Origin: an uncultured cyanobacterium | Lineage (GTDB): Bacteria > Cyanobacteriota > Cyanobacteriia > Cyanobacteriales > Microcystaceae | NCBI GenBank assembly: GCA_963807635.1 | Contig: CAWEDJ010000105.1 | Span: forward strand, 1 to 64,000 | Reading direction: 5' to 3' | DNA length: 64,000 nt | Part shown: positions 1 through 64,000 of the stretch, piece after piece | How positions within the stretch are numbered: the stretch's first letter is position 1 | Layout of the letters: each line of letters starts with the position of its first letter | The notes under the pieces: model-generated | Told to the model about the DNA's origin: nothing | The model's database searches: none | What the model saw: the letters and a program-made list of their open reading frames with translations, nothing else | Position numbers and translations under genes: made by a program

Positions 1-357
1 AATAGATACTTTTTCTAAGGATTCAATAATTTCTAAAGTTTGTTTTTGTTCTTCTTCATCACCTAATTCATGACAATCATGAAATAAAAACTCTCTAATT
101 TTTTCAAGTTGATTGCAGTTTTTTCGTGATTTAATTTGATTGATTACCCTGGCTAATTGATTTAAAGATTTTCTTTTACTTTCTTCTATTTTTTCAGATA
201 AATTATCACGATTTGACTCGGTATTATTATTGGTTATCAAAACTTCCTTTTTTTTAATTTCTAATAATATTTCCTGGATTTTCCGAAATTCGTCATAGGG
301 TAAAATAGCAAATTCTTGCCCATTTTTAGTTAAAAATTCTGGATGTAAATCAATCAT
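1..357 (-). CDS. Partial hypothetical protein with antitoxin-like N-terminus (runs off window start)
   Basis: Not in ORF track; ATG at 357 with upstream AGGAG; reads MIDLHPEFLTKNGQEFAILPYDEF..., open to position 1. Confidence 0.55.
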   Translation of the reverse strand, partial: MIDLHPEFLTKNGQEFAILPYDEFRKIQEILLEIKKKEVLITNNNTESNRDNLSEKIEESKRKSLNQLARVINQIKSRKNCNQLEKIREFLFHDCHELGDEEEQKQTLEIIESLEKVSI

Positions 358-538
358 TATTTTCTCCTTAATTTAATAACAAAGTCTGATGCCACATTAA
401 AACTCATCTAATTCTAATTTAACTTTTTCTGGAATCCCTCTCATATTTTCATTGTTAAGCCCGTTATTTAGAAGAACGATTCGACTTTTTCTATCATAAT
501 AGAAGATGGAAATGTAAAGAAATATTAAGCATCAAGCT

Positions 539-2059
539 ATGTCCTCTAAGATAACTCATTTTGGCAAAGGTCGTGTGATTGTAATTGGCGCAGGGATTGG
601 AGGTTTGACCGCAGGGGCGTTATTAGCGCGTCGGGGTTATGAAGTTACGATTTATGACCAAGCAATTCTCCCAGGCGGCTGTGCCTCAACCTTTAATCGT
701 CGGGGTTTTACCTTTGACGTGGGCGCGACCCAGGTAGCGGGTTTGGAAGTCGGAGGCATTCACCATCGCATTTTTCAGGAACTTGATCTTCCTCTACCCG
801 AAGCCACTTTTTGTGATCCTGCTTGCGCGGTTTTTTTGCCGGGAGAAACCCAACCGATTAATGTCTGGCGCGATCGCGAAAAATGGCAACAGGAAAGACA
901 ACGACAATTTCCCCGTAGTGAACCTTTTTGGCAGTTACTCGGTAAATTATTTCAAGCTAGTTGGCAGTTTCAAGCCAGAGATCCCGTTTTGCCAACCCGC
1001 AATGTTTGGGATTTACAGCAATTAGTGGGAGCCATGCGCCTTGATACCCTGATAACGGTTCCGTTTGCCTTGATGACGGTCACAGATGCCTTAAAACTCT
1101 ATGGTTTGGCGGGCGATCGCCGTTTAAAAACCTTTTTGGATTTGCAATTAAAATTATATTCTCAAGTCAACGCAGACGAAACGGCTCTACTTTATGCAGC
1201 AACGGCTCTATCGGTTTCCCAGTCTCCCCAGGGTTTATTCCATCTTCAGGGCAGTATGCAGGTTTTGAGCGATCGCCTGGTAGAAGGTTTAGAAAAATAT
1301 GGGGGTAAATTATTGATGGGTCATAGTGTGGAAAAAATTCATACTCAAGGAGGAAAAGCCACAGGAGTTATCGTCAAAAACAATAAATCAGGGAAATCTT
1401 GGTTAGAAAAAGCCGATCAGGTTATTTCTAATACAACGGTGCAAAATTTAGTGCAATTATGGGATGTTCCTACTGCTAATTTTCAACAAAGAATTGATAA
1501 ATTACCCGAATCGTCAGGGGCTTTTGTGGTTTATTTAGGAGTGGAAGAAACGGCTATTCCCCCTAATTGTCCCCCCCATCTCCAGTTTCTTTATGATGCG
1601 AATGGCCCCATTGGGGAAAATAATTCTCTCTTTGTGTCGGTGAGTAAAGCCGATGATGGTCGCGCTCCGACGGGAAAACGGACGATTATCGCCTCTTCTT
1701 TTGTAGATGTCAAACCTTGGTGGGAGGGGACTCTCGAAGATTACGAAAAACTAAAACAACTTTATACCCAAACCGCGATCGCCAGATTAGGGGAATATTT
1801 TAAATTAACTCCAGAAAATATTATTCATCAGGAAGTGGCAACCCCTCGAACCTTTGCTAAATTCACCGCCAGGGATCAGGGAATTGTCGGGGGAGTAGGT
1901 CAACGCCTTGGAACCTTTGGCCCCTTTGCGATCGCGACTCGAACCCCCATTAATAATCTCTGGTTAGTGGGAGATTCTACCCATCCAGGGGAAGGAACCG
2001 CAGGGGTGAGCTATTCGGCGTTAACCGTTGTGCGACAAATAGAGGAACAGGAAAAATGA
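539..2059 (+). CDS. crtD: C-3',4' carotenoid desaturase
   Basis: GAGIGG FAD motif, FDVGATQVAG, C-terminal GDSTHPGEGTAGVSYSA typical of cyanobacterial CrtD. Confidence 0.85.
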   Translation: MSSKITHFGKGRVIVIGAGIGGLTAGALLARRGYEVTIYDQAILPGGCASTFNRRGFTFDVGATQVAGLEVGGIHHRIFQELDLPLPEATFCDPACAVFLPGETQPINVWRDREKWQQERQRQFPRSEPFWQLLGKLFQASWQFQARDPVLPTRNVWDLQQLVGAMRLDTLITVPFALMTVTDALKLYGLAGDRRLKTFLDLQLKLYSQVNADETALLYAATALSVSQSPQGLFHLQGSMQVLSDRLVEGLEKYGGKLLMGHSVEKIHTQGGKATGVIVKNNKSGKSWLEKADQVISNTTVQNLVQLWDVPTANFQQRIDKLPESSGAFVVYLGVEETAIPPNCPPHLQFLYDANGPIGENNSLFVSVSKADDGRAPTGKRTIIASSFVDVKPWWEGTLEDYEKLKQLYTQTAIARLGEYFKLTPENIIHQEVATPRTFAKFTARDQGIVGGVGQRLGTFGPFAIATRTPINNLWLVGDSTHPGEGTAGVSYSALTVVRQIEEQEK

Positions 2060-2067
2060 GTTTGTGA

Positions 2068-3108
2068 TCACATTTTTTGATTAAACCAGTCCAATAAGCG
2101 ATTTAACGCCCACCAACAATCTTCATCTCCTGCTAATTCCTGACCTTTCCGACCACTGATATATCCCACATGGCCGCCATAGTCAGTTAGGGCCAAATCA
2201 ATGGAAGAATTCGAGGAAGCGATCGCGTCCAACTCAGGAACCAGGGTCGGGTCAAAAAGGGGATCATCCGCCGCATAGAGAATCAGGGTTGATTTTTCTA
2301 AATGGGGCAGGAAGGTCAAGGCATTGCTGGCCGTATAGTAATCCGAGACCGAGGCAAATCCTAAACGGGAAATGACTAATTCCTGATCAAAACCCCAAAT
2401 ACTATTAGCCCGCTCAATGGCTTCTGAATCAATCTCTTCAGGATGAAAACGATGGAGATTCCAGGCTAATTTTTTTAATTGCTTACTAATGGCTTTTTCC
2501 ATATATTTACCATAGGGATGGGCCGTCAAATAGGTCAGCGATCGCTCCGAATCCAAACTCGGACAAATTACTGCTCCGCCCACAATATCCGAATCTACCA
2601 ATCCCAGCTCAGAACTCAGTGTTTGAGCCGACTTAATGCCCCAGAGAGCCAATTGTCCCCCCAAAGAATAGCCCGTTAACCAAAAAGGAGAGGGACAGCC
2701 TATTTGTTTTGCCTGGGCCGCGATTCGGACAAAATCTTCCCCTTCATATAAACCATCTGAGGTCAAAGTGGGAGAAAGTTCCGCCGTTTTTCCGTGAGCG
2801 CGCCAATCAAATAAAACGACCGCATAACCCTGGGCAAAGGCTTTTCGTCCTAATAATCGCAAAAACCACTGATTATCCAAATCTCCCGTAATGCCATAGG
2901 TTCCCACTAGAGTTGCCTTCGGTTTTTCGGGTATGGCAATCCAACCAAAAATGGGAACATCATTGGCTCCCTGAAAAATATGGTCTTGATAGGGCGGTTC
3001 AGGGTGGAGGGTGCTGGCTTCCCAACGACGACTGGATCCCCAGACACCATAGAGGGTCATGGAAACCCCATTTTTGAGAAACCAGGGAGGAATAAAGGAG
3101 GGAAACAT
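2068..3108 (-). CDS. YheT-family alpha/beta hydrolase
   Basis: GYSLGG nucleophile elbow, DDP and GGHVGY motifs. Confidence 0.85.
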   Translation of the reverse strand: MFPSFIPPWFLKNGVSMTLYGVWGSSRRWEASTLHPEPPYQDHIFQGANDVPIFGWIAIPEKPKATLVGTYGITGDLDNQWFLRLLGRKAFAQGYAVVLFDWRAHGKTAELSPTLTSDGLYEGEDFVRIAAQAKQIGCPSPFWLTGYSLGGQLALWGIKSAQTLSSELGLVDSDIVGGAVICPSLDSERSLTYLTAHPYGKYMEKAISKQLKKLAWNLHRFHPEEIDSEAIERANSIWGFDQELVISRLGFASVSDYYTASNALTFLPHLEKSTLILYAADDPLFDPTLVPELDAIASSNSSIDLALTDYGGHVGYISGRKGQELAGDEDCWWALNRLLDWFNQKM

Positions 3109-3174
3109 GATTTTATGTTGGTAAGCGAATAAGAACCAATGAGTTTATCTCCGTCTACCATCAAATGACGATCC

Positions 3175-4005
3175 CTATTTTGTTTTGCCCTTAGATAAAT
3201 CTAATAAAATAGGCGGGATAAATTTTTTGATCATTTCTTTAACTTCATCTGATGCGGATTTTTTTTCGGTTAAATCTTCATCAGGACGAGCTTTAAATAC
3301 CGTTGAATGATCATAACCACTGACTTCTTCGGCGGGTCTTCCATTGCTATAATAATAGAGTGCCAAGGATTTGCGGGTTCGATCTTCAGGACAGGTGAGG
3401 GGATCGGGATGACCATGATAGGAAAAGTCAGTGGTACTAAAAATAACACAGCGATTAAAAATGGGTAAGATTTTTTGATGGCATTCTTTCATTTCACTAT
3501 CCCATAATTGCAGATGTCCCCCGTATTCTTCTTCCCAATTCTTATTGAGATAAATCAGCAGATTTAAACGCCTGTCTAACTTGAGACGTGTATGTTTATT
3601 AAAATCAACGTGGAGTTTTAAATAACCACCTCTTTCAATTTGATGTAATCCTCCCCCAACGAAATGAGGATCGGGAATGATGCCATCTATCCCTGTCAAT
3701 TTTTCCAAAAAATCAATAAAAGTTGAAGAATTAAGCTGATAAAGTAGAAATCTGATCGTTTCTCCCATCTGTAACTCAGAGGTGGAAGCCAATTTTTTTT
3801 CTGATTTATTCTTAAAACTCTGCCAGTTGATCGAGTCAGGCTGTGGAAACTCTTCTAGGATTTTATCTAAAATTTCTGTCGAAAGAAAATTATCAATAAT
3901 AATATGGGGAAAGGGTTCTGCGTTCAGATAATCTTGATGATATTTAGTGGCAAGATTCTCTAGGTACTCAGGATCAAGAGAATATTTGATTTCTGATTGT
4001 AACAT
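3175..4005 (-). CDS. 2OG-Fe(II) oxygenase
   Basis: HVD...H...RKS facial triad and 2OG motif; N-terminal PFPH. Confidence 0.85.
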   Translation of the reverse strand: MLQSEIKYSLDPEYLENLATKYHQDYLNAEPFPHIIIDNFLSTEILDKILEEFPQPDSINWQSFKNKSEKKLASTSELQMGETIRFLLYQLNSSTFIDFLEKLTGIDGIIPDPHFVGGGLHQIERGGYLKLHVDFNKHTRLKLDRRLNLLIYLNKNWEEEYGGHLQLWDSEMKECHQKILPIFNRCVIFSTTDFSYHGHPDPLTCPEDRTRKSLALYYYSNGRPAEEVSGYDHSTVFKARPDEDLTEKKSASDEVKEMIKKFIPPILLDLSKGKTK

Positions 4006-4393
4006 TTTGGTTTCTCACTTAATAAATAAACATTAGTAATCAAAGTAATCATTTTTACGTCTCACCAACGAGTAACCAATAAAAAGGAAAATTTTCCCAA
4101 AATTTACGAGTAAAGTCCCGCTAAGAGATTTTTTGACTAAAAAGCATCGTTAAACTGACTACTAGAGATGATACCACAAGAATAATTGATCGCCACGCTG
4201 TATGATTTTGAGATTGAGAAGCTTAATTACTCCAAATATTAACTTAACAGGAAAAAAGAACTTCAAGGTAAGGATTACTTAATCACGAAAGAAAAGGTCA
4301 GCAAATTTAGATTTTCGTTACTCATGAGGGTGACTAATTCTTCAAGCTATAGGGAAAAAGCTTAATTTAAGAGGCTTTAATTCCAGCATTGTC

Positions 4394-5116
4394 CTACCAT
4401 TTGACCAAAATACTAGGTTCTTTTTGGATTGGTAAAATATCTAATGAATCTAATGTGGCGCAATATTTTAAATCTTCATCGCCATTTAATCGCAATAATC
4501 GTTGACCATGACTGGCTTTTTCAAATAGTCCTAATAAATTATTTTGCCATTGCTGATAAAGCGCGATCGCGGCAAACACTTCATCATTTCCAACGGTGAC
4601 ATTTTCTGTTTGCACCAGTAAATCAGCGATCGCACCTGCACAGACCGTATCTTCGAGGGAGTAACCGCCTTCCCAACCTGAACCCAACAACCAAACCGTT
4701 TCAGGCTGTTTTTCTAAGAGGTAATTAACAGCAGATTGCCGATTGATCATCGCGGCAGTAATCACTGAATTCGCCAATTCAACCCGTTGTAAAGCCCTAG
4801 TCCCGTTCGTCGTTGTCAGAAAAAGTCGTTTATCGGCCATCAATTCTGCCGTGCAGTCCAGGGGAGAATTGCCTAAATCACAACCTTCGACCTTCGCTCC
4901 GCCCCTTTCTCCAGCTAATAAACGTTTTTCGCTCGGCCATTGTTTACTCACCTCCATTAATTCTTCTAGAGAGCTAAACGTCTGGACGGCCTCTGCGCCA
5001 ACTTTTAGAGCCGTTGCGATCGTACTCGTGGCACGAAGAACATCAATCACCACCGCACAGTCAGGAAGGGTATCAGGTGGGGTTAGCTCAGGAGTATGGT
5101 AAATAAAAAGTTTCAC
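4394..5116 (-). CDS. comB: 2-phosphosulfolactate phosphatase family protein
   Basis: [24 protein letters not shown] motifs. Confidence 0.9.
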
Positions 5117-5552
5117 TATAGTTAAGATAATGGGGACAAACTAAAAAACGGGAATTGACTTTCTATCTTATCGGGCAATGGGATGTTAGCACACAATAAA
5201 ATCTAGACTTTATAAATCAGAAAGACAGTTATTTTTCGGCTAACATTATTTTTCTCGTTTGGGTTGCCATGATTCTGTGCCTGGGCTAGATTGATTGCGA
5301 TCGCGTGAATTTATTCAACTCCTAGCGATTGAGGATTAATATTAACCGTAAGAATCCGACTTAAATTAACCATACAGAGAAATGAGCCATAACCGTAATA
5401 CAATAAACAGACCATTTTATGAAATTATTAATCGAGAGAAAATTCTGGCTGTTTTTTTGGCCAGTACCAGGAACTTCCTAGTCCCCCTTGGGGATCTCTC
5501 TGTCAGTGAAGTATCTGTTATTACATAGGTTTTGGTGTGAGGAGTTGATTGA

Positions 5553-6366
5553 ATGAATTTACGTCATAATGCCCTAGAGGTTCTCAAAGAGACCAGTCGG
5601 ACATTTTATATTCCCATTAGTATGCTTCCATCGGGATTACTCGAAGCGGTCGCATCGGCCTATTTGTGTATGCGGGCCATTGACGAGGTAGAAGATCATC
5701 CTGAACTGGATAATTCCACCAAGGCAAAGATTCTTCATCGAATCAGTCTCAATTTACAAGCCGCAACAGAAAATTCTACTGTAGAAGATTTTTCAACAGA
5801 TCTCTCCCAATATCAAGAAATTTTGCCCGATGTAACTCTTAGGGTTGGAGAATGGGCGATGCTTGCCCCTGAATCTATTGGCCCTAGAATTTGGGATGCA
5901 ACGGCAGCAATGGCCGATCGCATGCGCCTACTGGTCAGAAACTAATTGGAAGATTGAAACCGAATCTGATTTAGACCAATACACCTTCAGTGTGGCAGGA
6001 GCCGTCGGTTTATTGCTTTCGGATTTATGGGCTTGGCATGATGGCACTCAAACGAATCGGAGTCACGCGATCGGCTTTGGTCGGGGACTGCAATCTGTGA
6101 ATATTATTCGTAATCATCGGGAAGATTTACGGCGTGGTGTGAGTTTTATCCCCAAAGGATGGCGCATGGAAGATATGCACGTCTATGCTCGTCGTAACTT
6201 AAAATTAGCAGATCAATACACTAAATCTCTCTCGGCGGGGCCAGCCTTAAATTTTTGTAAAATTCCCCTGACCCTTGCCTATGGAACCTTAGATATCATG
6301 GCTCTGGGTAAGGAAAAACTGACCCGTAGTGATGTTTTAGCATTGGTCAATCAAGCGACTCGTTAA
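5553..6366 (+). CDS. Squalene/phytoene synthase family protein (likely squalene synthase); one frameshift near 5925-5935
   Basis: TSRTF, DEVED and VAGAVG...GLQSVNIIRN motifs split over two overlapping ORFs. Confidence 0.8.
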
Positions 6367-6508
6367 GTTATGTGGGTAAAAGCTGAGACTCCCACAAGTA
6401 TTTTTTCAGCAGTCCAGACTAGTTGAGAACTAATGTCTATAATATAACGATGACGATCAGCCCGAAACTGAAAATATCGTTAAAAAAGTCATTACTTCTG
6501 ATTCCTTT

Positions 6509-7510
6509 ATGTCTACCGAAAAGAAAATCTCAAAATTTCCCAATCGTCGTCAGTTTATTTATGGGGGACTGGGAGCAGGATTAGGCATTGGGGGGAGTAT
6601 TTTGGCATGGCAACAACTTGGGCGATCGCGGCTTTCCGACTCGACAGTTCCTTTAAAGGGAGAAACTAATTTACCGAAACCCCAGGGTGATCCCTCAAAT
6701 CCCCTTGTTTTTCTGCGAAATTTTGACTACGGAACCATCAAACAGGAAAATGGAAGGACTATCCGTGAGTTTCGAGTGGAAGCACGCACTTCAACGCTTC
6801 AACTCAATAATGCGGTTTCCCTGATTACTTGGAACCTCAATGGACAAGTTCCCGCCCCGACTCTCCGCGCAACCGAGGGCGATCGCATTCGCGTGATTTT
6901 TTTTAATAAAGCGGGCCATCCCCATTCCCTCCATTTTCATGGGATACACCCTGCGGACATGGATGGGGTTAAGCCTGTGCGCAATAATCAGGTTTTTATC
7001 TACGAATTTGACGCAGAACCCTACGGCGTGCATCCCTACCATTGCCATATTGCCCCCGTTACTCGCCATATCAGTAAGGGATTGTACGGAATGATGATTA
7101 TTGATCCGCCCGAACCCCGTCCCCAAGCGGATGAAATGGTCATGATTATGGGCGGCTATGACGTAAATGAAGACCACAAGAATGAGCTTTTCGCCTTTAA
7201 TGGTAAGCCTAATTACTATATGCAACATCCGATTGATATCAAACAAAATCAACTTATTCGTCTTTATTTGTTGAATATGATTGAATATGACCCTGTAGCA
7301 ACTTTTCATATTCACGCCAATTTTTTTCAGGTTTATCCCACAGGGATGACGACAACGCCGACCCAAGCCTCCGATGTGATCACGATGGGAACGGCAGAAA
7401 GACACATTCTCGAATTTAGTTACCGTTATCCAGGCGAGTATATGTTTCATCCCCACCAAGACGCGATCGCGGAATCAGGCTGTATGGGGATGTTTAATGT
7501 GATTTCTTGA
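6509..7510 (+). CDS. Tat-exported two-domain multicopper oxidase
   Basis: RRQF Tat signal; HSLHFHG, HPYHCH, FHIH, FHPH copper motifs. Confidence 0.85.
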   Translation: MSTEKKISKFPNRRQFIYGGLGAGLGIGGSILAWQQLGRSRLSDSTVPLKGETNLPKPQGDPSNPLVFLRNFDYGTIKQENGRTIREFRVEARTSTLQLNNAVSLITWNLNGQVPAPTLRATEGDRIRVIFFNKAGHPHSLHFHGIHPADMDGVKPVRNNQVFIYEFDAEPYGVHPYHCHIAPVTRHISKGLYGMMIIDPPEPRPQADEMVMIMGGYDVNEDHKNELFAFNGKPNYYMQHPIDIKQNQLIRLYLLNMIEYDPVATFHIHANFFQVYPTGMTTTPTQASDVITMGTAERHILEFSYRYPGEYMFHPHQDAIAESGCMGMFNVIS

Positions 7511-7572
7511 TCAATTTAAAGGGTGAATGCAATTCTTTAATTTAAAGGGCGAATTATCAATTTAAAGGTCAA

Positions 7573-7595
7573 GGGCGAACGCCATTCGCCCCTAC
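7573..7595 (-). repeat. GTAG-type REP-like palindrome
   Basis: Minus strand GTAGGGGCGAATGGCGTTCGCCC; preceded by three AATTTAAAGG units at 7513, 7539, 7559. Confidence 0.6.
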
Positions 7596-7618
7596 AGGAT
7601 TTTTTATGTTGAAATCTT

Positions 7619-7678
7619 AATGTGATCTTTTCTCAATAACCCCCTGATGTGATAATCTTATTAGTAATCTTTTGCAAT
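7619..7678. promoter_or_regulatory. Two putative Fur boxes
   Basis: 19-bp imperfect palindromes at 7619-7637 and 7660-7678 resembling ATTGAGAATnATTCTCAAT, upstream of iron-uptake genes. Confidence 0.45.
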
Positions 7679-7737
7679 AATAATCTAACGACCTGCGAGA
7701 AATTCTGCGGTAAAGTATCTAGATTTCAATAAAAGTA

Positions 7738-8743
7738 ATGAAAAAATATCGATATTTATATTTTCTGGCTATTTTGGTGAATATTTTTGTTCTCAGTGCG
7801 TGTAATGAGAATAAGTCTCCTGCTCCTTCTGCGATCGCGCCGAGTCCGACCGCTTCAGATCATGGGGGAATGTCTCACAGCATGGAGACTAAAATTAATA
7901 TAAATAATGCGATTTTGTCCCAATTAGATAAATTAGAAGCAAAATTGGGGATTCCTGCTCTATCGAATAAAATTCAGGCAAGTCGGCCCTACGGTTCTAT
8001 TGAAGAACTGGTTTCTAAAAATATATTGACCCAAGAACAGTTGGATCAAATCAAAGAGACGATTACGGTCGAGGATATTGTTTTAGAAGGAGAAGCCAAA
8101 GATATTGATTACATGATTAAATTGGGTCTGATGAAGGGACATCTGTTGGTTGCCCAGGAACTGTTAGCCCAAAATAAGCCAGAGCAAGCCGAACCCCATA
8201 TTGGCCATCCCATTGAAGAAATTTATGCTGATGTGGAAGATCAATTGAATGAGCGCAAGGTGAGTGAGTTTAAAACGAATTTAATTTCTCTACAAAATTT
8301 AGTGAAAGCGGGCGGAAAAGATAAGGCAAAGGTCGATACGGCTTTTAAAACTTCGATGCAGGCCATTGATAATGCGATCGCGGTCTTGCCCTGAAAAAGA
8401 ACGTCAATCTCCAGGATTTATCTTGCCCGTCATCAATGGACTTTTGGATACAGCGAACTCGGAATATGGAGCCTCGGTATCAAAGGGAAAAATTGCGGCT
8501 CCGATTGAATATCAAGATTCACGGGGTTTTGTGATTTATGCCGATCAACTTTATCAGAGCATTGCGCCGCAAATTAAAAAAGCCAATAGCACGGGTGACA
8601 AATCGATTCAAGCCAATTTTATTATTTTGAAAAAGGTTTGGCCCTTTGCCGTGCCTCCTTCTGCTCCTGTCAAAACGCCCCAACAGGTGACGGAACTGAT
8701 TAAAGCGATCGAAACAACCAGTAAACCCTTAGCGGAGAAATAA
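7738..8743 (+). CDS. Lipoprotein with helix-hairpin-helix-like region, putative iron-uptake component; frameshift near 8390
   Basis: LSAC lipobox, ININNA start of HhH-like region, HIGHPIEEIY and EYQDSRGF motifs; extra C in CCCTGAA joins two ORFs. Confidence 0.7.
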
Positions 8744-8744
8744 C

Positions 8745-9738
8745 ATGGATTATAGTGTCGTTTTACCCACTTTCATTATTACCCTACGGGAAGGGGTCGA
8801 AAGCGGCCCTGGTGGTGGGGATTGTGGTCGCCTATCTGAAAAAAGCAGGTCAGAGGCATTTAACCAAGTGGGTGTATGGCGGAATTACGGCGGGAATTAT
8901 TGCGAGTGCGATGATTGGGATGTTTTTTAGTTGGTTGATTCAGGATTTATCGACCGCGAATCAAAAATATGCTCCTGTGATCGAACCCTTGTTAGAAGCA
9001 AGCTTTAGTTTGATGGCAGTGGCGATGCTGAGTTGGATGTTGCTCTGGATGACTCGCCAGGCTAGGCAAATGCGAGAACAGGTAGAAGGAAATTTAAAAA
9101 AGTTATTAAAACAAGATTTTGGGGGCGGTTGGGCGATTTTTACCCTAATTTTTCTAGCGGTAGTACGAGAAGGTTTTGAAACTGTTCTGTTTATTGCGGC
9201 TAAATTTCAACAGGGATTTATTCCAGCTTTGGGCGCGATCGCGGGAATCGGAGTGGCATCGGGTATTGGTATTTTGTTATTCAAATGGGGCGTTAAGTTA
9301 AATATTCGGCTATTTTTCAAAGTGATGGGCTTTTTGTTACTGCTCATTATTGGCGGATTAGTGGTTAAAGCATTAGGAAACTTGGACACCGCCGTTCACG
9401 CCTTAGCTCAAATGGATCGCCAATCCGAATCTCTTTGTTTTTACTATGAAGCCTTTGCCAAACCCTTAGACCGAGATTGTATCCTCGGCCCTTTGGTCTG
9501 GAATTTTAGCAAAGTATTACCTGATGACCGCTTTCCAGGAATTGTGTTTAGCTCTCTGTTAGGTTATACCCAAAGACTTTATGTGGTTCAAGCCATTAGC
9601 TACGGAGTCTTTTTAATCACAGTGGGCGGTATCTTTTTCCAAAGTTTATCGGGGCGGGTGATTTTTTCTTTGCAACCCCTGAAAAATCTCAGAAAATTAT
9701 GGGCCGGTGCGAAACTAATTGAAAACTTAAAAGCCTAA
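8745..9738 (+). CDS. FTR1-family iron permease; frameshift near 8800
   Basis: Two RExxE motifs (REGVE, REGFE) and multiple TM helices. Confidence 0.88.
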
Positions 9739-10629
9739 TTTTTTCAAAAGGGGACGAGTCGAAACCACATGGCGGTCTAAGCCTAATTTTTCGGGTTCTA
9801 CGCCAAGAGCTAGGGCTACCAATTGAGGTAAATGTAAAACAGGTAGAGCGAGGGGTTTCTCTAACATTTTGGCAATTTCGGGCTGTCGAGAGTCCAATTG
9901 CAGATGACAAAGGGGGCAAGGCGTGACTAAACAATCGGCTCCTGCGGCGATCGCATCTTGGAGATGGCCACCTGCTAAACGAAAAGATTCGGTCGTCGCA
10001 TAACTAGAAACAGGCCAACCGCAACACTGAGTCCGTCCACCGTAATAAATCGGATTTGCTCCCACTGCTCGAAAAACATTTTCCATTGATTCGGGTGCTA
10101 GGGGATCATCAAAGGGAATGGATTTTTGCGCTCTTAATAAATAACAACCATAAAACGCCGCACAATTTAACCCAGAAAGCGATCGCATAACCCGTTTTTG
10201 CAATTCTTCTAAACCATAATCTCCGACCAAAGCCCAGAGAATATGTTTAACTTCTGTTGAACCTTGATAGGGAGAGCAATTTTCTTTTTGTAAATAGCCG
10301 TTGACTTTCTCCAAATACTCAGGATCATTGATTTTTGCATCCTTGAGGCGTTCATCCACATGGCCAATGACTCCCTGACAGGTACTACAGTGGGTCAAAA
10401 GCGGCAAATTTAAGGATTCTGCTAAGGCAATATTGCGGGCATTCACCGTATCTTCCAATAACTGCGAATCTTCCTTAAAGGTTCCCGATCCACAACAGGA
10501 GGCTTTTTTGAGTTCAATCAGTTCAATGCCGAGGGCTTGGGTCAGAGCGGCGGTAGATTGGGATAATTCGCGGCAGGCTCCCTGGGCAACACAGCCAGGA
10601 AAATAAGCATACTTAAGATTTTTGGTCAT
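9727..10629 (-). CDS. CCG-domain HdrB-like protein (candidate succinate dehydrogenase anchor subunit)
   Basis: YFPGC, CCG, CSTC, YGC, CCG, CPLC motifs. Confidence 0.85.
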
Positions 10630-10743
10630 GGAAAAAGAGGGAAAGAGGACTTTTTCAAGCCTGACATAAGAATCGATTAAATTCTCAAAATGTTTAATTT
10701 TTTTCAGCTTTACTTCTCATATTTAAACAATCAACTAACGGGG

Positions 10744-11031
10744 TTAGGGTTTCCCTGATTGATTTTGGGAAAGCTGAATTAACATCTTTTCTACCTGCTG
10801 AATTGAAGCACGGGGAGAAACACGAGGTAAAGGTTGTTCCTTATCTGCCAAACACTGACAAAGGACAGGAATTTCATACTGATAGAGATTAAACCAATCC
10901 TCACGAGTGGTGATATCTCGTACTTCAATTTCCAGAGCTAACGACTGCACCTGTTGCAACTTTTCATAAAGCCCCTCGCACAAATGGCAGCCTGGCTTAC
11001 TGTAAAAAATTAACTGCATTTTTTTGATCAA
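10744..11031 (-). CDS. Glutaredoxin-like protein (DUF836)
   Basis: YSKPGCHLCE and YEIPVL motifs. Confidence 0.85.
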   Translation of the reverse strand: MIKKMQLIFYSKPGCHLCEGLYEKLQQVQSLALEIEVRDITTREDWFNLYQYEIPVLCQCLADKEQPLPRVSPRASIQQVEKMLIQLSQNQSGKP

Positions 11032-11066
11032 TAGTATGAGTGGTCGTCGTAAAAAGTCATGAAATT

Positions 11067-11456
11067 CTATTCAGGAAAACGAATAATATCGTCATCCCCT
11101 AAATATTCTCCATTTTGAACCTCGATCATGACCAGATCAATCACTCCAGGATTTTCAACACGATGGGGTGTATTCATCGGCACATAGGTAGATTCTTTTT
11201 GCTTTAGTAATTTTTCTACCCCATTACAAATAACCCTGGCTGTCCCTGACACCACAACCCAATGTTCACTGCGGTGATAGTGCATTTGGGTACTCATGTG
11301 CTGACCAGGTTTGACCACAATCCGATTAATGCGGTGGCGTACCCCTTCTTCTAACATCGTGACCATTCCCCAAGGCGGAGTCCGAGTTTGGTGAGGATCG
11401 GTCTCTAAAAATTGTTCAGAATTGTTAGAAAGTTCGAGACGGGCTGAATCGTTCAT
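11067..11456 (-). CDS. Mannose-6-phosphate isomerase type II C-terminal cupin
   Basis: PWG, QMHYHRSEHWVVVSG, EVQNGEYLGDDDIIR. Confidence 0.88.
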   Translation of the reverse strand: MNDSARLELSNNSEQFLETDPHQTRTPPWGMVTMLEEGVRHRINRIVVKPGQHMSTQMHYHRSEHWVVVSGTARVICNGVEKLLKQKESTYVPMNTPHRVENPGVIDLVMIEVQNGEYLGDDDIIRFPE

Positions 11457-11485
11457 GGCTATTTCTCCAAATAATGCTAATCATT

Positions 11486-11872
11486 CTATAACTTCTCTGC
11501 TTGATAGGTATAAAAATTTTGCATTACCCCGATAGTCTGAAAACCGTAACTGGGAATTGGTGCAGGTAGAGCTAGTTCCGTTTCATAAATACTAAAAATC
11601 AAAAAATTGTGTTGAGTCGTTGTCGCAGAAATAATAGTTTTAATTTGCGGTTGTCCACTATCCACTAGGGTTTTGCAGTAGCTTTGGACAAAACTCCCAA
11701 AATCAGTAGAAGCTTGGGTACAGACTCGATCCTTAAGATAAAAGGACAAGGCATCCGTCGCATACACTTCGTAGTCGTGTTTACTGGGATTGGTAATTAT
11801 CATTAAAATCCCGCTACTGGCCACTATCAAGCCGCTTAGCGTCATTACAAACCGTAGGGCCTTGTCCATCAC
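11486..11872 (-). CDS. DUF4359-like cyanobacterial protein
   Basis: N-terminal TM then TNPS..Y..YA, two Cys, NFLIFSIYET. Confidence 0.7.
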   Translation of the reverse strand: MMDKALRFVMTLSGLIVASSGILMIITNPSKHDYEVYATDALSFYLKDRVCTQASTDFGSFVQSYCKTLVDSGQPQIKTIISATTTQHNFLIFSIYETELALPAPIPSYGFQTIGVMQNFYTYQAEKL

Positions 11873-12048
11873 ACCTCATCAACCAACCCGTTTAGATAAA
11901 TGATAATGAATATGCTTAAGATTAATTTAAAATTGACCAGAATAACCGACTAAACCCACGAACAGCTTCCGAAGCAAATATTTTAAAAAATTTAACCGAC
12001 ACCGTTGAACTCATAACATTAGTTATGTTATAGTAAATTCTAGTCAAT

Positions 12049-12122
12049 GGCGAGCGTAGCCAAGTGGTTAAGGCAGAGGTTTGTGGTACCTCCATACGTG
12101 GGTTCGATCCCCATCGTTCGCC
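12049..12122 (+). tRNA. trnH: tRNA-His(GTG)
   Basis: Cloverleaf with G-1:C73 pair, anticodon arm GAGGT-TTGTGGT-ACCTC, TTCGA T-loop; CCA not encoded. Confidence 0.95.
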
Positions 12123-12141
12123 CTTTTGCAATCCTTCATAA

Positions 12142-12188
12142 TTATGACCAATAATCCGATGCTTCGAGTTCGGGATTGTTGGTCATAA
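12142..12188. terminator. Long hairpin after tRNA-His
   Basis: TTATGACCAATAATCC...GGATTGTTGGTCATAA inverted repeat. Confidence 0.55.
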
Positions 12189-12335
12189 AACTAAGTTTTT
12201 GAAAAAATTAGAGATCTCGTCAGCCGAAGTTGTCAGTAGCCCAAGCTATTTTATATGAATAGGGACTTACGCAAATGACCATAATTGTTTAAACTATCCA
12301 TAGAAAAAGTGCGCTTAGCGAGCAAAGTATCAGTC

Positions 12336-13031
12336 ATGTCCCAGAAACCCATTGTCGTAGCCCCCTCCATCTTATCGGCTGATTTTAGTCGTTTAGGAGC
12401 AGAAATTGAAGCCGTTGATAAAGCAGGAGCCGATTGGATTCATGTTGATGTTATGGATGGACGTTTTGTCCCTAATATCACGATTGGCCCCTTGATCGTC
12501 AGTGCTATTCGTCCCTATACGAAAAAACCGTTGGATGTTCATTTGATGATTGTTGAACCAGAGAAATACGTCGCCGATTTTGCGAAAGCTGGGGCTGATA
12601 TTATTTCTGTCCACGCCGAGCATAATGCTTCTCCCCATTTACATCGTACTTTGGGTCAGATTCGGGAATTGGGGAAACAAGCAGGAGTGGTTTTAAATCC
12701 TTCAACACCTTTGGAGTTGATTGAGCATGTATTAGAACTGTGTGACTTGGTTTTAATCATGAGTGTTAACCCTGGTTTTGGCGGACAGAGTTTTATTCCT
12801 GGAGTGATTCCCAAAATTCAAAAACTTCGTCGGATGTGTGATGAACGGGGGCTTGATCCTTGGATTGAAGTGGACGGTGGACTGAAACCGAATAATACTT
12901 GGCAAGTCTTGGAGGCTGGTGCTAATGCGATCGTTGCGGGGTCGGCAGTTTTTAATGCTCCCGATTATGCGATCGCAGTGGAAGGTGTGCGTAACAGTAA
13001 GCGTCCTGAACCTGAACTAGCGGCTGTTTAG
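12336..13031 (+). CDS. rpe: Ribulose-phosphate 3-epimerase
   Basis: [33 protein letters not shown] at 12336 preferred. Confidence 0.95.
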
Positions 13032-13285
13032 TTTGTCATGTCTGTACTCTTAAGGACTATCTTTGTCGAGATTGTCCTTTTTTTGAATTTTTGGTCAAGT
13101 GGAAAGTTTCATCGGCGATCGCATTTTAAAAATGCTAGTATGTTTGAGCAAAATTGACAAAATCCAAAGGAGATGGGGAACAATCTGTTGAAAATTACCT
13201 TCAATTAGTCTGATTCGCACAACGTAATAATATAAAAAATAAAGAATTTAGATAAAATTTGTAGATTCACCAAGAAAGGAGGAGA

Positions 13286-14466
13286 TTGATTATTAAAGCG
13301 TCCGTACTACTGCGTTATTTAATTCCTTTTTATGATCCAGATATCAAGAACTGGTCGGGAGAAGCCCGCTTAATGCGTTGGCTGACGTTTGCATGGTTGT
13401 TGATTGGACTCATTGTTCTATATTCTGCTTCTTTTCCAGAGGGAGAGGCTAATTATGGCGATGGCTTTTATATCATTAAACGTCAAGTGCTTTTTGTTTG
13501 GTTAGGGATGATTTTCTTTAACTGGATTGTGCGATCGCCTGTTGACCAATATTCTCAAAATTTCCCCTTGGATGTTGTTTATCTTTCTGGGATTGATTTT
13601 TGCGACGTTGGTGGGATTTGGTACCAGCGTTAATGGGGCGACTCGCTGGATCGCGATCGGGCCTTTTTTCGTTGCAACCCTCGGAATTTATGAAGCCATT
13701 TTTGGTGATTCAAAGTGCCTGGATTTTTGGTAACTGGGAGCGATTGCCCTGGAGAGTCCGACTTACTTGGATCGGCATTTTTGGATTGGTCTTAGTCGGC
13801 ATTCTGGTGCAACCTAATTTGAGTACGACTGCCCTTTGTGGAATGACGATTTGGTTGATTGCCCTAGCATCTGGACTACCCTTTGGTTATTTGGGAACAA
13901 CGGCAGTACTGGGGGCAATGACGGCGGTTTTAAGTATTACTTTTAAGGAATATCAACGTAAACGGATTACCTCCTTCCTCGATCCCTGGGCAGACCCGAT
14001 GGGCAATGGTTACCAATTAGTCCAAAGTTTATACGCGATCGGCTCAGGAAGAGTGTGGGGAACGGGTTACGGTCTTTCCCAACAAAAATTATTTTATCTG
14101 CCCATTCAATACACTGACTTCATTTTTTCGGTTTTTGCTGAAGAATTTGGTATTATCGGCGGAATAGCTCTACTTTGTCTTTTGGGACTCTATTCCACCC
14201 TCGCTCTACGGATTGCAATGAATTGTCGTCATCGGGTGAAACGTTTAATCGCCCTGGGGGTGATGGTGGTAATGATCGGTCAATCCCTCTTAAATATTGG
14301 AGTCGCAACAGGAGCTTTACCAACAACGGGTTTACCCTTCCCGCTCTTTAGTTATGGCGGTAGCTCAGTGGTGTCCTGTTTAATTTTGTCCGCCTTAATT
14401 ATTCGGGTGGCCAGGGAAAGTAATGAAGCAGAGGTTGTTCCATTAAAACAAAGCCAGGCAACTTGA
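13286..14466 (+). CDS. ftsW: SEDS family cell division protein FtsW; two frameshifts
   Basis: NGATRW, QPSEF, GYQLVQS, TDFIFS, PLFSYGGSS across three overlapping ORFs. Confidence 0.85.
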
Positions 14467-14654
14467 GAGGACTTAACATCATCAATCCCTAGTATTGACA
14501 GCATCAAATGACAAAATGCGGTATTTAAAAGCCGAACTTTTTTTGACGGTTTTTACGGTGTTCATTTATCTATCATAAACTTAACACTTCGTTACAATGG
14601 GAATATCGCAAAGGGAAATTAATCTTTTGCTTACTTAAAATAGGAGAGTTTCCG

Positions 14655-15766
14655 ATGAACGGTAACTTAAAAGTTGGTACATTATTTGGGATTCCGTTTT
14701 ATGTGAATCCATCGTGGTTTTTGATTTTGGGCTTGGTAACGCTGAGTTATGGACAAGAACTCGCCCAATTTCCGCAACTATCTGGCGTAACCCCTTGGCT
14801 TTTGGGCTTTGCAACCGCGTTACTCCTATTCGCATCGGTGCTGCCCATGAGTTGGGTCATAGTTTGGTTGCCCTTGCTCAGGGGATTGAAGTCAAATCGA
14901 TTACGCTGTTTCTTTTTGGCGGTTTGGCGAATTTAGAAAAAGAGTCGAAAACTCCTTTAGAAGCTTTTGGCGTTGCGATCGCGGGGCCATTGGTGAGCCT
15001 CATATTATTTGCGGTTTTAACTGTTATTGGCATTAATATCCCCTTACCTCTGCCTGCTGCTGCCATTGTTGCCCTACTTGCTTCGATTAATTTAGCGTTA
15101 GGACTGTTTAATCTGATTCCTGGCTTGCCCTTAGATGGTGGAAATATCCTCAAAGCCTTAGTTTGGAAAATTACGGGGAATCAAAATCAAGGCATTATTA
15201 TTGCCAGTCGCGTTGGTCAAATCTTTGGTTGGAGTGCGATCGCGATCGGTGGCTTAGGGATTCTCGGCATTAGCTCCTTTGGCAATTTTTGGACATTATT
15301 AATTGGGTGGTTCCTGTTACAAAATGCTGGATTCTCTGCTCGTAATGCCCAGGTTAAAGATAGTTTAGAAAGTCATACTGCCGAAGAAGCCGTGATTCCC
15401 AACAGTCCTATCGTGACAGAAGATTTGACCCTGCGAGAATTTGTGAATAATTACGTGATTGGCAAAGAAAGCTGGCGCAAGTTTCTAGTTACCAATGAAT
15501 TTGGTCAACTCGTCGGAACCCTAGAGGTTGATGGTCTCAAAAAGATTCCGACCTCGGACTGGACAGAATTAACGATTCATCAAACCATGCAATCAACGGA
15601 ACACTTGAAAACCGTGAAGGCGAATCAATCCCTTTTGGAAGTTGCTCAATTGCTAGATCAACCCAACAATTCCCAATTAGCGGTAATTCGAGAAACGGGT
15701 GAGGTGTTAGGCTTATTAGAAAAAGCTTCGATCGCCCAGTGTTTACAAAAAGCCTTAGTTGCTTAG
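14655..15766 (+). CDS. Site-2 protease (M50) with CBS domains; frameshift near 14845
   Basis: HELGH and NLIPGLPLDGG motifs, C-terminal CBS pair. Confidence 0.9.
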
Positions 15767-15868
15767 AAGTTCAACAAATTCATATTCAGAGATGGAAGAT
15801 CAATCATGGGATCAATTTCCATCTCTTTTTTTTTGATTATTTTAAAATGATGAGAATTTTTGTGATGG

Positions 15869-15970
15869 TAAGCTGTTACGAATTTAGATTGCATAATGAT
15901 TTTGCTGAAAGTTTTGTAACAAGGGGCTTAAGCCCCTTGCCTGTATGCGTTTTAGATAATTAACAGCTTA
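15869..15970. mobile_element. About 100-bp MITE-like element
   Basis: Ends TAAGCTGTTA...TAACAGCTTA; internal palindrome CAAGGGGCTTAAGCCCCTTG; right 54 bp recur at 52480-52533. Confidence 0.65.
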
Positions 15971-15991
15971 GTAAGCGATCGCCTGTTCGAT

Positions 15992-17677
15992 TCAATCAGA
16001 TAAAAATTGCCATTTTCCACCCTCTAAAATCTCTAATACCCTTTCATGATAGGCAATTAACGTAGGACGATGACCCACACTGAGATAGGTAATCTCTGCC
16101 GCCTGTAACTGTTGATAAAGTCGTTTTTCATTCGGGACATCTAGCGCACTGGTCGCCTCATCTAAAACCGCATAGTGGGGACGATGGAGAAATAAACGGG
16201 CAAATCCAAGTCGTTGTTGTTCTCCTAAAGACAAGACATCCGCCCAATCCAATTCCACCTCCAGCCCCCCGACGCGATCTACTAAATCCTCCAAGTTAAC
16301 GACTTCTAGGACGGATTGGATTCGTTTATCGGTAAACACCTGTTCAGTGTGGGGATACAAAATTTGCTTACGGAGGGAGCCTAACACCATGTAGGGACGC
16401 TGGGGAATAAAGAGCATTTTCGTGGTTTCGGGACGATAAATATAACCATCTCCCTGTTTCCAGAGTCCAGCGACAGCCCGCAAAATGGAGCTTTTCCCTA
16501 GACCCGATGCTCCCATTACTAAAATCCCTTCCCCAGCAGGAATTTCGATGGATAAATCGGTGACTAAGGTACGTTTTTGATCAGGGGTTTTGACCGTCAG
16601 ATGACTCAATCCCAGACGGGGTTCAATGAAAGTTTGAATAGTGGCGGAAGACGCGATCGCGGAACTACTGGCGGCAAAATAATCCTGTAGGGTTCCCAAG
16701 CGTTTAATCACCGCCGCAAATTGAGTTAAACCACTGAAATTACTAGAAAACCAGTTAAAAACGCCGACAACTTGACCAAACGCACTGACAGACAGTTGAA
16801 AATCCCCTAGTGTGACTTCGTTATTGAAATAACGGGGAGCCAATAGTAAGGTGCAAATTAATGTCGTGGCAATATTCAGAGCGAAGGAAACACCCGTTAA
16901 CGTACTACTGGGAAGGATTTTCGCGTGCAGGACGGATAATAGCTGTCGAAAACGGGATTCGACTTCTTTTTGTTCTTCTTTTTCCCCTTCATAAAACGCG
17001 ATCGCCTCACTATTATTGCGAATATGAACCAAGCTATAGCGAAAATCGGCTTCGTATTCTAAGGATTTAAAGTTTAAAGGGGTTAAAACACGACCAATAA
17101 AATAGGAGATTAGGGTTTGAATAATCGCAGTGGCAATGGCAATAAAAACTAGGGAATTATTAATTTTCCACAGTGTCCCAATATATAAAAATCCACTAAG
17201 TAAGGTTCCGATCAATCCCAGTAAATAGTTTAGAAATTGGTTGATAAAAGAATTAATATCTTGAGAGATTCTTTGATCTGGATTGTCAATAACTCTATCA
17301 TTATTAATATGGTAGAAATGGCGATCGCCAAGATAGCGATTCAGAAATTGATTCGTTAACCATTGTCGCCAGTACAGTGAAAATTTTTGTTCCAGAAAAG
17401 ACTTAGCTAGAATAATGAAAACAAGAGAGACAGTTAAGCCCGTAGAAATCAAGAGTACATTTTTATAGGTAGCAAAATCCTTCTGGCTCAAGGCAGTGGT
17501 GATTTTTGAAGTGTAAATAGCGACCTGTAACCCCAAGGGACGGCTGATAATTGTTCCGACAATGACGAGGGCTAATAATCCCCAAGCGCGAAATTTTTCT
17601 GAGGATAAAAAGTAGTCTTTTGCTATTTGCCAAAACCACCGTAAAAACTGTTTAAACTGTTGAATTTTCTCAGACAT
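15992..17677 (-). CDS. Fused ABC transporter permease/ATPase (ABCD/YddA/McyH-like)
   Basis: DNPDQRI, EAIAFY, Walker A GASGLGKS, LSLGEQQR, DEATSALD. Confidence 0.9.
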   Translation of the reverse strand: MSEKIQQFKQFLRWFWQIAKDYFLSSEKFRAWGLLALVIVGTIISRPLGLQVAIYTSKITTALSQKDFATYKNVLLISTGLTVSLVFIILAKSFLEQKFSLYWRQWLTNQFLNRYLGDRHFYHINNDRVIDNPDQRISQDINSFINQFLNYLLGLIGTLLSGFLYIGTLWKINNSLVFIAIATAIIQTLISYFIGRVLTPLNFKSLEYEADFRYSLVHIRNNSEAIAFYEGEKEEQKEVESRFRQLLSVLHAKILPSSTLTGVSFALNIATTLICTLLLAPRYFNNEVTLGDFQLSVSAFGQVVGVFNWFSSNFSGLTQFAAVIKRLGTLQDYFAASSSAIASSATIQTFIEPRLGLSHLTVKTPDQKRTLVTDLSIEIPAGEGILVMGASGLGKSSILRAVAGLWKQGDGYIYRPETTKMLFIPQRPYMVLGSLRKQILYPHTEQVFTDKRIQSVLEVVNLEDLVDRVGGLEVELDWADVLSLGEQQRLGFARLFLHRPHYAVLDEATSALDVPNEKRLYQQLQAAEITYLSVGHRPTLIAYHERVLEILEGGKWQFLSD

Positions 17678-17729
17678 TTTCTGAATTTTTTGTGATCAAA
17701 CCCTAGAGGATAATCATGCCTGATCTTTC

Positions 17730-18104
17730 TTAAAGGGCAGAGGCAAATAGATGCTGAGGACATTCAGCTTTAAAGGCGGTGATCACTTCGGGCGTTAATT
17801 CAATTTCCATAACTTCGAGGATTTCTAGCATTTTCGCCTTATAAGTCTGTTTCAGTCCTTCTAAAAATTCTGGAGATTCAAGTTTTTCGAGGATCTCCGC
17901 GACTTCTTCATTATTTTCAATCGCGCTGGAATCGGGAGGTGTTCCATCTGGATTATGCAAAGCACCCAACTGAGCGATGACGGTATTGTTCAATTCAAGA
18001 CCAGATTTTGCCAATTCTTCTTTAATGCTACTCATGTAGGTCATTAAATAACTGTTTTGCATTCCTGCACCCGTTAATTTTGCAATCGTGTCGGAGGTAT
18101 TCAT
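17730..18104 (-). CDS. Hypothetical acidic protein
   Basis: 124-aa ORF co-oriented with, and 52 bp upstream of, the ABC transporter. Confidence 0.6.
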   Translation of the reverse strand: MNTSDTIAKLTGAGMQNSYLMTYMSSIKEELAKSGLELNNTVIAQLGALHNPDGTPPDSSAIENNEEVAEILEKLESPEFLEGLKQTYKAKMLEILEVMEIELTPEVITAFKAECPQHLFASAL

Positions 18105-18388
18105 GGCTAAGAAACATTAAATAGATGTACTTCAGTTTCAACCCCAAGACTTGATTTTCGTTATTATTGTTCCCTTTTTTGGCAGATTTCTATTTTTTCT
18201 TGAATTAACTTCAAATATTCAGTATCGGGAAGAGTTCTATGTTATTTGACGACGATCAATAAAAAGAGCGATCGCCTAACGGGGTTTTACGCTGAGATTT
18301 AGTCAAAATGAAAGATGATGATATAAAAGCATTCAAATAAAGATTGTTTTCGCTTACAATACAGGAAATTTAAACAGGGAGTAGGTCA

Positions 18389-18832
18389 ATGTTTGACAAG
18401 TTTTTCAAAAAACAGCCCGATCAATCCCAAAGTATGAGCGGCATTACGGTTAATGGCGGTGTGGTTCAACAGGGACAAGCAGGAGGAAATCTGCAACAAG
18501 TTCAATCGGGAAATCTGGATACAAAACAACAAATCACGAATATCGAAGTCGTTAAGCAATTGGAACAGTTGGAAAATTCTGTCAAAAGTGCGACCTTACC
18601 CCAAGCTCAAAAAGATGAAATTCTAGATTATTTGCGGCCTGCTAAACGTGAAGCGGCTAAGGATTCAGCCAATAAGGATTTGATCGGGCAAAATCTGAAG
18701 CAGGTTAATGAGACACTAAAAACAGTCAAAGAAACGACGGAAACGGGAAAAAGTCTCTGGAATACTGCCCAGGAAGTTTTTAAAACGGTTGCGCCCTGGT
18801 TGGGTGTTGCGGCACATTTTTGGGGACTGTAG
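18389..18832 (+). CDS. Small helical protein with N-terminal Q/G-rich amyloid-like motif
   Basis: QSQSMSGITVNGGVVQQGQAGGN followed by helical domain ending in amphipathic W-rich helix. Confidence 0.7.
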   Translation: MFDKFFKKQPDQSQSMSGITVNGGVVQQGQAGGNLQQVQSGNLDTKQQITNIEVVKQLEQLENSVKSATLPQAQKDEILDYLRPAKREAAKDSANKDLIGQNLKQVNETLKTVKETTETGKSLWNTAQEVFKTVAPWLGVAAHFWGL

Positions 18833-18932
18833 TGAAATAGTAGGGGATTGGTCTCCAGGTCTGATACTTAATGGATTTGGGGATTAAACCTCTATAAGTA
18901 TTAAATCGTTATTGATGAGACACTGAATTATT

Positions 18933-21062
18933 ATGGCTTCACAGGATCAAAATATTGATCATAGCGAAATTAAAAATAGTAGCGTTCAGCAGAGCCAGGC
19001 AGGAAGAGACGCGGTTAGTTTTAACAATAGCCATGATAATCGGGTCGTTATTGAAAATACGTTTTTGCGGTTGTTTGATCGCTCTGAATCGAATCAGGTG
19101 GATTGGGATTGGGCGAAATTATTATTAGAAAAAAAGCAATTACCTGAAATTCGTAAACGCTTGACGGATACTTTGGGCAGAGAGCGAATTTTAATGGATG
19201 TTTCGATTGCGGAACAGCAACAATGGGTGAATCGTTTACAAGCGGATCGTCAAATACAAGTTAATGGAAAAAATGGCGGTTTACTTGATCCGAATAAAAT
19301 GCTGATTGAGACTTTTGGACGAGATGATATTTCAGGAAAATTATTGATTTTAGGTGCGCCTGGTTCAGGTAAAACAACGGCGTTATTGAGTTTAGCGGAA
19401 CAGTTAGTCATCGGCGCAATAGAGAAAGCACAAACGGTGATTCCAGTTATTTTGGAGCTTCCGACTTGGCGCGAGGATAATCAAAGTATTGAGGCTTGGA
19501 TTATTGAGCAGTTGTATGATTTGCATGGAGGAAATCGTAAGCGAAAAATTTATGAGCAATGGCTAGAGCGACAGGTTTTATTACCGTTATTGGATGGGTT
19601 AGATGAGTTGGGTTTGGAACGACAGAAAAAGTGTACAGAGAAGCTTAATGAATTTGCGCGAACCTATCCGCAATTAGTAGTTTGTTGTCGGGTTAAGGAA
19701 TTTGAAACGGCGAATATTAAGTTGAGTAATTTGAATGGGGCGATCTGTCTTCAGAAATTATCAGATGGACAAATTGAGGCTTATTTTCAGAGTATTAATC
19801 GGGCTGATTTATGGTCAGAAATGAAAACTAATTCGGTATTACAAGGATTATTGCAAGCAACGGTAGAAGGTGAGCCTGGTTTGTTGCGAGTGCCTTTATT
19901 TATTAAGCTATTGGCTAATGTTTATGATCCCCAAGAGCCAATTAAGAGTAAGGCTGATTTGTTAGAAAAATATATTGAACGTCAATTATTTTTTGCTCAA
20001 CGGGAACGCGATCACAGAAAAGGTTTACAAAATCATCCTTGGGCTTATAAAACTGTAGAAAAAGAACCAAGATTAGATGAAACGATTAATAGTTTAAGTT
20101 GGGTTGCTAGACAATTACAGACAAATAATAAAGTTGATTTTTTAATTGAAGGAATACAACCTCAATCAATAGAAAAGTTTTTTATGAGTCGCTATAAATT
20201 TGTTCTTAAGTGTTTTTTATTTTTTACCCTCATGATTATGTGTCTCTTTATGTTAAATGATTTAGTGCTAAAAACAGATTTTCATAATTTAAAAGATTTA
20301 TTTTTTTTCATATTTTCTTTCTTTTCTGTGTGCTTTATGTTTACATATGCCTTTGAGGAAAAATTTGGTCATGATAAAATCTATACACAAGAAGTGATTT
20401 TTATTATATTCTCGAAAATAAGAAGAAAAGTTTTCTGGAAAGCATACATTTCTGAATGTAGTAGAAGAGTTTTGTTTTGGATTCAACCGCCATTTACAAA
20501 ATTCAAAATATTCTTTCTTTCACTAATTATAGGAATGACACTTGCCAGTTCCATTCGTGATAATAATATTAATGTTCTTAATGGGCTTATCTTTATTTCT
20601 TCACTTTATTTTTTAATGTGCGCTTATGCACTATTTGATGTATTGAGAGATCTACAGATTTTAGATGATATGAAAATAAGAGATTATCCAAATCAAGGTA
20701 TATGGTGGTCATTAGCAAGTTTTCTTATAATATTTGTTTTGATTACATTCCTTGATTTAATAAGCGAGCAAATTGGGATAAATATGAGCCTTTTTTCATC
20801 AACATGGGCTTTATTCTTTTTGGGGTGTGGTGGATTGATTTGTGTTAAACACTTTTCTCTACGTTTTGTCCTCTGGCAAAGCGGCACAATTCCCTGGAAC
20901 TTTGCCCGTTTCCTCAACTACTGCGTTGAACGGCGTTTATTGCTTAGAGTTGGGGGTCGTTACCGTTTTCTGCACCGTGAACTCCTCGATCACTTCGCCC
21001 AATTACCACCTGGAACACAGATTAAAGAGATTACGCTGATTTCACAGATTTTTAGCTCATAA
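18933..21062 (+). CDS. NACHT NTPase with C-terminal transmembrane region
   Basis: GAPGSGKTT, LLDGLDE, VVCCR, PLF, TM block, PWNFARFL..RVGGRYRFLH. Confidence 0.9.
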   Translation: MASQDQNIDHSEIKNSSVQQSQAGRDAVSFNNSHDNRVVIENTFLRLFDRSESNQVDWDWAKLLLEKKQLPEIRKRLTDTLGRERILMDVSIAEQQQWVNRLQADRQIQVNGKNGGLLDPNKMLIETFGRDDISGKLLILGAPGSGKTTALLSLAEQLVIGAIEKAQTVIPVILELPTWREDNQSIEAWIIEQLYDLHGGNRKRKIYEQWLERQVLLPLLDGLDELGLERQKKCTEKLNEFARTYPQLVVCCRVKEFETANIKLSNLNGAICLQKLSDGQIEAYFQSINRADLWSEMKTNSVLQGLLQATVEGEPGLLRVPLFIKLLANVYDPQEPIKSKADLLEKYIERQLFFAQRERDHRKGLQNHPWAYKTVEKEPRLDETINSLSWVARQLQTNNKVDFLIEGIQPQSIEKFFMSRYKFVLKCFLFFTLMIMCLFMLNDLVLKTDFHNLKDLFFFIFSFFSVCFMFTYAFEEKFGHDKIYTQEVIFIIFSKIRRKVFWKAYISECSRRVLFWIQPPFTKFKIFFLSLIIGMTLASSIRDNNINVLNGLIFISSLYFLMCAYALFDVLRDLQILDDMKIRDYPNQGIWWSLASFLIIFVLITFLDLISEQIGINMSLFSSTWALFFLGCGGLICVKHFSLRFVLWQSGTIPWNFARFLNYCVERRLLLRVGGRYRFLHRELLDHFAQLPPGTQIKEITLISQIFSS

Positions 21063-21135
21063 TTAGCTATCAAAACTAAAAATCATCTCATCAATGCCTG
21101 AAAGCCCGCTTGAGTAAAATGTTGATCAAATGTTA

Positions 21136-22047
21136 GGGCGTGTCATCAATTAGGGGGGTTGACATTAGTGGCAAATAATGCGCAGAGTATGAAATGACAC
21201 AATATACGTTGAAGAGAGGTGTGAATATGACGAGGCGTTATGCGTTGCGGGATGACCAATGGGAAAGAATCAAAGAGCTATTACCTGGAAAAGAGGGAGA
21301 TGTGGGAGTAACAGCCAAAGATAATCGTTTGTTTGTTGAAGCCGTATTATATCGATATAGAGCGGGCATTCCTTGGAGAGACTTACCCGAAAGGTTTGGA
21401 GATTTTCGAGTGATTCACACGCGTTTTACGCGATGGACGAAATCAGGGGTGTGGGAAAAGGTATTCAAGCACTTAGCGCAGGACGCTGATAATGAATACG
21501 CAATGATAGATGCAACGATTGTGAGAGCGCATCAACACAGTGCAGGAGCAAAAAACAGTAGCGCAGAGGAAGAAGATATAGGAAGGAGTACAGGAGGATT
21601 AAGTACGAAAATCCATGCCGTAGTAGACGCATTAGGGAATCCAGTCTCTTTTTTCCTAACGCCAGGTCAAGCGTGTGATTTAGACGGAGCCGATGTGCTA
21701 TTGCCTGATGTAGAAGCAGAAGCGGTGCTAGGGGACAAAGCCTATGACGCAGACGATAGAGTCATTAAGGTTCTAGAAAAAAGAGGGATAGTGCCTGTGA
21801 TACCCTCGAAAAGTAATCGAAAAGAACCTCGCCCTTATGATACATTTTTGTATAAAGCGCGTCATTTAGTCGAAAACTTCTTTGCGAAACTCAAACAATA
21901 TCGTGCGCTTGCGACTCGTTACGAGAAGCGCTCAGCCAATTTTCTAGGCGGCATCTATCTGGCCGCATCAGTTATATGGTTAGCGTAGCCCAGTTTGAAC
22001 AGCATAATTATTCACTAATGTCAAGTGTGTTAATTGATGACACGCTC
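21136..22047 (+). mobile_element. IS5-family insertion sequence
   Basis: 17-bp TIRs GGGCGTGTCATCAATTA / TAATTGATGACACGCTC, flanked by TA; inner IR TTGACATTAGTG/CACTAATGTCAA. Confidence 0.92.
21194..21988 (+). CDS. IS5-family transposase
   Basis: WRDLP, IDAT, DKAYD, YKARHLVENFF DDE motifs; single frame; start may be ATG at 21227. Confidence 0.93.
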   Translation: MTQYTLKRGVNMTRRYALRDDQWERIKELLPGKEGDVGVTAKDNRLFVEAVLYRYRAGIPWRDLPERFGDFRVIHTRFTRWTKSGVWEKVFKHLAQDADNEYAMIDATIVRAHQHSAGAKNSSAEEEDIGRSTGGLSTKIHAVVDALGNPVSFFLTPGQACDLDGADVLLPDVEAEAVLGDKAYDADDRVIKVLEKRGIVPVIPSKSNRKEPRPYDTFLYKARHLVENFFAKLKQYRALATRYEKRSANFLGGIYLAASVIWLA

Positions 22048-22390
22048 TAATGCTTGATCCACTTTATTTTGCTTCATGACAACAAAAGAAAAACAATCTA
22101 CTAATCCCCACGATTTGTCTTGATACTGCTTATACAAAAGCAATGATTCATCAAATAACTCAGGCGTTAAACGAATAACGTCAATTTCATCAGAGGCTAA
22201 AAACCTTTCAATTAGCTCAACTGCCTCATTTCTATAATTGGCTGATAATTTGTTTCCAGATTCCAGAAAAATTGCATCAGTTGTAATCAAAGGGAAATTT
22301 TCGTATTGTTTAGCTAAACTTAAAGCTATTTGATGATATTGATCTCGTTTATTGATCAGAGCAACAATAAATAATGTATCTACAAAAATT

Positions 22391-22606
22391 TTAATCCTCA
22401 CCGACACCTCTCCCTAAACTAATAGCGACTTGAACAGAGAAATCTTCAGGAGCATCAATCGAAATTTCCTGTAATCGAGACATCAAACTCTGTTTTTTAA
22501 CTTTATTTTCTGAACTATTTAATTGTTCAATCATGCCATAGACTTGTTTAAGCTGTTCTTCACTTAAATCTTCTATTTTTTCTTGAATCATTTGTTTTGT
22601 AATCAT
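22391..22606 (-). CDS. Putative antitoxin of the VapC pair
   Basis: 71 aa, overlaps the PIN gene start; IDAPEDFS C-terminus. Confidence 0.65.
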   Translation of the reverse strand: MITKQMIQEKIEDLSEEQLKQVYGMIEQLNSSENKVKKQSLMSRLQEISIDAPEDFSVQVAISLGRGVGED

Positions 22607-22761
22607 TGTAATTTCCCTAAAATCAAAAACTTACCTTAAATTATAATCAATAAAATCTTCTTTCGTCAATTCCTTTACAGCGATCGCTTTAATAGACCCT
22701 TGACAATAAAATAACCGTCATTCACTATCAAAAAGACTCCTATGTTAGCTGACGACAAAGA

Positions 22762-23034
22762 TTAGTCCAGTAAATCATCTGAAGATAATCTGCCTTCCAT
22801 AGGTTCGTACTCATCCTCTAATAACCATAATTTAGCAATTTCATAATTATCAGTGGAAAATATTACTTGATAATCCTTCGCTGGATCATAAATATAATAT
22901 TGACCTTTCTTATCTGCCAACAATAAAAGCAAATAAGGAGGGGCTAACATCGGATCGCTCCAAACCTCTGTAAATTGCCAATCAGTCTCTACTTGGACTG
23001 CTTCTAGGGATAACGTAATATTGGTTGTCGTCAT
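22762..23034 (-). CDS. Hypothetical acidic protein
   Basis: 90-aa ORF lying between two diverged direct repeats. Confidence 0.6.
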   Translation of the reverse strand: MTTTNITLSLEAVQVETDWQFTEVWSDPMLAPPYLLLLLADKKGQYYIYDPAKDYQVIFSTDNYEIAKLWLLEDEYEPMEGRLSSDDLLD

Positions 23035-23230
23035 TATTTTCGGTTACATCTCTTCTTAAGCAAATAGCAGTATTTATTTGTTTAGTGACATTGTAGCCTT
23101 CTTCAAATCGAAATCTTAATCAAAATTATAATCAATGAACGACTGTTTCTGTCAATTTCGTTTACCAGTAACCACTTTAATATACGCTTTACAATAAAAT
23201 AATCGTCATTCAGAATTGAGGAAAACCCGA

Positions 23231-25841
23231 ATGTTAGAAGAATACCGCCAACACGCTGAAGAAAGAGCATTGCTTGGCATCCCTCCCCTTCCTCTCAATG
23301 CGTCCCAAACATCGAGCCTTTGCGATCTGCTCACCCATTCATCAGAAGCTTTACAAGGGGAATTATTATTGCTTTTACGCGATCGCGTCCCGCCTGGGGT
23401 TGATGAAGCCGCCTATGTCAAAGCAGGATTTTTAACCGCGATCGCCAGAGGAGAGCTTGAATGTCCTGCTATTTCTGCCCAGGGAGCCGTTAGCCTATTG
23501 GGAACGATGATCGGGGGCTATAACGTTCAATCTTTGGTGAAATTACTCAAATTCAAAGATAGTAATATTGCCGCTTCCGCCGCCACAGCCTTAAGTAAAA
23601 CTCTACTGGTATTTGATGCCTTCCATGAAGTTTTAGAATTATCCGAAACCAATCCCTACGCCAAACAAGTGGTAGATGCCTGGGCCAATGCTGCCTGGTT
23701 TATTGGTAAACCCAAATTAGCTGAAAGTATTACCGTTACCGTTTTTAAAGTCCCAGGCGAAACCAACACCGATGATCTTTCCCCCGCAACCCACGCCACC
23801 ACGCGCCCTGATATTCCCCTCCATGCGTTGGCCATGTTGGAAAGTCGTTTACCAGGCAGTTTAGAAAAAATTACCGAACTCAAACAAAAAGGCCATCCCG
23901 TTGCCTATGTGGGAGATGTGGTGGGAACAGGATCTTCCCGTAAATCTGCCATCAATTCAGTACTTTGGCACATTGGCGATGATATTCCCTTTGTCCCCAA
24001 TAAGCGATCGGGCGGTTATATTCTAGGCGGAAAAATTGCCCCCATTTTCTTTAATACTGCCGAAGATTCAGGAGCCTTACCCATTGAATGTGATGTTTCT
24101 CAATTGGAAACGGGCGACGTGATCACCATCCATCCCTATCAAGGCCAAATTACCAACGAAGCAGGCGAAATCATTTCAACCTTTACCCTCAAACCCGACA
24201 CGATTCTGGATGAAGTTCGCGCTGGCGGTCGTATTCCCCTCTTAATTGGTCGCAGTTTAACCGATAAAACCCGTGAAGCCTTGGGCTTAGAACCCAGTCC
24301 CCTCTTTGCTCGCCCTTCTATGCCGACTGATACAGGCAAAGGATTTACCCTAGCCCAAAAAATGGTGGGTAAAGCTTGTGGTTTACCTGGCGTTCGTCCT
24401 GGCACATCCTGCGATCCGATTATGACAACAGTAGGTTCCCAGGATACCACTGGCCCGATGACGAGGGATGAATTAAAAGAATTAGCTTGTTTAGGGTTTA
24501 GTGCAGACTTAACCATGCAAAGTTTCTGTCATACGGCGGCCTATCCCAAGCCCGTTGATATTAAAACCCATAAGGAATTACCCGATTTTTTCTCCACTCG
24601 TGGCGGTGTCGCTCTGCGTCCTGGCGATGGCATTATTCACTCCTGGCTCAATCGGATGCTATTACCCGATACGGTCGGTACAGGTGGCGATTCCCATACC
24701 CGTTTTCCCTTGGGGATTTCCTTTCCAGCAGGGTCGGGTTTAGTGGCCTTTGCCGCCGCTTTAGGAGTCATGCCCTTGGATATGCCTGAATCCGTTTTAG
24801 TCAAATTTACAGGAGAATTACAACCAGGCGTAACCCTGCGCGATATTGTGAATGCCATTCCCTGGGTCGCGATGCAACAGGGCAAGTTAACCTTCGGCAA
24901 GGAAAACAAAATTAACGTCTTCAACGGTCGGGTGATGGAAATGGAAGGTTTGCCTGATCTCAAGGTGGAACAAGCCTTTGAATTAACCGATGCGACGGCG
25001 GAACGTTCCTGTGCAGGTTCAACCATTAAACTCAGTGAAGAAACGGTGGCGGAATATCTGCGATCCAATGTGGCTTTGTTGAAAAATATGGCGGCACGGG
25101 GCTATCAAGATGCACGAACCATTCTGCGTCGGGTGGCAAAAATGGAACAGTGGTTGGCAAAGCCTTCCTTGATGTCTGCGGATGCGGATGCGGAATATGC
25201 AGATGTGATTGAGGTTAATTTGAATGAGATTAAAGAACCCATTGTGGCGGCTCCCAATGATCCTGACAATATTAAGTTAATGTCGGAATGTGCGGGCGAC
25301 AAAATTGATGAGGTCTTTATCGGTTCCTGTATGACAAATATCGGTCATTATCGGGCGGCCGCGAAGATTTTAGAAGGGGCGGGAACGGTGAAAGTTCGGC
25401 TCTGGATTTGTCCTCCTACTCGTATGGATGAACAACAACTCCGCTCTGAAGGAATTTACGAGATTTTTGAAGCGGCTCAAGCTCGAACGGAAATGCCTGG
25501 TTGTTCTCTTTGTATGGGAAATCAAGCCCGTGTGGAAGATAATGCAACGGTGTTTTCGACTTCTACCCGTAATTTTAATAACCGTATGGGGAAAGGGGCG
25601 CGAGTCTATCTCGGTTCGGCTGAGTTGGGAGCGGTTTGTGCCTTACTCGGTAAGATTCCAACGGTTGAAGAATATATGGCGATTGTGCAGGAAAAAGTCG
25701 ATCCGTTTGCGGGTGAGTTATATCGTTACCTCAACTTTGATCAGATTACGGGTTTTGAGGATGAAGGCCAGTGTAATTGCGATCGAGGATATGCCTAAGA
25801 TTGAGGATATTTTGGGGATTCCTGCGGGAGTGTTGAGTTAA
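23231..25841 (+). CDS. acnB: Aconitate hydratase B; frameshift near 25770
   Basis: [38 protein letters not shown]; true C-terminus [15 protein letters not shown] in shifted frame. Confidence 0.95.
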
Positions 25842-25893
25842 ATTTAGATTGGGGTGGGTCTTTTCTGATTCACCTCGATTTAACTTCATTTTT

Positions 25894-26082
25894 ATGGGGA
25901 AAAGTCACTTTAAAAAGGCGATCGCCTCTTTGGAGTCCCGAATCGCTGAACATCAAGAAAAAATTAGATTAGAATCAAACAAAGAGTTGGTCGATCAAGC
26001 ACTAATTAAGCATTGGCAAAAAGAAATTAGGGCTTTTGAAAAAGGTATCCAACAAGCATTAAAGAGATTAGGTAAAAACTAA
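25894..26082 (+). CDS. Small basic hypothetical protein (TA-like pair, gene 1)
   Basis: MGKSHFKKAIASLESRIAEHQEKI..; TAATG coupling to next gene. Confidence 0.6.
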   Translation: MGKSHFKKAIASLESRIAEHQEKIRLESNKELVDQALIKHWQKEIRAFEKGIQQALKRLGKN

Positions 26083-26333
26083 TGCAATTAATCACTAGAA
26101 AAATTAACACTCAAAATTCTACTTTAAATCGGTTAATTATTGAGTTACAGGAAGAATGTCAAAATGTTCTTTCTTTAGTCAATCAATTACAGTTATCTGA
26201 ACTCAATGATCGCCAAACAGGTGAGATTTTATCAGAGTTGTTGGTTTCGACTATTCATTTGCAGTCTCACTGTGATGAGGATTTACAAAATTTAATTTCT
26301 GATGAGCTAGAAGTTTTAGCCCATGATATTTAG
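26082..26333 (+). CDS. Small acidic hypothetical protein (TA-like pair, gene 2)
   Basis: 83-aa ORF translationally coupled to previous gene. Confidence 0.6.
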   Translation: MQLITRKINTQNSTLNRLIIELQEECQNVLSLVNQLQLSELNDRQTGEILSELLVSTIHLQSHCDEDLQNLISDELEVLAHDI

Positions 26334-26447
26334 AGAATATATCCTCGATTAAGGATATATTAGTGATTTTTGTGGGAGTTATGAGATAAAATTAGTTTAG
26401 AGTGAGTTTTATGGCTTATTCTCTATATTTTATAAATAAGATTCGTT

Positions 26448-27740
26448 ATGAAATTTGAAATTTTGTGTATTGATCAGCAAGGAAAAGTTGACTTTAGTCA
26501 TGAACAAAGATTTGCTAATTCTATTTCATCTAATGAAAAGCTTTGTAATTCTGTCTTAATAAAGATTAATAAAGATTTAGATAGTGATTCTAATAACTGT
26601 TATGAAGATGAGGAAAAAAGCCTAAGATGGTTTTTTCAATTATTAGATACAAGTAAGGTTGTTGGAGACCTTTTTACTTCTGCTTTTATCATAATTGTTG
26701 AAGGAGAAGAAAAAATAATAGGAGAGCTAAGAGAAGACCTTTTAAAATACTTAAGAAAATTAGGCTTTAATCATTTAAGAATTTTAACAGATGAGTTTTC
26801 TCAAAATATTTCTAGACAAATTTATCCTTTACTAAACGAGCTAGAAAACTTATTGCGACGTTATATTGTAAGGTTTTTCCTGACAAAGATTGGCTTAAAT
26901 TGGTTTGATATAATAGCATCTCAAAAATCGCAAGACAAGCGAAAGGTAAGGGTTAGAAATGAAAAACTCTTTAATCAATTAATCGATACAGATGTTGAAT
27001 TAGTTGATTTTGATGAACTGGGAGAAATTATTTATCAACAACGCACTGCTTTCAGCAAGACAGAAGAGATTATTAGAAATATAGAAAATGCCAGTTGCTT
27101 GGATGAATTAAAGAATTCAATACAGGGTAACTATGCAAAATATTTTAAAAAATACTTTGAAAGACAACAATTTGAAAGTAAATGGAAAAGATGCTATGAA
27201 ATACGAAATAAAGTTGCTCACAATTATCTTTTTACAAAAGAAGACCTTGACGATTCTCTTAATTTGATTGAGGAGTTAAAAAAAATTATTAATGATGCTG
27301 ACTCAGAAATAGATAAAGCGATATTCAGTATTTCAGAAAAGGAAGCATTAATTGCAAAATCAATGCCTTCAGATCGTATTGATAGCGAAATGACTGATCG
27401 TCCTACATATCAATATAATGGACAATCTAATTACAATACAACTCTAACTAATAATAGCCAAGAATTTAAAAAAGCAGTATCAGAAGAAGAGTTTCTTGAA
27501 GAGTTACAAGAATCTGAAAAGACTATAGATTTTGGAAAGGATACTTTTATTGGGTTGAGATATTTCGTAACCGATATTCTAGCTAAAAAAGGCTATGAAG
27601 TTCATACTTCTTATGCAATAGCGAATATCTTAGCGGACAAATATAAGGTTGAAATTTATGATGTTGATAATCCTAATCCTAATGCCTCATTCCCAACAAA
27701 AGCCATTAAATCAATTTGTTCTGAACCACAACAATTTTGA
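26448..27740 (+). CDS. HEPN-domain protein (Swt1-like), putative RNase/defence gene
   Basis: ENLLRRYI, DFDEL and RNKVAH (RxxxxH) motifs; AT-rich. Confidence 0.65.
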   Translation: MKFEILCIDQQGKVDFSHEQRFANSISSNEKLCNSVLIKINKDLDSDSNNCYEDEEKSLRWFFQLLDTSKVVGDLFTSAFIIIVEGEEKIIGELREDLLKYLRKLGFNHLRILTDEFSQNISRQIYPLLNELENLLRRYIVRFFLTKIGLNWFDIIASQKSQDKRKVRVRNEKLFNQLIDTDVELVDFDELGEIIYQQRTAFSKTEEIIRNIENASCLDELKNSIQGNYAKYFKKYFERQQFESKWKRCYEIRNKVAHNYLFTKEDLDDSLNLIEELKKIINDADSEIDKAIFSISEKEALIAKSMPSDRIDSEMTDRPTYQYNGQSNYNTTLTNNSQEFKKAVSEEEFLEELQESEKTIDFGKDTFIGLRYFVTDILAKKGYEVHTSYAIANILADKYKVEIYDVDNPNPNASFPTKAIKSICSEPQQF

Positions 27741-27803
27741 CAACAATATATTAAAATCGGTTTTAAGTAGAAATTACTGGTTAAAAAAATAGAACTTGAT
27801 GAG

Positions 27804-27901
27804 GTGATAGCATTTTTATTGAGTTTAGGAAAGGCGATCGCTGTTTTTAGGATTTTGAGAAGTGCGATCGCGTTTTACTGAGTTTAGGAATGGCGATCGC
27901 G
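27804..27901. repeat. About 29-30 bp HIP1-anchored tandem repeat
   Basis: TGAGTTTAGGAA(A/T)GGCGATCGC-like units, three intact HIP1 plus one degenerate. Confidence 0.6.
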
Positions 27902-27917
27902 TAACAATCAATTGTTT

Positions 27918-30799
27918 TTAAAGCGATCGCGTCTTAAATATGACCAATTTGCGTAACTCCTCAGCCCCTAATAAGATGGGAGGACATAAAAATAAGAGAG
28001 CGATTTGCCAACTCATTAAAGCCGCAGTCCCAAAGATGGTTTGTAAAGGAGAAAAATAAATCAGGGATAAAATCAAAATCCATTCGGTCGCAATGCCTAT
28101 CCAAATTAGACGATTGCGAAACCAACCCAACTTAAACGCAGAAGTTTGTTCCGAACGACAGGCGAAAACATTTCCATCTTGACAGGCAACGATCACGGCC
28201 AGGGTCATGGTCGTCGCTTGGGCATAGATAGCCATGATCGCTAAATTAGCGGTTCGGCTCAAAATTTCAGGCGTAATCATCTGTAAATCGGATAAACTAT
28301 AACCATAGCTCCACCAAACAATAAAAAAGCCCGCCATTCCCAAGGTTGCTTCGATTAAGCCTAAAAAACAGTAGGCTCGCAATAAAAGAGATTTATCTAA
28401 TAAGGCTTGATGCTTCGGGCGGGGAGGTTGTTGCATGGTTCCTGATTCCGCTGGCTCTACTCCCAGGGCTAGGGCGGGAATCATATCGGTTCCTAAGTCA
28501 ATGGCGAGAATTTGCATGATGACCAAAGCAGGGGGGATTTTTAACGCAACCATCAATAAAAAAGGCACTAATTCTGCCACATTGGAAGCCAAAATATAGG
28601 TCATAAATTTGCGAATATTTTGGTAAACAGTGCGTCCTTCTTCAATTGCATTAACAATAGTGGCAAAATTATCATCCGTCAAGACAATATCCGCCGCTTC
28701 CCGTGCCACATCGGTTCCATTTAACCCCATTGCAATCCCAATATTCCCTGCTCGCAAGGCGGGTGCATCATTCACCCCATCCCCTGTGACGGCAACGATT
28801 TCCCCCAAATCCTGATAGGCATGGACTAAGCGCAATTTTTGTTCGGGAGCCATCCGTGCAAAGACCAGACCAGACCGATATTTTAAAATTTGTCGCAGTT
28901 GGGCATCGGATAAATGACCCAGCCCATCCCCTGTGACGACTCGGACTTTATCTTTGACCAGACCAATGCGACGGGCGATCGCTTCGGCGGTTAATCCGTA
29001 ATCTCCTGTGACCATCGTGATCGTGATTCCTGCGGCTTGGCAACGGGCGATCGCGTCAGGAACTTCGGGACGGGGCGGATCAAACATGGCGACGAGACCA
29101 ATGAAAACGAGATTTTGCTCTAACTCCTGGGGCTTTTGTTCCAATAACTCGCCATTTCCCTGACGAATGGCTAATCCTAACACTCGAAAACCTTCCTGAG
29201 CTAGACGATCATTGGCCGCGATAATGGCCTGGCGATCGCTGGCGGTTAACTCGATCATTTGTCCCAGGCGTAAAATTCTCTGACAACGGCGTGAAACTTC
29301 TAAGGGTGCGCCTTTGGTAAAACTGAGATAGGAAGAATTAGGCAGAATGGGGGCAAACTCCTCGGAATGTTGCCAATCTAAAACCACCGTCATCATCCGT
29401 CGCCGCGAATCAAAGGGAACTTCCCGTTGACGGGCATAGTTTTTTTGCAGATCTTCTAAATTGAGATGGGCTTTTAATGCCGCTACTAATAAAGCCGCTT
29501 CGGTGGGATCGCCCATTTCTTGCCAACGACTCGATCCCAAGGGATGGACTAAATGGGCATTGGAACAAAGGGCTGCACCGATGAGGAGTAACTGGAGTTG
29601 CTGTCGGGCTTCGGTTTGGTCGGGCATAGCGATCGCCCCAGTGGTCGGATCATAGCCTTCTCCTGTCACTGCTACGGTTTGTCCATTGTTTGTACTCGGA
29701 ATCCACAGCGATCGCACGGTCATCTCATTTTTGGTCAGCGTTCCCGTTTTATCCGTGCAAATAATGGTGGTCGCACTCAGGGTTTCTACTGCCGAAAGAC
29801 GACGAACTAAAGCATTCCGTTTAGCCATTCGTTGTACCCCCATTGCGAGGGAAAGAGTGACAGTGGGCAATAATCCTTCAGGAACTGGGCCACAATAATG
29901 CCGATCGCAAAAATAAAACTCTCTTTCAATTCCATGCGACTCAAAAAAGAAGTCAACAGAAAAACCAATGTCCCCATACCCAAGGCAATCATGGTGATCA
30001 GGCGGACGATTTGGCTAATTTGCACTTCTAAGGTGCTGGGTTCTCGGATGACCTTGGTGGTGAGATGAGCGACGTGGCCAAATTCCGTCTGCGCTCCCGT
30101 TGCATAGACCACACCAACTCCTCTGCCTGCGGAAATTGTGGAACCTGCTAGGACTAAATTGCGAACTTCTTCCGCTTTAACAGGATCTTGTAAGGAACTT
30201 TCTCCTGCATGAACCAATACATTCCCCCCCCGCACAGGAACCACTTCTCGAATTTGGGCAGGTTCAGGAGAACGGGCAACGGGCAAAGATTCCCCCGTCA
30301 TCACCGATACATCCACATACAAACTCTCTGCCGACACTAATCGCAAATCCGCCGAAATGCGATCGCCTTCTTCCAGTTGCACCAGATCGCCCCGCACCAA
30401 TTCCCGCGCCAGGATCGTTTTTAATTGCCCTTCTCGATAGACTTTGACTTGAACGGGTAAAACTTTTTTCAGGGCATCTAGGGCTTTTTCGGCTCGAAAT
30501 TCCTGACTAAAACTAAATAGGGCATTAATCCAAATCACTGCCCAAATGGCCCAACCGAGGGCGGCAGTATGGGAAATAAAGGCTAAAATCCCTGCAACCC
30601 AGAGCAATAGGGCCATGAAGTGGGTTAACTGATCAGCAAATCGCAACCAGAGGGGACGACGAATCGGTTCGGGCAGTTCATTGGGGCCATAGTGTTCTAA
30701 TCTCAGGGCGGCTTCTTCTTCGGATAAACCCTGGGCGGAGGTTTCCAGGCGAGCATAAACCGCATCGGTGGCGATCGACCAGACCGTTGTGTTATTCAT
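27918..30799 (-). CDS. Cation-transporting P-type ATPase (type II); frameshift near 29890
   Basis: TGES, DKTGTLT, KGAP, TGD, GDGVND motifs across two ORFs. Confidence 0.92.
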
Positions 30800-31065
30800 A
30801 TATTGGTTTAAAAAAAGAGTTTTAAAAAAGGTTTTATTACCTTAAATTTTAATTCCTGTTATCGGATTAGGGTCAATTTATTTTGAGATGCGATCGCGTT
30901 TAAATTTCTCTGTTATGAAGCGCAACGACTTAAGCAATCTTAAATTATTAATATATATTACAATCCGAGTCCTTTTTTAACTCATTAAAATCGTTTAATG
31001 TTCACATCCATTTTATCTGTTTTTCAGAGTAAGAGATATTAGAAAAATGTATTAAACCTAGAAAG

Positions 31066-31354
31066 TTAGGCAATAGATAAACGTTTAACTTCAATATTAC
31101 CTATCGTTTTTTCAGTTTGCCAGAGATCGTATTGCATTTGTTGATTGAGCCAACTTTCAGGAGAAGTTCCAAATGCTTTTCCTAATCGAATGGCGATTTC
31201 AGGGGTGATACTTGCTCTTGCCGTTTAAAATAGCAGATAGGTTTTGCTGACTAACTCCTAATGCTTCGGCAAACTCTATCACGGTCATATTAAGAGGTTC
31301 GAGGCAAAGTTCTTTAATAACTTCACCTGGATGGGGGGGATTGTGCATTTTCAT
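31066..31354 (-). CDS. higA: HigA antitoxin (one extra base near 31220)
   Basis: [15 protein letters not shown]...[29 protein letters not shown]; missed by ORF track. Confidence 0.8.
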
Positions 31355-31633
31355 TAGTGGTAGTCCTCAAGATTAACGTTATCAGCATCAACGCCTTCAA
31401 ATATGAATGTAATTCGCCAGTTTCCAGAGACTTTCACTGACCAAGTTCCTTGGCGTTGTCCTGTCAATTCGTGTCAAGCTAGTCCAGGTAAATTCATATC
31501 TTGCGGGCAAGTCGCCGCGTTGAGGCGGGCTAGAATCATCCGAATACGATTTTGCCTGGGTCGATTGAATCCCTCGAAGGGTTCCTGATTCAAAGAATTT
31601 TTCTAAACCTCGATGTTTAAAACTGACTATCAT
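31354..31633 (-). pseudogene. higB: HigB toxin, frameshift plus in-frame TGA
   Basis: MIVSFKHRGLEKFF...WSVKVSGNWRITF..EDYH; TGA at 31474-31476 in the corrected frame. Confidence 0.8.
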
Positions 31634-31902
31634 TTACTGATTATAATCTATAGTATTTTGAATGACAAAGACTATTTAAACAGCAGAACACGGATTAAGA
31701 TGGATTTAAGGAGCGCACGGATTATTTTTGAAGGAATTTGATCAAAAATTGGTGAAGTTTATGTAATCAGTTTTATTTGTGTTTGGAGTCGGGAATTTTA
31801 GTCGGTGTAGTTAATAAAATTTAAAGATGTAAATAACAGCAAAAAGGCGTATTTATTTCATTTATGTACCCTGCGATCTCAAAGATTATCGTGTAAATTT
31901 TC

Positions 31903-32694
31903 TTATTTTTCTTCCATATTAAGCTCTTGACAGGTTTTTTGCCATCGATTAGTAAGATTTTGATTTAATTGTTTAAAATCCTTACTTGAGAGTAATATAC
32001 CTGCTGCTGATTTAACAGCTTCGTAGGTTGTACAAGCATTAAGAATAGTTGCAATAGCAGTAGAAGAATTTTGTCCTATTTTATGTAGAAAATGATAATA
32101 AAGTTCATCATAAATTTGTTGACAACGAACTCGAAGAATTTCAAGTTTTACCCATCCAAAAACAATTTCACTAGAAAAAACGAATTGTGTAATCCATGTA
32201 AGTAGCTCAAGATTATTGTGACGAAAAGTAAAAGCAAGAAGCCAAAGTATTACATACATAAGAACAATGACCCGTTTTCGCCCTAACATTGTTAAGGCAA
32301 TTTCTTTGCTAAAGAAAGCATTTTCCATTGTATTAGCCCCAAGACGCTGTACTGATGGAGAAAAAGAATTATTATAGTAGAGCGATGTATGCTCTTCAGA
32401 AAGAGGAACTCCAAATGAATCAGAAAAAAACTGCTTTCTCCTTACCGACTCCGCTCTTGGTAAAAAGTATAAACTCAATAACTGAGAAAAAGTAAAGTAG
32501 ATAAAAACAAAAACAACAAAAAAAATCTGAAGAATGTCTGCTCCTATTTTTCCAACGATTGAAGTTGAGTATGGAATTGCAAACGATAAAGCAGTATTAA
32601 TCCAAAAAAGTGAGGTGCTAAGCATCTCAAGTTTCTCAACGGAAGTATAATATTTAGAAACTTCATCAATTCTCTGTATATTTAGAGCCTTCAT
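31903..32694 (-). CDS. Multi-TM CBASS effector (4TM-like)
   Basis: Two pairs of hydrophobic helices; 4-bp overlap with the CD-NTase stop. Confidence 0.7.
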   Translation of the reverse strand: MKALNIQRIDEVSKYYTSVEKLEMLSTSLFWINTALSFAIPYSTSIVGKIGADILQIFFVVFVFIYFTFSQLLSLYFLPRAESVRRKQFFSDSFGVPLSEEHTSLYYNNSFSPSVQRLGANTMENAFFSKEIALTMLGRKRVIVLMYVILWLLAFTFRHNNLELLTWITQFVFSSEIVFGWVKLEILRVRCQQIYDELYYHFLHKIGQNSSTAIATILNACTTYEAVKSAAGILLSSKDFKQLNQNLTNRWQKTCQELNMEEK

Positions 32695-33476
32695 AATGGT
32701 GATATGATTTTTTTAATTTCTGACTCAGCAGAATAAGGCATTTGCTGGTTTTCGTAATCCTTTGCATTTTTGGCATACTGTTTAGCACGCTCAACCTTAT
32801 CCTTAATATATTGAGCCGTATCGTAGGTACAACTAAATTTCGACCAACATTCATAAAAATAGTCTTTTAAAAGTGAACATCCAAAAAATGATTGATTCAC
32901 AATATATTGTTCTATTGAGAATGACGGAAATGGTTGATTATTGATTGCATTCCAGTATTTAATCAATCTAACTAATGGTTTGATTTGATAATTATGATTT
33001 TTGTTTTTCTCTTGAATTAAACTATTAGTTTCTAACGGGTCTGTCCTTATCCATTCGAGCCAATCTAAAGCTGGTGAAGGAATCTGAAAGCCATCTTGGT
33101 AAATTGTGGGGACAAGTTCAAAGTTGATGTGATTTAAAGAAAGAACAATCGTTGGATATGATTGATAAATTTCTGAAGTATAATATTTTTTCTCAGCAAA
33201 ACGTCTAAGTCGGTCAAGATAAGTCTGAGGCTTTTTCTGACCATCAGAAGTATTAAAAACAACCATATAATCTATGTCTGAATATTTGTCTGCCTTACGA
33301 GGAAGAATTGTGCCACGAGTGCTAGAGCCAAATTGAGATTTTCCTATTATGTCCGTATCGAAATATAAATCCAGTCTCGACGAAAGTGTACTGATTGAAG
33401 TTGAAATACTAGACTTTTCTGCATCAGATAAGACAAGATCACTTGCCATGCTTGTTAAATAAGAGTTGACTGACAT
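32691..33476 (-). CDS. SMODS/CD-NTase cyclic oligonucleotide synthase
   Basis: FGSSTRGT..SDIDYMVVF, FELVP, TDP, VRLIKYWN, SFSIE; ATG at 33476 preferred. Confidence 0.85.
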   Translation of the reverse strand: MSVNSYLTSMASDLVLSDAEKSSISTSISTLSSRLDLYFDTDIIGKSQFGSSTRGTILPRKADKYSDIDYMVVFNTSDGQKKPQTYLDRLRRFAEKKYYTSEIYQSYPTIVLSLNHINFELVPTIYQDGFQIPSPALDWLEWIRTDPLETNSLIQEKNKNHNYQIKPLVRLIKYWNAINNQPFPSFSIEQYIVNQSFFGCSLLKDYFYECWSKFSCTYDTAQYIKDKVERAKQYAKNAKDYENQQMPYSAESEIKKIISPL

Positions 33477-33707
33477 AAGTTTAGAAATCTGAGACCTTTT
33501 AAGATAAACAATGTAAATACTACTAGTCTTTTCGTCAGACATAACCTTTTTCAAAGACTATTTTTAGTGTAGCTCATTCGTTAGAGTTGATCGCCGTTTC
33601 ATCCCTCTCGATCGCAAAGCCAGACTTTTATTAATGATTAGAAATTATTATGGTGAATCCGACAAATGGTATTGTCAAGACGATTTAGTTTAATTTTCTT
33701 ATTGTTG

Positions 33708-33992
33708 TTAATAAACTTCGTCATGAGTACCAAGATTAAGCAACAAAATTGATGACAAAGGCTTGTCCGAATTGTCTATAAATTGAAATAAAATTCTGTA
33801 ATTATAATCAACAGAACACGACCAAACATCACTCAATTCTCCCATTAATTTATGAGTTCTCAAGCTAGGATGAAAAGCATCTTCAGCTAACTTTTGTAAA
33901 GTTTTCGCAATTAAAGGGCGTAACTGGGGATTCTTGCGAATGAGACGTTTAAAAGCTCGCAACGATTTGGGAGTCCAACCAATTTCCCTCAA
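33708..33992 (-). CDS. RelE/YafQ-family toxin
   Basis: LRTHKL.G, YRILF, GTHDEVY. Confidence 0.85.
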   Translation of the reverse strand: MREIGWTPKSLRAFKRLIRKNPQLRPLIAKTLQKLAEDAFHPSLRTHKLMGELSDVWSCSVDYNYRILFQFIDNSDKPLSSILLLNLGTHDEVY

Positions 33993-34210
33993 TTATCCAA
34001 CTCCTCTAAAAAATCATTAACAGAACCAAACTTAACTTGTCCTGACTTATATTCAGCTTGAACTTCCTGAATTTCGGCAAGAAGTTGTTGACGTTGAGGC
34101 AAACTAAAACGATTATTTAACGTTGCAATTAATTCCTTTTGATCCTCTAGGGATAAAGCCTCTACCGCTTCCAATGCTTTCTGATATAGAGAAGTTTGTG
34201 TTGTAGTCAT
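33989..34210 (-). CDS. Cognate antitoxin
   Basis: 73 aa, acidic C-terminus, 4-bp overlap with toxin. Confidence 0.7.
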   Translation of the reverse strand: MTTTQTSLYQKALEAVEALSLEDQKELIATLNNRFSLPQRQQLLAEIQEVQAEYKSGQVKFGSVNDFLEELDN

Positions 34211-34552
34211 TTGCTTTTTATTTTAGTAAAAAACTTAATTTCCAGAATTTTAACATATTTTTTCGATGGGTCGCTTTAAACGATTCGACAAAAGCGATCG
34301 CCTTGTCAGCCCCTCACCCAAAGCAGACTTTTATCAATGATTAGAGATTCTTATCGTCAATCCGACAAACAGGTATTGTCAAGACGATTTGTTTTACTCT
34401 ATGATAAATTCCACAAGATAAATTTAAGTCTATGGTAACGGGAATAACAAACCGTCATCGATCGCATCTACATTGATAATTGAGATATATCGCATCCATA
34501 TTGATATATTGAATTGATCACCATCTATTTGATCACTGAGAGGGAGTCCCAA

Positions 34553-36424
34553 ATGTTAGAGAGCCTCAGCCAGGTCGTCTGGCTAGTACCTTGCTATGCC
34601 CTATTAGGGGCAGTTTTAGCCATACCCTGGTTTCCAGGCATTATTCGCCAAACAGGGCCGAGACCTGCGGGCTATATTAGCATCACCATGACGGCGATCG
34701 CCTTTATCCATAGTTTATTGACTCTGAAAACTATCTGGAACCAGCCCGCCACAGACCTATCTTTTCCTTGGCTTCATGCCGCCAATTTGAATATTAGCTT
34801 AGACATCGAAATTTCAACTGTCAATGTCGCCGCTCTGGTCTTAATCACAGGTATAAACCTCCTTGCTCAAACCTATGCTGTTGGCTATCTGGAAATGGAT
34901 TGGGGCTGGGCTAGATTTTACTCCCTGATGGCTCTCTTTCAAGGTGGATTGTGTTCCCTTGTCCTTTGTGACTCCCTCTTCTTTAGCTATGTTGTCCTAG
35001 AAATCTTGACCTTGGGAACCTATTTACTCATTGGTTATTGGTTCAATCAATCCCTAGTGGTTACAGGGGCAAGGGATGCCTTTTTAACCAAACGGGTGGG
35101 AGATTTAATTCTACTCATGGGAGTTGTGGCCTTACTTCCTCTGGCAGGAACCTGGAACTATCACGGGTTAGCAGATTGGGCCGCAACCGCTAATCTTAAT
35201 CCGACTTTAGCTACCTTACTTTGTTTAGCTCTCATTGCTGGCCCCCTCGGTAAATGCGCTCAGTTTCCCTTACATCTTTGGTTAGATGAAGCGATGGAAG
35301 GCCCACTCCCTGCAACTGTTCTACGTAATACCCTAGTGGTGGCGACAGGTGCCTGGGTATTAGTTAAAATTCAACCGATTTTAAGCCTTTCTCCTGTTGC
35401 TTTATCCGTCATGATTGCCATCGGTGCAACTACCGCGATCGGAGCTTCTTTGATTGCGATCGCGCAGATAGATATTAAACGTTCTTTGTCCTATACCGTG
35501 AGTGCTTTTATGGGGTTAATTTTTATTGCAGTTGGTACGGGTCAAACTGATACCGCATTGCAATTAATTTTGACCTATACCCTCGCCATGTCAGTTTTAG
35601 TGATGTGTGTGGGCGGCATCATTTGGAATAATGTTACTCAAGATTTAACTCAATATGGTGGGCTTTGGTCACGTCGTCCGATTTCTGGTTTAAGTTATCT
35701 CGTCGGGATTGCTTCTCTCATCGCCTTGCCTCCCTTTGGAACCTTCTGGGCGTGGTTAAAATTAACCGAATTCTTAGCAGCTCAAAATTCAATTTTACTT
35801 GGAGTTTTACTTCTTGTTAATACCCTGACGGCTTTTAATGTTACCCGCGAATTTTGTTTAATCTTTGGCGGCAAACCTAAACCCATGACCGTGCGATCGC
35901 CTGAAGCCTTATGGCTTTTAGTTGTACCCATGCTAATCACAGTGGGATTTGCCCTTCATGTTCCTTTGATTTTAAAACAAGCAAATTTATTACCCAATTT
36001 TGCCGATATTAACCTAACTGTTACAGGCTTTTTAATCGCTTCTAGTTTAGTGGGTATTTGTAGTTCTGCTTTTATTTATCTCAATCCCAGCATTACTAAA
36101 CCTGTTCAATTACCCATTAAATCCCTTCAAGATTTCTTTGCCTACGATTTATACACAGCCCAACTTTATAAAATCACCATTGTTGCTTTTGTAGGAATCA
36201 TTTCTACTATTGTTAATTGGTTTGATAAATTTATTGTGGATGGAGTCGTTAATTTAGTAGGACTAGCAACGATTTTTGGAGGACAAAGTTTAAAGTATAA
36301 CGTCACAGGACAAACTCAATTTTATGTTCTTTCAATGATGATGGGGATTGCTTTTATTGGACTTTTTATTGCTTGGCCTTTCCTTTCCCATCCTGACCTA
36401 TTCTTAAAATTTGGATTGAGTTAA
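34553..36424 (+). CDS. ndhF3: NDH-1 subunit F3
   Basis: RQTGPRPAGY, EMDWGWARF, WLDEAMEGP; operon with cupA/cupS. Confidence 0.9.
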   Translation: MLESLSQVVWLVPCYALLGAVLAIPWFPGIIRQTGPRPAGYISITMTAIAFIHSLLTLKTIWNQPATDLSFPWLHAANLNISLDIEISTVNVAALVLITGINLLAQTYAVGYLEMDWGWARFYSLMALFQGGLCSLVLCDSLFFSYVVLEILTLGTYLLIGYWFNQSLVVTGARDAFLTKRVGDLILLMGVVALLPLAGTWNYHGLADWAATANLNPTLATLLCLALIAGPLGKCAQFPLHLWLDEAMEGPLPATVLRNTLVVATGAWVLVKIQPILSLSPVALSVMIAIGATTAIGASLIAIAQIDIKRSLSYTVSAFMGLIFIAVGTGQTDTALQLILTYTLAMSVLVMCVGGIIWNNVTQDLTQYGGLWSRRPISGLSYLVGIASLIALPPFGTFWAWLKLTEFLAAQNSILLGVLLLVNTLTAFNVTREFCLIFGGKPKPMTVRSPEALWLLVVPMLITVGFALHVPLILKQANLLPNFADINLTVTGFLIASSLVGICSSAFIYLNPSITKPVQLPIKSLQDFFAYDLYTAQLYKITIVAFVGIISTIVNWFDKFIVDGVVNLVGLATIFGGQSLKYNVTGQTQFYVLSMMMGIAFIGLFIAWPFLSHPDLFLKFGLS

Positions 36425-36581
36425 CAGTCTTTATCAAATTTTCTAACACTTGATTGATCAAGATTAAGTTTTTTACGAAAAATAAAACAAATGTCCTGGT
36501 TAATCCTAAACTAATGTCTTGAGTTATCCCTTAACAGTCTCCAGAAAATTTCAACTAAAGTTAAGTCAGGAATACTAAACC

Positions 36582-37295
36582 ATGAAAGTCAACAACAATC
36601 CTTTGAATGTTAATCGTCGTAGTCTCATCAAATACGGCGGCGGTTTTATCGGAACTAGTTTAATCGCAACTATTGTAGGAAATAATCTGATTGATGCTCC
36701 TATCGCTGAAGCTCAGAATACAAATATCACTCCCGACCAGGCTTTAGAAAAATTACTCTCTGGAAACAAGCGTTTTGTTAATCAAAAACGTTTAAAAGGC
36801 AATCAGAGCAGAGAACGATTAACAGAAGTCGCCCAAGGACAAGAACCCTTTGCCGCAATCCTCAGTTGTGCCGATTCCCGTGTGCCTTCCGAACTAGTTT
36901 TTGATCAAGGTTTAGGTGACTTATTTGTCTGTCGAGTAGCGGGAAATATTGCTACTCCCGCAGAAATTGGTAGCTTAGAATTTGGCACCTTAGTTCTTGG
37001 CTCTAAAGTATTGATGGTCATGGGTCATCAACGTTGTGGGGCAGTTAAAGCGGCTATTAAAGGCGGAGAACTTCCTGGACAAATTGGTAGCGTAATCAAA
37101 AGTATCAATGTTGGAGATGTCCCCTCCACTAGCACAGATGAGGTAAGTTTAGAGAAAGCGGCTAAAGCTAATATTGCTCATCAGGTTGAAGTCCTTAAAA
37201 AATCTCCTGTTTTGAGCGATTTAATTGCTAAGGGAAAACTAAAAATTGTCGGCTCTTATTATGATCTCGATACAGGTAAAGTTTCCCTTATTTAG
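36582..37295 (+). CDS. ecaB: Beta-class carbonic anhydrase with Tat signal
   Basis: RRSL Tat motif; CADSR and HQRCGAV zinc ligands. Confidence 0.82.
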   Translation: MKVNNNPLNVNRRSLIKYGGGFIGTSLIATIVGNNLIDAPIAEAQNTNITPDQALEKLLSGNKRFVNQKRLKGNQSRERLTEVAQGQEPFAAILSCADSRVPSELVFDQGLGDLFVCRVAGNIATPAEIGSLEFGTLVLGSKVLMVMGHQRCGAVKAAIKGGELPGQIGSVIKSINVGDVPSTSTDEVSLEKAAKANIAHQVEVLKKSPVLSDLIAKGKLKIVGSYYDLDTGKVSLI

Positions 37296-37365
37296 TTAGA
37301 TTGAGTTAATTTCTCTAATCATCCTAACTCCTCACTTTCTTGTTTAACTAACTTTTGAAAAAAAT

Positions 37366-38853
37366 ATGCTTAGTAATTTATTAATTTTACCAATTGTGGG
37401 AGCGGCAATCATTGGCTTTTTCCCAGGAAAGCTAGAAGCCCAAAAACTTCGACAAATCACTGAATTTTTTGCAGTCATTACTCTTGGTTGGTCATTGTGG
37501 TTACTCTTCCAATTTGACTTAGGCAATCCGCAATTTCAGTTTGAAGAATATTTACCTTGGATTTCCCAATTAGGATTAAATTATAGTTTAGGAATTGATG
37601 GCTTATCCCTACCGTTAATTATTCTCAATTGTTTATTAACAGGAATTGCCATCTATAGCATTGGCCCCAATTTAAATCGATCGCGATTGTACTATGCCCT
37701 GATATTGTTCATTAACGCAGGAATTTCTGGGGCATTAATGGCAGAAAATCTATTATTGTTTATTATCTTTTATGAACTAGAATTAATTCCTTTCTATTTA
37801 ATGATTGCCATTTGGGGCGGAGAAAAAAGGGGTTACGCTTCCATTAAATTTTTGCTCTATACCGCCATGTCAGGGCTATTAGTTCTAGCCGCATTTTTAG
37901 GAATTGGCTTTGCAAGTAATACGACTAGTTTTGATTACAATCCTTTAGCGACCCAAAGCCTTGATCCTAATACCCAATTAATTTTATTAGGCTTAATTGT
38001 GGTTGGGTTTGGTATTAAAATTCCCTTGGTTCCCCTCCATACCTGGTTGCCTGATGCCTACACAGAAGCGACTCCTGCGACAGCGATTTTATTAGGCGGA
38101 ATCTTAGCCAAATTAGGAACCTATGGTCTCATTCGTTTCGGCTTACAACTGTTTCCCCAAGCTTGGACAATGATTGCCCCCAGCCTCGCGATTATTGGCA
38201 CCATTACGGTCATGTACGGAGCCTTAGCCGCGATCGCCCAAAGAGACATTAAACGAATGGTCGCCTACAGTTCCATCGGTCACATGGGCTATATTCTTGT
38301 CGCCGCCGCAGCAGGAACCGAACTGAGTGTATTGGGAGCCGTTGCTCAGATGGTCAGTCACGGCTTAATCTTAGCTCTACTTTTCCATCTCGTAGGCATT
38401 GTCGAACGCAAAGCGGGAACTCGTGATCTAGACATTCTCAATGGTTTAATGAATCCGATTCGGGGACTTCCCTTAGTCAGTGCCTTGCTCATTACCGCAG
38501 GGATGGCGAGTGCGGGTATTCCTGGCTTGGTCGGGTTTGCGGCTGAATTTATCGTCTTTCAGGGAAGCTTTACGACTTTTCCCATTCCCACTCTGCTTTG
38601 TATTTTAGCGTCAGGATTAACCGCCGTTTATTTTGTTATTTTATTAAACCGTACTTGCTTCGGTAAATTGAATAACGATTTCGCCTACTATCCCAAAGTT
38701 TTAGCATCCGAAACGATCCCTGCTTTAGTATTAACTGCAATCATTTTATTTTTAGGAATTCAGCCCAATTTACTGGTCAAATGGATTGAACCAACAACCA
38801 ATAATATCATCGCTCAATTCCCTACCTCAGAACAAATTGCACAGAAATTGTAG
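37366..38853 (+). CDS. ndhD3: NDH-1 subunit D3
   Basis: NuoM-like, HTWLPDAY, GLMNPIRGLP, NRTCFGKL. Confidence 0.9.
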   Translation: MLSNLLILPIVGAAIIGFFPGKLEAQKLRQITEFFAVITLGWSLWLLFQFDLGNPQFQFEEYLPWISQLGLNYSLGIDGLSLPLIILNCLLTGIAIYSIGPNLNRSRLYYALILFINAGISGALMAENLLLFIIFYELELIPFYLMIAIWGGEKRGYASIKFLLYTAMSGLLVLAAFLGIGFASNTTSFDYNPLATQSLDPNTQLILLGLIVVGFGIKIPLVPLHTWLPDAYTEATPATAILLGGILAKLGTYGLIRFGLQLFPQAWTMIAPSLAIIGTITVMYGALAAIAQRDIKRMVAYSSIGHMGYILVAAAAGTELSVLGAVAQMVSHGLILALLFHLVGIVERKAGTRDLDILNGLMNPIRGLPLVSALLITAGMASAGIPGLVGFAAEFIVFQGSFTTFPIPTLLCILASGLTAVYFVILLNRTCFGKLNNDFAYYPKVLASETIPALVLTAIILFLGIQPNLLVKWIEPTTNNIIAQFPTSEQIAQKL

Positions 38854-38965
38854 TCACAAACTTCTTTTTTTTAAAGAGGCTAGGAGCGATCAAACTTTCA
38901 AAAGGTCATAAGCATATCAGCCCCTACAAAAAGATTTACTTGATTCACTGTTAAACATTAAACAT

Positions 38966-40260
38966 ATGACTGCTACCTTAATCACTCCCAAAATTGCACC
39001 GTCTAAACATCCCCACGCAGACATTATTCATCGCCTTGAAGCGGGTGGCTCTATGTTACCTGACACGCCTGAAAATTTGATGCAAATTATTGGTATTTAT
39101 AAAGCCTACGCTGTACCGATGGATTTTTATTGGCGAGATTTATTGTACATTGCCGAACGAGTTTTTCTTGAACCGTTGCCTTTCTTTAAATACTTCTTGT
39201 CCAGGAATATTTAGACTTAGAAAATCATTATGCAGGGGATAATGCTGATCTAAGAATTTGGCGGGGTATAGGGACAGCCCATCCTGAATTATTAGAATTT
39301 ATGGAAAAAGGTAAAACCCGAAAAATGCCGAAATTGTTTCATCATCTTTGGCACGATCGCATCAATATGGAATTCGCTGAAGCCTGTATGCAAGCGATGT
39401 TATGGCATGGTCGGGATATGGGCATGGGAAAATTTGATGCCTACCTGGATAGCGACGAATACAAAGCCAATGCGGACAAGGCGATTAAAGCCTATTTTAA
39501 AAAGAATCCACCCATGTTGGCTCTCTATAAACTCTTTCCCGAAATGTTTTTAGAGCAAGTGAGAATGATGTCCTATTACTCTAATTTAGGGCTGTTTTGG
39601 GAAGTGATGGCCCCCGTCTTTTTTGAAATGTCAGATATTTACGATGAAGGTGGTTTTAAAGGCGTTCCTGATGCCATGAATTTTTTGGTAAACGGTATTT
39701 TTGCGATCGCGGGTCGTCCTATTTATCATCATGTTTATATTGGTGATGAATGTTTTGAAATCATTCCTAAATCTAAGGGTTTTACCTGGCTCTATGAAGC
39801 CGCTTTGCCCTACGTGGAAGCAGTGTTTTACCGCACTTCCCCCTTCCGAGGAACCAAGTCCTATAATGCCCAGGCAAAACAAGTTCCCGAAGACCAAAAA
39901 GATTTCCATTACGGAATTTTATACGCTGATGTTTTTCCCGTTGGGACTGCTGGTATTCCTCCCACTTTATTAATGGATGATATGTACCATTTTCTACCCG
40001 ATTATTTGGTTAAATATTATCAAGAACACTGTCGCGGTGAAGATGACGTTTTGATTCAATTAGGCATTACCTTTCAGCGATCGATGTATAACGTAACTTC
40101 GGCAGTTATTCAGGCATTACGCACTGCCCTTTTGTACCCCTTAGATGATCCTAATCCCCGACACTTAGAAAAAAATCGTCAATTTTTTGAATCCCAAATG
40201 GATCGCTTTCTACGTCCCGAAGCCCGTTTACGTGATGTTCAAAGTTCAGATTACCGTTAA
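38966..40260 (+). CDS. cupA: CO2 hydration protein CupA (ChpY); frameshift near 39200
   Basis: RLEAGGSMLPDTPEN, HDRINMEFAEAC, PFRGTKSYNAQA. Confidence 0.92.
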
Positions 40261-40262
40261 AA

Positions 40263-40382
40263 TCCCCCCTAACCCTCCAACTTTGGGGGGAATCAGAATC
40301 TAAGTGATTCGGTTAAGTAGATATTGCAAATTCTAAACAGTTCTTTTCTTTAAGTCCCCCAGCATTGGGGGATTTAGGGGGC
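40263..40382. repeat. CCCCC..GGGGG short dispersed palindromic repeats
   Basis: CCCTCCAACTTTGGGGGG and TCCCCCAGCATTGGGGGATTTAGGGGG; same family at 51427-51630. Confidence 0.55.
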
Positions 40383-40429
40383 GGAAAATAAACAAAAGCT
40401 CACAAATTAATTACATTAGAGAGAAAATT

Positions 40430-40831
40430 ATGCCTGATATTGTCGATATTGCTGTTAGTAACGAAGGATTTTCTACCCTAGTTACCGCCGTTAAAGCTGC
40501 CAACTTAGTCGAAACTTTAAAAAGCCCTGGCCCCTTTACCGTTTTCGCGCCGACCGATGATGCATTTGCCAAACTTCCCCCTGGAACGATTACTACGTTG
40601 GTACAAAATATTCCTCAATTAACGCGTATTTTGTGTTATCACGTTGTCCCAGGCAAGTTAATGAAAGCGGATTTAGAAAAATTATCATCTGTAAACTCTG
40701 TGGAAGGTTCCCCAATTTCTTTAGATTTTACCGAAGCTTTTGAAGTCAAAAATGCCACTGTTATCGCGGCAGATATTGAAGCGGATAATGGGGTCATTCA
40801 TGTTATTGATAACGTCATTTTAATGGGATGA
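40430..40831 (+). CDS. cupS: Fasciclin-domain protein CupS
   Basis: [22 protein letters not shown]; follows cupA. Confidence 0.88.
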
Positions 40832-40874
40832 TCGATATTGACAGTGTGTTGTAATTAAATCCCCTGTGGATTAA

Positions 40875-40898
40875 GGACAGAATATGTTATGTCCCTAC
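40875..40898 (-). repeat. GTAG-type REP-like palindrome
   Basis: Minus strand GTAGGGACATAACATATTCTGTCC between convergent genes. Confidence 0.45.
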
Positions 40899-40942
40899 AA
40901 AAAAATTATCTGCTATTATAATGCAATTGAATTTAACTGTTA

Positions 40943-42547
40943 TTAGCATTTTTTTAATTGACTCAATAAAATAATAATAGAGTCGATCGCCTTCCTTAAA
41001 ATAGGGGAAGATTGTTCACTGTTATTCACTAAAATACTAAATACTAAGGGTTCAAAATTGGGATTATCTAAATAACCTGAAAGGGTAGAAGATCCCGATA
41101 AAGTTCCTGTTTTAGCTTTTAACTTACCTGCCACAGCCGTATCTTGAAAACGATTACTTAAGGTTCCTTTTTCAGCCGCGATCGCTAAAGATTTTCGGTA
41201 ACTTTCTGCGTGAAGAGATTGGGCCATTGCGGTTAATAATTGAACAAAGATTTCAGGAGAAACTAAATTTTGTCGAGACAAACCCGAACCATCTTTTAAT
41301 AGATAACCATTCGGGTCTAGCCCCAGGGATTGAAGAATATTTTTTAAACTATCCAGAGAATCAGATTTTTCTTTAATTAAATTTAATAACGCCTCTGCAT
41401 ATAAATTATTACTTTCTTGATTGGTTTCCGTAATTAATTCTTGAATAGTCGGTGAAGAAATTTCTAGGAGTAATTTATCTTGGCTGTTAAGAGAAATATT
41501 ACTCACCATTTCTAGTTGATCAACTTGGATTCCTACTTCCGTTAAAACTTGTTGAAAGGATTCGGCAAAATAACGAACAGGATCGGGAATGGCGATCGCC
41601 GAAACATCGGGTTCGGATGAAATACTTAATTCACCTTCTAAAACGAGGACAGATTTCCCTAGAATGCCTTTAATTGATAGGGCTTGGGAAGGATTCCCCG
41701 CTACGGTACGAGTTTGATTAATGACTTGCCATTGTTTCCCCGCGATCGCATCAGACCAGACAACTTTTAGCGGTTGCCCAATCCGTTGGGGAGATAGGGT
41801 TAAATTAACAGCATTTTGATTGAGAATTAACTGATTAATGGCAGGGGCATAATAAAAATGAATATCTTCCCATTCCCAGGTTGGCTTCAAATAGTTCTGA
41901 GGAAGGGTATGATCTTCCAGAATTAATTTTGCAACTTGTTTAATTCCTTGGGATTTGAGCGTATTTGCAACGGTTTTTAATTGCTCAATCGTTAGACTCG
42001 GATCACCTTTTCCAATGAGACTTAAACGACTTAATCTAGGGCTATTTCCCTGATAATAAATAGGGGTTTTAATCTGATAGTTTTCACCCAATTTAACTAA
42101 AGCGGCTGCTGTTGTTAAGAGTTTTGTATTAGAAGCAGGTATCAAAAATTGATTTTCATTATGCCCATAAAGAGTTATTGGTTTTTCTAGGGTTTTAATT
42201 AAAATTCCCCAATGAGCTTTTTGCAGTTTAGAATCAGTCATTAAACTATCAATTTTTTGGGGCAAATCTACAGGACAAATTGTGTTAGTTGCTTGATCGA
42301 TATCTGTAGATGAATTTTGCGCGATCGCGATCGGTAAATTCTGACTCGTTGCAATTTGAACAGGAATCAATAACTCAAAAAGAATCAGTAGTATAGAAAA
42401 AATAGGGTTGATACTCGACAATGACTTCCAACATTTGTTACTATATTTCATAGGATAATGATATAAAGTCATAAATTTTATCTTCAAAAATATGACGTAA
42501 AAAAAATCTTTTGGTTTCAAATTCAGAAAATTACGACAAATCACCAC
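40943..42547 (-). CDS. dacB: D-alanyl-D-alanine carboxypeptidase/endopeptidase (PBP4); start uncertain
   Basis: PASNTK, SNN, DGSGLSR, KTGT motifs. Confidence 0.9.
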   Translation of the reverse strand: MVICRNFLNLKPKDFFYVIFLKIKFMTLYHYPMKYSNKCWKSLSSINPIFSILLILFELLIPVQIATSQNLPIAIAQNSSTDIDQATNTICPVDLPQKIDSLMTDSKLQKAHWGILIKTLEKPITLYGHNENQFLIPASNTKLLTTAAALVKLGENYQIKTPIYYQGNSPRLSRLSLIGKGDPSLTIEQLKTVANTLKSQGIKQVAKLILEDHTLPQNYLKPTWEWEDIHFYYAPAINQLILNQNAVNLTLSPQRIGQPLKVVWSDAIAGKQWQVINQTRTVAGNPSQALSIKGILGKSVLVLEGELSISSEPDVSAIAIPDPVRYFAESFQQVLTEVGIQVDQLEMVSNISLNSQDKLLLEISSPTIQELITETNQESNNLYAEALLNLIKEKSDSLDSLKNILQSLGLDPNGYLLKDGSGLSRQNLVSPEIFVQLLTAMAQSLHAESYRKSLAIAAEKGTLSNRFQDTAVAGKLKAKTGTLSGSSTLSGYLDNPNFEPLVFSILVNNSEQSSPILRKAIDSIIILLSQLKKC

Positions 42548-42563
42548 AAAAAAGAGGTAGTAA

Positions 42564-43919
42564 GTGAGTTACGATTTTGATTTATTTGTGATCGGTGGCG
42601 GTTCAGGAGGAATTGCTACAGCCAGACGAGCGGCGGAATATGGTGCGAAGGTGGGACTCGCAGAAAATGACCGATTAGGCGGAACCTGTGTCAATCGGGG
42701 TTGTGTTCCCAAGAAATTGTTAGTTTATGCGTCTCGTTTTGTGGATCATTTCAAAGAAGCGGAAGGATACGGTTGGAGTCCTATTCAAAGTCAATGTGAT
42801 TGGAAAAAATTAATTACAGCAGTTAATCAGGAAGTTGATCGTTTAAATGGGATTTATCAACGAATGTTAGATACTTCTCAGGTTAAAATTTTTCCAGAAT
42901 TTGCGCGTTTTCTTGATCCCCATACCCTACAAGTGGGAGAGCAACAAATTACTGCTGATAAAGTTCTAATTGCCGTTGGTGGCTATCCCGTTAGACCGCC
43001 CATTCCTGGGATTGAACACGCGATTCTTTCTGATGATCTTTTTAATTTGCAGGAACAGCCGAAACATTTCGTCGTTTTAGGGGGTGGATATATTGGCGTA
43101 GAATTTGCTTGTTTGATGAATAAATTGGGTTCTAAAGTAACGCAAATTATTCGACAGGATAAAATTCTACGGGGCTTTGAGGAAGATCTACGGACGGAAA
43201 TTCAAGAGTCCATGATTAAGCACGGAATTAATATTATTAATAATAATCAATTAATTGGCATTACTAAGGGAGAAGAAGGGCTTTCTATCCAACTCAAGAA
43301 TAAAGCGGGAGAAGATCATATTATGAGCGTGGATGCTCTCACTTTGGCGGCCTTGGGAAGAAAGGCAAAATTAGAAAATCTAGGGCTAGAAAATACTGCT
43401 GTTGAAGTTAAGAATGATACCATTATGGTGGATAAATATAGTCACACTGCCGAGCCTAATATTTTTTCCGTTGGTGATTGTACAGATCGCATTAATTTAA
43501 CCCCCGTTGCCATTAATGAAGGTCGTGCTTTAGCGGATACGGAATTTGGTGGGAAGTCTCGAATAATGAGCCATGAAAATGTTCCTTCTGCGGTGTTTAG
43601 TACCCCTGAAGCCGCTACGGTGGGATTGACAGAAATTGAAGCTAAGGAGAAGTTTGGAGAAGAAAACATTCAGATTTTTCGCAGTAAATTCCGCTCTATG
43701 TATTACACCTTACCTAATCTGGATGAAAAGACCTTAATGAAATTAGTGGTTCACGCAGAAACCAATAAAGTGTTAGGGGCGCACATGGTAGGGGATTACG
43801 CAGGAGAAATTATTCAAGGAGTCGCGATCGCGGTCAAAATGGGGGCGACTAAAGCGGATTTTGATGCAACGGTGGGGATTCATCCGACCTCGGCAGAAGA
43901 ATTTGTGACCATGCGTTAG
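42564..43919 (+). CDS. gor: Glutathione reductase
   Basis: GGTCVNRGCVPKK, GGGYIG, HPTSAEEFVTMR. Confidence 0.95.
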   Translation: MSYDFDLFVIGGGSGGIATARRAAEYGAKVGLAENDRLGGTCVNRGCVPKKLLVYASRFVDHFKEAEGYGWSPIQSQCDWKKLITAVNQEVDRLNGIYQRMLDTSQVKIFPEFARFLDPHTLQVGEQQITADKVLIAVGGYPVRPPIPGIEHAILSDDLFNLQEQPKHFVVLGGGYIGVEFACLMNKLGSKVTQIIRQDKILRGFEEDLRTEIQESMIKHGINIINNNQLIGITKGEEGLSIQLKNKAGEDHIMSVDALTLAALGRKAKLENLGLENTAVEVKNDTIMVDKYSHTAEPNIFSVGDCTDRINLTPVAINEGRALADTEFGGKSRIMSHENVPSAVFSTPEAATVGLTEIEAKEKFGEENIQIFRSKFRSMYYTLPNLDEKTLMKLVVHAETNKVLGAHMVGDYAGEIIQGVAIAVKMGATKADFDATVGIHPTSAEEFVTMR

Positions 43920-44050
43920 TTTGATGATTTGGAGGAACTATCTAAAAAAATTTCTCCAGATCTTCATTTTGTTCTATAGCAGACTACTGAGATAGGAGAT
44001 AATCTGTATATTGGTTTGCGTTCACTCTTTGTGAGTAGTCAATTTATAGA

Positions 44051-45441
44051 ATGGTCAATCTAACCCCGAATCCCAGCTACAGTGTTAATCTCCGCATTGA
44101 ATTACCCAATCGCTCAGGGACACTTGCCAATGTTACCAACGCGATCGCCTCTGAGGGAGGGAGTTTCGGACAAATTTCTCTCATCGAAAGTACGCTTAAA
44201 ATTACCCAACGAGAAATCACCGTTAATGCCTCTAGCGCAGAACACGCCGAAAGAATTGTCGATGCGGTCAAAGCCTTAGAAGACGTTAAATTAATCAGTG
44301 TTTCTGACCGTACCTTTGATTTGCACAAAAATGGGAAAATTACCGTCGAAAGTCGGATTCCCATCACCTCTCAAGCGGATTTGGCAATGGCCTATCCCCA
44401 GGGGTCGGTCGAATTTGTCGCGCGATCGCCGATGATCCCGATCTGGTTTATTCCCTCACCATTAAAGGAAATACGGTGGCGGTTGTGACCGATGGCAGTG
44501 CCGTTTTAGGATTAGGGAATTTGGGGCAAGAGGCCGCTTTGCCCGTGATGGAAGGAAAAGCCATGCTATTTAAGCAATTTGCAGGAATTGATGCCTTTCC
44601 TATTTGTTTAGACACCCAGGACACGGAAGAAATCATCAAAGCGGTGAAACAAATCGCACCCGTTTTTGGTGGCGTTAACCTGGAAGATATTGCGGCTCCG
44701 CGTTGCTTTGAGATCGAAGCCCGTTTGCGCCAAGAATTAAAAATTCCCGTTTTCCATGATGATCAACACGGAACGGCGATCGTCACCTTAGCCGCTTTAA
44801 TTAATGCGCTGAAACTGGTGAATAAATCCTTTGATTCCGTCCGAATCGTGATTAATGGGGCAGGGGCGGCAGGATTAGCGATCGCCTCTTTATTGCAAAA
44901 AGCAGGAGCGGCGACCATCTGGGTTTGTGACTCTAAAGGGATTCTTTCTAAAAATCGGACTGATTTGAATTCTCAAAAATTAGCCTATGCCGTCAGTGCA
45001 ACAGGAACCTTAGCCGATGCGATGGAAGGAGCCGACATCTTTTTGGGAGTTAGTGCGCCTGGCGTTGTCTCACGAGAAATGGTGAAATCGATGGCAAAAA
45101 ATCCCATTGTCTTTGCGATGGCTAATCCGATTCCCGAAATTCAACCTGAACTGATCATTCATGATGTGGCAGTGATGGCAACGGGGCGCAGTGATTATCC
45201 TAATCAAATCAATAACGTTTTGGCGTTTCCTGGGGTCTTTCGTGGAGCCTTGGACTGTCGAGCCAGGACAATTACCGATAATATGTATTTAGAAGCGGCT
45301 AAAGCGATCGCCTCTCTGGTTTCGATTCATCAACTCGACAAGGAACATATTGTCCCCTCGGTCTTTGATCCCAGGGTATCCAGTGCGGTGGCGGGTGCCG
45401 TTCAACACGCGGCTCGTACCGAAGGCATCGCGGCCCAATAA
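44051..45441 (+). CDS. NAD(P)-dependent malic enzyme with N-terminal ACT domain; frameshift near 44395
   Basis: VTDGSAVLGLGN, NLEDI, HDDQHGTA, TGRSDYPNQINN. Confidence 0.92.
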
Positions 45442-45479
45442 TCTCTCATAGCGGCAATTGAATTGTCACTCTAGATACC

Positions 45480-46274
45480 ATGAAGGGGAAAGACGACCAA
45501 GTTAGAAAAAAACGATCTTCTGTTCGTTCTTTCGACGAAATTCCAGAAGTATTGCGGGATAGCCCCTCGGTAACGCCCGCACCTAGCAATAACTTTCCTC
45601 TCATGGTCACTGCTGGGTTAATGGGTTTAGGACTCTTGGCTTTATTAGGGGTTTTTCTGATTTGGAGACCCTTTTCACCGTCTGTCGAGACTCCTAACGC
45701 GATCGCGTCTCCCGATCAACCCAAGCCAACGGTTTCCCCTTCGGCTCCAGAAGTCGATAATGTTTTGGGTCATTTACCCTATAAAGAAGCTCCTGCGGCT
45801 GAATTAAAGGCAATTACACCCGATGGTAGGATCAAGCTCCGTCAAGCGGCGGCAAATCAATTTTTACAGATGCAGAGGGATGCGAGGGCGAGTGGGGTAA
45901 TTTTAGTTCCTATTTCGGGTTTTCGTGGCATTCAAGAACAAAATTATCTCTTTTTTGGGGTCAAACAACAGCGATCGCAGGATGCCCGCAAACGAGCCGA
46001 AGTTAGTGCGCCGCCTGGCTATAGTGAACACCATACGGGTTATGCCTTTGATGTGGGAGATGGGAAAAACCCAGGAGCTAATTTAAAACAAAGTTTTGAT
46101 CAAACGGCGGCATTTAATTGGCTAGAAAAGAACGCCCCTAAATATAGTTTTGAAATGTCTTTTACGAAAGATAATCCCCAGGGAGTTAGTTACGAACCTT
46201 GGCATTGGCGGTATGTCGGCGATCGCCAAAGTTTAGAAATGTTCTATAAAGCGAGAAATCTGCGTGAGCAATAA
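45480..46274 (+). CDS. M15B D-Ala-D-Ala carboxypeptidase (VanY-like)
   Basis: SGFR, SEHHTG..D, EPWHWRY; N-terminal TM. Confidence 0.9.
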   Translation: MKGKDDQVRKKRSSVRSFDEIPEVLRDSPSVTPAPSNNFPLMVTAGLMGLGLLALLGVFLIWRPFSPSVETPNAIASPDQPKPTVSPSAPEVDNVLGHLPYKEAPAAELKAITPDGRIKLRQAAANQFLQMQRDARASGVILVPISGFRGIQEQNYLFFGVKQQRSQDARKRAEVSAPPGYSEHHTGYAFDVGDGKNPGANLKQSFDQTAAFNWLEKNAPKYSFEMSFTKDNPQGVSYEPWHWRYVGDRQSLEMFYKARNLREQ

Positions 46275-47205
46275 AACCCATCATCACGATCACCACCACG
46301 ATCACGGCCACCATCATCACCATCACGCCCCCAGCAATTACAATCGCGCTTTTTTAATTGGATTGATTCTGAATGTCGCGATCGTCGTGTTACAGGTCGT
46401 TTTCGGTTTGCTCAGTAATTCTTTGGCCTTATTAGCCGATGCGGGTCACAATTTAAGTGATGTTTTGGGTTTAGTCATTGCCTGGGTTGCGAGTTGGTTA
46501 GTGAGTCGTCGTCCCACTGCTCGCTATACCTACGGTTTAAGGCGTTCTTCGATTTTGGCGGCGTTGCTCAATGCTTGTTTAATCATGATTGTGTTGGGCG
46601 CGATCGCCGTTGAAGCCATCCACCGTTTCCAAAATCCTACCGAACTCAAGGAAGGAGTCGTCATTATCGTCGCCGCGATCGGAATGGTTTTTAATGGATT
46701 CACCGCTTGGTTATTTGCCGCCGACCACCAAAAAGACTTGAATATCAAAGGCGTATTTCTGCACATGATTACCGATGCGCTGGTTTCTTTGGGGGTTGTT
46801 TTGGGGGCAGTAGGAATCCTGGTAACGGGTTGGGTCTGGCTCGATCCGCTAATGAGTTTAATTATCACCGTTTTAATTTTCTTTGGAACCTGGGATTTAT
46901 TAAAAGATTCGATGAATTTATTACTCGATGCTGTCCCGAACAATATTGAAATAAAAGCTGTTCAAACCTATCTAGAAGAATTACCAGGAGTTTTAGGTAT
47001 TCACGATTTACATATTTGGGCCATGAGTACCACTGAAAACGCTTTAACGACTCATTTAATTGTTTCCGACCATCCCTTAGATGATAGTTTTTTATTAAAA
47101 ATTAATCAGGGATTACAGGATAATTTTGGGATTGAGCATACAACTATTCAATTAGAAAATGCCAGTAGTTCGTTAAATTGCAATGACAAAAAATGTTATT
47201 TTTAA
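46264..47205 (+). CDS. CDF-family metal efflux transporter (CzcD/ZitB-like)
   Basis: His-rich N-terminus, HNLSD, HMITD, HDLHIW. Confidence 0.92.
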   Translation: MSNKTHHHDHHHDHGHHHHHHAPSNYNRAFLIGLILNVAIVVLQVVFGLLSNSLALLADAGHNLSDVLGLVIAWVASWLVSRRPTARYTYGLRRSSILAALLNACLIMIVLGAIAVEAIHRFQNPTELKEGVVIIVAAIGMVFNGFTAWLFAADHQKDLNIKGVFLHMITDALVSLGVVLGAVGILVTGWVWLDPLMSLIITVLIFFGTWDLLKDSMNLLLDAVPNNIEIKAVQTYLEELPGVLGIHDLHIWAMSTTENALTTHLIVSDHPLDDSFLLKINQGLQDNFGIEHTTIQLENASSSLNCNDKKCYF

Positions 47206-47273
47206 AATAAAGAGTTTTTTGAATACCCATTCAATCTGCTATCAAAAGTAAAACAACAGCAGACTCTGCGGTT

Positions 47274-47525
47274 TTATTCCCTTTCTACGCTACCAAAAAA
47301 GATAGGTTCCACCCGAATGGCGACAATACTAGCAGGACGAACAACCATATATTCACCCTGAATATTTTTGATGGGAACGGTGATAAATTCTTCCGAGTCG
47401 AACTTGGGAACAACCTCGTTACTGTACCACTTCTGAAATTCTTGAATAGTCATAAAACGCACCTCTTCTCGATGTCCACTCTTGAGAAAAAGATGAATTG
47501 CATATTCGTCGGCTTTTCTGGGCAT
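47274..47525 (-). CDS. Hypothetical protein divergent from ndhR
   Basis: 83-aa clean ORF. Confidence 0.65.
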   Translation of the reverse strand: MPRKADEYAIHLFLKSGHREEVRFMTIQEFQKWYSNEVVPKFDSEEFITVPIKNIQGEYMVVRPASIVAIRVEPIFFGSVERE

Positions 47526-47818
47526 AGTTAATCTCGATAATATCCATAGTTCTCTGCTAATAATTATGACGGATTAGGGGGACAAGTTAAAATGTTGCAG
47601 TACGATTTATCCCAAACTTGACTAACCTCAAAAAAGAGTAAATTTAACCGAACGCTCCTGCTCTTAGGACTTTTTACGCGATCGCCTAGAAAGACTTTGC
47701 AAAAATTAAATTGTCAAAACATTGATTATGATCTATGATTTTAGGATAAATGCCAAGCTCTAGTCTATGGCAATTTTTTTTGTTTTTTGTGATCGACCCA
47801 TCGTTAGGAAGCAAAACC

Positions 47819-48748
47819 TTGATTCAAGCGACCCTACACCAGTTAAAAGTTTTTGAAGCAACCGCCCGTCATGGGAGTTTTACTCGTGCCGCCGAAGAAT
47901 TATTTATTACCCAACCCACCGTATCCAGTCAAATCAAGCAACTCTCTAAGGCAGTGGGTTTGCCGTTATTTGAACAAATTGGCAAGCGTCTTTTTCTTAC
48001 CAATGCAGGGCAAGAGCTATTAGAAACCTGTCAAGATATTTTTAGTCGGTTAGAGAATTTTGAAATGAAGGTGGCGGATTTTAAGGGGACGAAACAAGGC
48101 TCTTTACGATTAGCGGTTATTACCACTGCAAAATATTTTATTCCTCGAATTTTGGGTTCTTTCTGTCAACAATACCCAGGCATTGATGTTTCTTTAAAAG
48201 TCACTAATCATCAGCAAATCCAAGCTCGGATGCAAGAGAATAAAGACGATCTCTATATTATTAGTAATCCCCCCGAAGAACTGGATCTAAACTCCCAAGC
48301 CTTTTTAGACAATCCTTTAGTCGTGATTAGCCGCCGCGATCATCCCCTCGTTGGACTTAAAAAAATTCCCATTGAACGATTAAATAATGAAGCTTTTATT
48401 GTGAGAGAAAAGGGATCGGGAACTCGTCAAGCCGTACAAACGTTATTTAATGAAAATAATGTTAACGTTCATGTTCGTTTGGAACTCGGCAGTAATGAGG
48501 CCATTAAACAGGCGATCGCAGGAGGAATGGGCATTTCCGTTCTTTCTGAACATACCCTAACCTCTGAAGGTCATCAAAGTGAATTAAGCATATTAGATGT
48601 AGAGCATTTCCCGATCAAACGACGTTGGTATGTGGCCTATTTAGGGGGAAAACAACTATCAGTGATTGCTCAAACTTTTTTAGAATATTTATTAGAAGAA
48701 AGTAAAAAAATTCCCATCTCTTGTACTAACTCAACTAAGAGAAATTAG
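47819..48748 (+). CDS. ndhR: LysR regulator NdhR (CcmR)
   Basis: QATLHQLKVFEATARHGSFTRAAEEL..TTAKYFIPR matches NdhR as I recall it; TTG start at 47819. Confidence 0.82.
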   Translation: MIQATLHQLKVFEATARHGSFTRAAEELFITQPTVSSQIKQLSKAVGLPLFEQIGKRLFLTNAGQELLETCQDIFSRLENFEMKVADFKGTKQGSLRLAVITTAKYFIPRILGSFCQQYPGIDVSLKVTNHQQIQARMQENKDDLYIISNPPEELDLNSQAFLDNPLVVISRRDHPLVGLKKIPIERLNNEAFIVREKGSGTRQAVQTLFNENNVNVHVRLELGSNEAIKQAIAGGMGISVLSEHTLTSEGHQSELSILDVEHFPIKRRWYVAYLGGKQLSVIAQTFLEYLLEESKKIPISCTNSTKRN

Positions 48749-48765
48749 TCTTAGTTTCCTACTAG

Positions 48766-48792
48766 GGGCGTAGGGGTTACGCCCTTTTTTTT
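48766..48792 (+). terminator. Intrinsic terminator after ndhR
   Basis: GGGCGTA-GGGGT-TACGCCC hairpin followed by T-run. Confidence 0.65.
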
Positions 48793-48812
48793 GCTACTCA
48801 AAGTCGATATTT

Positions 48813-49631
48813 TTAGTTATTTTTTCCAGTCGAAAAATCGAGAACAGGATAATCTTCCTGGCGATAAAAATGGGTCATATCCGTAAATTGACGAAGTTCG
48901 ATTTTAGGAATCTGAAGAAATTCGGGATCGACTTCTAACCAATGATCATTTAATTTTCCAAGGGTTTGGGTGCATTCTTCTCGGTCTAAATCGGCGGGAA
49001 TTTCACCGAAATAGCCCAGGGTGATATGGGCAGTAAAATTGTATTGCTGTTCAATGCCAAGACCAATTAAGACTGGATTTTGGTACAGCGATCGCCGTAA
49101 TTCGAGAATCGGTAAATAATCAGCTTCCTGTTGGGGGACAAGTACCACCGCGATCGCACGGGGGAAAATGCCAAACCCCAAGACTTGCCATTGAATCGTC
49201 CCGTCCTCCAAACCCGTCGGTTGATAGGCGGCAAAGGTCTCTCGAACGCAGTCCTTTAATTGTTGCTCAAATTGGGGATTTTCCGCGATCGCAGCTTTAT
49301 ATTGACTATCCCAAATCAAATCTGCAACGGTGAGGTGGAAACTCTCTGGAGGCAAGGGAATCAAAAATTCGCCAAACGCCTCGATCAATTTAGCTTGAGC
49401 TTTAATTAAACCTTGATAAAGCTTTTCATTGTCGGGGTCTTCACTACTGGGCGGGGTAATGATGCTATACCCAGGAAACGCGATCGGATTCCCTTCCTGA
49501 AATTTAGGAGACGCTTGAATATGGGGCAGTTGCGTTTGATAGGTAGCAGGTAAAGTCAGTCGAGCAACCCGATTGACATAAATTTGATAGGTATCGTCCA
49601 AAAGAGTTCCCTCCGAAGCCAAAACAAACAA
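48813..49631 (-). CDS. 2H-phosphoesterase-like protein (DUF1868)
   Basis: Two HxT motifs (FHLTVAD, AHITLGY); start uncertain. Confidence 0.75.
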   Translation of the reverse strand: MFVLASEGTLLDDTYQIYVNRVARLTLPATYQTQLPHIQASPKFQEGNPIAFPGYSIITPPSSEDPDNEKLYQGLIKAQAKLIEAFGEFLIPLPPESFHLTVADLIWDSQYKAAIAENPQFEQQLKDCVRETFAAYQPTGLEDGTIQWQVLGFGIFPRAIAVVLVPQQEADYLPILELRRSLYQNPVLIGLGIEQQYNFTAHITLGYFGEIPADLDREECTQTLGKLNDHWLEVDPEFLQIPKIELRQFTDMTHFYRQEDYPVLDFSTGKNN

Positions 49632-49928
49632 AATAGCCTTTTATGTTAGTTTACTGGTTTTAGGCAATAACTTTATCTTCCCTCCTCCTGAATCTGATCC
49701 CCCAAAGCCAAGTGTCCCGTACAGTTGCTTTTTGAACAAAAAAAATTTCCCTCCTCAACCAAGCTATTATGTTGAAAAATGACTCATTTCTCTTGTATTT
49801 TCCTGTTTAATGACGCAATATAATTTTAAACCGACAATCAATCCGTAAAAGCCCGTCGCGATCGCCCAGAAAAGCTTAAACCATCTAAACAAGTTTTATT
49901 TGACCTAATTATTGATATTTGAATAAAA

Positions 49929-50772
49929 ATGACCCAGAATAACTCAAAGATTACTCCATCCAGAACCATCGGAACTTACCTCTTGCTCGGCGGAATCGCG
50001 CTCATCATGCTTTTTCCCCTGTTTTGGCTCCTCAGCACCAGCCTAAAATCCCCCACAGAAGACATTTTTGGTGCGCCCCTTCAAATCTTCCCCACTCAGC
50101 CGACCTTGGCAAATTTCCTTTCCGTTTGGCAAAATTATCCCTTTGGCCGCTATTTGCTTAACAGTACGATTGTTGCCAGCTTAACGGTAGGATTTAACCT
50201 ACTTTTCTGCGCCCTGGCCGCCTATCCCTTGGCCCGTCTCAATTTTAGAGGGAGGGATCTTTTACTCGCCCTGATTGTGGCAACTTTGATGATTCCTTTC
50301 CAGATCGTTATGATTCCCCTCTATATTCTCACTGTCCAATTTGGATTGCGAAATACCTATCTAGGCGTGATTTTTCCTGGTCTGGCTTCAGCATTTGGCA
50401 TTTTTCTGCTGAGACAAGCGTTTCAAGGAGTACCAAAGGAATTAGAAGAAGCTGCCCGTATTGATGGCTGTACGGAATTAGGCATTTGGTGGCATATTAT
50501 GATTCCTGCCGTTCGTCCTGCCTTGGCGACTTTAGCGATTTTTGTTTTTATCGGAGCCTGGAGTGATTTCTTCGTGGCCCTTGATTGTGCTGGATCAACC
50601 CGATTATTTTACCCTGCCCCTCGGTGTTGCGAAATTAGCCAGTGCCTTAGATTTTGATTGGCGTTTGATTGCGGCGGGGTCTATGATTTCTATTACGCCA
50701 ATTATCTTACTATTTGTCTTTTTACAACGCTATATTATCCCGACGGAAGCAGGAAGCGGTGTTAAGGGATGA
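49929..50772 (+). CDS. Carbohydrate ABC transporter permease; frameshift near 50575
   Basis: EAA motif ELEEAARIDG; C-terminal GVKG. Confidence 0.88.
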
Positions 50773-50843
50773 TTACAATTTCCCCAGGATCTGCCATCTT
50801 TGGTAGGATCAATGATCAAGACTTCATTTTTATTTAACTCACT

Positions 50844-51365
50844 ATGCCGCGATCGCAACGTAACGATAACTTTATAGATAAAAGCTTTACCGTCATGGCA
50901 GATATCCTCCTGAAGATGATGCCGACCAATCGTAGAGCAAAAGAAGCCTTTGTATATTATCGAGATGGAATGTCAGCCCAAGCAGAAGGGGAATATGCCG
51001 AAGCCCTGGAAAATTACGAAGAAGCTCTGACCCTAGAAGACAATCCTAATGATCGGGGTTACATTCTCTATAATATTGGTCTGATTCATGCCAGTAACGG
51101 TGAGTATGAAAAAGCCTTAAGTTACTATCACGAAGCGATTAATGTGAATCCCCAAATGCCTTCTGCTTTGAATAATATTGCGGTGATTTATCACTATCAA
51201 GGAGATAAAGCCAGGGAAGCAGGACAGGAAAACGAAGCAGAAGATCTGTTTGACCGAGCGGCGGAATATTGGAAACAGGCCATCCGTTTTGCGCCAAATA
51301 ATTATATAGAAGCCCAAAATTGGCTTAAGATTACAGGACGTTCTGAAATGGATGTCTTTTTCTAA
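50844..51365 (+). CDS. ycf3: Photosystem I assembly protein Ycf3
   Basis: [36 protein letters not shown]. Confidence 0.97.
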
Positions 51366-51440
51366 ATCACAAAAATTTTTATTGTCTTCTAAATCCCTCA
51401 ATTCTAAGAGATTTTCAATTAATTATTCCCCCCAAGGTTA

Positions 51441-51617
51441 ACTACTGTGTACACATACCTCTTTACCTCTCTAGACGTTTGATCCCCCTGCCTACGGCAT
51501 CCCCCTTAAAAAGGGGGATTCTTCTTACTGAGAGGAATTTAGCCCCCCTTATCAAGGGGGATAGGGGGGATCAAAACTTAAAAATTTAGATAGAAAGCTT
51601 TGTGTGTACGCGGCAGT
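51441..51617. mobile_element. 177-bp MITE with 8-bp target duplication
   Basis: Imperfect 17-bp TIRs (13/17) ACTACTGTGTACACATA / TGTGTGTACGCGGCAGT; CAAGGTTA at 51433-51440 and 51618-51625. Confidence 0.78.
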
Positions 51618-51697
51618 CAAGGTTAGGGGGAAAAGGAATGAAAACATCTCCTAAAATCAGCAACGCCCCAAAATTTACGTCAATCAAAAAAAATAGA

Positions 51698-51994
51698 ATG
51701 CTTGATCAAGAACAGGTTCATAAAATCGCTCATTTAGCTCGATTAGAGATTACTGCCGAGGAAGAAACCCAATTTGCGGGTCAACTGAGTAGTATTTTGG
51801 CTTACTTTGAACAACTCAGTGAGCTAGATACCACCGATGTTCCACCCACCACACGGGCGATTGAGTTAAGTAACGTGACTCGTCCCGATCGCTCGGTGGT
51901 TTACGACCATCAGGAAGATTTATTGAGCCAAGCTCCTGAACAGGAAGGAGAATTTTTCCGCGTTCCGCAAATCCTCAATACGGATGAAGAGTGA
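51698..51994 (+). CDS. gatC: Asp/Glu-tRNA amidotransferase subunit C
   Basis: [28 protein letters not shown] at 51698. Confidence 0.93.
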
Positions 51995-52014
51995 TCCGTG
52001 TTATACTAGTTTTT

Positions 52015-52109
52015 GACTCGGACTCATGCGATCGCAACGCCCAAATCTTGTCAGGACCGGAAGGTAGCAGCAATACGGGATGCTTACGGTAGGCGTGATC
52101 TCCGGGTCT
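52015..52109 (+). ncRNA. ffs: Signal recognition particle RNA (4.5S)
   Basis: TCAGGACCGGAAGGTAGCAGC domain IV motif, pairing ends GACTCGGA/TCCGGGTC, TATACT -10 at 52002. Confidence 0.92.
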
Positions 52110-52255
52110 TTTGTTTGAATTTGGCTCAAAAAGTTCAATAATCTCAAAAAAATCTATACTTTTCCAAAATCCTCTCAATTCGGTTTAGGAAGAGAAGACC
52201 GACTAATGGTATTCTAAAAAGTGTTAACTTATGATGACAGAGAGGCAGCGAAGCC

Positions 52256-52363
52256 ATGCAGGTTAATAATTTAGGCTTTATCGCTAGTATTCTATTTGTG
52301 TTGGTTCCGACTGTGTTTTTGCTGATTCTGTATATTCAAACAGGCAAGCAGGGCCAAAGTTAA
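52256..52363 (+). CDS. psbM: Photosystem II protein M
   Basis: [35 protein letters not shown]; below ORF-track cutoff. Confidence 0.95.
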
Positions 52364-52479
52364 GCCATTTTTTGATACAGCTATATTAAATTATTTAACA
52401 TGGGGCCAGCAGTTTAATCCTGTCACCCCATCTTTTTTTGTATAAAAAATTTGCCTTGTCACCAATACCTAATAATTTC

Positions 52480-52533
52480 TAACAAGGGGCTTAAGCCCCT
52501 TGCCTATATACATTTTGAATGACGAACAGCTTA
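52480..52533. repeat. Partial copy of the 15869-15970 element
   Basis: Same 54-bp right half including the palindrome and AACAGCTTA end. Confidence 0.65.
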
Positions 52534-52543
52534 TTACCCAACA

Positions 52544-53293
52544 ATGGATTTAGTTTTTTCTGAAGCTCCCAGTGTCGAAATTAGTCGGTTATTGATTTTA
52601 GTTCCCCAGGGCGCAGAATATCAGGCAGTTGTAGGAGCCATTAAAAATAAGACCTATTCCCCTGTTATTTCAGCCACTCCAGTCGGAAAACTTGCCGTTG
52701 CCAAATATCTCCACGAGTGGCGACAGAATAATCCTGATTTTTCGCCTACTGGAGTAATATTAATGGGTTTAGGGGGCAGTTTATCGGCAGAATTTAGTTT
52801 AGGTCAAGCCGTTTTATTAGAATCCTGTCTCAACTATCAAAATGATCAAGCCGATCAGGAGCAATACAGCGATCGCATCTTAACCGACTGGGTTGAACAA
52901 AAATTAGGTAGAAATCTTCGACGGGTTCAGGGTTTAACCAGCGATCGCGTTATTACAGACGCAACAGAAAAACAGGCATTGGGAAAACGTTTTAACTGCC
53001 AGGTTGTGGAGATGGAAGGTTGGGCTGTTTTAAGTTTTTTTAGGGAATTAGGAATTCCTGCCGCTATTATCAGGGTGATTAGTGATGAAGTGGGCCAGTC
53101 TTTACCCGATCTCAGCAAAATTTATAATAACCAAGGCCAATTAAACGCGATCGCCCTAAGTTTAGCTTTAGGGAAACAACCGATCGCAGGATACAAACTA
53201 ATTGTAGGTTCCCTCAAATCTTTGAAAACCTTAAACAAGATCACAAAAAAACTTTTATTTAGCTCTATTAACGATGATGATTTTGACCCCTAA
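52544..53293 (+). CDS. Nucleoside phosphorylase/MTA-SAH nucleosidase family protein
   Basis: MGLGGSL, VEMEG, RVISD motifs. Confidence 0.75.
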   Translation: MDLVFSEAPSVEISRLLILVPQGAEYQAVVGAIKNKTYSPVISATPVGKLAVAKYLHEWRQNNPDFSPTGVILMGLGGSLSAEFSLGQAVLLESCLNYQNDQADQEQYSDRILTDWVEQKLGRNLRRVQGLTSDRVITDATEKQALGKRFNCQVVEMEGWAVLSFFRELGIPAAIIRVISDEVGQSLPDLSKIYNNQGQLNAIALSLALGKQPIAGYKLIVGSLKSLKTLNKITKKLLFSSINDDDFDP

Positions 53294-53381
53294 AACAATC
53301 TGGTTAATTTTTTGACAAATCTCTAGCAATTTTATCCATCTTTCGGTAAACTCAGGGAGTCTTCTCTAAACCTCATTTCCA

Positions 53382-54455
53382 ATGAAAGCCCTCATTCTCT
53401 CTGGTGGAAAAGGAACTCGTTTAAGACCGCTCACCTACACAGGAGCCAAACAACTCGTCCCCGTTGCCAATAAACCTATTCTTTGGTATGGAATTGAGTC
53501 AATTGTAGCGGCTGGAATCATAGATATTGGCATTATTATTAGCCCTGAAACGGGAGAAGAGATTAGGGAAAAAACAGGAAATGGCGATCGCTTTGGTGCA
53601 AAAATTACCTATATCTATCAAGACCAGCCTCTAGGTTTAGCCCATGCCGTTAAAGTGGCGCGACCCTTTTTAGGGGATTCTCCCTTCGTCATGTATTTAG
53701 GCGATAATTTGATTCAAGACGGTCTAGGGCAATTTTTACAGACTTTTACAGAAAAAAAACTAGATGCCTTAATTTTATTACGCACAGTCAGCAATCCTAC
53801 CGCTTTTGGTGTGGCGAAAGTGGATGAACAAGGTCGGGTTTTGGCATTAGTAGAAAAGCCGAAAGTGCCTCCCTCTAATTTGGCCCTCGTGGGACTTTAT
53901 TTCTTTGCACCTTCCATTCATCAGGCGATCGATTCTATCCAACCTTCTGCCAGGGGAGAATTAGAAATTACTGATGCGATTCAGGCCTTAATTAATCAAT
54001 CTCAAAAAGTTGAAGCACTCCAATTAGAAGGGTGGTGGTTAGACACAGGCAAAAAAGATGATTTACTGGCGGCAAATCAAATTATTCTCGATAGTATTTT
54101 AGTCAATAGTAATCAAGGTAATATTGATGCCCAGAGTCAGATTTCGGGTCGGGTGACCATCGGTAAAAATTCTCAAATTATTAATAGTACTATTCGCGGC
54201 CCCGTGATTATTGGTGAAAATTGTCAGATCGAAAATTGTTTTATCGGCCCCTTTTCGAGTATCGGCGATCGCGTCATTCTCCAAGATGCGGATCTAGAAC
54301 ATAGTGTTATCTTACAATCAGCCCAAGTAATCGGTATTCAACAACGAATTGTGGATAGCGTGATTGGACAACGGGCAAAACTGGCGATCGCGCCCCAACG
54401 TCCTAAGGCGTTAAGATTTCTGATTGGAGATGATTCTCAAATTGAGTTAGTTTAG
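53382..54455 (+). CDS. rfbA: Glucose-1-phosphate thymidylyltransferase (long form)
   Basis: GGKGTRLRPLT, KQLVPVANKP, EKP, RGELEITD. Confidence 0.9.
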   Translation: MKALILSGGKGTRLRPLTYTGAKQLVPVANKPILWYGIESIVAAGIIDIGIIISPETGEEIREKTGNGDRFGAKITYIYQDQPLGLAHAVKVARPFLGDSPFVMYLGDNLIQDGLGQFLQTFTEKKLDALILLRTVSNPTAFGVAKVDEQGRVLALVEKPKVPPSNLALVGLYFFAPSIHQAIDSIQPSARGELEITDAIQALINQSQKVEALQLEGWWLDTGKKDDLLAANQIILDSILVNSNQGNIDAQSQISGRVTIGKNSQIINSTIRGPVIIGENCQIENCFIGPFSSIGDRVILQDADLEHSVILQSAQVIGIQQRIVDSVIGQRAKLAIAPQRPKALRFLIGDDSQIELV

Positions 54456-54486
54456 TCTCAAATCCAGCCTGAAACAATATATTTCT

Positions 54487-55496
54487 TTGTTAAAATTCCC
54501 TAAAAATCGAATGATACAAAATCAGATTCAATCCTCTCTAACTCCGCGCAAAGTCTTTATTATTCTTTCTTCCCGTGCCTTGCCCTACGCAGAAAAAGGC
54601 ATTAGTAGTTTATTCAAAAATGTTTTAGAACCGATCAACTTGACTCTCATTACTGATACTGAAGAAGATAAAAAATTAATTTATGAAACCGTCAGTCCTC
54701 TAGAAAATCCCAGTCTTCACCCCTGGCAAATTTTTAATCAAGCAGAAGCCGATGAAAGAGCAGAAGCACAATTTAAGCAATTTACCAATTTTAAACTCTT
54801 CCGACAAGGGCATCCTTGCTGGCGAAAAATAACCGATCCTCTTCTTTTTAGTCAAGATAAAGAAGAAATGATCATCTTAGATCCAGACCTATTTTTCCCT
54901 AATCAATTTACCTTTGAAACTACACCGACAGACTCTTTATTATTAATGTGGCAACCGCCGAACTGCCTCTTTCCTCCCGAATCGGTGATTGCCGCTTTTA
55001 ATGCCCCCGTCAAACTTGCTCACCATGTAGATATTGGTGTTGCCCAAGTCAGAAAAATCATTGATCTCGAATGGCTGGATTGGTTTATCGGCCAACTTGG
55101 TGGAAAAGATATCCCCCGCATTATGCACGTCGAGGCGATCGTTTGGTACCGCCCTAGCCATGAAAATGGGAGGAGGCTATTTAGATCCTGAGCGTTGGCT
55201 TTGCTGGCACCGTAGCCACGTCAAACGAATTTTAATTAAATTAGGAACACCAGGAAGTCGCCTGCTTCAAAGAGAAAATCTCAAAAATGCCAAATGTTTT
55301 CACGCTTGTGGAATGTCAAAATGGTGGGTCAAGGAAGCCTGCGAAGCGGGACTATTAAATAGCACCTCAAAGATTAGACCAACCTTCCCAACCCAAGCCT
55401 TTCATTGAGCTAACTCGACAAGCCTACGATTTAGAACAAAATTTGAAGGGATTACTCTGGAAAATTGGCTATTATTCACTTATCAATCCTGATTAA
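54487..55496 (+). CDS. Hypothetical glycosyltransferase-like protein; two apparent frameshifts
   Basis: RKITDP..ILDPD (DxD-like) motif; continues through ORF 55034-55408 and a third frame to TAA at 55496. Confidence 0.5.
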
Positions 55497-55627
55497 AATC
55501 GACTAATTGATCCTCATCCAGACTTATCTCCTTAGAATTTCTGCATAGAATTCAAAAAAATTAAACACAAAAAGTTAAACAAAAAGTCATTTTAATAAAT
55601 TACACAACTAAATTAAGGAGGGTAAAA

Positions 55628-56380
55628 ATGACAGAAAATACTGATAAAGCTTGGGAAAAATATGGAGAAATAGATCCGTATTTCGGAGTATTGAATCTAG
55701 AAAAATTTCGCAATCAAAGTTTAAATCCAGAGGTATTACAAGATTTTTTTGCTAGTGGTAATGATCATATTGCCCAAATACTATCCAATATTCGTAAATA
55801 TATTGATCCTAATTTTCAAGTAATTAATTCTCTCGATTTTGGTTGTGGAGTTGGAAGACTAGTAATTCCTTTAGCAAAAATTTCGGAGTCCTCTGTTGGA
55901 ATAGATGTCTCTGAATCAATGCTCGCCGAAGCTAGAAAAAATTGTGAATTATATTCAATTCATAATATTGATTTAGTTAAATCAGATGATTCTTTATCGA
56001 AATTAGCAGGAAAAAAATTTAATTTAATTCATTCCTATATTGTTTTTCAACATATTACAACTCATCGCGGTGAAGCAATTTTAGAAAAGCTCTTGGATTG
56101 TCTTGAAGAGGGTGGGGTAGGTGTTTTGCATTTTAACTATGCCAGTATTGAACCTACCTCACGCCAAATACAATACTATCTTCGTCGATTTGTTCCTGGT
56201 GTCAATGGTTTAGTGAATATTATAAAAGGAAGAAAGTTTAGTTATCCTATGATGCAAATGAATCGATATCAGTTAAATCGAATATTTAAAATATTGCAGA
56301 AAAGGAATATTACAAATTTATACGTTGATTTAACTAATGATAGTTTTAACTTAGGGGCAATCATCTATTTTCAGAAATAA
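55628..56380 (+). CDS. Class I SAM-dependent methyltransferase
   Basis: LDFGCGVGR, GIDVS, VFQHI. Confidence 0.88.
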   Translation: MTENTDKAWEKYGEIDPYFGVLNLEKFRNQSLNPEVLQDFFASGNDHIAQILSNIRKYIDPNFQVINSLDFGCGVGRLVIPLAKISESSVGIDVSESMLAEARKNCELYSIHNIDLVKSDDSLSKLAGKKFNLIHSYIVFQHITTHRGEAILEKLLDCLEEGGVGVLHFNYASIEPTSRQIQYYLRRFVPGVNGLVNIIKGRKFSYPMMQMNRYQLNRIFKILQKRNITNLYVDLTNDSFNLGAIIYFQK

Positions 56381-56393
56381 AAACGATCTAAAA

Positions 56394-57737
56394 ATGATAT
56401 CTTCTGACCTTCGAGTTTTGATAATCGCTGAACACGCATCCCTAAATTTTGGTGGTGAAGCCGCTTTACCTCTGCATTATTTTCGCGTTCTTCGTAAACG
56501 TGGCATCGAAACTTGGTTAATTGTTCATGAACGCACAAAAACAGAACTCCAATCAAGATTTCCAGACGATATTAATCGGATATATTTTGTCCCTGATACA
56601 TTTTTGCATCGTTTACTTTGCAAACTAGGCAGTTCTTTGCCCCATAGGATATCTTTTTTTACTTTTGGTTTTTTATTAAGATTACTTACCCAGAGTCTTC
56701 AGAGAGGTCTGGCTAAACAAATTATTAGAGAGCAAAAAATAGATATTATTCATCAACCTATTCCTGTCTCTCCTAAAGATCCTTCAATGCTTTTTGACTT
56801 AGGCGTACCAATTATTATTGGTCCAATGAATGGGGGAATGAATTATCCCCCTGCATTTCAAAAAATGCAAAGTAGATTGGTGGGAGCAGCAATAAGTTTT
56901 GGACGTGCTTTATCTAGCTTTATGAACGTTGTTATCCCAGGTAAAGTTAAGGCAACAACCTTATTAGTTGCTAATGCACGAACAAGAGAAGCTCTGCCGT
57001 CAAGCGTTCGAGAGGTTCCTACGATTGAACTAGTTGAAAATGGGGTAGATTTATCCTTATGGATCAAAGATTTATCAGAAAAAATTGAGCCAAACGAAGA
57101 AAAATTTCAGGAAAAAGATCAATCAAATTTCACTCGTTTTGTCTTTATTGGAAGGTTAGTCGATTGGAAAGCAGTTGATTTGTTGTTAATCGCTTTTAAA
57201 CAGGTATTAGAAAAAATCCCTGCTCGGTTAGATATTATTGGAGAGGGAGACCAAAAAGCTAATTTAGAAGAAATTGCTAGAAATTTAAGTTTAATATCTT
57301 CTTCAAACGAGTTAAACTCTGATTTCTCTCAAACCAACCTTCGCTTTTTGGGGTGGTTATCCCAAGCTGATTGCGCTAAACAATTAGGAGAATCCGATGT
57401 TTTGGTTTTACCGAGTTTGTATGAATGTGGTGGTGCTGTTGTGTTAGAAGCGATGGCTTTGTCCTTACCCGTCATTGCAACTAATTGGGGCGGCCCTGCG
57501 GACTATCTGGATGATTCCTGCGGAATTTTGGTCAATCCAGATTCTAGGGAAGGCTTGATTTATGGCTTGGCGACGGCCATGTTCGATTTAGCGAATTCTC
57601 CTGAACTGCGACAATCTATGGGGAAAGCGGGAGCGCAAAGGGTCGTGAATTTTTTTGATTGGGATAAGAAGGGAGAAAAAATTCTGGAAATTTATCAGGA
57701 TAGTATTGATCGATATTCTCAGACGAGAAAACTCTAG
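56394..57737 (+). CDS. GT4 glycosyltransferase
   Basis: FIGRLVDWK, ECGGAVVLEAMA. Confidence 0.9.
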   Translation: MISSDLRVLIIAEHASLNFGGEAALPLHYFRVLRKRGIETWLIVHERTKTELQSRFPDDINRIYFVPDTFLHRLLCKLGSSLPHRISFFTFGFLLRLLTQSLQRGLAKQIIREQKIDIIHQPIPVSPKDPSMLFDLGVPIIIGPMNGGMNYPPAFQKMQSRLVGAAISFGRALSSFMNVVIPGKVKATTLLVANARTREALPSSVREVPTIELVENGVDLSLWIKDLSEKIEPNEEKFQEKDQSNFTRFVFIGRLVDWKAVDLLLIAFKQVLEKIPARLDIIGEGDQKANLEEIARNLSLISSSNELNSDFSQTNLRFLGWLSQADCAKQLGESDVLVLPSLYECGGAVVLEAMALSLPVIATNWGGPADYLDDSCGILVNPDSREGLIYGLATAMFDLANSPELRQSMGKAGAQRVVNFFDWDKKGEKILEIYQDSIDRYSQTRKL

Positions 57738-57814
57738 CGGCGATCGCGTGTTTGATCTAAGACTAATTCGATTCGGATTTGGCGATGGTTTTTATTGTTT
57801 GGCGATCGCGTTAT

Positions 57815-57898
57815 TCAGTCAGTGATATTCTCGATTGAGGATGTACTTTTTAGACTTTTAATATCTTTAATAAAAGTAGGAAGATAATTGGTTTTCAT
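57815..57898 (-). pseudogene. Truncated RelE/ParE-like toxin
   Basis: ATGA-coupled to antitoxin; MKTNYLPTFIKDIKSLK.. stops after 27 aa next to a HIP1 site. Confidence 0.55.
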
Positions 57899-58098
57899 TC
57901 TTTTTCTAATTCAATTAGGGCTTCCTCAAGGCTTAAGGGAGTTTCGCCTTTAACGTCTATCATGGCACGATAGAGTCCTTCATCTTCGTGGGTTTCAATC
58001 ATTTGTTGATAATCTTCAAAGTTAATGATGGCTTGCTGAATATGACCTTGATTATCAATAATCAATTCTTGAGCTAAGGGATAATCTTTTATGTTCAT
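57895..58098 (-). CDS. Putative antitoxin
   Basis: Acidic 67 aa, EDEGLYRAM..LSLEEAL. Confidence 0.7.
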   Translation of the reverse strand: MNIKDYPLAQELIIDNQGHIQQAIINFEDYQQMIETHEDEGLYRAMIDVKGETPLSLEEALIELEKE

Positions 58099-58103
58099 GA
58101 TTT

Positions 58104-58208
58104 TTACTCATTGTTATAGGGTTTTGAATTTTCTGCTAATGTAGCCTGAATTTTGGGTAGGAGGTCTTCGCAGTCTTGAAGGAGGGGAATTTCCAGTTGT
58201 TGAGTGAG
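58104..58208 (-). repeat. Decayed copy 3 of NLR 3' end
   Basis: Translates LTQQLEIPLLQDCEDLLPKIQ..stop. Confidence 0.7.
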
Positions 58209-58232
58209 AATGGGAGCTACTGACAAATGGCT

Positions 58233-58454
58233 TTACAGATTAAGGAATTCATCAATGCTAACTTGGCATTGTTTGAGAATATTATGAAGAGTCCCTTATC
58301 GGATTTCTTTATGATGAGGAATAGTGGTTTTTAAGCGCGTTTGAGGATTAAACCAAATTTCATGATCGCCTTTACCTGTTCGATAAAATTCAAAGCCTAT
58401 TTTTCTCAGTTTGCGGATGACTTCTCGGTAAGTAAAGCCAGATAGCTTGCCCAT
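58233..58454 (-). pseudogene. hicA: HicA toxin with nonsense codon
   Basis: MGKLSGFTYREVIRKL..GKGDHEIW..IPHHKEIR*GTLHNILKQ; TAA at 58296-58298. Confidence 0.82.
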
Positions 58455-58456
58455 TT

Positions 58457-58696
58457 CTACGATGCCATAAGGGGAATTTGAAAGTGACTTGCGGTCGTCA
58501 AGGTGATACAGGGATGTTCAGCTTTTGTTTGATCAAGTTCCAACAGGATCGGAATCAAATCTTTAGCGATTTCGATCGCCGCGTCTATGGTATCGGCTTC
58601 GGCAACGAGTCCTTGAATGTCGGGACTGGTCGCTACAAAGTAATTTTGATTGTTTTCTTGGCAGTATTCGATATTGAGGATAATTTGGTTTTGCAT
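58457..58696 (-). CDS. HicB-like antitoxin (DUF1902-like)
   Basis: FVATSPDIQGLVAEADT motif; directly upstream of hicA. Confidence 0.78.
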   Translation of the reverse strand: MQNQIILNIEYCQENNQNYFVATSPDIQGLVAEADTIDAAIEIAKDLIPILLELDQTKAEHPCITLTTASHFQIPLMAS

Positions 58697-58743
58697 ATTG
58701 ATCAATATTTTAAAATGGATAGAAAAAGTCAATTTTTTTGATA

Positions 58744-58849
58744 CTAGCTATTGTCCCCTAAGTTTTCCTGAATTTTTGCTAGGAGTTCTTCGCAGTCTTT
58801 GATTAAAGGAATACCTATTTCTTGGAAGAAGGTGAGGTCAGCTTGGCAA
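58744..58849 (-). repeat. Decayed copy 2 of NLR 3' end
   Basis: Translates CQADLTFFQEIGIPLIKDCEELLAKIQENLGDNS-stop. Confidence 0.85.
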
Positions 58850-59058
58850 TTAGAGTAAGTCTTGTTCAGACAGATTGGCAATTCTCATCAATGATTTGAG
58901 AGTACCAAGTTTTAAGTCTTGGTTACGATGGACTGGGATAGACAAAATTTGCTGACTATCTGGTTTTTGATAAATGTGGTGACTGCCTGATACTCGTTTT
59001 AAAAGCCATCCTTGTTGCTCAACAATTTTACAGAGTTTTTTCCTGAAATGGATTTCAT
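58850..59058 (-). CDS. hicA: HicA toxin; frameshift in A-run near 59040 (possibly sequencing error)
   Basis: MKSISG/KKLCK..GSHHIY..IPVHRNQDLKLGTL. Confidence 0.8.
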
Positions 59059-59270
59059 AGGGCAATTTCCACTAGCTGATCGTTGGTGCTGGGTTGACTG
59101 GATTCGTTGGCGACAGCTAACCATCCTTCAATGGCATCTTTTAAATTTTCAGTGACTTCTTCAAGGTTGTCGCCCTCGGTGATGCAACCAGGGAGAGCAG
59201 GAACCTCTGCCCAGTAGCCACCTTCTTCTGCGGGATGGATAATGGCTTTAATTTTCATGGTGTTGTTCAC
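59055..59270 (-). CDS. hicB: HicB antitoxin
   Basis: EEGGYWAEVPALPGCITEGD. Confidence 0.9.
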   Translation of the reverse strand: MNNTMKIKAIIHPAEEGGYWAEVPALPGCITEGDNLEEVTENLKDAIEGWLAVANESSQPSTNDQLVEIAL

Positions 59271-59288
59271 TCAAATTGAATTGATAGT

Positions 59289-59437
59289 TTATTGATTATC
59301 CCCTAAGTTTTCCTGAATGTTTGCTAGAAGTTCTTCGCAGTCTTTGACTAAAGGAATGCCAAGTTCTTGGGAGAGGGCGATCGCGTTTTGGCAATGCCTG
59401 AGAGCAAGTTGGAGTTGATTGGTTTGATGGCGATCGC
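59289..59437 (-). repeat. Decayed copy 1 of NLR 3' end, starting at a HIP1 site
   Basis: Translates HQTNQLQLALRHCQNAIALSQELGIPLVKDCEELLANIQENLGDNQ-stop. Confidence 0.9.
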
Positions 59438-59471
59438 AGTGAGAACGATTTAAACAGAAACTAATTCAGGT

Positions 59472-59693
59472 TCATGGATTAAGTTGTAATAGTTTAGAGC
59501 AATCAACGGTTTCCATGGCAAAGGTGTTACCTTTTTGGTCGGTAAAGTCAATCAGAAAAGCTTGTTGATCAAAGGACATTAAAACGGTTCCTAGTTGTCC
59601 ACGACGCAGCAAAATGGGCTGATGGGTAATTTTATGAGTAGCCGTTACATCTTCAGTTAGGGCAACTAAGTCATATTCTTGAATGGGTTCCAT
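59472..59693 (-). CDS. DUF4926-like protein
   Basis: EYDLVAL..LRRGQLGTV..FLIDF. Confidence 0.72.
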   Translation of the reverse strand: MEPIQEYDLVALTEDVTATHKITHQPILLRRGQLGTVLMSFDQQAFLIDFTDQKGNTFAMETVDCSKLLQLNP

Positions 59694-59729
59694 AATTGGC
59701 TTAATAGATTTTTTAAGGTTGCTAAATTA

Positions 59730-60080
59730 TTAACGATAGACTTCTCTCCGATGTTTACATTGCAAGATGAGGATAATTTGCTTCGCGTCATCAATCTCAT
59801 AGCGAACTCGATAATCACCAACACGCAAGCGATATTCCTGCTCGGAATTTTTTAATTTAACAATGCCAGGCGGACGGGGTTCTATTTCCAAACCCTTGAT
59901 TTTTTCGAGAATGCGATCTTTGACGGTATTGGGTAAATTATCAATCTGTTTTTCTACAGACTTAGAAATTTTGATATAGCGGTAGTCACGTGAGTGAGGT
60001 GTATTGGAGTCTTGTACAGTAAGCCTTTCAAGAATTTTATTGCCCCTCATACGACTGAATACCGCTATAACGTAGTTCAT
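59730..60080 (-). CDS. RelE/ParE toxin carrying in-frame MITE
   Basis: PRPPGIVKL..YRLRVGDYRVRY..HRREVY; 31 extra N-terminal residues. Confidence 0.88.
   Translation of the reverse strand: MNYVIAVFSRMRGNKILERLTVQDSNTPHSRDYRYIKISKSVEKQIDNLPNTVKDRILEKIKGLEIEPRPPGIVKLKNSEQEYRLRVGDYRVRYEIDDAKQIILILQCKHRREVYR
59975..60069. mobile_element. MITE with TA duplication inside relE
   Basis: TATAGCGGTA...TACCGCTATA ends; removing 93 bp restores MNYVIKISKS. Confidence 0.82.
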
Positions 60081-60087
60081 TGTAATT

Positions 60088-60321
60088 TTAGTCTTTGCTC
60101 AAGTATTGATCTAAGGTCACATAGTCGCCTGATTGATATTCGGCTCGAACTGCTTGAAGTTCTGCTAGGGTTTCCTCGTCATCTTGATAGGATTCTTCTT
60201 CTTCTTCAAAAATTTGTTGTTCTAACATTTCTAATAATTGTTGTTTTTGTGATAAGTCAAGGGAGTCAATTACTTCGGCTAAGGATTCAAAGGGGATTTT
60301 TAGATTGATTGTATTTGTCAT
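60088..60321 (-). CDS. Putative antitoxin
   Basis: Acidic 77 aa immediately upstream of relE. Confidence 0.72.
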   Translation of the reverse strand: MTNTINLKIPFESLAEVIDSLDLSQKQQLLEMLEQQIFEEEEESYQDDEETLAELQAVRAEYQSGDYVTLDQYLSKD

Positions 60322-60386
60322 GGTGCTTTTATTTTTATCTGGATAAAAAGTTAGATCCCGTTACAGATTTCTTACAAATTAAGGAA

Positions 60387-60554
60387 TTAAAAAATTTCCA
60401 ATAAAATGGGAATCAAATCTTTGACGATTTCTATTACCGCGTCTATCGTATCGGCTTCGGCAACAAGTCCTTGAATGTCGGGACTGGTCGCTACAAAATA
60501 ATTTTGATTGTTTTCTTGGCAGTATTCGATATTGAGGATAATTTGATTTTGCAT
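60387..60554 (-). pseudogene. Truncated second copy of the HicB-like gene
   Basis: 55 aa nearly identical to the N-terminal part of 58457-58696, including upstream spacer. Confidence 0.75.
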
Positions 60555-60599
60555 ATTGATTAATATTTTAAAATGGATAGAAAAGGTAATTTTTTGATA

Positions 60600-62951
60600 C
60601 TAATCATTGTCCTCTAAGTTTTTCTGAATTTTTGCTAGGAGTTCTTCGCAGTCTTTAACTAAAGGAATACCAAGTTCTTGGGAGAGGGTGAGGGCGTTTT
60701 GGCAATGGGTGAGGGCGGGTTGGGGTTGATTGGTTTGATGGGCGATTTCCGCAAGAGCTTTTAAACTATGGGCGATTAAATATTTAAAGTTAATCTCTTG
60801 GGAAATAACTAAGGATTCTTGAATTTTGGCTTCTGCTTCGCTGTAATTTTCAAGTTCGATCAATATCTCCCCTATATTGTGTAGAGCAATTGCCTCCCCT
60901 CGCCGCAAGTTAATTTTTTTACTAATGTCAAGAGATTTCTGGTTAGAGTCGATCGCCTCTGTATATCGCTTCAAGGAATGATAACAACGTCCTAAAGCCC
61001 ATAGAGAATTTGCCTCCCCTTCCTGATGGCCGATTTTTTTACTAATGTTGAGAGATTGCTGGTTAGAGTTGATCGCCTCTGTATATCGCTTCAAGGAATG
61101 ATAACAAAGTGCTAAATGCAATAGAGCGAGTGCCTCCCCTTCCTGATCGCCGATTTTTTTACTAATGTTGAGAGATTGCTGGTTAGATTCGATCGCCTCT
61201 GTATATTGCCCTAAGAAATAATAATAAAGTCCTAAATTCCCTAGAGCAAATGCTACTCTTTTTAGATCGCCCATTTTTTCGCTGATTTCAAGAAATTCCT
61301 TGTACTTGGATCTCGCTTCTGTATACTGCCCTAAGAAAGAATAATAAAGTCCTAAATTCATTAGACAACCTGCTACCACTTCCTGATAGTCCATTTTTTT
61401 ACTAATGTCGAGAGATTGCTGGGTAGAGTAGATCGCGTCTTTATACTTCCCCAAAAGATTATAACAATTGCCTAAATTCACTAGACAACCTGCCACTCCT
61501 TTCTGATCGTCCATTTTTTCGCTAATGCCGAGAGATTCCTTGTACTTGGCGATCGCTTTTTCATACTCCCCCAAGGAACAATAACAATTGCCCAGACGGT
61601 TGAACGACTTCCTATGACAATCTTGTTCCCGTTGACTCCCTGCGATCACCTGCTCGTATAATTGCGCTCTCTGACGATAAAGCCCTTGTAATTCCAAAAA
61701 TTGATCAACCGATTTATTTTTTCCTTCTCCCCCTCGCTCCTCATTCAAAATATCAAAAGCTAACTGCCATTCTCCCAATTCCCCTGCATGGTAAAACCCC
61801 TCTAAATACACCGTCAAATCCGCCAACGATTCCCAGGGAGGCGCGGGTAAATGGGCCAAAAAATAAGCCAACGCGGACTGATGCGCCGATCGCAATAGCT
61901 CAGAATCCGTTTGCTGTTGCACCACCATCGAAATTAAAGGCAAAAACTGAAACCGTCGCCGTTTTCCCTCTTTGGGTTCGGGGGGAAACTCCTGCAACAA
62001 CGACAAACGGGCCAAATCCCGTAAATCTTTCTCTGTTACCCCAGCCGTTAACCCCTGAGCTAACCCCAGATCAAAAATCCCTCGCAATACCGATAACCGC
62101 TTTAAAATATCCCCTAACCGTGCCGATAATCGCGACAAACTGGCCGCTACCACTTCCCTGACACAGGTTTCCGTATCACGGTGATAACCCTCCACCGTAA
62201 ACAAATCTAAGCCCAAGTTTTCCGCCTCTGTCACACAAACCTCTTCCCCCAACTCCTCCCGCATCCAACTCGATACCAGTTGCATCAAGAGGGGATGCCG
62301 CCCCATCTGGTTCACAAATTGGGCTAATTCTTTCTTCGTTCCCGTTAAACCATAGTCTTCCGTCACCAAACGCATCGCATCGGCTTCTGCTAACCCCTTT
62401 AAGGGCAACCAATAACAACGCGATCGCAAATTGGGGGCCAACGTTGGCTGTTCCCGACTGGTGAGCAACAGCTTACTGTTACCCCCGTTCCCTAGCCATT
62501 GGCTCAAAAATTGACCATAAACCGACTTCCCTTCTGCTGGTATTACCGTTTCCATATTGTCCAACACCAACAAACAAGGCTCGGCGATTAACCCTGCGAT
62601 TATCTGCCCAATTAACGTCTCCTCGTCCCATTTTTCATCATAAGCTTGTCCTAACTGCTCCAATAACCATCGCCCAAATTGCGCCAAGGGGTAAGGCTGA
62701 ATAAAATTCACCCACAACACCCGCCAATCAGGGGTTAACTGCTCTTTGAACTTCACCGCTAAAGCCGATTTCCCATAGCCTCCTGCGGCGGTCATCCCGA
62801 TTAAGCGTACTTTGTCATTGCTTAGGGCGGTTTGTAGTTCATTTATTTCATCCTGTCGTCCCTGCCATTCATCTACAGGTGGAGGTGTGGTATTCAGGGT
62901 TGCTGATTGCGTTGGGGCTAACTTTGTCTGTTTTCCATCAGACGAATCCAG
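60600..62951 (-). CDS. NB-ARC/STAND NTPase with TPR repeats (bacterial NLR); start unresolved
   Basis: Open from 62951: EWQGRQDE, GGYGKS, LLVLDN, TSR, HPL, then 40-aa TPRs. Confidence 0.88.
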   Translation of the reverse strand: MDSSDGKQTKLAPTQSATLNTTPPPVDEWQGRQDEINELQTALSNDKVRLIGMTAAGGYGKSALAVKFKEQLTPDWRVLWVNFIQPYPLAQFGRWLLEQLGQAYDEKWDEETLIGQIIAGLIAEPCLLVLDNMETVIPAEGKSVYGQFLSQWLGNGGNSKLLLTSREQPTLAPNLRSRCYWLPLKGLAEADAMRLVTEDYGLTGTKKELAQFVNQMGRHPLLMQLVSSWMREELGEEVCVTEAENLGLDLFTVEGYHRDTETCVREVVAASLSRLSARLGDILKRLSVLRGIFDLGLAQGLTAGVTEKDLRDLARLSLLQEFPPEPKEGKRRRFQFLPLISMVVQQQTDSELLRSAHQSALAYFLAHLPAPPWESLADLTVYLEGFYHAGELGEWQLAFDILNEERGGEGKNKSVDQFLELQGLYRQRAQLYEQVIAGSQREQDCHRKSFNRLGNCYCSLGEYEKAIAKYKESLGISEKMDDQKGVAGCLVNLGNCYNLLGKYKDAIYSTQQSLDISKKMDYQEVVAGCLMNLGLYYSFLGQYTEARSKYKEFLEISEKMGDLKRVAFALGNLGLYYYFLGQYTEAIESNQQSLNISKKIGDQEGEALALLHLALCYHSLKRYTEAINSNQQSLNISKKIGHQEGEANSLWALGRCYHSLKRYTEAIDSNQKSLDISKKINLRRGEAIALHNIGEILIELENYSEAEAKIQESLVISQEINFKYLIAHSLKALAEIAHQTNQPQPALTHCQNALTLSQELGIPLVKDCEELLAKIQKNLEDND
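60890..61600 (-). repeat. 120-bp tandem TPR-coding repeats (about 6 units)
   Basis: Sequence lines 120 bp apart are near-identical. Confidence 0.9.
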
Positions 62952-63368
62952 TCAAAAAGTTACAGGCCCATTGAAAGTATTTCCCTGAACAACATTCTTG
63001 ATTTGCTCGGCTAACTTCTGAGAATTAATAACGGTTGTCTGTTGCGTCTGAGATTTAATTGAATTCACAAGGTCTTTTAGTAAAGGTTCCGTTTCTACCA
63101 TTACGACTAATTCCTGCATCCTTTGAGCTACTTCAGGATTAGCCTTTGCGGCTGCTTCCGTTTCTAATACCGCTTTCCCATAATTCAAGGGCTGTTCAGG
63201 AGCTTTTTCAATCGCTGTGACCGTATCGGGTGATTCGTTTCTTAAGGAATTCAAAAAATCACCTGTTTGTTGCCAAAGAGTTTCAGCTACTTTTTCACCC
63301 GTTTTTTCAAGGGCTTTAGTTGCTACTACTGAACCAATGGCGATCGCGGCGGTTGTGAAGGGTTCCAT
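62952..63368 (-). CDS. Bell-like helical effector with C-terminal amyloid-like motif
   Basis: N-terminal hydrophobic helix MEPFTTAAIAIGSVVATKALEK; ends IKNVVQGNTFNGPVTF; adjacent to NLR. Confidence 0.7.
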   Translation of the reverse strand: MEPFTTAAIAIGSVVATKALEKTGEKVAETLWQQTGDFLNSLRNESPDTVTAIEKAPEQPLNYGKAVLETEAAAKANPEVAQRMQELVVMVETEPLLKDLVNSIKSQTQQTTVINSQKLAEQIKNVVQGNTFNGPVTF

Positions 63369-63525
63369 CGTCTTAATCAGGAGATTTTACAGGATTTTTA
63401 AATTCTAATACATCCATATCGAAATAACCAGCGATCGCATTTTAGTAGTGGAGATTGAGAACAGCGATCGCGTTAATTTAGAAAGATATGATAGAAATGT
63501 AAGCACAGCAAGGAGTCGTAAACAA

Positions 63526-63987
63526 ATGACACAAGCCTTAAACTTAGTAAAATCGCCCACAACACTATACGATAACGACTTCTTGCAATGGACAGAAATA
63601 ACGATCGCCCAATTACAGAATAGAGACTTTAAACAACTAGATATTGCCAACTTAATAGAGGAAATAGACTCATTGGGAAAAGCACAGAAAAATGCCTTCA
63701 AAGGACAAATTCGGGCATTAATAGAGCATATCTTAAAAAGATGTTATGTCGAGATGCCCTTGGAATATCCTGGCTGGGAACGGACAATTCGTAACATTCG
63801 CCCCGAAATTGAAGACTTGATTGAAACTTCTCCCAGCTTGCAAAATGACTTTTCCGATGTTTTAGATAAGGTTTATCAGCAATGCCTCAAAAAACTACGG
63901 CCAGAATATAAAAATACAAACTTTCCTGATACTTGGCAATTTTCGCGATCGCTTGATGATCTTCTGAATTTAGATGTATGGGAATAA
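63526..63987 (+). CDS. DUF29 family protein
   Basis: LYDNDFLQW..LDIANLIEEIDSLG..SPSL. Confidence 0.88.
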   Translation: MTQALNLVKSPTTLYDNDFLQWTEITIAQLQNRDFKQLDIANLIEEIDSLGKAQKNAFKGQIRALIEHILKRCYVEMPLEYPGWERTIRNIRPEIEDLIETSPSLQNDFSDVLDKVYQQCLKKLRPEYKNTNFPDTWQFSRSLDDLLNLDVWE

Positions 63988-64000
63988 CGATAAACGACAT

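Follow-up and report, generated by a model that had tools for sequence, protein, structure and literature searches.

The question raised by this locus is whether two neighbouring genes, one encoding a small helical protein and the other a NACHT protein with membrane segments, form an amyloid-type signalling pair in which the effector is built in reverse. Both proteins begin with a short and similar motif, here called a tag. The window, meaning the whole stretch of 64,000 nucleotides that was analysed, holds the two genes 100 bp apart, with the features collected in Table 1. The conserved, tag-matched two-gene system is real, and we assign a probability of about 60% to the reading that it is a templated amyloid-type immune relay coupling a NACHT-TM sensor to a new C-terminal effector.

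Table 1. Features of the gene pair, in positions of the window.
Feature	Position	Strand	Description
Small gene	18389..18832	+	147 aa; N-terminal tag, then C-terminal four-helix bundle (predicted); putative effector
Effector-side tag, QSQSMSGITVNGGVVQQGQAGGN	18422..18490	+	small-protein aa 12-34
Predicted four-helix bundle	18539..18823	+	small-protein aa 51-145
C-terminal helix end, moderately hydrophobic	18776..18829	+	aa 130-147; conserved W137, G139; candidate for membrane contact
NACHT protein, five predicted membrane segments	18933..21062	+	709 aa; putative sensor
Sensor-side tag, QDQNIDHSEIKNSSVQQSQAGRD	18942..19010	+	NACHT aa 4-26
NACHT Walker A (aa 141-148) to Walker B (aa 216-225)	19353..19607	+	
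Variable membrane region	20199..20846	+	NACHT aa 423-638; putative sensing part

The ungapped 23-residue alignment of the two N-termini, on which the first-pass annotation had built its proposal of a shared motif, was reproduced with 8/23 identities, an ungapped BLOSUM62 score of 36, a local score of 37 and a z of 4.1 against shuffles. When N-terminus was compared with N-terminus across 1441 adjacent same-strand ORF pairs of the same genome, a local score of at least 37 was reached by 44, the best 25 of which are mostly tandem paralogues. Taken alone, the tag likeness in the window is modest, lying in the top 3% of neighbours and not exceptional. One RNA contig covers 18642-19118, which does not establish a single transcript for both genes, and promoter and terminator scans remained at chance level. 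Directly 3' of the NACHT gene, positions 21194-22606 hold an IS4/5-type transposase and a PIN toxin-antitoxin-like pair.

The linkage that the same proposal had presupposed was found in other genomes. Among 48 loci with close homologues, a tag-bearing NACHT gene stands directly downstream of the small gene in 39, or 40 if L042 is included, where the tag-bearing NACHT gene follows after one inserted gene; the set contains one pair of near copies (L024 and L045). The remaining loci comprise one in which the tag is present and the contig then ends (L013), one in which the small gene is frameshifted and the NACHT gene has no detected tag (L027), and six with nothing downstream, of which three lie where the contig stops within 600 bp, two are partial matches and one is intact (L035). 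A Pfam scan of 109 of the 126 flanking ORFs, together with five ORFs of the window, revealed neither a conserved third gene beside the pair nor a clear defence-island signal, the flanking genes being housekeeping genes, toxin-antitoxin parts, Uma2 nucleases and transposases. The distribution of the bundle family is patchy, with the broad profile matching 60 of the 401 genomes of the order; the window's genome has one copy of the tag-bundle module, and a search of a single genome from the same genus (99% complete) did not detect it. The wider family comprises 663 clusters at 50% identity with this broad profile, which also retrieved many fusions, whereas a narrow alignment retrieved no longer homologues, a false negative. 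Five weak phylum-wide matches in TPR proteins (L066-L070) were set aside as non-members.

Motif conservation and co-variation within pairs, which had been proposed as checks, were observed across the wider family. The fetched loci yielded 106 distinct full bundles, 83 of them with a qualifying downstream ORF (at least 140 aa, starting within 450 bp) and 23 without; a shared tag at z of at least 3 was present in 66 of these 83 pairs, the other 17 downstream ORFs being non-matching. Tags vary from locus to locus yet mostly agree inside a pair, and own partners scored 60.7 against 31.3 +/- 4.3 for permuted partners when one pair was taken per cluster (11 clusters at 50% identity). The permutation at 60% identity, with 21 clusters, gave a similar result. 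P lay at its floor of 0.002 in all 200 draws. The partners tagged in this manner include NACHT-TM, FGE-sulfatase and inactive STAND proteins and, as read by eye, TPR-like and membrane proteins. In the close family, trees of 37 pairs recovered a QQ group of 19 loci, the same with either protein (support 88/79 and 99/97), and at L038 and L044 the two tags are both shorter by four residues; these amount to only two independent tag co-changes, and L053, L016 and L022 deviate. Two further arrangements were observed: at L152, two tag-bundle modules stand in tandem (their ends lie near 2191 and 4988), both with a tag-bearing partner behind them, and at L054 (574-1470, minus strand) a NACHT protein has its tag doubled and another NACHT comes after it.

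The small protein matched no Pfam or NCBIfam family above cut-off. Within its tag, Q12, S13, Q14, Q27 and A31 are invariant across 44 homologues, and the tags in general are rich in Q, S, G, N, I and V and poor in K, P and L, a composition resembling that of BASS motifs. An AlphaFold model built on 44 sequences left residues 1-46 at pLDDT below 50, with the tag unmodelled as a monomer, and predicted four helices at aa 51-67, 72-89, 96-116 and 118-145. A second model, of a relative with another tag class, again left the tag unmodelled and again contained the bundle; neither tag class was given any beta structure in these two monomer models. Foldseek and VIA searches with the bundle returned generic bundles only, with no HeLo, MLKL or Bell entry among the matches listed, and kinship with these is possible. 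The best fold match, a generic four-helix protein, reached Z 11.4, where the level named for bundles is about 13, and a HeLo profile was matched weakly by one of the 23 broad-alignment members (E 0.044). Two Atlas leads, DUF4404 (0.90, 23% of members) and TCAD2 (0.88), were dropped, as nothing further supported either; the string TCAD does not occur in the main texts of PMC7159879 and PMC8195603.

The inverted architecture postulated for the small protein was upheld: its N-terminus is polar and unmodelled, its hydrophobic helix comes last, and the hydrophobic end lies at most six residues from the C-terminus in 140 of 142 full-length matches. The C-terminal stretch singled out earlier as a possible membrane-active amphipathic helix falls within predicted helix 118-145 and is amphipathic (moment up to 0.49), but it is only moderately hydrophobic, the last 18 residues of the window's protein having a Kyte-Doolittle value of 1.07. 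Across modules, the best 17-residue window of the terminal helix has a median of 1.38 and reaches at least 1.0 in 75/83, as compared with 1.89 and 1.52 for the more hydrophobic N-terminal helices of two Bell-like proteins.

The identification of the adjacent protein as a membrane-bound NACHT protein was borne out by a PF05729 match of 29.5 bits (cut-off 26.7), by the Walker motifs, with DGLDE in Walker B fitting the D[GAS]hDE signature, and by five hydrophobic segments. These segments occupy the variable part of the protein, with a median identity among 27 NACHT partners of 24% in the membrane region, 64% in the core and 80% at aa 631-690. The GC content of the membrane region is 27%, against 38-44% on both sides, and in one contig of run X5 other letters take the place of this region, connecting 20149 with 20841. 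From this variability we infer that the membrane region is the sensing part of the protein.

A natural exchange of the small gene was observed at L079, one locus in a metagenome-assembled genome. In this close relative, whose NACHT protein is 78% identical, the small gene is truncated and a Bell-like gene with a C-terminal tag has been inserted. The NACHT tag there agrees with that of the inserted gene (z 8.9) but fails to match the small-gene remnant (z -0.4), which has kept its likeness to the NACHT tag of the window (z 3.4). The newcomer is termed Bell-like by its layout in comparison with the published description, no Pfam or NCBIfam model having matched it, and Atlas features group it with HetE-N clusters (0.95). 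The same Bell-like arrangement recurs in a more distant relative (L119, z 7.7). A survey of 80 NACHT relatives found the bundle upstream in 10, a second tag-first helical family in seven and neither in 63. Most of these 63 carry other N-terminal domains; across the 80 relatives, the N-terminal position is otherwise filled by membrane helices or by domains that we take to be EAD1, CHAT or kinase domains. Four of the 63 (L133, L137, L142 and L186) have tag-like NACHT ends with no partner seen. The second helical family, found upstream of NACHT-TM genes at L122, L123, L130, L141, L151, L166 and L178, has tags that match the NACHT protein strongly (z 10-18) in six cases, the gene at L151 being broken, and showed no detectable relationship to the bundle (3%).

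The two-gene pair described in the first-pass annotation is only part of the picture: the module belongs to a large family that also occurs fused behind CHAT, TIR or pentapeptide regions and with non-NACHT partners. In 57 longer homologues, tag and bundle are preceded by pentapeptide repeats in 19, CHAT in eight, TIR in four, AbiTii in two, TRADD-like and PMT in one each, and nothing in 22. Among the best 120 of 1088 matches to pentapeptide proteins, the slot after the tag is filled by the bundle family in 32 (some of them distant), the second helical family in 67, CHAT in 17 and others in four, and one tag type stands before both CHAT and the second helical family. In 20 of 31 fused forms, against 4% expected, an ATG in the same frame lies 30-85 codons before the bundle and is accompanied by a Shine-Dalgarno-like stretch of at least four bases. 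Most of these 20 are related pentapeptide genes and do not count as independent cases, and such a start is absent from four CHAT-like or TIR-like fusions. In the C-terminal part of pentapeptide-repeat genes, the internal ATG stands just before the tag at L056-L063, L072, L092, L093, L152 and L187. These internal starts suggest that the tag-bundle module may also be translated separately from pentapeptide-repeat genes. Elsewhere, the bundle ends an LRR-Roc-COR protein (L202, 384-3443, plus strand) and an AbiTii protein (L195, 608-1681, plus strand).

By analogy with HET-S/NWD2 and Bab/Agp, the relay would begin with the NACHT membrane region sensing a threat or change, upon which the NACHT protein would oligomerise. 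The N-terminal NACHT tags, brought together in this way, would serve as a template on which the small protein's own tag adopts a cross-beta stack; the bundle would then open and let its C-terminal helix enter and damage the membrane, with cell death and an antiviral role as the presumed outcome. The amyloid-signalling reading advanced at the outset passed its comparative predictions, including the exchange with a canonical Bell-like partner at L079; on the other side, AlphaFold leaves the tag unmodelled.

The alternatives differ in how much of this scheme they retain. The most sceptical takes the tag likeness as a functionless by-product of low complexity, short DNA duplication or 5'-end gene conversion, and the compositional bias of the tags and the top 3% rank of the window's pair would suit it; own partners nevertheless outscore non-partners of like composition, the tag is kept despite a distant, replaced NACHT core (L032, L033 and L039), and it switched along with the partner at L079. 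Gene conversion as the origin was rejected, as likeness at synonymous sites does not exceed what codon usage would give: identical tag residues share the same codon in 405/889 cases against 386 expected (z 1.4). With no excess of identical codons, the match is held at the protein level. The by-product explanation is thus largely refuted, and we give it a very small probability. Matching of this pair-specific kind is possible without amyloid, however, and the tags might pair through finite beta-strand or beta-roll contacts, yielding a stoichiometric complex like that of effector-associated adaptor domains and no self-propagating amyloid. One tag class weakly matches the beta-roll family PF21300 (6/23 members, best E 6e-4), and several partners, such as FGE-sulfatase and inactive STAND, are not obviously oligomerising NTPases; yet the tags equal BASS motifs, which formed fibrils when tested (10.1101/2020.01.06.895854; 10.1101/2024.11.07.622273), in length, composition and gene arrangement, the NACHT protein accepts a Bell-type C-terminal tag, and both AlphaFold models leave the monomeric tag without structure, which together make such finite contacts improbable in our estimation.

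A further possibility accepts that the tags couple proteins and casts the bundle as a regulator or adaptor with no killing of its own; it would keep the tag covered or soluble, tether the assembly to the membrane, or serve as an amplifier of the seed for CHAT or TIR proteins elsewhere. The fusions and the non-NACHT partners are the reason for considering it, since CHAT and TIR fusions already own an effector and the bundle may there regulate or anchor; CHAT, TIR, AbiTii or TRADD-like domains precede tag and bundle in 15 of the 57 longer homologues. The generic fold and moderately hydrophobic terminal helix point the same way, as does a comparison with a thin alignment of three Bell-like proteins, in which no profile likeness to the bundle was detectable (hhalign 0.1%). 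Set against these are the single module copy in the window's own genome with no conserved third gene beside the pair, the replacement of the small gene by a Bell-like gene at L079, and the occupation of the same slot by CHAT behind the same kind of tag; we consider the adaptor role unlikely.

Under the preferred reading of an amyloid-type relay, the bundle is likely an unnamed domain in amyloid-type sensor-effector coupling, with an effector built back to front relative to the described bacterial pairs. A broader proposal, which we advance tentatively and would not yet bet on, is that a large, undescribed inverted amyloid-signalling branch exists in cyanobacteria. Its tag-first effectors (the bundle, the second helical family and the CHAT protease) would use a free C-terminal end to kill or to signal, and would be interchangeable with Bell on one sensor. 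Many private tags would link them to sensors of the NACHT-TM, FGE-sulfatase, inactive STAND and TPR kinds, and internal starts in pentapeptide-repeat genes would be a further source of such effectors. If true, this branch of 663 clusters would provide a candidate death domain that has no name so far, a large natural collection of tag pairs on which the specificity of seeding could be studied, and a likely role for the pentapeptide and NACHT-TM genes that are so common in cyanobacteria. The swap at L079 offers a ready-made test of whether Bell and bundle are equivalent outputs.

Other features of the window were recorded alongside the pair. A Bell-like small gene with a C-terminal tag (62952-63368, minus strand) lies in the same frame as an NTPase-TPR ORF (60600-62795, minus strand), with one stop between them and no tag visible right after that stop; the layout would fit an all-in-one gene that was interrupted as well as a pair whose start is unusual. 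Two adjacent ORFs of 287 and 263 aa (31903-33554, minus strand) may encode a nucleotidyltransferase and a membrane effector of a CBASS-type system, and 26448-27740 (plus strand) encodes a Swt1-like HEPN protein (PF18731, E 1.4e-8). At 13286-14466, 27918-30799 and 44051-45441, several ordinary genes are apparently split into overlapping ORFs, which points to frameshifts or assembly errors in this contig.

Among candidate defence proteins, the closest counterpart of the small protein is PADLOC PDC-M14B. Residues 15-128 match positions 150-263 of the 267-position model (E 1.7e-7), and all 23 broad-alignment members match PADLOC model PDLC04449 (best E 1e-10); the model differs in having about 150 further N-terminal positions, the window's protein covering the C-terminal 114 of 267. 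The PADLOC models gave no PDC-M14 match for the NACHT protein or the upstream ORF, and M14 is not named in the main text of 10.1101/2024.01.29.577857. The sensor itself resembles the bacterial NACHT proteins with membrane segments described in 10.1101/2022.07.19.500537, which share the D[GAS]hDE Walker B, a C-terminal TM region proposed as sensor, a variable N-terminal effector slot and a frequent occurrence in cyanobacteria. In the window, this effector slot holds a 25-aa tag only, and the word amyloid is absent from the main text of that source.

The published placement of effector-side amyloid motifs, bacterial and fungal, is at C-termini (10.1101/2020.01.06.895854; 10.1101/2024.11.07.622273; PMC7889193), with RHIM motifs placed centrally and a search bias noted in PMC7889193. 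In the literature searched, which also included PMC12261475, PMC9815663, PMC13506858 and PMC10907252, no description of a tag-first helical effector in bacteria was found; most subscription papers, the BASS tables, the BASS11 domain associations and the PDC-M14 definition lie outside that scope and could bear on novelty. The fungal NWD2/HET-S pair (PMC7889193) likewise combines a NACHT sensor bearing an N-terminal motif with an adjacent helical effector gene, but in HET-S the prion domain, made up of two repeats, is C-terminal and the pore helix N-terminal, whereas the polarity is inverted in the window and the close family has a single tag. Bab/Agp (BASS11; 10.1101/2024.11.07.622273), which was shown to use amyloid signalling in defence against phage and whose sensor falls outside the classical NLRs, has in common the two genes, the small helical protein and the shared short motif. 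In that system, the Bab helix is N-terminal and its motif C-terminal, and Agp is a TPR-GreA/B-PIN protein.

The nearest relatives in organisation are the Bell/BASS1-10 pairs of cyanobacteria, as described in 10.1101/2020.01.06.895854. These consist of adjacent collinear genes, with a small helical protein upstream and a STAND NTPase whose N-terminal tag of about 25 aa is rich in Q, N, G, V and I, and BASS tags are used with CHAT and TIR too. The Bell protein, by contrast, carries its tag at the C-terminus and its hydrophobic helix at the N-terminus, both reversed in the window's small protein; the Bell/BASS sensors have TPR or WD40 repeats where ours has membrane segments, and other loci of the bundle family are paired with FGE-sulfatase, inactive STAND or TPR proteins. 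Judged from its gene and tag layout, the pair would work like a Bell/BASS pair and yet is apparently not a member of that group, having an N-terminal effector-side tag and no Bell domain.

Follow-up and report, generated by a model that had tools for sequence, protein, structure and literature searches.

We analyzed a window of 64,000 nucleotides (i.e., the whole stretch of DNA under study; contig C105) from an uncultured cyanobacterium of the family Microcystaceae. On its minus strand, a short Bell-like helical open reading frame (ORF) is followed by an open frame of 783 codons of the NLR type (STAND NTPase plus TPR; 60600..62951). Three extra copies of the 3' end of the NLR frame, also on the minus strand, each lie ahead of a toxin-antitoxin (TA) module. 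A sequence-only reading had placed three such copies, each with its own stop, at these positions, and a blastn search with the last 200 nt of the NLR as the query bore this out. The NLR 3' end served as the reference copy (60600..60745; stop, 60600-60602; blastn and HMM), and its core encodes LGIPLVKDCEELLAKIQ. Copy 1 (59289..59434; stop, 59289-59291) matched at 59295-59434 (88% over 141 nt; E, 2e-44), copy 2 (58744..58850; stop, 58744-58746) matched at 58750-58850 (88% over 101 nt; E, 8e-31), and copy 3 (58104..58225, delimited by HMM and comparison; stop, 58104-58106) matched at 58146-58208 (78% over 63 nt; E, 2e-7). Over the final 34 amino acids, copies 1, 2, and 3 differed from the NLR end by 6, 9, and 17 residues, in agreement with the 6 and 9 differences and the clearly greater divergence of copy 3 reported earlier. 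Their 5' extents were 85, 50, and 30 nt, respectively. The repeats are direct and protein coding.

A genome-wide dispersed repeat, the presence of which would have spoken against a specific link with the NLR, was ruled out: a nucleotide HMM detected four copies at the locus and a single paralogous gene end (contig C21) in the 4.0-Mb source genome. Misassembly is unlikely, given that arrays were also present in genomes assembled into one or two contigs (G014, G015, G079, and G087). In addition, an independent 5.3-kb contig (run X10) matched positions 57728-58795 without a break and spanned copy 3.

Every module in the window is co-oriented, as the sequence-only reading had claimed, but the modules are not all different, since the NLR-adjacent module starts with a truncated duplicate of the HicB/DUF1902 gene behind copy 2 (tail-plus-HicB duplication; 316 nt; 89%). 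This antitoxin gene (60387..60554; 55 aa; without HicA) is followed by a putative antitoxin (60088..60321; 77 aa) that has no family match and is mostly paired with ParE in related arrays, by a ParE/RelE-type toxin (59730..60080; PF05016), and by a DUF4926 gene (59472..59693) with a frameshift near its end, whose frequent partner DUF6883 is missing. Behind copy 1 lie type b HicB (59055..59258) and HicA (58850..59058; frameshift near the start). Copy 2 precedes an intact type a HicB/DUF1902 antitoxin (58457..58696) and type a HicA (58233..58454; premature stop at 58296-58298), and copy 3 precedes an intact RelB-like antitoxin (57895..58098; PF18506) and a RelE remnant of about 20 codons (57801..57898). 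The remnant is joined to 35 nt (57801-57835) that match the left junction of a further repeat copy present in the related locus L095 and that we take to be what is left of a deleted fifth copy. Each of the four toxin genes in the window is thus damaged or interrupted. A read search turned up no data from the window's own source (best share, 0.16; two RNA runs contained only 6% of the words), and the single-base lesions could therefore be sequencing errors. A 96-nt inverted-repeat element (59974-60069) interrupts the ParE gene in frame, close to the gene start; near-full copies of the element occur on contigs C75 (99%) and C71 (93%), and it is absent from contigs of runs X2 and X10. The first module genes begin about 10 to 50 nt past the repeat stop. 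A promoter and terminator scan stayed at chance level, with promoter-like sites no more common than in shuffled sequences (11 versus 12.4).

The array is not peculiar to this genome. An initial search gave 5 related loci; 52 genome loci were then scanned, and 35 were mapped (the rest had no match, were distant paralogue ends, or were duplicates). L078, which has an inverted arrangement, and L090, which shares a contig with L057, were not counted. Two to five repeat copies were present in 30 of 74 loci, from 17 genomes of 8 genera and from metagenomes. The loci draw on one common, shuffled pool of modules: slot 1 (i.e., the position next to the NLR) is held by 12 different genes, and the NLR tail varies with the identity of the first module. 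Cassette order, which should not be fixed if modules turn over, was indeed variable, with both orders seen for 100 of 316 family pairs. In L095, the three distal modules of the window are present as one 1,448-nt block (93.9%), and the region beside the NLR differs. This fits the earlier proposal of cassette gain at the NLR-proximal end, but only in part, as the distal ends of arrays vary too and blocks recombine via shared TA genes. In G004, a RelB module stands alone behind the NLR; L094 equals L058 without its first block; and 11 loci (one named Pseudanabaena) have the same NLR tail in one copy and no module of the search panel. No repeat match was found in viral contigs, and plasmids matched single TA genes only. 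These results support the view that the locus is an array of variable cassettes with the NLR 3' end as its anchor.

A TA-rich hotspot that grows by tandem duplication and illegitimate insertion, with the repeats as passive scars, might leave neutral debris of this kind. The 316-nt duplication, the damage to all four toxin genes, and the many modules that have no repeat in front would suit such a history. However, the same tail-module junctions turn up in different genera, sometimes at live NLR ends and sometimes at internal copies, and the 12 genes that rotate through slot 1 come with 79 of 85 genes intact at ranks 1 and 2. We therefore regard neutral accumulation as very improbable.

Each repeat copy is a mosaic, in which the left part travels with the upstream module and the right part travels with the downstream module. 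In the window's group, 12 of 16 nearest neighbors by the left 45 nt had the same upstream gene (same downstream gene, 7), and 12 of 16 by the right 37 nt had the same downstream gene (same upstream gene, 3); a separate comparison agreed with this. Copy 3, whose left part is HicA linked and whose right part is RelB linked, exemplifies the mosaic: its left 60 nt were 90 to 92% identical to copies behind the same HicA gene in G014 and G003, and live NLR ends in G004 and G003 matched its right 60 nt at 93 to 95%. Copy 3 thus looks old because it is a mosaic. In the group of arrays linked to sdhA, the copies are nearly homogeneous from -36 to -1, and the left part is accordingly only weakly linked to the upstream gene in that interval. 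One array of this group (L074) contains a XisI-linked copy that agrees with a G014 copy at 31 of 33 nt and with the local NLR type at 24 of 33 nt, pointing to exchange between genera.

Junction positions were scattered, some lying within the core and others after +32 or close to +45 or +90. The 5' extent of the copies was between 2 and 101 nt. Third codon positions vary in the core, whose sequence groups by host genus (86% within versus 77% between genera for the same downstream module). Variable junctions, third-position variation, and a genus-following core fit homology rather than a fixed recognition site. Differences between copies and NLR ends were spread over codon positions 1, 2, and 3 (27, 10, and 40, respectively; 20 synonymous and 42 nonsynonymous codons), and 5 of 54 copies contained a stop; this mixed codon spectrum did not separate ageing from allelic import.

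The sequence-only reading had treated repeat divergence as a clock, with each incoming NLR allele adding a proximal module and the displaced tails ageing in place. The window itself fits such a chronology, as differences rise and 5' extents drop from copy 1 to copy 3; so do L095, with its shared distal modules and different proximal part, and the drop in gene integrity with rank (see below). Across arrays, the clock was not borne out. Rank showed no significant correlation with identity to the array's own NLR end (rho, -0.26; p, 0.28; 20 copies in 8 arrays), and the proximal copy was closer in 10 pairs, the distal copy in 6, with 3 ties. In G014 the trend is reversed, the most distal copy being the longest and closest to its own NLR end. 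Together with the reversed family orders, this refutes chronology as a strict rule, and the 90 to 95% matches of the halves of copy 3 to other genomes and the variable distal ends also stand against it; we consider a strictly chronological array improbable, although chronology persists as a bias. The NLR tail does change with the first module, as replacement of the C-terminus would require, but "incoming alleles" and "newest first" remain conjectural because gain and loss yield the same junctions.

The polarity proposed earlier was found in gene integrity, not in repeat age. Genes were intact in 79 of 85 cases at ranks 1 and 2, 69 of 85 at ranks 3 to 5, and 86 of 130 further out (39/44, 39/48, and 49/71, respectively, with one genome per species). 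Per locus, the proximal half was more intact in 15 cases and the distal half in 2, with 10 ties (p, 0.002), and toxins (28 of 81) were broken more often than antitoxins (21 of 116; p, 0.012); the loci are related, and these p values therefore overstate the significance. The integrity test was lenient, in that the frameshifted HicA and the interrupted ParE of the window were scored as intact. L061 and L066 were reversed, and the window's own slot 1 gene is broken. The gradient could reflect expression rather than age.

The earlier statement that no integrase is in view held for the whole of contig C105; the source genome has six PF00589 matches, all on other contigs. An integron or integrase-less attC cluster was ruled out on the basis of the missing integron integrase beside the array, the lack of an attC-like fold on either strand of the window copies (8 strands; z, +0.4 to +1.6 versus shuffles), and the lack of an Rfam match for the repeats. 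A diversity-generating retroelement was also ruled out: no reverse transcriptase lies near the array (matches in the source genome are on contigs C46 and C75 only), and the mismatches are not confined to template adenines (1 of 13, 4 of 10, and 3 of 14 fall at an A of the three window copies). A host recombinase of the tyrosine/Xer type could still act in trans and treat the repeat core as its att site, much as happens in pdif modules or integrase-less integron arrays. The 33-nt core is the most conserved part of the repeat, in pooled pairs the sequence changes from upstream linked to downstream linked close to this core, and tyrosine recombinases are encoded elsewhere in the genome. Yet core conservation tracks codons rather than a DNA motif, junction positions vary, the window copies have no attC-like fold, and no multicopy locus has a recombinase ORF between repeats, which leaves little probability for a trans-acting enzyme.

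From the repeats and junctions, we infer homology-driven exchange at the gene tail as the best mechanism. The last 30 to 150 nt of the NLR, recurring before TA modules, would provide the common homology at which host homologous recombination, with no dedicated recombinase, inserts, removes, and swaps blocks of TA genes. Donor DNA from a relative, probably acquired by natural transformation (ComEC and DprA are present in the genome), would pair with the NLR body at one end and with a short tail copy at the other. The donor block would then enter slot 1, the NLR would keep a complete end, and the old tail and its module would shift downstream; recombination between tail copies or shared TA genes would remove or reorder blocks. 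The modules are likely read from the NLR operon, because the right part of each repeat would give the next module its stop codon and leader. Proximal modules would stay intact and distal ones would decay, toxins more so than antitoxins. Judging from the gene families, abortive defense against phages or plasmids is the most likely function of the locus; PADLOC returned generic TPR-type matches only and nothing specific. Tail-homology exchange, combined with a Bell-like effector joined to the NLR by UGA readthrough at the operon head (see below), is the reading that we consider likely.

Integrons and integrase-less attC clusters likewise hold shuffled, repeat-delimited small modules, rich in TA genes and graded from proximal to distal. 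Unlike integrons, the NLR array has no IntI on its contig and no attC fold, and its repeat is a coding gene tail that drifts at synonymous sites and has variable crossovers. In the tandem accretion of integrative elements, the target gene regains its 3' end, and each successive insertion is bounded by an additional 3'-end copy. The duplicated 3' end similarly restores the NLR, but the units are 0.5- to 3-kb TA blocks without integrase, relaxase, or a fixed att core. In orphan arrays of polymorphic toxins (cdiA-CT/cdiI, rhs-CT/rhsI, and mafB-CT/mafI), as described in PMC4436062, a region homologous to the lead gene precedes the downstream modules, module sets differ among strains, and modules are exchanged by recombination with the lead gene, no dedicated recombinase being involved. 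The likeness to such arrays suggested by the sequence-only reading holds for the repeated lead-gene region. It does not extend to the cargo: the polymorphic-toxin repeat (PMC4436062) is followed by a toxin domain, which ends up fused to a secreted carrier, whereas the NLR repeat includes the stop codon, only the last 5 to 20 residues of the NLR change, and the modules are self-contained type II TA operons that follow the gene of a cytoplasmic STAND-TPR protein. None of the modules supplies a toxin domain that would be fused to the lead protein as a different C-terminus; all repeats end in a stop, and the TA ORFs are separate.

At the head of the locus, the Bell-like ORF (62952..63368; 138 aa; MEP start; N/Q/G-rich C-terminal motif) ends in a TGA in frame with the NLR. 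The first ATG, GTG, or TTG of the NLR frame is at codon 52, at the Walker A motif; an orthologue of the NLR (L032) gave a weak NB-ARC match. The Bell-like ORF had no Pfam or NCBIfam match above the cutoff, and among its Atlas neighbors is a cluster in which 20% of the members have Pfam HetE-N. A fold search with its model was uninformative (best hit unrelated; Z, 5.6; rmsd, 5.3 over 92 residues). The layout of a Bell/BASS pair is present, i.e., a short helical protein with an N-terminal hydrophobic helix and a C-terminal motif, adjoining an NB-ARC/NACHT gene.

A predicted readthrough element (62923..62954) comprises the TGA (62954-62952), an 8-nt spacer, and a 5-bp hairpin (62943-62926). Among 17 sequences, 96.5% of hairpin cells were paired, 3 of 5 pairs were compensated, and none of 500 shuffles reached the covariation score; slid controls gave 9 to 46%. 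The window hairpin alone was not more stable than shuffled sequences (z, -0.62). The UGA-hairpin pattern had 38 matches in 28 of 401 genomes versus 2 control matches. The pattern was blind to reading frame; of 30 matches fetched, 25 had the upstream ORF in frame with the downstream ORF, 24 of them with a Walker A motif. Fused long forms of the Bell-like family were absent at E 1e-10, which is weak evidence. The signs of programmed readthrough are present (i.e., a conserved leaky-type stop, an in-frame downstream ORF, and a conserved 3' structure), and they predict readthrough of the effector UGA into the NLR frame. This would give abundant free effector and a rarer effector-NLR fusion bearing the same C-terminal motif.

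Re-initiation at the next codon, or selenocysteine insertion, could in principle replace near-cognate readthrough. The codon after the UGA is often CTG, a possible start, but it is CTA, GTA, or ATC in many loci. The hairpin lies near the position expected of a bacterial SECIS; however, the source genome (93.7% complete) has no match to SelA (PF03841), and the element has no Rfam match. Against both, none of 11 TAA/TAG-ended homologues has a long in-frame continuation. We consider either process unlikely.

A literature search, light on subscription journals and bioRxiv supplements, found no paper describing the array or the UGA-hairpin. It is conceivable, though we hold this only tentatively, that the locus is an integron analogue without a recombinase, with a self-renewing landing pad in the NLR tail and a new readthrough signal. 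If so, the tail would load fresh TA modules from neighboring strains and genera into the expressed end of a defense operon, and a defense hotspot would gain, order, and discard modules through a repeated gene tail and host recombination alone. Because position predicts decay, such arrays would offer a natural test of TA retention (addiction versus expression versus defense value). A single reading frame would encode a cell-death effector together with an NLR that shares its amyloid motif, and bacterial chromosomal genes would thereby offer an uncommon example of programmed readthrough at a structured signal. This would explain effector ORFs whose NLR seems to have no matching motif, and would imply that such NLRs are misannotated as starting at the Walker A methionine.

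Viral readthrough elements, as described in PMC13517186, have a UGA-CUA/CGG context and a structure 8 or more nt downstream. The window element resembles these in its UGA followed by CUN, 8-nt spacer, stem-loop, and two ORFs joined in frame, and differs in being chromosomal, bacterial, and much smaller (5- to 7-bp stem), as judged from sequence. In Bell/NLR pairs with BASS motifs, as described earlier (10.1101/2020.01.06.895854 and 10.1101/2024.11.07.622273), a helical protein of 120 to 150 aa with an MEP-type N-terminal helix and an N/Q/G-rich C-terminal motif is encoded directly upstream of an NB-ARC/NACHT-repeat gene; the terms "stop codon," "readthrough," and "read-through" do not occur in the main text of either article. 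The window pair is similar in size, helices, motif, and gene position, with amyloid formation and signaling putative. Unlike in BASS pairs, the window NLR has neither its own start nor its own matching N-terminal motif and continues the effector frame past the UGA, which is followed by the conserved hairpin. One fused case of the Bell-like family was found (L136), and five TAA-separated ORF pairs with a hairpin were counted in the source genome. The matching N-terminal NLR motif is present in 9 of the 11 TAA/TAG-ended homologues and in a paralogue on contig C55 of the source genome, where both partners carry the classic motif.

The array opens at the end of a STAND NTPase-TPR gene (here, the NLR), a frame of 783 codons on the minus strand that ends at 60600. 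Three extra copies of the NLR 3' end, which the sequence-only reading had described, were present on the minus strand at 59289-59434, 58744-58850, and 58104-58225 (copies 1, 2, and 3, numbered outward from the NLR); they differ from the NLR end at 6, 9, and 17 positions over 34 amino acids, respectively. The observation was confirmed. Genome-wide, the repeat was confined to this locus and one paralogous gene end. Directly behind the NLR lie a truncated HicB/DUF1902 gene, an unnamed antitoxin gene with ParE, and DUF4926. Copy 1 leads into HicB/HicA, copy 2 into HicB(DUF1902)/HicA, and copy 3 into a RelB-like gene with a RelE remnant. All four toxin genes are damaged (ParE by a 96-nt inverted-repeat insertion, one HicA by a frameshift and the other by a premature stop, and RelE by deletion of most of the gene), and four of the five antitoxin genes are whole.

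The insertion in ParE (59974-60069) is in frame and has 25-nt terminal inverted repeats; near-full copies occur on contigs C75 (99%) and C71 (93%) of the same genome and a partial one on C82, and the ParE site in relatives is free of it. The TPR units of the NLR (60833-61587) are 120 nt each and share 72 to 80% identity within the gene; relatives diverge most in this part and vary in unit number. A DUF29 gene (63448-63987) is divergent from the NLR locus, and DUF29 genes also flank the locus in the related genomes G004 and G003. The window, from a cyanobacterial genome, contains HIP1 octamers.

The increase in divergence with distance had been read as age. Across 20 copies from 8 arrays, identity did not fall significantly with rank, i.e., position counted from the NLR (rho, -0.26; p, 0.28). 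The copies are, on comparison of their halves, mosaics and not a clock: the part left of the core (the most conserved 33 nt) tracks the upstream module, and the part right of it tracks the downstream module. The left 60 nt of copy 3 are 90 to 92% identical to copies behind the same HicA in the related genomes G014 and G003, and its right 60 nt show 93 to 95% identity to the ends of the live NLRs in G004 and G003. The left-part signal was weak in the sdhA-linked group.

The earlier interpretation was partly supported; one part of it that stood is polarity, as a statistical trend in gene integrity. In 43 anchored loci with 300 genes in total, 79 of 85 were intact at ranks 1 to 2, 69 of 85 at ranks 3 to 5, and 86 of 130 beyond, statistics that kinship among loci inflates. 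The gradient persisted for unique alleles and with one genome per species (39/44, 39/48, and 49/71 for the same rank classes), and the per-locus comparison gave 15 versus 2 with 10 ties. Toxins were broken in 28 of 81 cases versus 21 of 116 for antitoxins. The polarity of the array is real but statistical, and expression, as opposed to age, may underlie the gradient. One locus carries the three distal modules of the window as a single 1,448-nt block and differs in its NLR-proximal part (L095), another equals L058 minus its first block (L094), and G004 retains the RelB module alone; judging from such pairs, the signals of gain and loss cannot be separated.

The last 48 residues of the NLR were matched in 30 of 89 family genomes, a count that takes in single ends and paralogues. 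Matching genome regions together with 41 metagenome loci gave 74 loci for analysis, which carry one (44 loci), two (14), three (9), four (6), or five (1) repeat copies. Genome-derived multicopy loci came from 17 genomes in 8 genera, closed assemblies among them; a Crocosphaera genome has four copies. The loci draw on a common pool of modules (HicAB of two types, RelB/RelE, a ParE pair, Phd/PIN, a MazF pair, DUF433/DUF5615, DUF4160/DUF2442, DUF6883/DUF4926, XisH/XisI, DUF2283, and unnamed genes). Twelve different genes occupy the first slot behind the anchor across loci, and 100 of 316 family pairs were seen in both orders. Eleven loci, one named Pseudanabaena, have a single tail and none of the panel's modules. 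The N-terminal part of the NLR is variable: it is EAD4 (Pfam) in some cases and, by reading of the sequences, TIR-like or HTH-like or a short motif in others. Some loci at the sdhA-linked site have a NACHT-HEAT or other NB-ARC gene in place of the TPR NLR, with a tail copy still opening the array; entire sensor bodies seem to be exchanged there. Such replacement was seen in L038, L061, L075, L084, and L088, with one common junction to the tail copy. Other irregularities include two inverted, divergent tail copies with modules on either side (L078; contig C350 of G112), long stretches of decayed NLR sequence upstream of the intact gene (L031:1013-2048, G014), and longer internal pieces of the NLR lying between repeats (L060, G110). 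In several genomes (loci L032, L033, L062, L067, and L113), a C-rich/G-rich hairpin repeat lies just after the core, at an identical position in the tail copy; an inverted repeat similar to it is found at 51499-51562 in the window.

No integrase had been noticed in the window, and indeed no tyrosine recombinase or reverse transcriptase was detected on its contig (C105), nor any recombinase or reverse transcriptase between repeats in any array; IS630 lies between repeats in two arrays. We infer that homology-driven exchange, probably after natural transformation, moves the modules, because these enzymes are missing from the arrays, attC-like folding of the repeats was not found, conservation of the core follows codons and its drift follows genera, junctions are spread over several positions, one module carries a foreign-type core in another genus (31/33 versus 24/33 nt), genes for ComEC and DprA are present, and the search for phages or plasmids carrying the repeat found none. 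Adenine-specific mismatches in the repeats were also not found. The NLR body would anchor the exchange, a short tail copy would be where it resolves, and deletions and reshuffling would run through the repeats and shared toxin-antitoxin genes.

In how it works, the array is like polymorphic-toxin orphan-module arrays (PMC4436062), and its cargo and gradient resemble those of integrons. As a candidate polymorphic-toxin orphan array or integron, it failed defining tests of both, and it likewise failed such tests of a DGR or an integrative element. In the literature searched, with bioRxiv supplements listing Bell/NLR pairs outside it, neither the array nor the UGA element taken up below had been described.

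That element contributes as much to the interest of the finding as the array. A 138-aa ORF (62952-63368) upstream of the NLR ends in TGA, and the NLR follows in the same frame; the earliest ATG, GTG, or TTG of the NLR frame comes at codon 52, where the Walker A motif lies. The TGA-CTG junction recurs in G014, G004, and G003 behind differing upstream C termini, and in a contig from sequencing run X8 only the C-terminal segment of the ORF is swapped. Among the best 30 homologue loci in the order, 15, including the window, have TGA followed by at least 124 in-frame codons, and 11 have TAA or TAG followed by at most 67; in 9 of these 11, the next ORF is separately started with its own motif copy. 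The others are three further TGA cases and one stop-free fusion. A 5-bp stem 8 nt 3' of the UGA was paired in 96.5% of cells in a MAFFT alignment (slid controls, 9 to 46%). Compensatory changes affect 3 of its 5 pairs, and 0 of 500 shuffles reached the covariation score, although the structure was drawn from the very same sequences, which biases the test towards the result. Of 34 TGA-separated tandem ORF pairs in the source genome, 3 have the hairpin, all of them effector-STAND pairs. A frame-blind pattern run on 401 genomes gave 38 hits, spread over 28 of them, versus 2 control hits. Thirty of these hits were fetched (3 being loci of the best-30 set and 1 the source genome's own): 25 have an upstream ORF (116 to 211 codons) in frame with the downstream ORF, which carries Walker A in 24, and 5 are chance hits.

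From these patterns, programmed readthrough is quite likely; it would yield the effector both free and fused to the NLR, the fusion thereby bearing a matching motif automatically. The geometry of the element is similar to that of viral readthrough signals, and bacterial UGA readthrough at a few percent is documented (PMC13517186 and PMC7918605). Neither SelA nor an Rfam match to the element was found. The 138-aa protein agrees with the published description of Bell proteins, which makes it a candidate Bell protein; the best hit of a fold search was unrelated.

Two further Bell-like-UGA-hairpin-STAND loci lie in the source genome (C50:43176 and C69:12492; L153 and L154), the former near a contig end with a DUF4926 gene downstream and no tail copy. 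A classic two-gene Bell-like/NLR pair with a TAG end and a matching motif on the NLR N terminus is found at C55:7361-9961 (L155); both designs therefore coexist in one genome. In L142, L149, L150, L152, and L166, the UGA-hairpin element is followed by 97 to 240 in-frame codons without Walker A; L149, L150, and L152 also have a longer overlapping ORF in a different frame.

Follow-up and report, generated by a model that had tools for sequence, protein, structure and literature searches.

A candidate programmed UGA readthrough cassette between an effector-like gene and an NLR-like frame in cyanobacteria

An effector-like gene (ORF1) and a long NLR-like frame in an uncultured cyanobacterium share one reading frame across a single TGA, which raises the question of whether this stop simply ends the first protein or is a leaky stop inside a unit with two products. 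The window, which is the whole stretch of 64,000 nucleotides that was analysed, carries the features listed in Table 1. Re-reading of the window sequence bore out the layout given in the initial annotation: ORF1 has 138 aa and ends with ...GNTFNGPVTF followed by TGA-C, the frame past the TGA is open (LDSSDGKQTKLAPTQSATLNTTPPPVDEWQGRQDEINELQTALSNDKVRLIGMTAAGGYGKS...) for 783 codons up to the TAG at 60602-60600 and encodes a P-loop NTPase and TPR, and the 52 codons after the TGA hold no ATG, GTG or TTG, the first of these being the ATG at 62795. This ATG, the likely choice of a gene caller, falls inside the P-loop strand. The NLR has no motif of its own, as had been claimed, and the window translation shows none from the TGA to the NTPase domain. 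The claim on the T-run also stood, as removal of one T from the T5 run produced a TAG 13 codons on and addition of one T produced a TGA 4 codons past a new TTG. Since both changes give early stops, a single-base homopolymer error is no explanation for the stop.

Table 1. Features of the candidate readthrough locus in the window
Feature	Position	Strand	Basis
ORF1, effector-like protein, 138 aa	62955..63368	minus	ORF list and translation
Candidate recoding site: TGA 62954-62952, then C 62951	62951..62954	minus	sequence
8-nt spacer CTGGATTC, stop to hairpin	62944..62951	minus	alignments
mRNA hairpin: 5' arm GUCUG 62943-62939, loop AUGGAAAA 62938-62931, 3' arm CAGAC 62930-62926	62926..62943	minus	RNAalifold
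A-rich tract and C-run (AAAGUUAGCCCCAACG...), conserved; tentative 3' pseudoknot arm	62905..62925	minus	alignment
Linker, 52 codons, through start of NTPase domain (WQGRQDE...VRLIG)	62796..62951	minus	
STAND/NB-ARC-like NTPase (P-loop GMTAAGGYGKS), then TPR repeats	60603..62795	minus	Pfam
TAG, stop of the long frame	60600..60602	minus	sequence

ORF1 consisted of a hydrophobic N-terminal helix (MEPFTTAAIAIGSVVATKALEKTGEK), a helical domain of approximately 110 aa and, at the C-terminus, a disordered tail with the motif KLAEQIKNVVQGNTFNGPVTF. AlphaFold2, run on an alignment of 44 sequences, gave a model with a mean pLDDT of 68.6 and seven helices; ORF1 was predicted to be helical over residues 3-108 with a short extra helix at 116-128, and residues 127-138 had a pLDDT below 50. 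A search of genome contigs gave 385 relatives of ORF1 that were confirmed by tblastn, and the tail motif classes were conserved inside effector groups. ORF1 matched no family in Pfam, PADLOC or NCBIfam, which are libraries without a Bell model. For the ORF1 model, the best hit had an E of 0.54 with Foldseek against the PDB and a Z of 5.7 with VIA-align against 48,161 chains, both at noise level for helical bundles, and no fold was assigned. 'Bell' is only a candidate label for ORF1, and the predicted helical fold matched no solved structure in these searches. The helical domain is probably membrane-attacking.

For the downstream part, TPR families were far above the Pfam cut-off (TPR_12, 1.4e-51), while NB-ARC (17.4 bits, cut-off 23.5), AAA_16 (21.8 bits) and AAA_22 were below it; related partners at other loci scored 65 and 79 bits for NB-ARC. 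The downstream part is probably a STAND-type NTPase with TPRs.

The TGA at 62952-62954 was unchanged in contigs of two lake metagenome runs and in one RNA-library contig, which are assembled contigs and speak for the sequence while being silent on RNA ends and expression levels. As these contigs showed no difference at the site, the TGA does not stem from an assembly error. Assemblies from six further genomes carry the same in-frame TGA. When 41 genomes were searched with a 406-aa query that was translated through the stop, 7 of them gave a total of 8 matching places, at identities down to 32%, each with exactly one TGA in frame. Among aligned junctions, where counts here and below are of related sequences and not of independent events, the stop was TGA in 52/52 and TGA-C in 48/52. 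In the genome of the window (G000), TGA-C terminates only 53 of 1592 long ORFs, so TGA-C is more frequent at the junctions than expected by chance. Conservation of an in-frame TGA-C in homologous loci, on which the initial annotation had made its proposal depend, extended over different genera and unrelated effector types. Slippage on the T-run before the TGA was rejected, since this run is not conserved. As stated in a review (PMC7026636), UGA is the leakiest stop, a C at +4 and the sequence UGA-CUA favour readthrough, and 3' structures stimulate it.

RNAalifold independently predicted exactly the 5 pairs of the hairpin. Pairing in the stem was present in 98.2% of cells for 46 sequences and in 98.8% for 50 distinct sequences, and dropped to 12-38% when the partner was slid by 1-3 columns. 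The stem covaried, with compensatory changes at 3 of the 5 pairs and pair types that included UA 24/CG 24, CG 26/UG 12/UA 11 and GC 45/CG 3, and these changes swap amino acids (S/P with T/A) while pairing stays. G-U wobbles in the stem sit on the sense strand, which indicates pairing of RNA rather than DNA. The spacer between stop and hairpin showed no length variation in the alignments. One locus (L103) has a 9-nt loop, by which the motif is shifted into another frame, and the frame from the TGA to the NLR is nonetheless kept. Single-sequence folding of the window junction gave an MFE of -8.8 kcal/mol with a different pairing and a z of 0.03 against shuffles; because the MFE fold of the window differs and equals shuffles, the case for the hairpin is purely comparative. 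The loop of the window copy (AUGGAAAA) deviates from the common ...GGGAA, and this copy of the hairpin may therefore be weak. At another locus (L151) the hairpin lies without a stop inside an ordinary NLR, past its own start and motif, so the hairpin is not exclusive to the stop. A scan of 62700-63100 with Rfam (E up to 10) gave chance matches only, to snoRNA and miRNA models at 13-16 bits.

A pseudoknot between the loop and the C-run is tentative. Pairing in the second helix reached 77%, and one pair type was compensatory; the window copy can form UGG/CCA at most. The p of a permutation of self against non-self pairing was ~0.01 when only Watson-Crick pairs counted and 0.064 when G-U was included. 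A crude pseudoknot test was negative, with a mean longest helix between loop and downstream sequence of 4.16 compared to 3.56 in shuffles and 4.83 for a segment further downstream.

The relatives of the effector were surveyed with an alignment of seven effectors from six readthrough-type loci and one two-gene locus, which was not selected on the stop. Of the 80 loci returned, 42 had the readthrough-type layout, in which the stop is TGA, the RNA model R1 gives a hit and the frame stays open, while 38 had another. The downstream frame was at least 212 aa or ran off the locus in 37 of the 42; in the remaining five it was only 1-138 aa and looked decayed, as it also did in L156, L148 and L142. For the other 38 loci, the stops were TAA in 27, TAG in 5 and TGA in 6, and the RNA motif was found in none of the 38. 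In 27 of these 38, a P-loop protein began no more than 600 nt on, had a start codon of its own and repeated the effector tail motif at its N-terminus (for example effector KLADKIGQVVMPGGTGNIENMSF and NLR KFADKIGAFAAPGAQVNIGTQII); the frames of the NLR relative to the effector in the 27 two-gene loci were distributed 7/7/13. One NLR family (…KLTPTKSIPYRGSVHFVGRE) was found in both layouts. A paralogue (C55) that appeared to be in frame across a single TAG was rejected, as several stops lie between and it is an ordinary two-gene pair. The loci thus fall into two clean classes with a complementary distribution of the NLR-side motif, one with TGA, hairpin and in-frame NLR without the motif and one with an ordinary stop and a separate motif-bearing NLR. 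The layout, kept in dozens of cyanobacteria, suggests that the stop is deliberately leaky. The survey supports this interpretation of the initial annotation, in which readthrough itself is inferred from the sequences.

The RNA model also located the cassette downstream of small helical proteins of unrelated types. The TGA was in frame in 25/26 hits among 101 relatives and in 11/11 new hits of a 151-genome phylum sample, with a bias of the model toward TGA-bearing hits as it includes the TGA columns. The partners behind the cassette were NB-ARC+TPR, NACHT, NACHT+HEAT, a membrane PsbP-like protein and a CHAT-like+TPR protein. A Moorena protein of 1463 aa (P0002) has the same effector domain joined directly to the same NLR type with no stop; it is without the whole motif-stop-hairpin segment, and an amyloid-type tail is likewise absent between its domains. 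A fused effector-NLR protein is a viable architecture; the Bell/BASS preprint (10.1101/2020.01.06.895854) also describes all-in-one NLRs formed by Bell homologues.

On these comparisons, programmed UGA readthrough which yields abundant free effector and a rare effector-motif-NLR fusion is the likely function of the junction. Ribosomes would mostly terminate at UGA-C and release the free 138-aa effector with its C-terminal amyloid-type motif. In a small share of passages, a near-cognate tRNA, most likely tRNA-Trp by analogy, would decode the UGA. This would be promoted by the weak UGA-C(UN) context and by the hairpin, which lies 8 nt beyond the stop and may be the first stem of a pseudoknot, and translation would continue into the NTPase-TPR sensor to give the effector-motif-NLR fusion. 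The sole motif copy of the fusion would sit where the NLRs of two-gene pairs have their own N-terminal copy. Upon oligomerisation of the sensor, the clustered motifs may nucleate a fold that converts the free effector by amyloid templating, presumably with a cell-death or defence role. The single frame would fix the product ratio and guarantee a matched motif, and the standard junction would let effector modules be swapped. The prior for such a reading is low, because structure-stimulated readthrough is, to our knowledge, undescribed in cellular bacterial genes.

Termination-reinitiation or a non-canonical start, by which the NLR would be begun at a non-AUG codon just past the TGA with the hairpin holding or positioning the ribosome and no fusion being made, is unlikely. 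The initial annotation had named the CTG at 62951 as a possible independent start. The first codon after the TGA in 58 junctions was CTA in 24, CTG in 20, CCA in 5, CTC in 3 and GTG in 2, with ATC, CTT, CCG and AAG once each. CTG thus directly follows the stop in the window and in 20/58 junctions, a start abutting the stop would make the in-frame adjacency automatic, and the fixed distance between stop and hairpin would also fit a coupling device. However, the CTG is not conserved, and this codon is not a start codon, since it varies synonymously among the Leu codons CTA, CTG, CTC and CTT. The common consensus after the TGA (CUA CAG UCG CCC GAA CGG GAA CGG GCA AAG UUA AAU CCC) is also without an in-frame NUG or AUN codon, and no ATG, GTG or TTG was found ahead of the conserved FVGR motif in 37/43 junctions. 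Furthermore, an NLR started in this way would have no signalling motif, whereas all separately started relatives inspected by eye have one, and the frame in L103 is kept despite a loop 1 nt longer.

A tight stop is still less probable than reinitiation. Here the downstream frame would be unexpressed from this message, and the junction would be a DNA/RNA module boundary for effector swapping or an mRNA stability element. Such a boundary would fit the G004 locus, where an unrelated effector stands before an 88%-identical NLR and the strain homology breaks exactly at the junction, and it would fit the one junction common to many effector types and the several loci decayed downstream. However, in linker codons 15-52 of four orthologues the variable sites by codon position were 7/1/12 with 9 codon columns changing synonymously only, and the linkers of three groups showed a third-position excess and synonymous-only codon columns. 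Coding constraint persists downstream of the stop. Long NLR frames (560-1230 aa) that lack a start codon of their own have been maintained intact across genera. The sense-strand wobbles which indicate RNA pairing argue against a DNA boundary, and a random choice of stop would not yield TGA at every aligned junction.

Recoding of the UGA by a special tRNA for selenocysteine or another non-standard residue, with a SECIS-like hairpin, is very improbable. The bacterial SECIS layout has UGA only and a hairpin a few nt downstream, and the cassette resembles it in its in-frame UGA with a conserved hairpin close behind within the coding sequence. The loop and stem of the cassette are unlike SECIS in size, and no SelB above cut-off and no tRNA-Sec above the gathering score were found in four cassette-bearing genomes (G000, G014, G017 and G047), of which the last three are essentially complete (99-100%); the controls for these searches scored as expected. 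ARAGORN found no suppressor tRNA and no Sec tRNA in G000, and one RNA-library contig (depth 3) had TAG replacing TGA at one such junction, which also stands against a selenocysteine reading. The tRNA beside the G017 locus was rejected as a suppressor, as it is a tRNA-Arg(UCU). Finally, a private nonsense mutation or sequencing error in a once-fused gene, for which the existence of uninterrupted fusions could speak, is refuted for practical purposes by the identical stop position across many genera, by its retention in independent metagenome contigs and by the natural fusion, which lacks the entire motif-stop-hairpin segment instead of having a sense codon in place of the stop.

The locus is close to several known systems. 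Bell/BASS are effector-NLR gene pairs with amyloid signalling, as described in a preprint (Dyrka et al. 2020, 10.1101/2020.01.06.895854), and Bab/Agp of E. coli is an example of this type from another (10.1101/2024.11.07.622273). The locus resembles them in a ~100-aa helical protein with a short C-terminal N/Q/G-rich motif beside an NB-ARC/TPR or NACHT protein, in its occurrence in multicellular or colonial cyanobacteria and in having close relatives of ORF1 that form ordinary two-gene pairs, each partner with the motif. It differs in its single motif copy, in the lack of a start codon for the NLR and in one frame that spans TGA and hairpin. In the Bell/BASS preprint (10.1101/2020.01.06.895854) the terms 'stop codon', 'in-frame', 'pseudogene' and 'readthrough' occurred 0 times each. 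No publication linking readthrough to bacterial NLR or Bell systems was found in a literature search that extended to few of the subscription journals. An all-in-one NLR would share the N-terminal effector architecture of the readthrough product, with the stop-less P0002 as the natural case, but gives a single product only.

In murine leukaemia virus Gag-Pol, an in-frame UAG followed by a pseudoknot is read through, as described in two papers (PMC5009743, PMC4178896). The likeness lies in one frame that gives much of a short product and little of a fusion extended at the C-terminus, with the ratio set by recoding, and in the sequence of leaky stop, short spacer and structured RNA. The spacer between stop and pseudoknot is 8 nt in the virus. 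The case in the window differs in being bacterial and chromosomal, in having UGA-C instead of UAG-G, in that termination would be by RF2 instead of eRF1, and in its stem of 5 bp with a tentative pseudoknot. The coat-protein extension (A1) of phage Qbeta, which is made by low-frequency UGA readthrough on the bacterial ribosome, is likewise a needed minor extended protein. It belongs to a phage gene with no modular cassette shared among many genes, and we know of no conserved stimulatory structure for it.

Overall, we lean towards the view that UGA-C, the 8-nt spacer and the hairpin or pseudoknot form a portable cyanobacterial recoding cassette, which would turn a small executioner gene and any sensor behind it into a two-product unit. 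Among cellular bacterial genes, this would be the first conserved case of programmed readthrough aided by an RNA structure, and it would act as a ratio device like Gag/Gag-Pol, in which the NLR-side amyloid nucleator is made from the effector's own motif. If true, this would represent a new class of programmed readthrough on bacterial chromosomes with a compact signal that is movable into reporters, and would explain many start-less or truncated-looking NLR-like genes of cyanobacteria. It would also add a third coupling of sensor and executioner besides two-gene pairs and all-in-one fusions, with motif match and stoichiometry set, and would account for the free exchange of effector modules at a standard junction.

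The junction between the effector and the NLR in the window was found to be real, conserved and structured. A single frame runs across TGA-C, as the initial annotation had claimed, and the ORF list bore out the lack of ATG, GTG or TTG in the 52 codons before the first downstream ATG. The continued frame encodes the P-loop GMTAAGGYGKS followed by a long TPR region (Pfam TPR_12, E = 1.4e-51; AAA_16, AAA_22 and NB-ARC matches all under the cut-off). Adding or removing one T in the T5 run of the window sequence gave early stops in either case, which agrees with the claim that a one-T indel does not explain the stop. In the genome carrying the window (G000), TGA was an ordinary stop: of 1592 ORFs with an ATG start and a length of 250 aa or more, 918 had TAA, 355 TAG and 319 TGA, and only 53 of the 1592 ended in TGA-C. 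The TGA was also kept in other sequence data, the stop being spanned without listed difference by contigs from two lake-water metagenome runs and by one metatranscriptome-library contig; these come from relatives and are evidence for the presence of the stop, not for expression.

Features of the junction, the NLR 3' end and the further junctions of the same genome
Feature	Position	Strand	Description
Effector ORF	63368 to 62955	minus	138 aa, C-terminus GNTFNGPVTF
Effector stop TGA	62954-62952	minus	next base C
Hairpin 5' arm	62943-62939	minus	GUCUG (RNAalifold)
Hairpin 3' arm	62930-62926	minus	CAGAC (RNAalifold)
First ATG/GTG/TTG past TGA	62795		ATG, 52 codons on, within the strand leading to the P-loop (ORF list)
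Continued frame after TGA	to TAG 60602-60600	minus	783 codons (ORF/translation)
NLR 3'-end repeat copies	58128-58217, 58750-58839, 59295-59384, 60606-60695
Longer repeat pair	58535-58737 vs 60393-60595
Second G000 junction	C69:12487-12552 (L127)		different small helical protein; NB-ARC-type partner
Third G000 junction	C42:31193-31254 (L003/L128)		another effector; conserved 97-aa extension, then TPR gene in other frame

A 406-aa query, consisting of the effector, X at the stop and the start of the NTPase, was searched in 41 genomes (G000 and 40 relatives). Matches spanning the junction were found at eight places in 7 of the 41 genomes, with identities of 100, 91, 86, 88, 55, 53, 41 and 32%, and each place had exactly one in-frame TGA. 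The in-frame stop is thus not private to G000, and a private nonsense mutation, named beforehand as a refuting outcome, was not what the relatives showed. In relative G004, the NLR part was 88% identical, the upstream gene encoded an unrelated small helical protein and homology started at the stop. The NLR orthologue (76%) of G008, which belongs to another genus, had its own ATG, an N/Q/G-rich segment where the post-stop segment would be, and no effector within 1.4 kb upstream. A paralogue on contig C55 of G000 was an ordinary two-gene pair with several stops between its genes; its effector terminates in ...KLAEKIGVVNQGTIIDQTNTINLS and the NLR, from its own ATG, has PLAEKIGVLNQAPVYGQTNNITING near the N-terminus.

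For a survey of loci not chosen by their stop, seven aligned effectors (six readthrough-type, one two-gene) served as the query against one genome per species. Of the 538 pattern-matching stretches obtained, 385 passed confirmation, and the best 80 of these were taken. These came from Nostoc, Microcystis, Tolypothrix, Calothrix, Fischerella, Moorena, Okeania, Hormoscilla and others. Each effector frame was followed to its stop, and classes were assigned by regular expression and by eye and then checked with a covariance model. A total of 42 of these best 80 loci were readthrough-type and 38 were not. All 42 stopped at TGA and matched the junction RNA model (R1), against TAA in 27, TAG in 5 and TGA in 6 of the other 38, with no R1 match. 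The frame continued for at least 212 aa or beyond the locus end in 37 of the 42 and for 1-138 aa in the remaining five (L049, L059, L061, L066 and L083), which look decayed; in the other class it continued for at most 70 aa except at L098, where the TGA sits within the effector domain. This locus, on an Okeania sp. SIO2C9 contig, has an in-frame TGA-G at the Leu of QPLDYG in the conserved effector domain with the remainder of the domain open; this TGA-G may be a simple nonsense mutation or else a second leaky stop.

The downstream P-loop protein lay in frame without a start of its own in the readthrough-type loci, always in frame 0 and with no gap; in 27 of the 38 others it had its own start codon at most 600 nt away, in frames 0, 1 and 2 at 7, 7 and 13 loci with gaps of 17-544 nt. 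Conservation of the in-frame stop after the motif, which the initial annotation had asked of homologous loci, was found in 42 of the 80; of its alternatives, random frames or uninterrupted fusions, the former described the separately started class and not the readthrough-type loci. Judged by eye, separately started NLRs have a copy of the effector tail motif near the N-terminus, as in a two-gene example with NLEKLADKIGQVVMPGGTGNIENMSF in the effector and MPEDSGKFADKIGAFAAPGAQVNIGTQIIEGQKQLTPTKSIPYRGSVHFVGRE in the NLR; where this NLR family occurs in a readthrough-type locus, the sequence is ...KLADEIKNVFQGNTFNAPVTFN-TGA-LKSSDGERTKLTPTKSIPYRGSVHFVGRE. By this comparison, effector, motif, stop and a short conserved segment take the place of the NLR's own start and motif in readthrough-type loci.

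A MAFFT alignment of 46 distinct junctions, each reaching from 6 nt upstream to 57 nt downstream of the stop, was folded by RNAalifold into a single hairpin with a 5-bp stem beginning 8 nt past the stop and a loop of usually 8 nt. In a model-fitted alignment of 50 distinct rows, 98.8% of stem cells were paired (98.2% in the unfitted MAFFT alignment), and sliding the 3' partner by 1-3 columns reduced this to 12-38%. Compensatory changes were present in three of the five pairs (CG 24/UA 24/UG 2; CG 26/UG 12/UA 11; GC 45/CG 3), and none of 500 column shuffles matched the observed covariation score, a count that is not a probability as the rows are related. The window's hairpin alone was thermodynamically unremarkable in single-sequence folding. 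We argue that the selected element is RNA in the sense orientation, because the sense strand has G-U pairs, because pairing is kept while residues change (Ser/Pro with Thr/Ala, Gln/Arg) and because a 9-nt loop at locus L103 shifts the codon phase of the motif with the TGA-to-NLR frame unchanged. A candidate second helix, pairing the loop (...GGGA) with a C-run (UCCC) about 9 nt past the stem, would form an H-type pseudoknot. It was 77% paired in the 46 sequences with one compensatory type (GC 28, AU 3), and the complementarity used differing letters per locus (AGGA/UCCU, GGAGU/ACUCC, UGGGAA/UUCCCG); statistical tests gave mixed outcomes, the window copy forms at most 3 bp, and the pseudoknot is only a lead.

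Past the RNA motif, variable sites at codon positions 1/2/3 numbered 9/7/15 in the Nostoc-type group (codons 15-33 after the stop, 9 synonymous-only columns) and 7/1/12 in the window and three orthologues (codons 15-52; 9 synonymous-only, 8 amino-acid-changing and 20 invariant). From this pattern, the stretch evolves as coding sequence and the linker is probably translated. Among 43 junctions having the NB-ARC N-terminal FVGR-type motif, 37 had no ATG, GTG or TTG between the stop and that motif.

A structural scan of all fetched loci found 58 distinct junctions. It asked for TGA, 8 nt, a 5-bp stem and, both before and after the junction, an ORF no shorter than 90 codons, a limit lowered to 40 codons for downstream frames leaving the locus end. 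At the fourth base 54 junctions had C, 2 had A and 2 had G, and the next codon was CTA in 24, CTG in 20, CCA in 5, CTC in 3, GTG in 2 and ATC, CTT, CCG or AAG in one each. UGA is described in a recoding review (PMC7026636) as the leakiest stop, with readthrough promoted by C at +4, by UGA-CUA and, in viral and eukaryotic mRNAs, by 3' structures; the UGA-C context and the UGA-CUA of 24 of the 58 fit these rules, which may not hold for cyanobacterial RF2.

Programmed UGA readthrough, which would yield free effector and a rare effector-motif-NLR fusion, is probably the mechanism and the likeliest of those considered. Its main rival, coupled non-canonical initiation of the NLR, is improbable: a start at the CTG at 62951 is at odds with the post-stop codon, which is not kept as CTG, and in-frame near-cognate starts are absent from the common consensus. 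Selenocysteine at the UGA is disfavoured, as neither SelB (against its cut-off) nor tRNA-Sec (against the gathering score) passed the threshold in G000 or in three cassette-bearing genomes that are 99-100% complete, with controls as expected. ARAGORN found no suppressor tRNA in G000; tRNA-Trp and tRNA-Cys were both missing from its 41 tRNA genes, with introns allowed too, and are probably unassembled because the draft is 93.7% complete. RNA editing of the TGA is also disfavoured, the sole RNA-library contig across the window site having TGA, which is weak evidence since such libraries can contain DNA. Slippage on the T-run was rejected as the run is not conserved, and a pseudogene was excluded by conservation of the stop layout.

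The AlphaFold2 model of the effector (44-sequence alignment) was a bundle of helices (pLDDT 68.6, pTM 0.59) whose tail was modelled at low confidence; it had no match above noise among solved structures, and the protein had no family match in Pfam, PADLOC or NCBIfam. In size, helicity, tail motif and neighbourhood the effector is similar to Bell proteins, and it is a candidate, not an established, member of the Bell family. Two natural fusions were found among longer relatives by sequence search: a 1463-aa Moorena NB-ARC protein, in which the effector domain is joined directly to the NLR type of Moorena readthrough loci without tail motif, stop or hairpin segment, and a 634-aa Okeania protein with the effector domain and HEAT repeats. 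All-in-one Bell-NLR forms are also noted in the 2020 preprint defining Bell and BASS1-10 (10.1101/2020.01.06.895854), whose available text describes two-gene pairs and has no occurrence of 'stop codon', 'in-frame', 'pseudogene' or 'readthrough'. Amyloid signalling in phage defence likewise involves two adjacent genes in the available text of the 2024 Bab/Agp preprint (10.1101/2024.11.07.622273). No joint report of readthrough and bacterial NLR, STAND, Bell or EAD was found in full-text literature, a body mostly outside subscription journals; such loci might be listed in bioRxiv supplements.

The terminal 90-140 nt of the NLR gene (encoding ...IGIPLVKDCEELLAKIQKNLEDND) occur four times with 67-87% identity. 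Small genes of toxin-antitoxin type (HicB-like, HicA-like, RelE-like) lie behind each copy, and the HicB-like gene behind the NLR is duplicated (91% identity). The arrangement looks like a cassette array with the NLR 3' end as common boundary. In addition, a tRNA-Arg(UCU) gene about 120 nt upstream of a readthrough-type locus (L024 1531-1603, G017:C1) probably marks where an island inserted. UGA also has AGA among its near-cognate codons. An unrelated NACHT-type gene (L029, G027:C47, about 2015-2020) has a single in-frame TGA-G right before its P-loop (...ISLISI-TGA-GMSGIGKT), with 169 codons of N-terminal domain before it and no cassette-type hairpin.

A covariance model of the junction, which contains the TGA columns and is thus biased to matches having TGA, was run on G000, 101 relatives and 151 phylum-wide genomes. 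G000 gave three matches, namely the window and the C69 and C42 loci; the 97-aa extension at C42 matched no known family and is also present in genome G063. The relatives gave 26 matches in 18 genomes, 25 of which had TGA at the modelled position, 116-170 open upstream codons and an open downstream frame; the exception (L151) was a two-gene pair with the hairpin sequence within the NLR, past its own ATG and motif. Phylum-wide, matches occurred in 9 genomes (8 of 80 genera) and in none of the 50 genomes of the largest family sampled, and all 11 new matches had the in-frame TGA. An RNA-library contig of 3x depth (run X18, record 11) matched window 62901-62951 with TAG for TGA and an unrelated effector tail upstream, and may represent a cassette variant with UAG; genomic junctions had TGA in 52 of 52. 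Partners behind the cassette included NB-ARC+TPR, NB-ARC+APAF1_C, NACHT, NACHT+HEAT+NCC-H, a PsbP-like membrane protein and a weak CHAT+TPR protein. Overall, the cassette is portable, standing before varied partners and behind differing effectors. At three loci (L050, L052 and L058, from Tolypothrix, Aulosira and Nostoc) the partner is not an NLR but a 212-220-aa protein that has a single transmembrane helix and a PsbP-like domain, and the readthrough product there would be an effector tethered to a membrane or periplasmic module.
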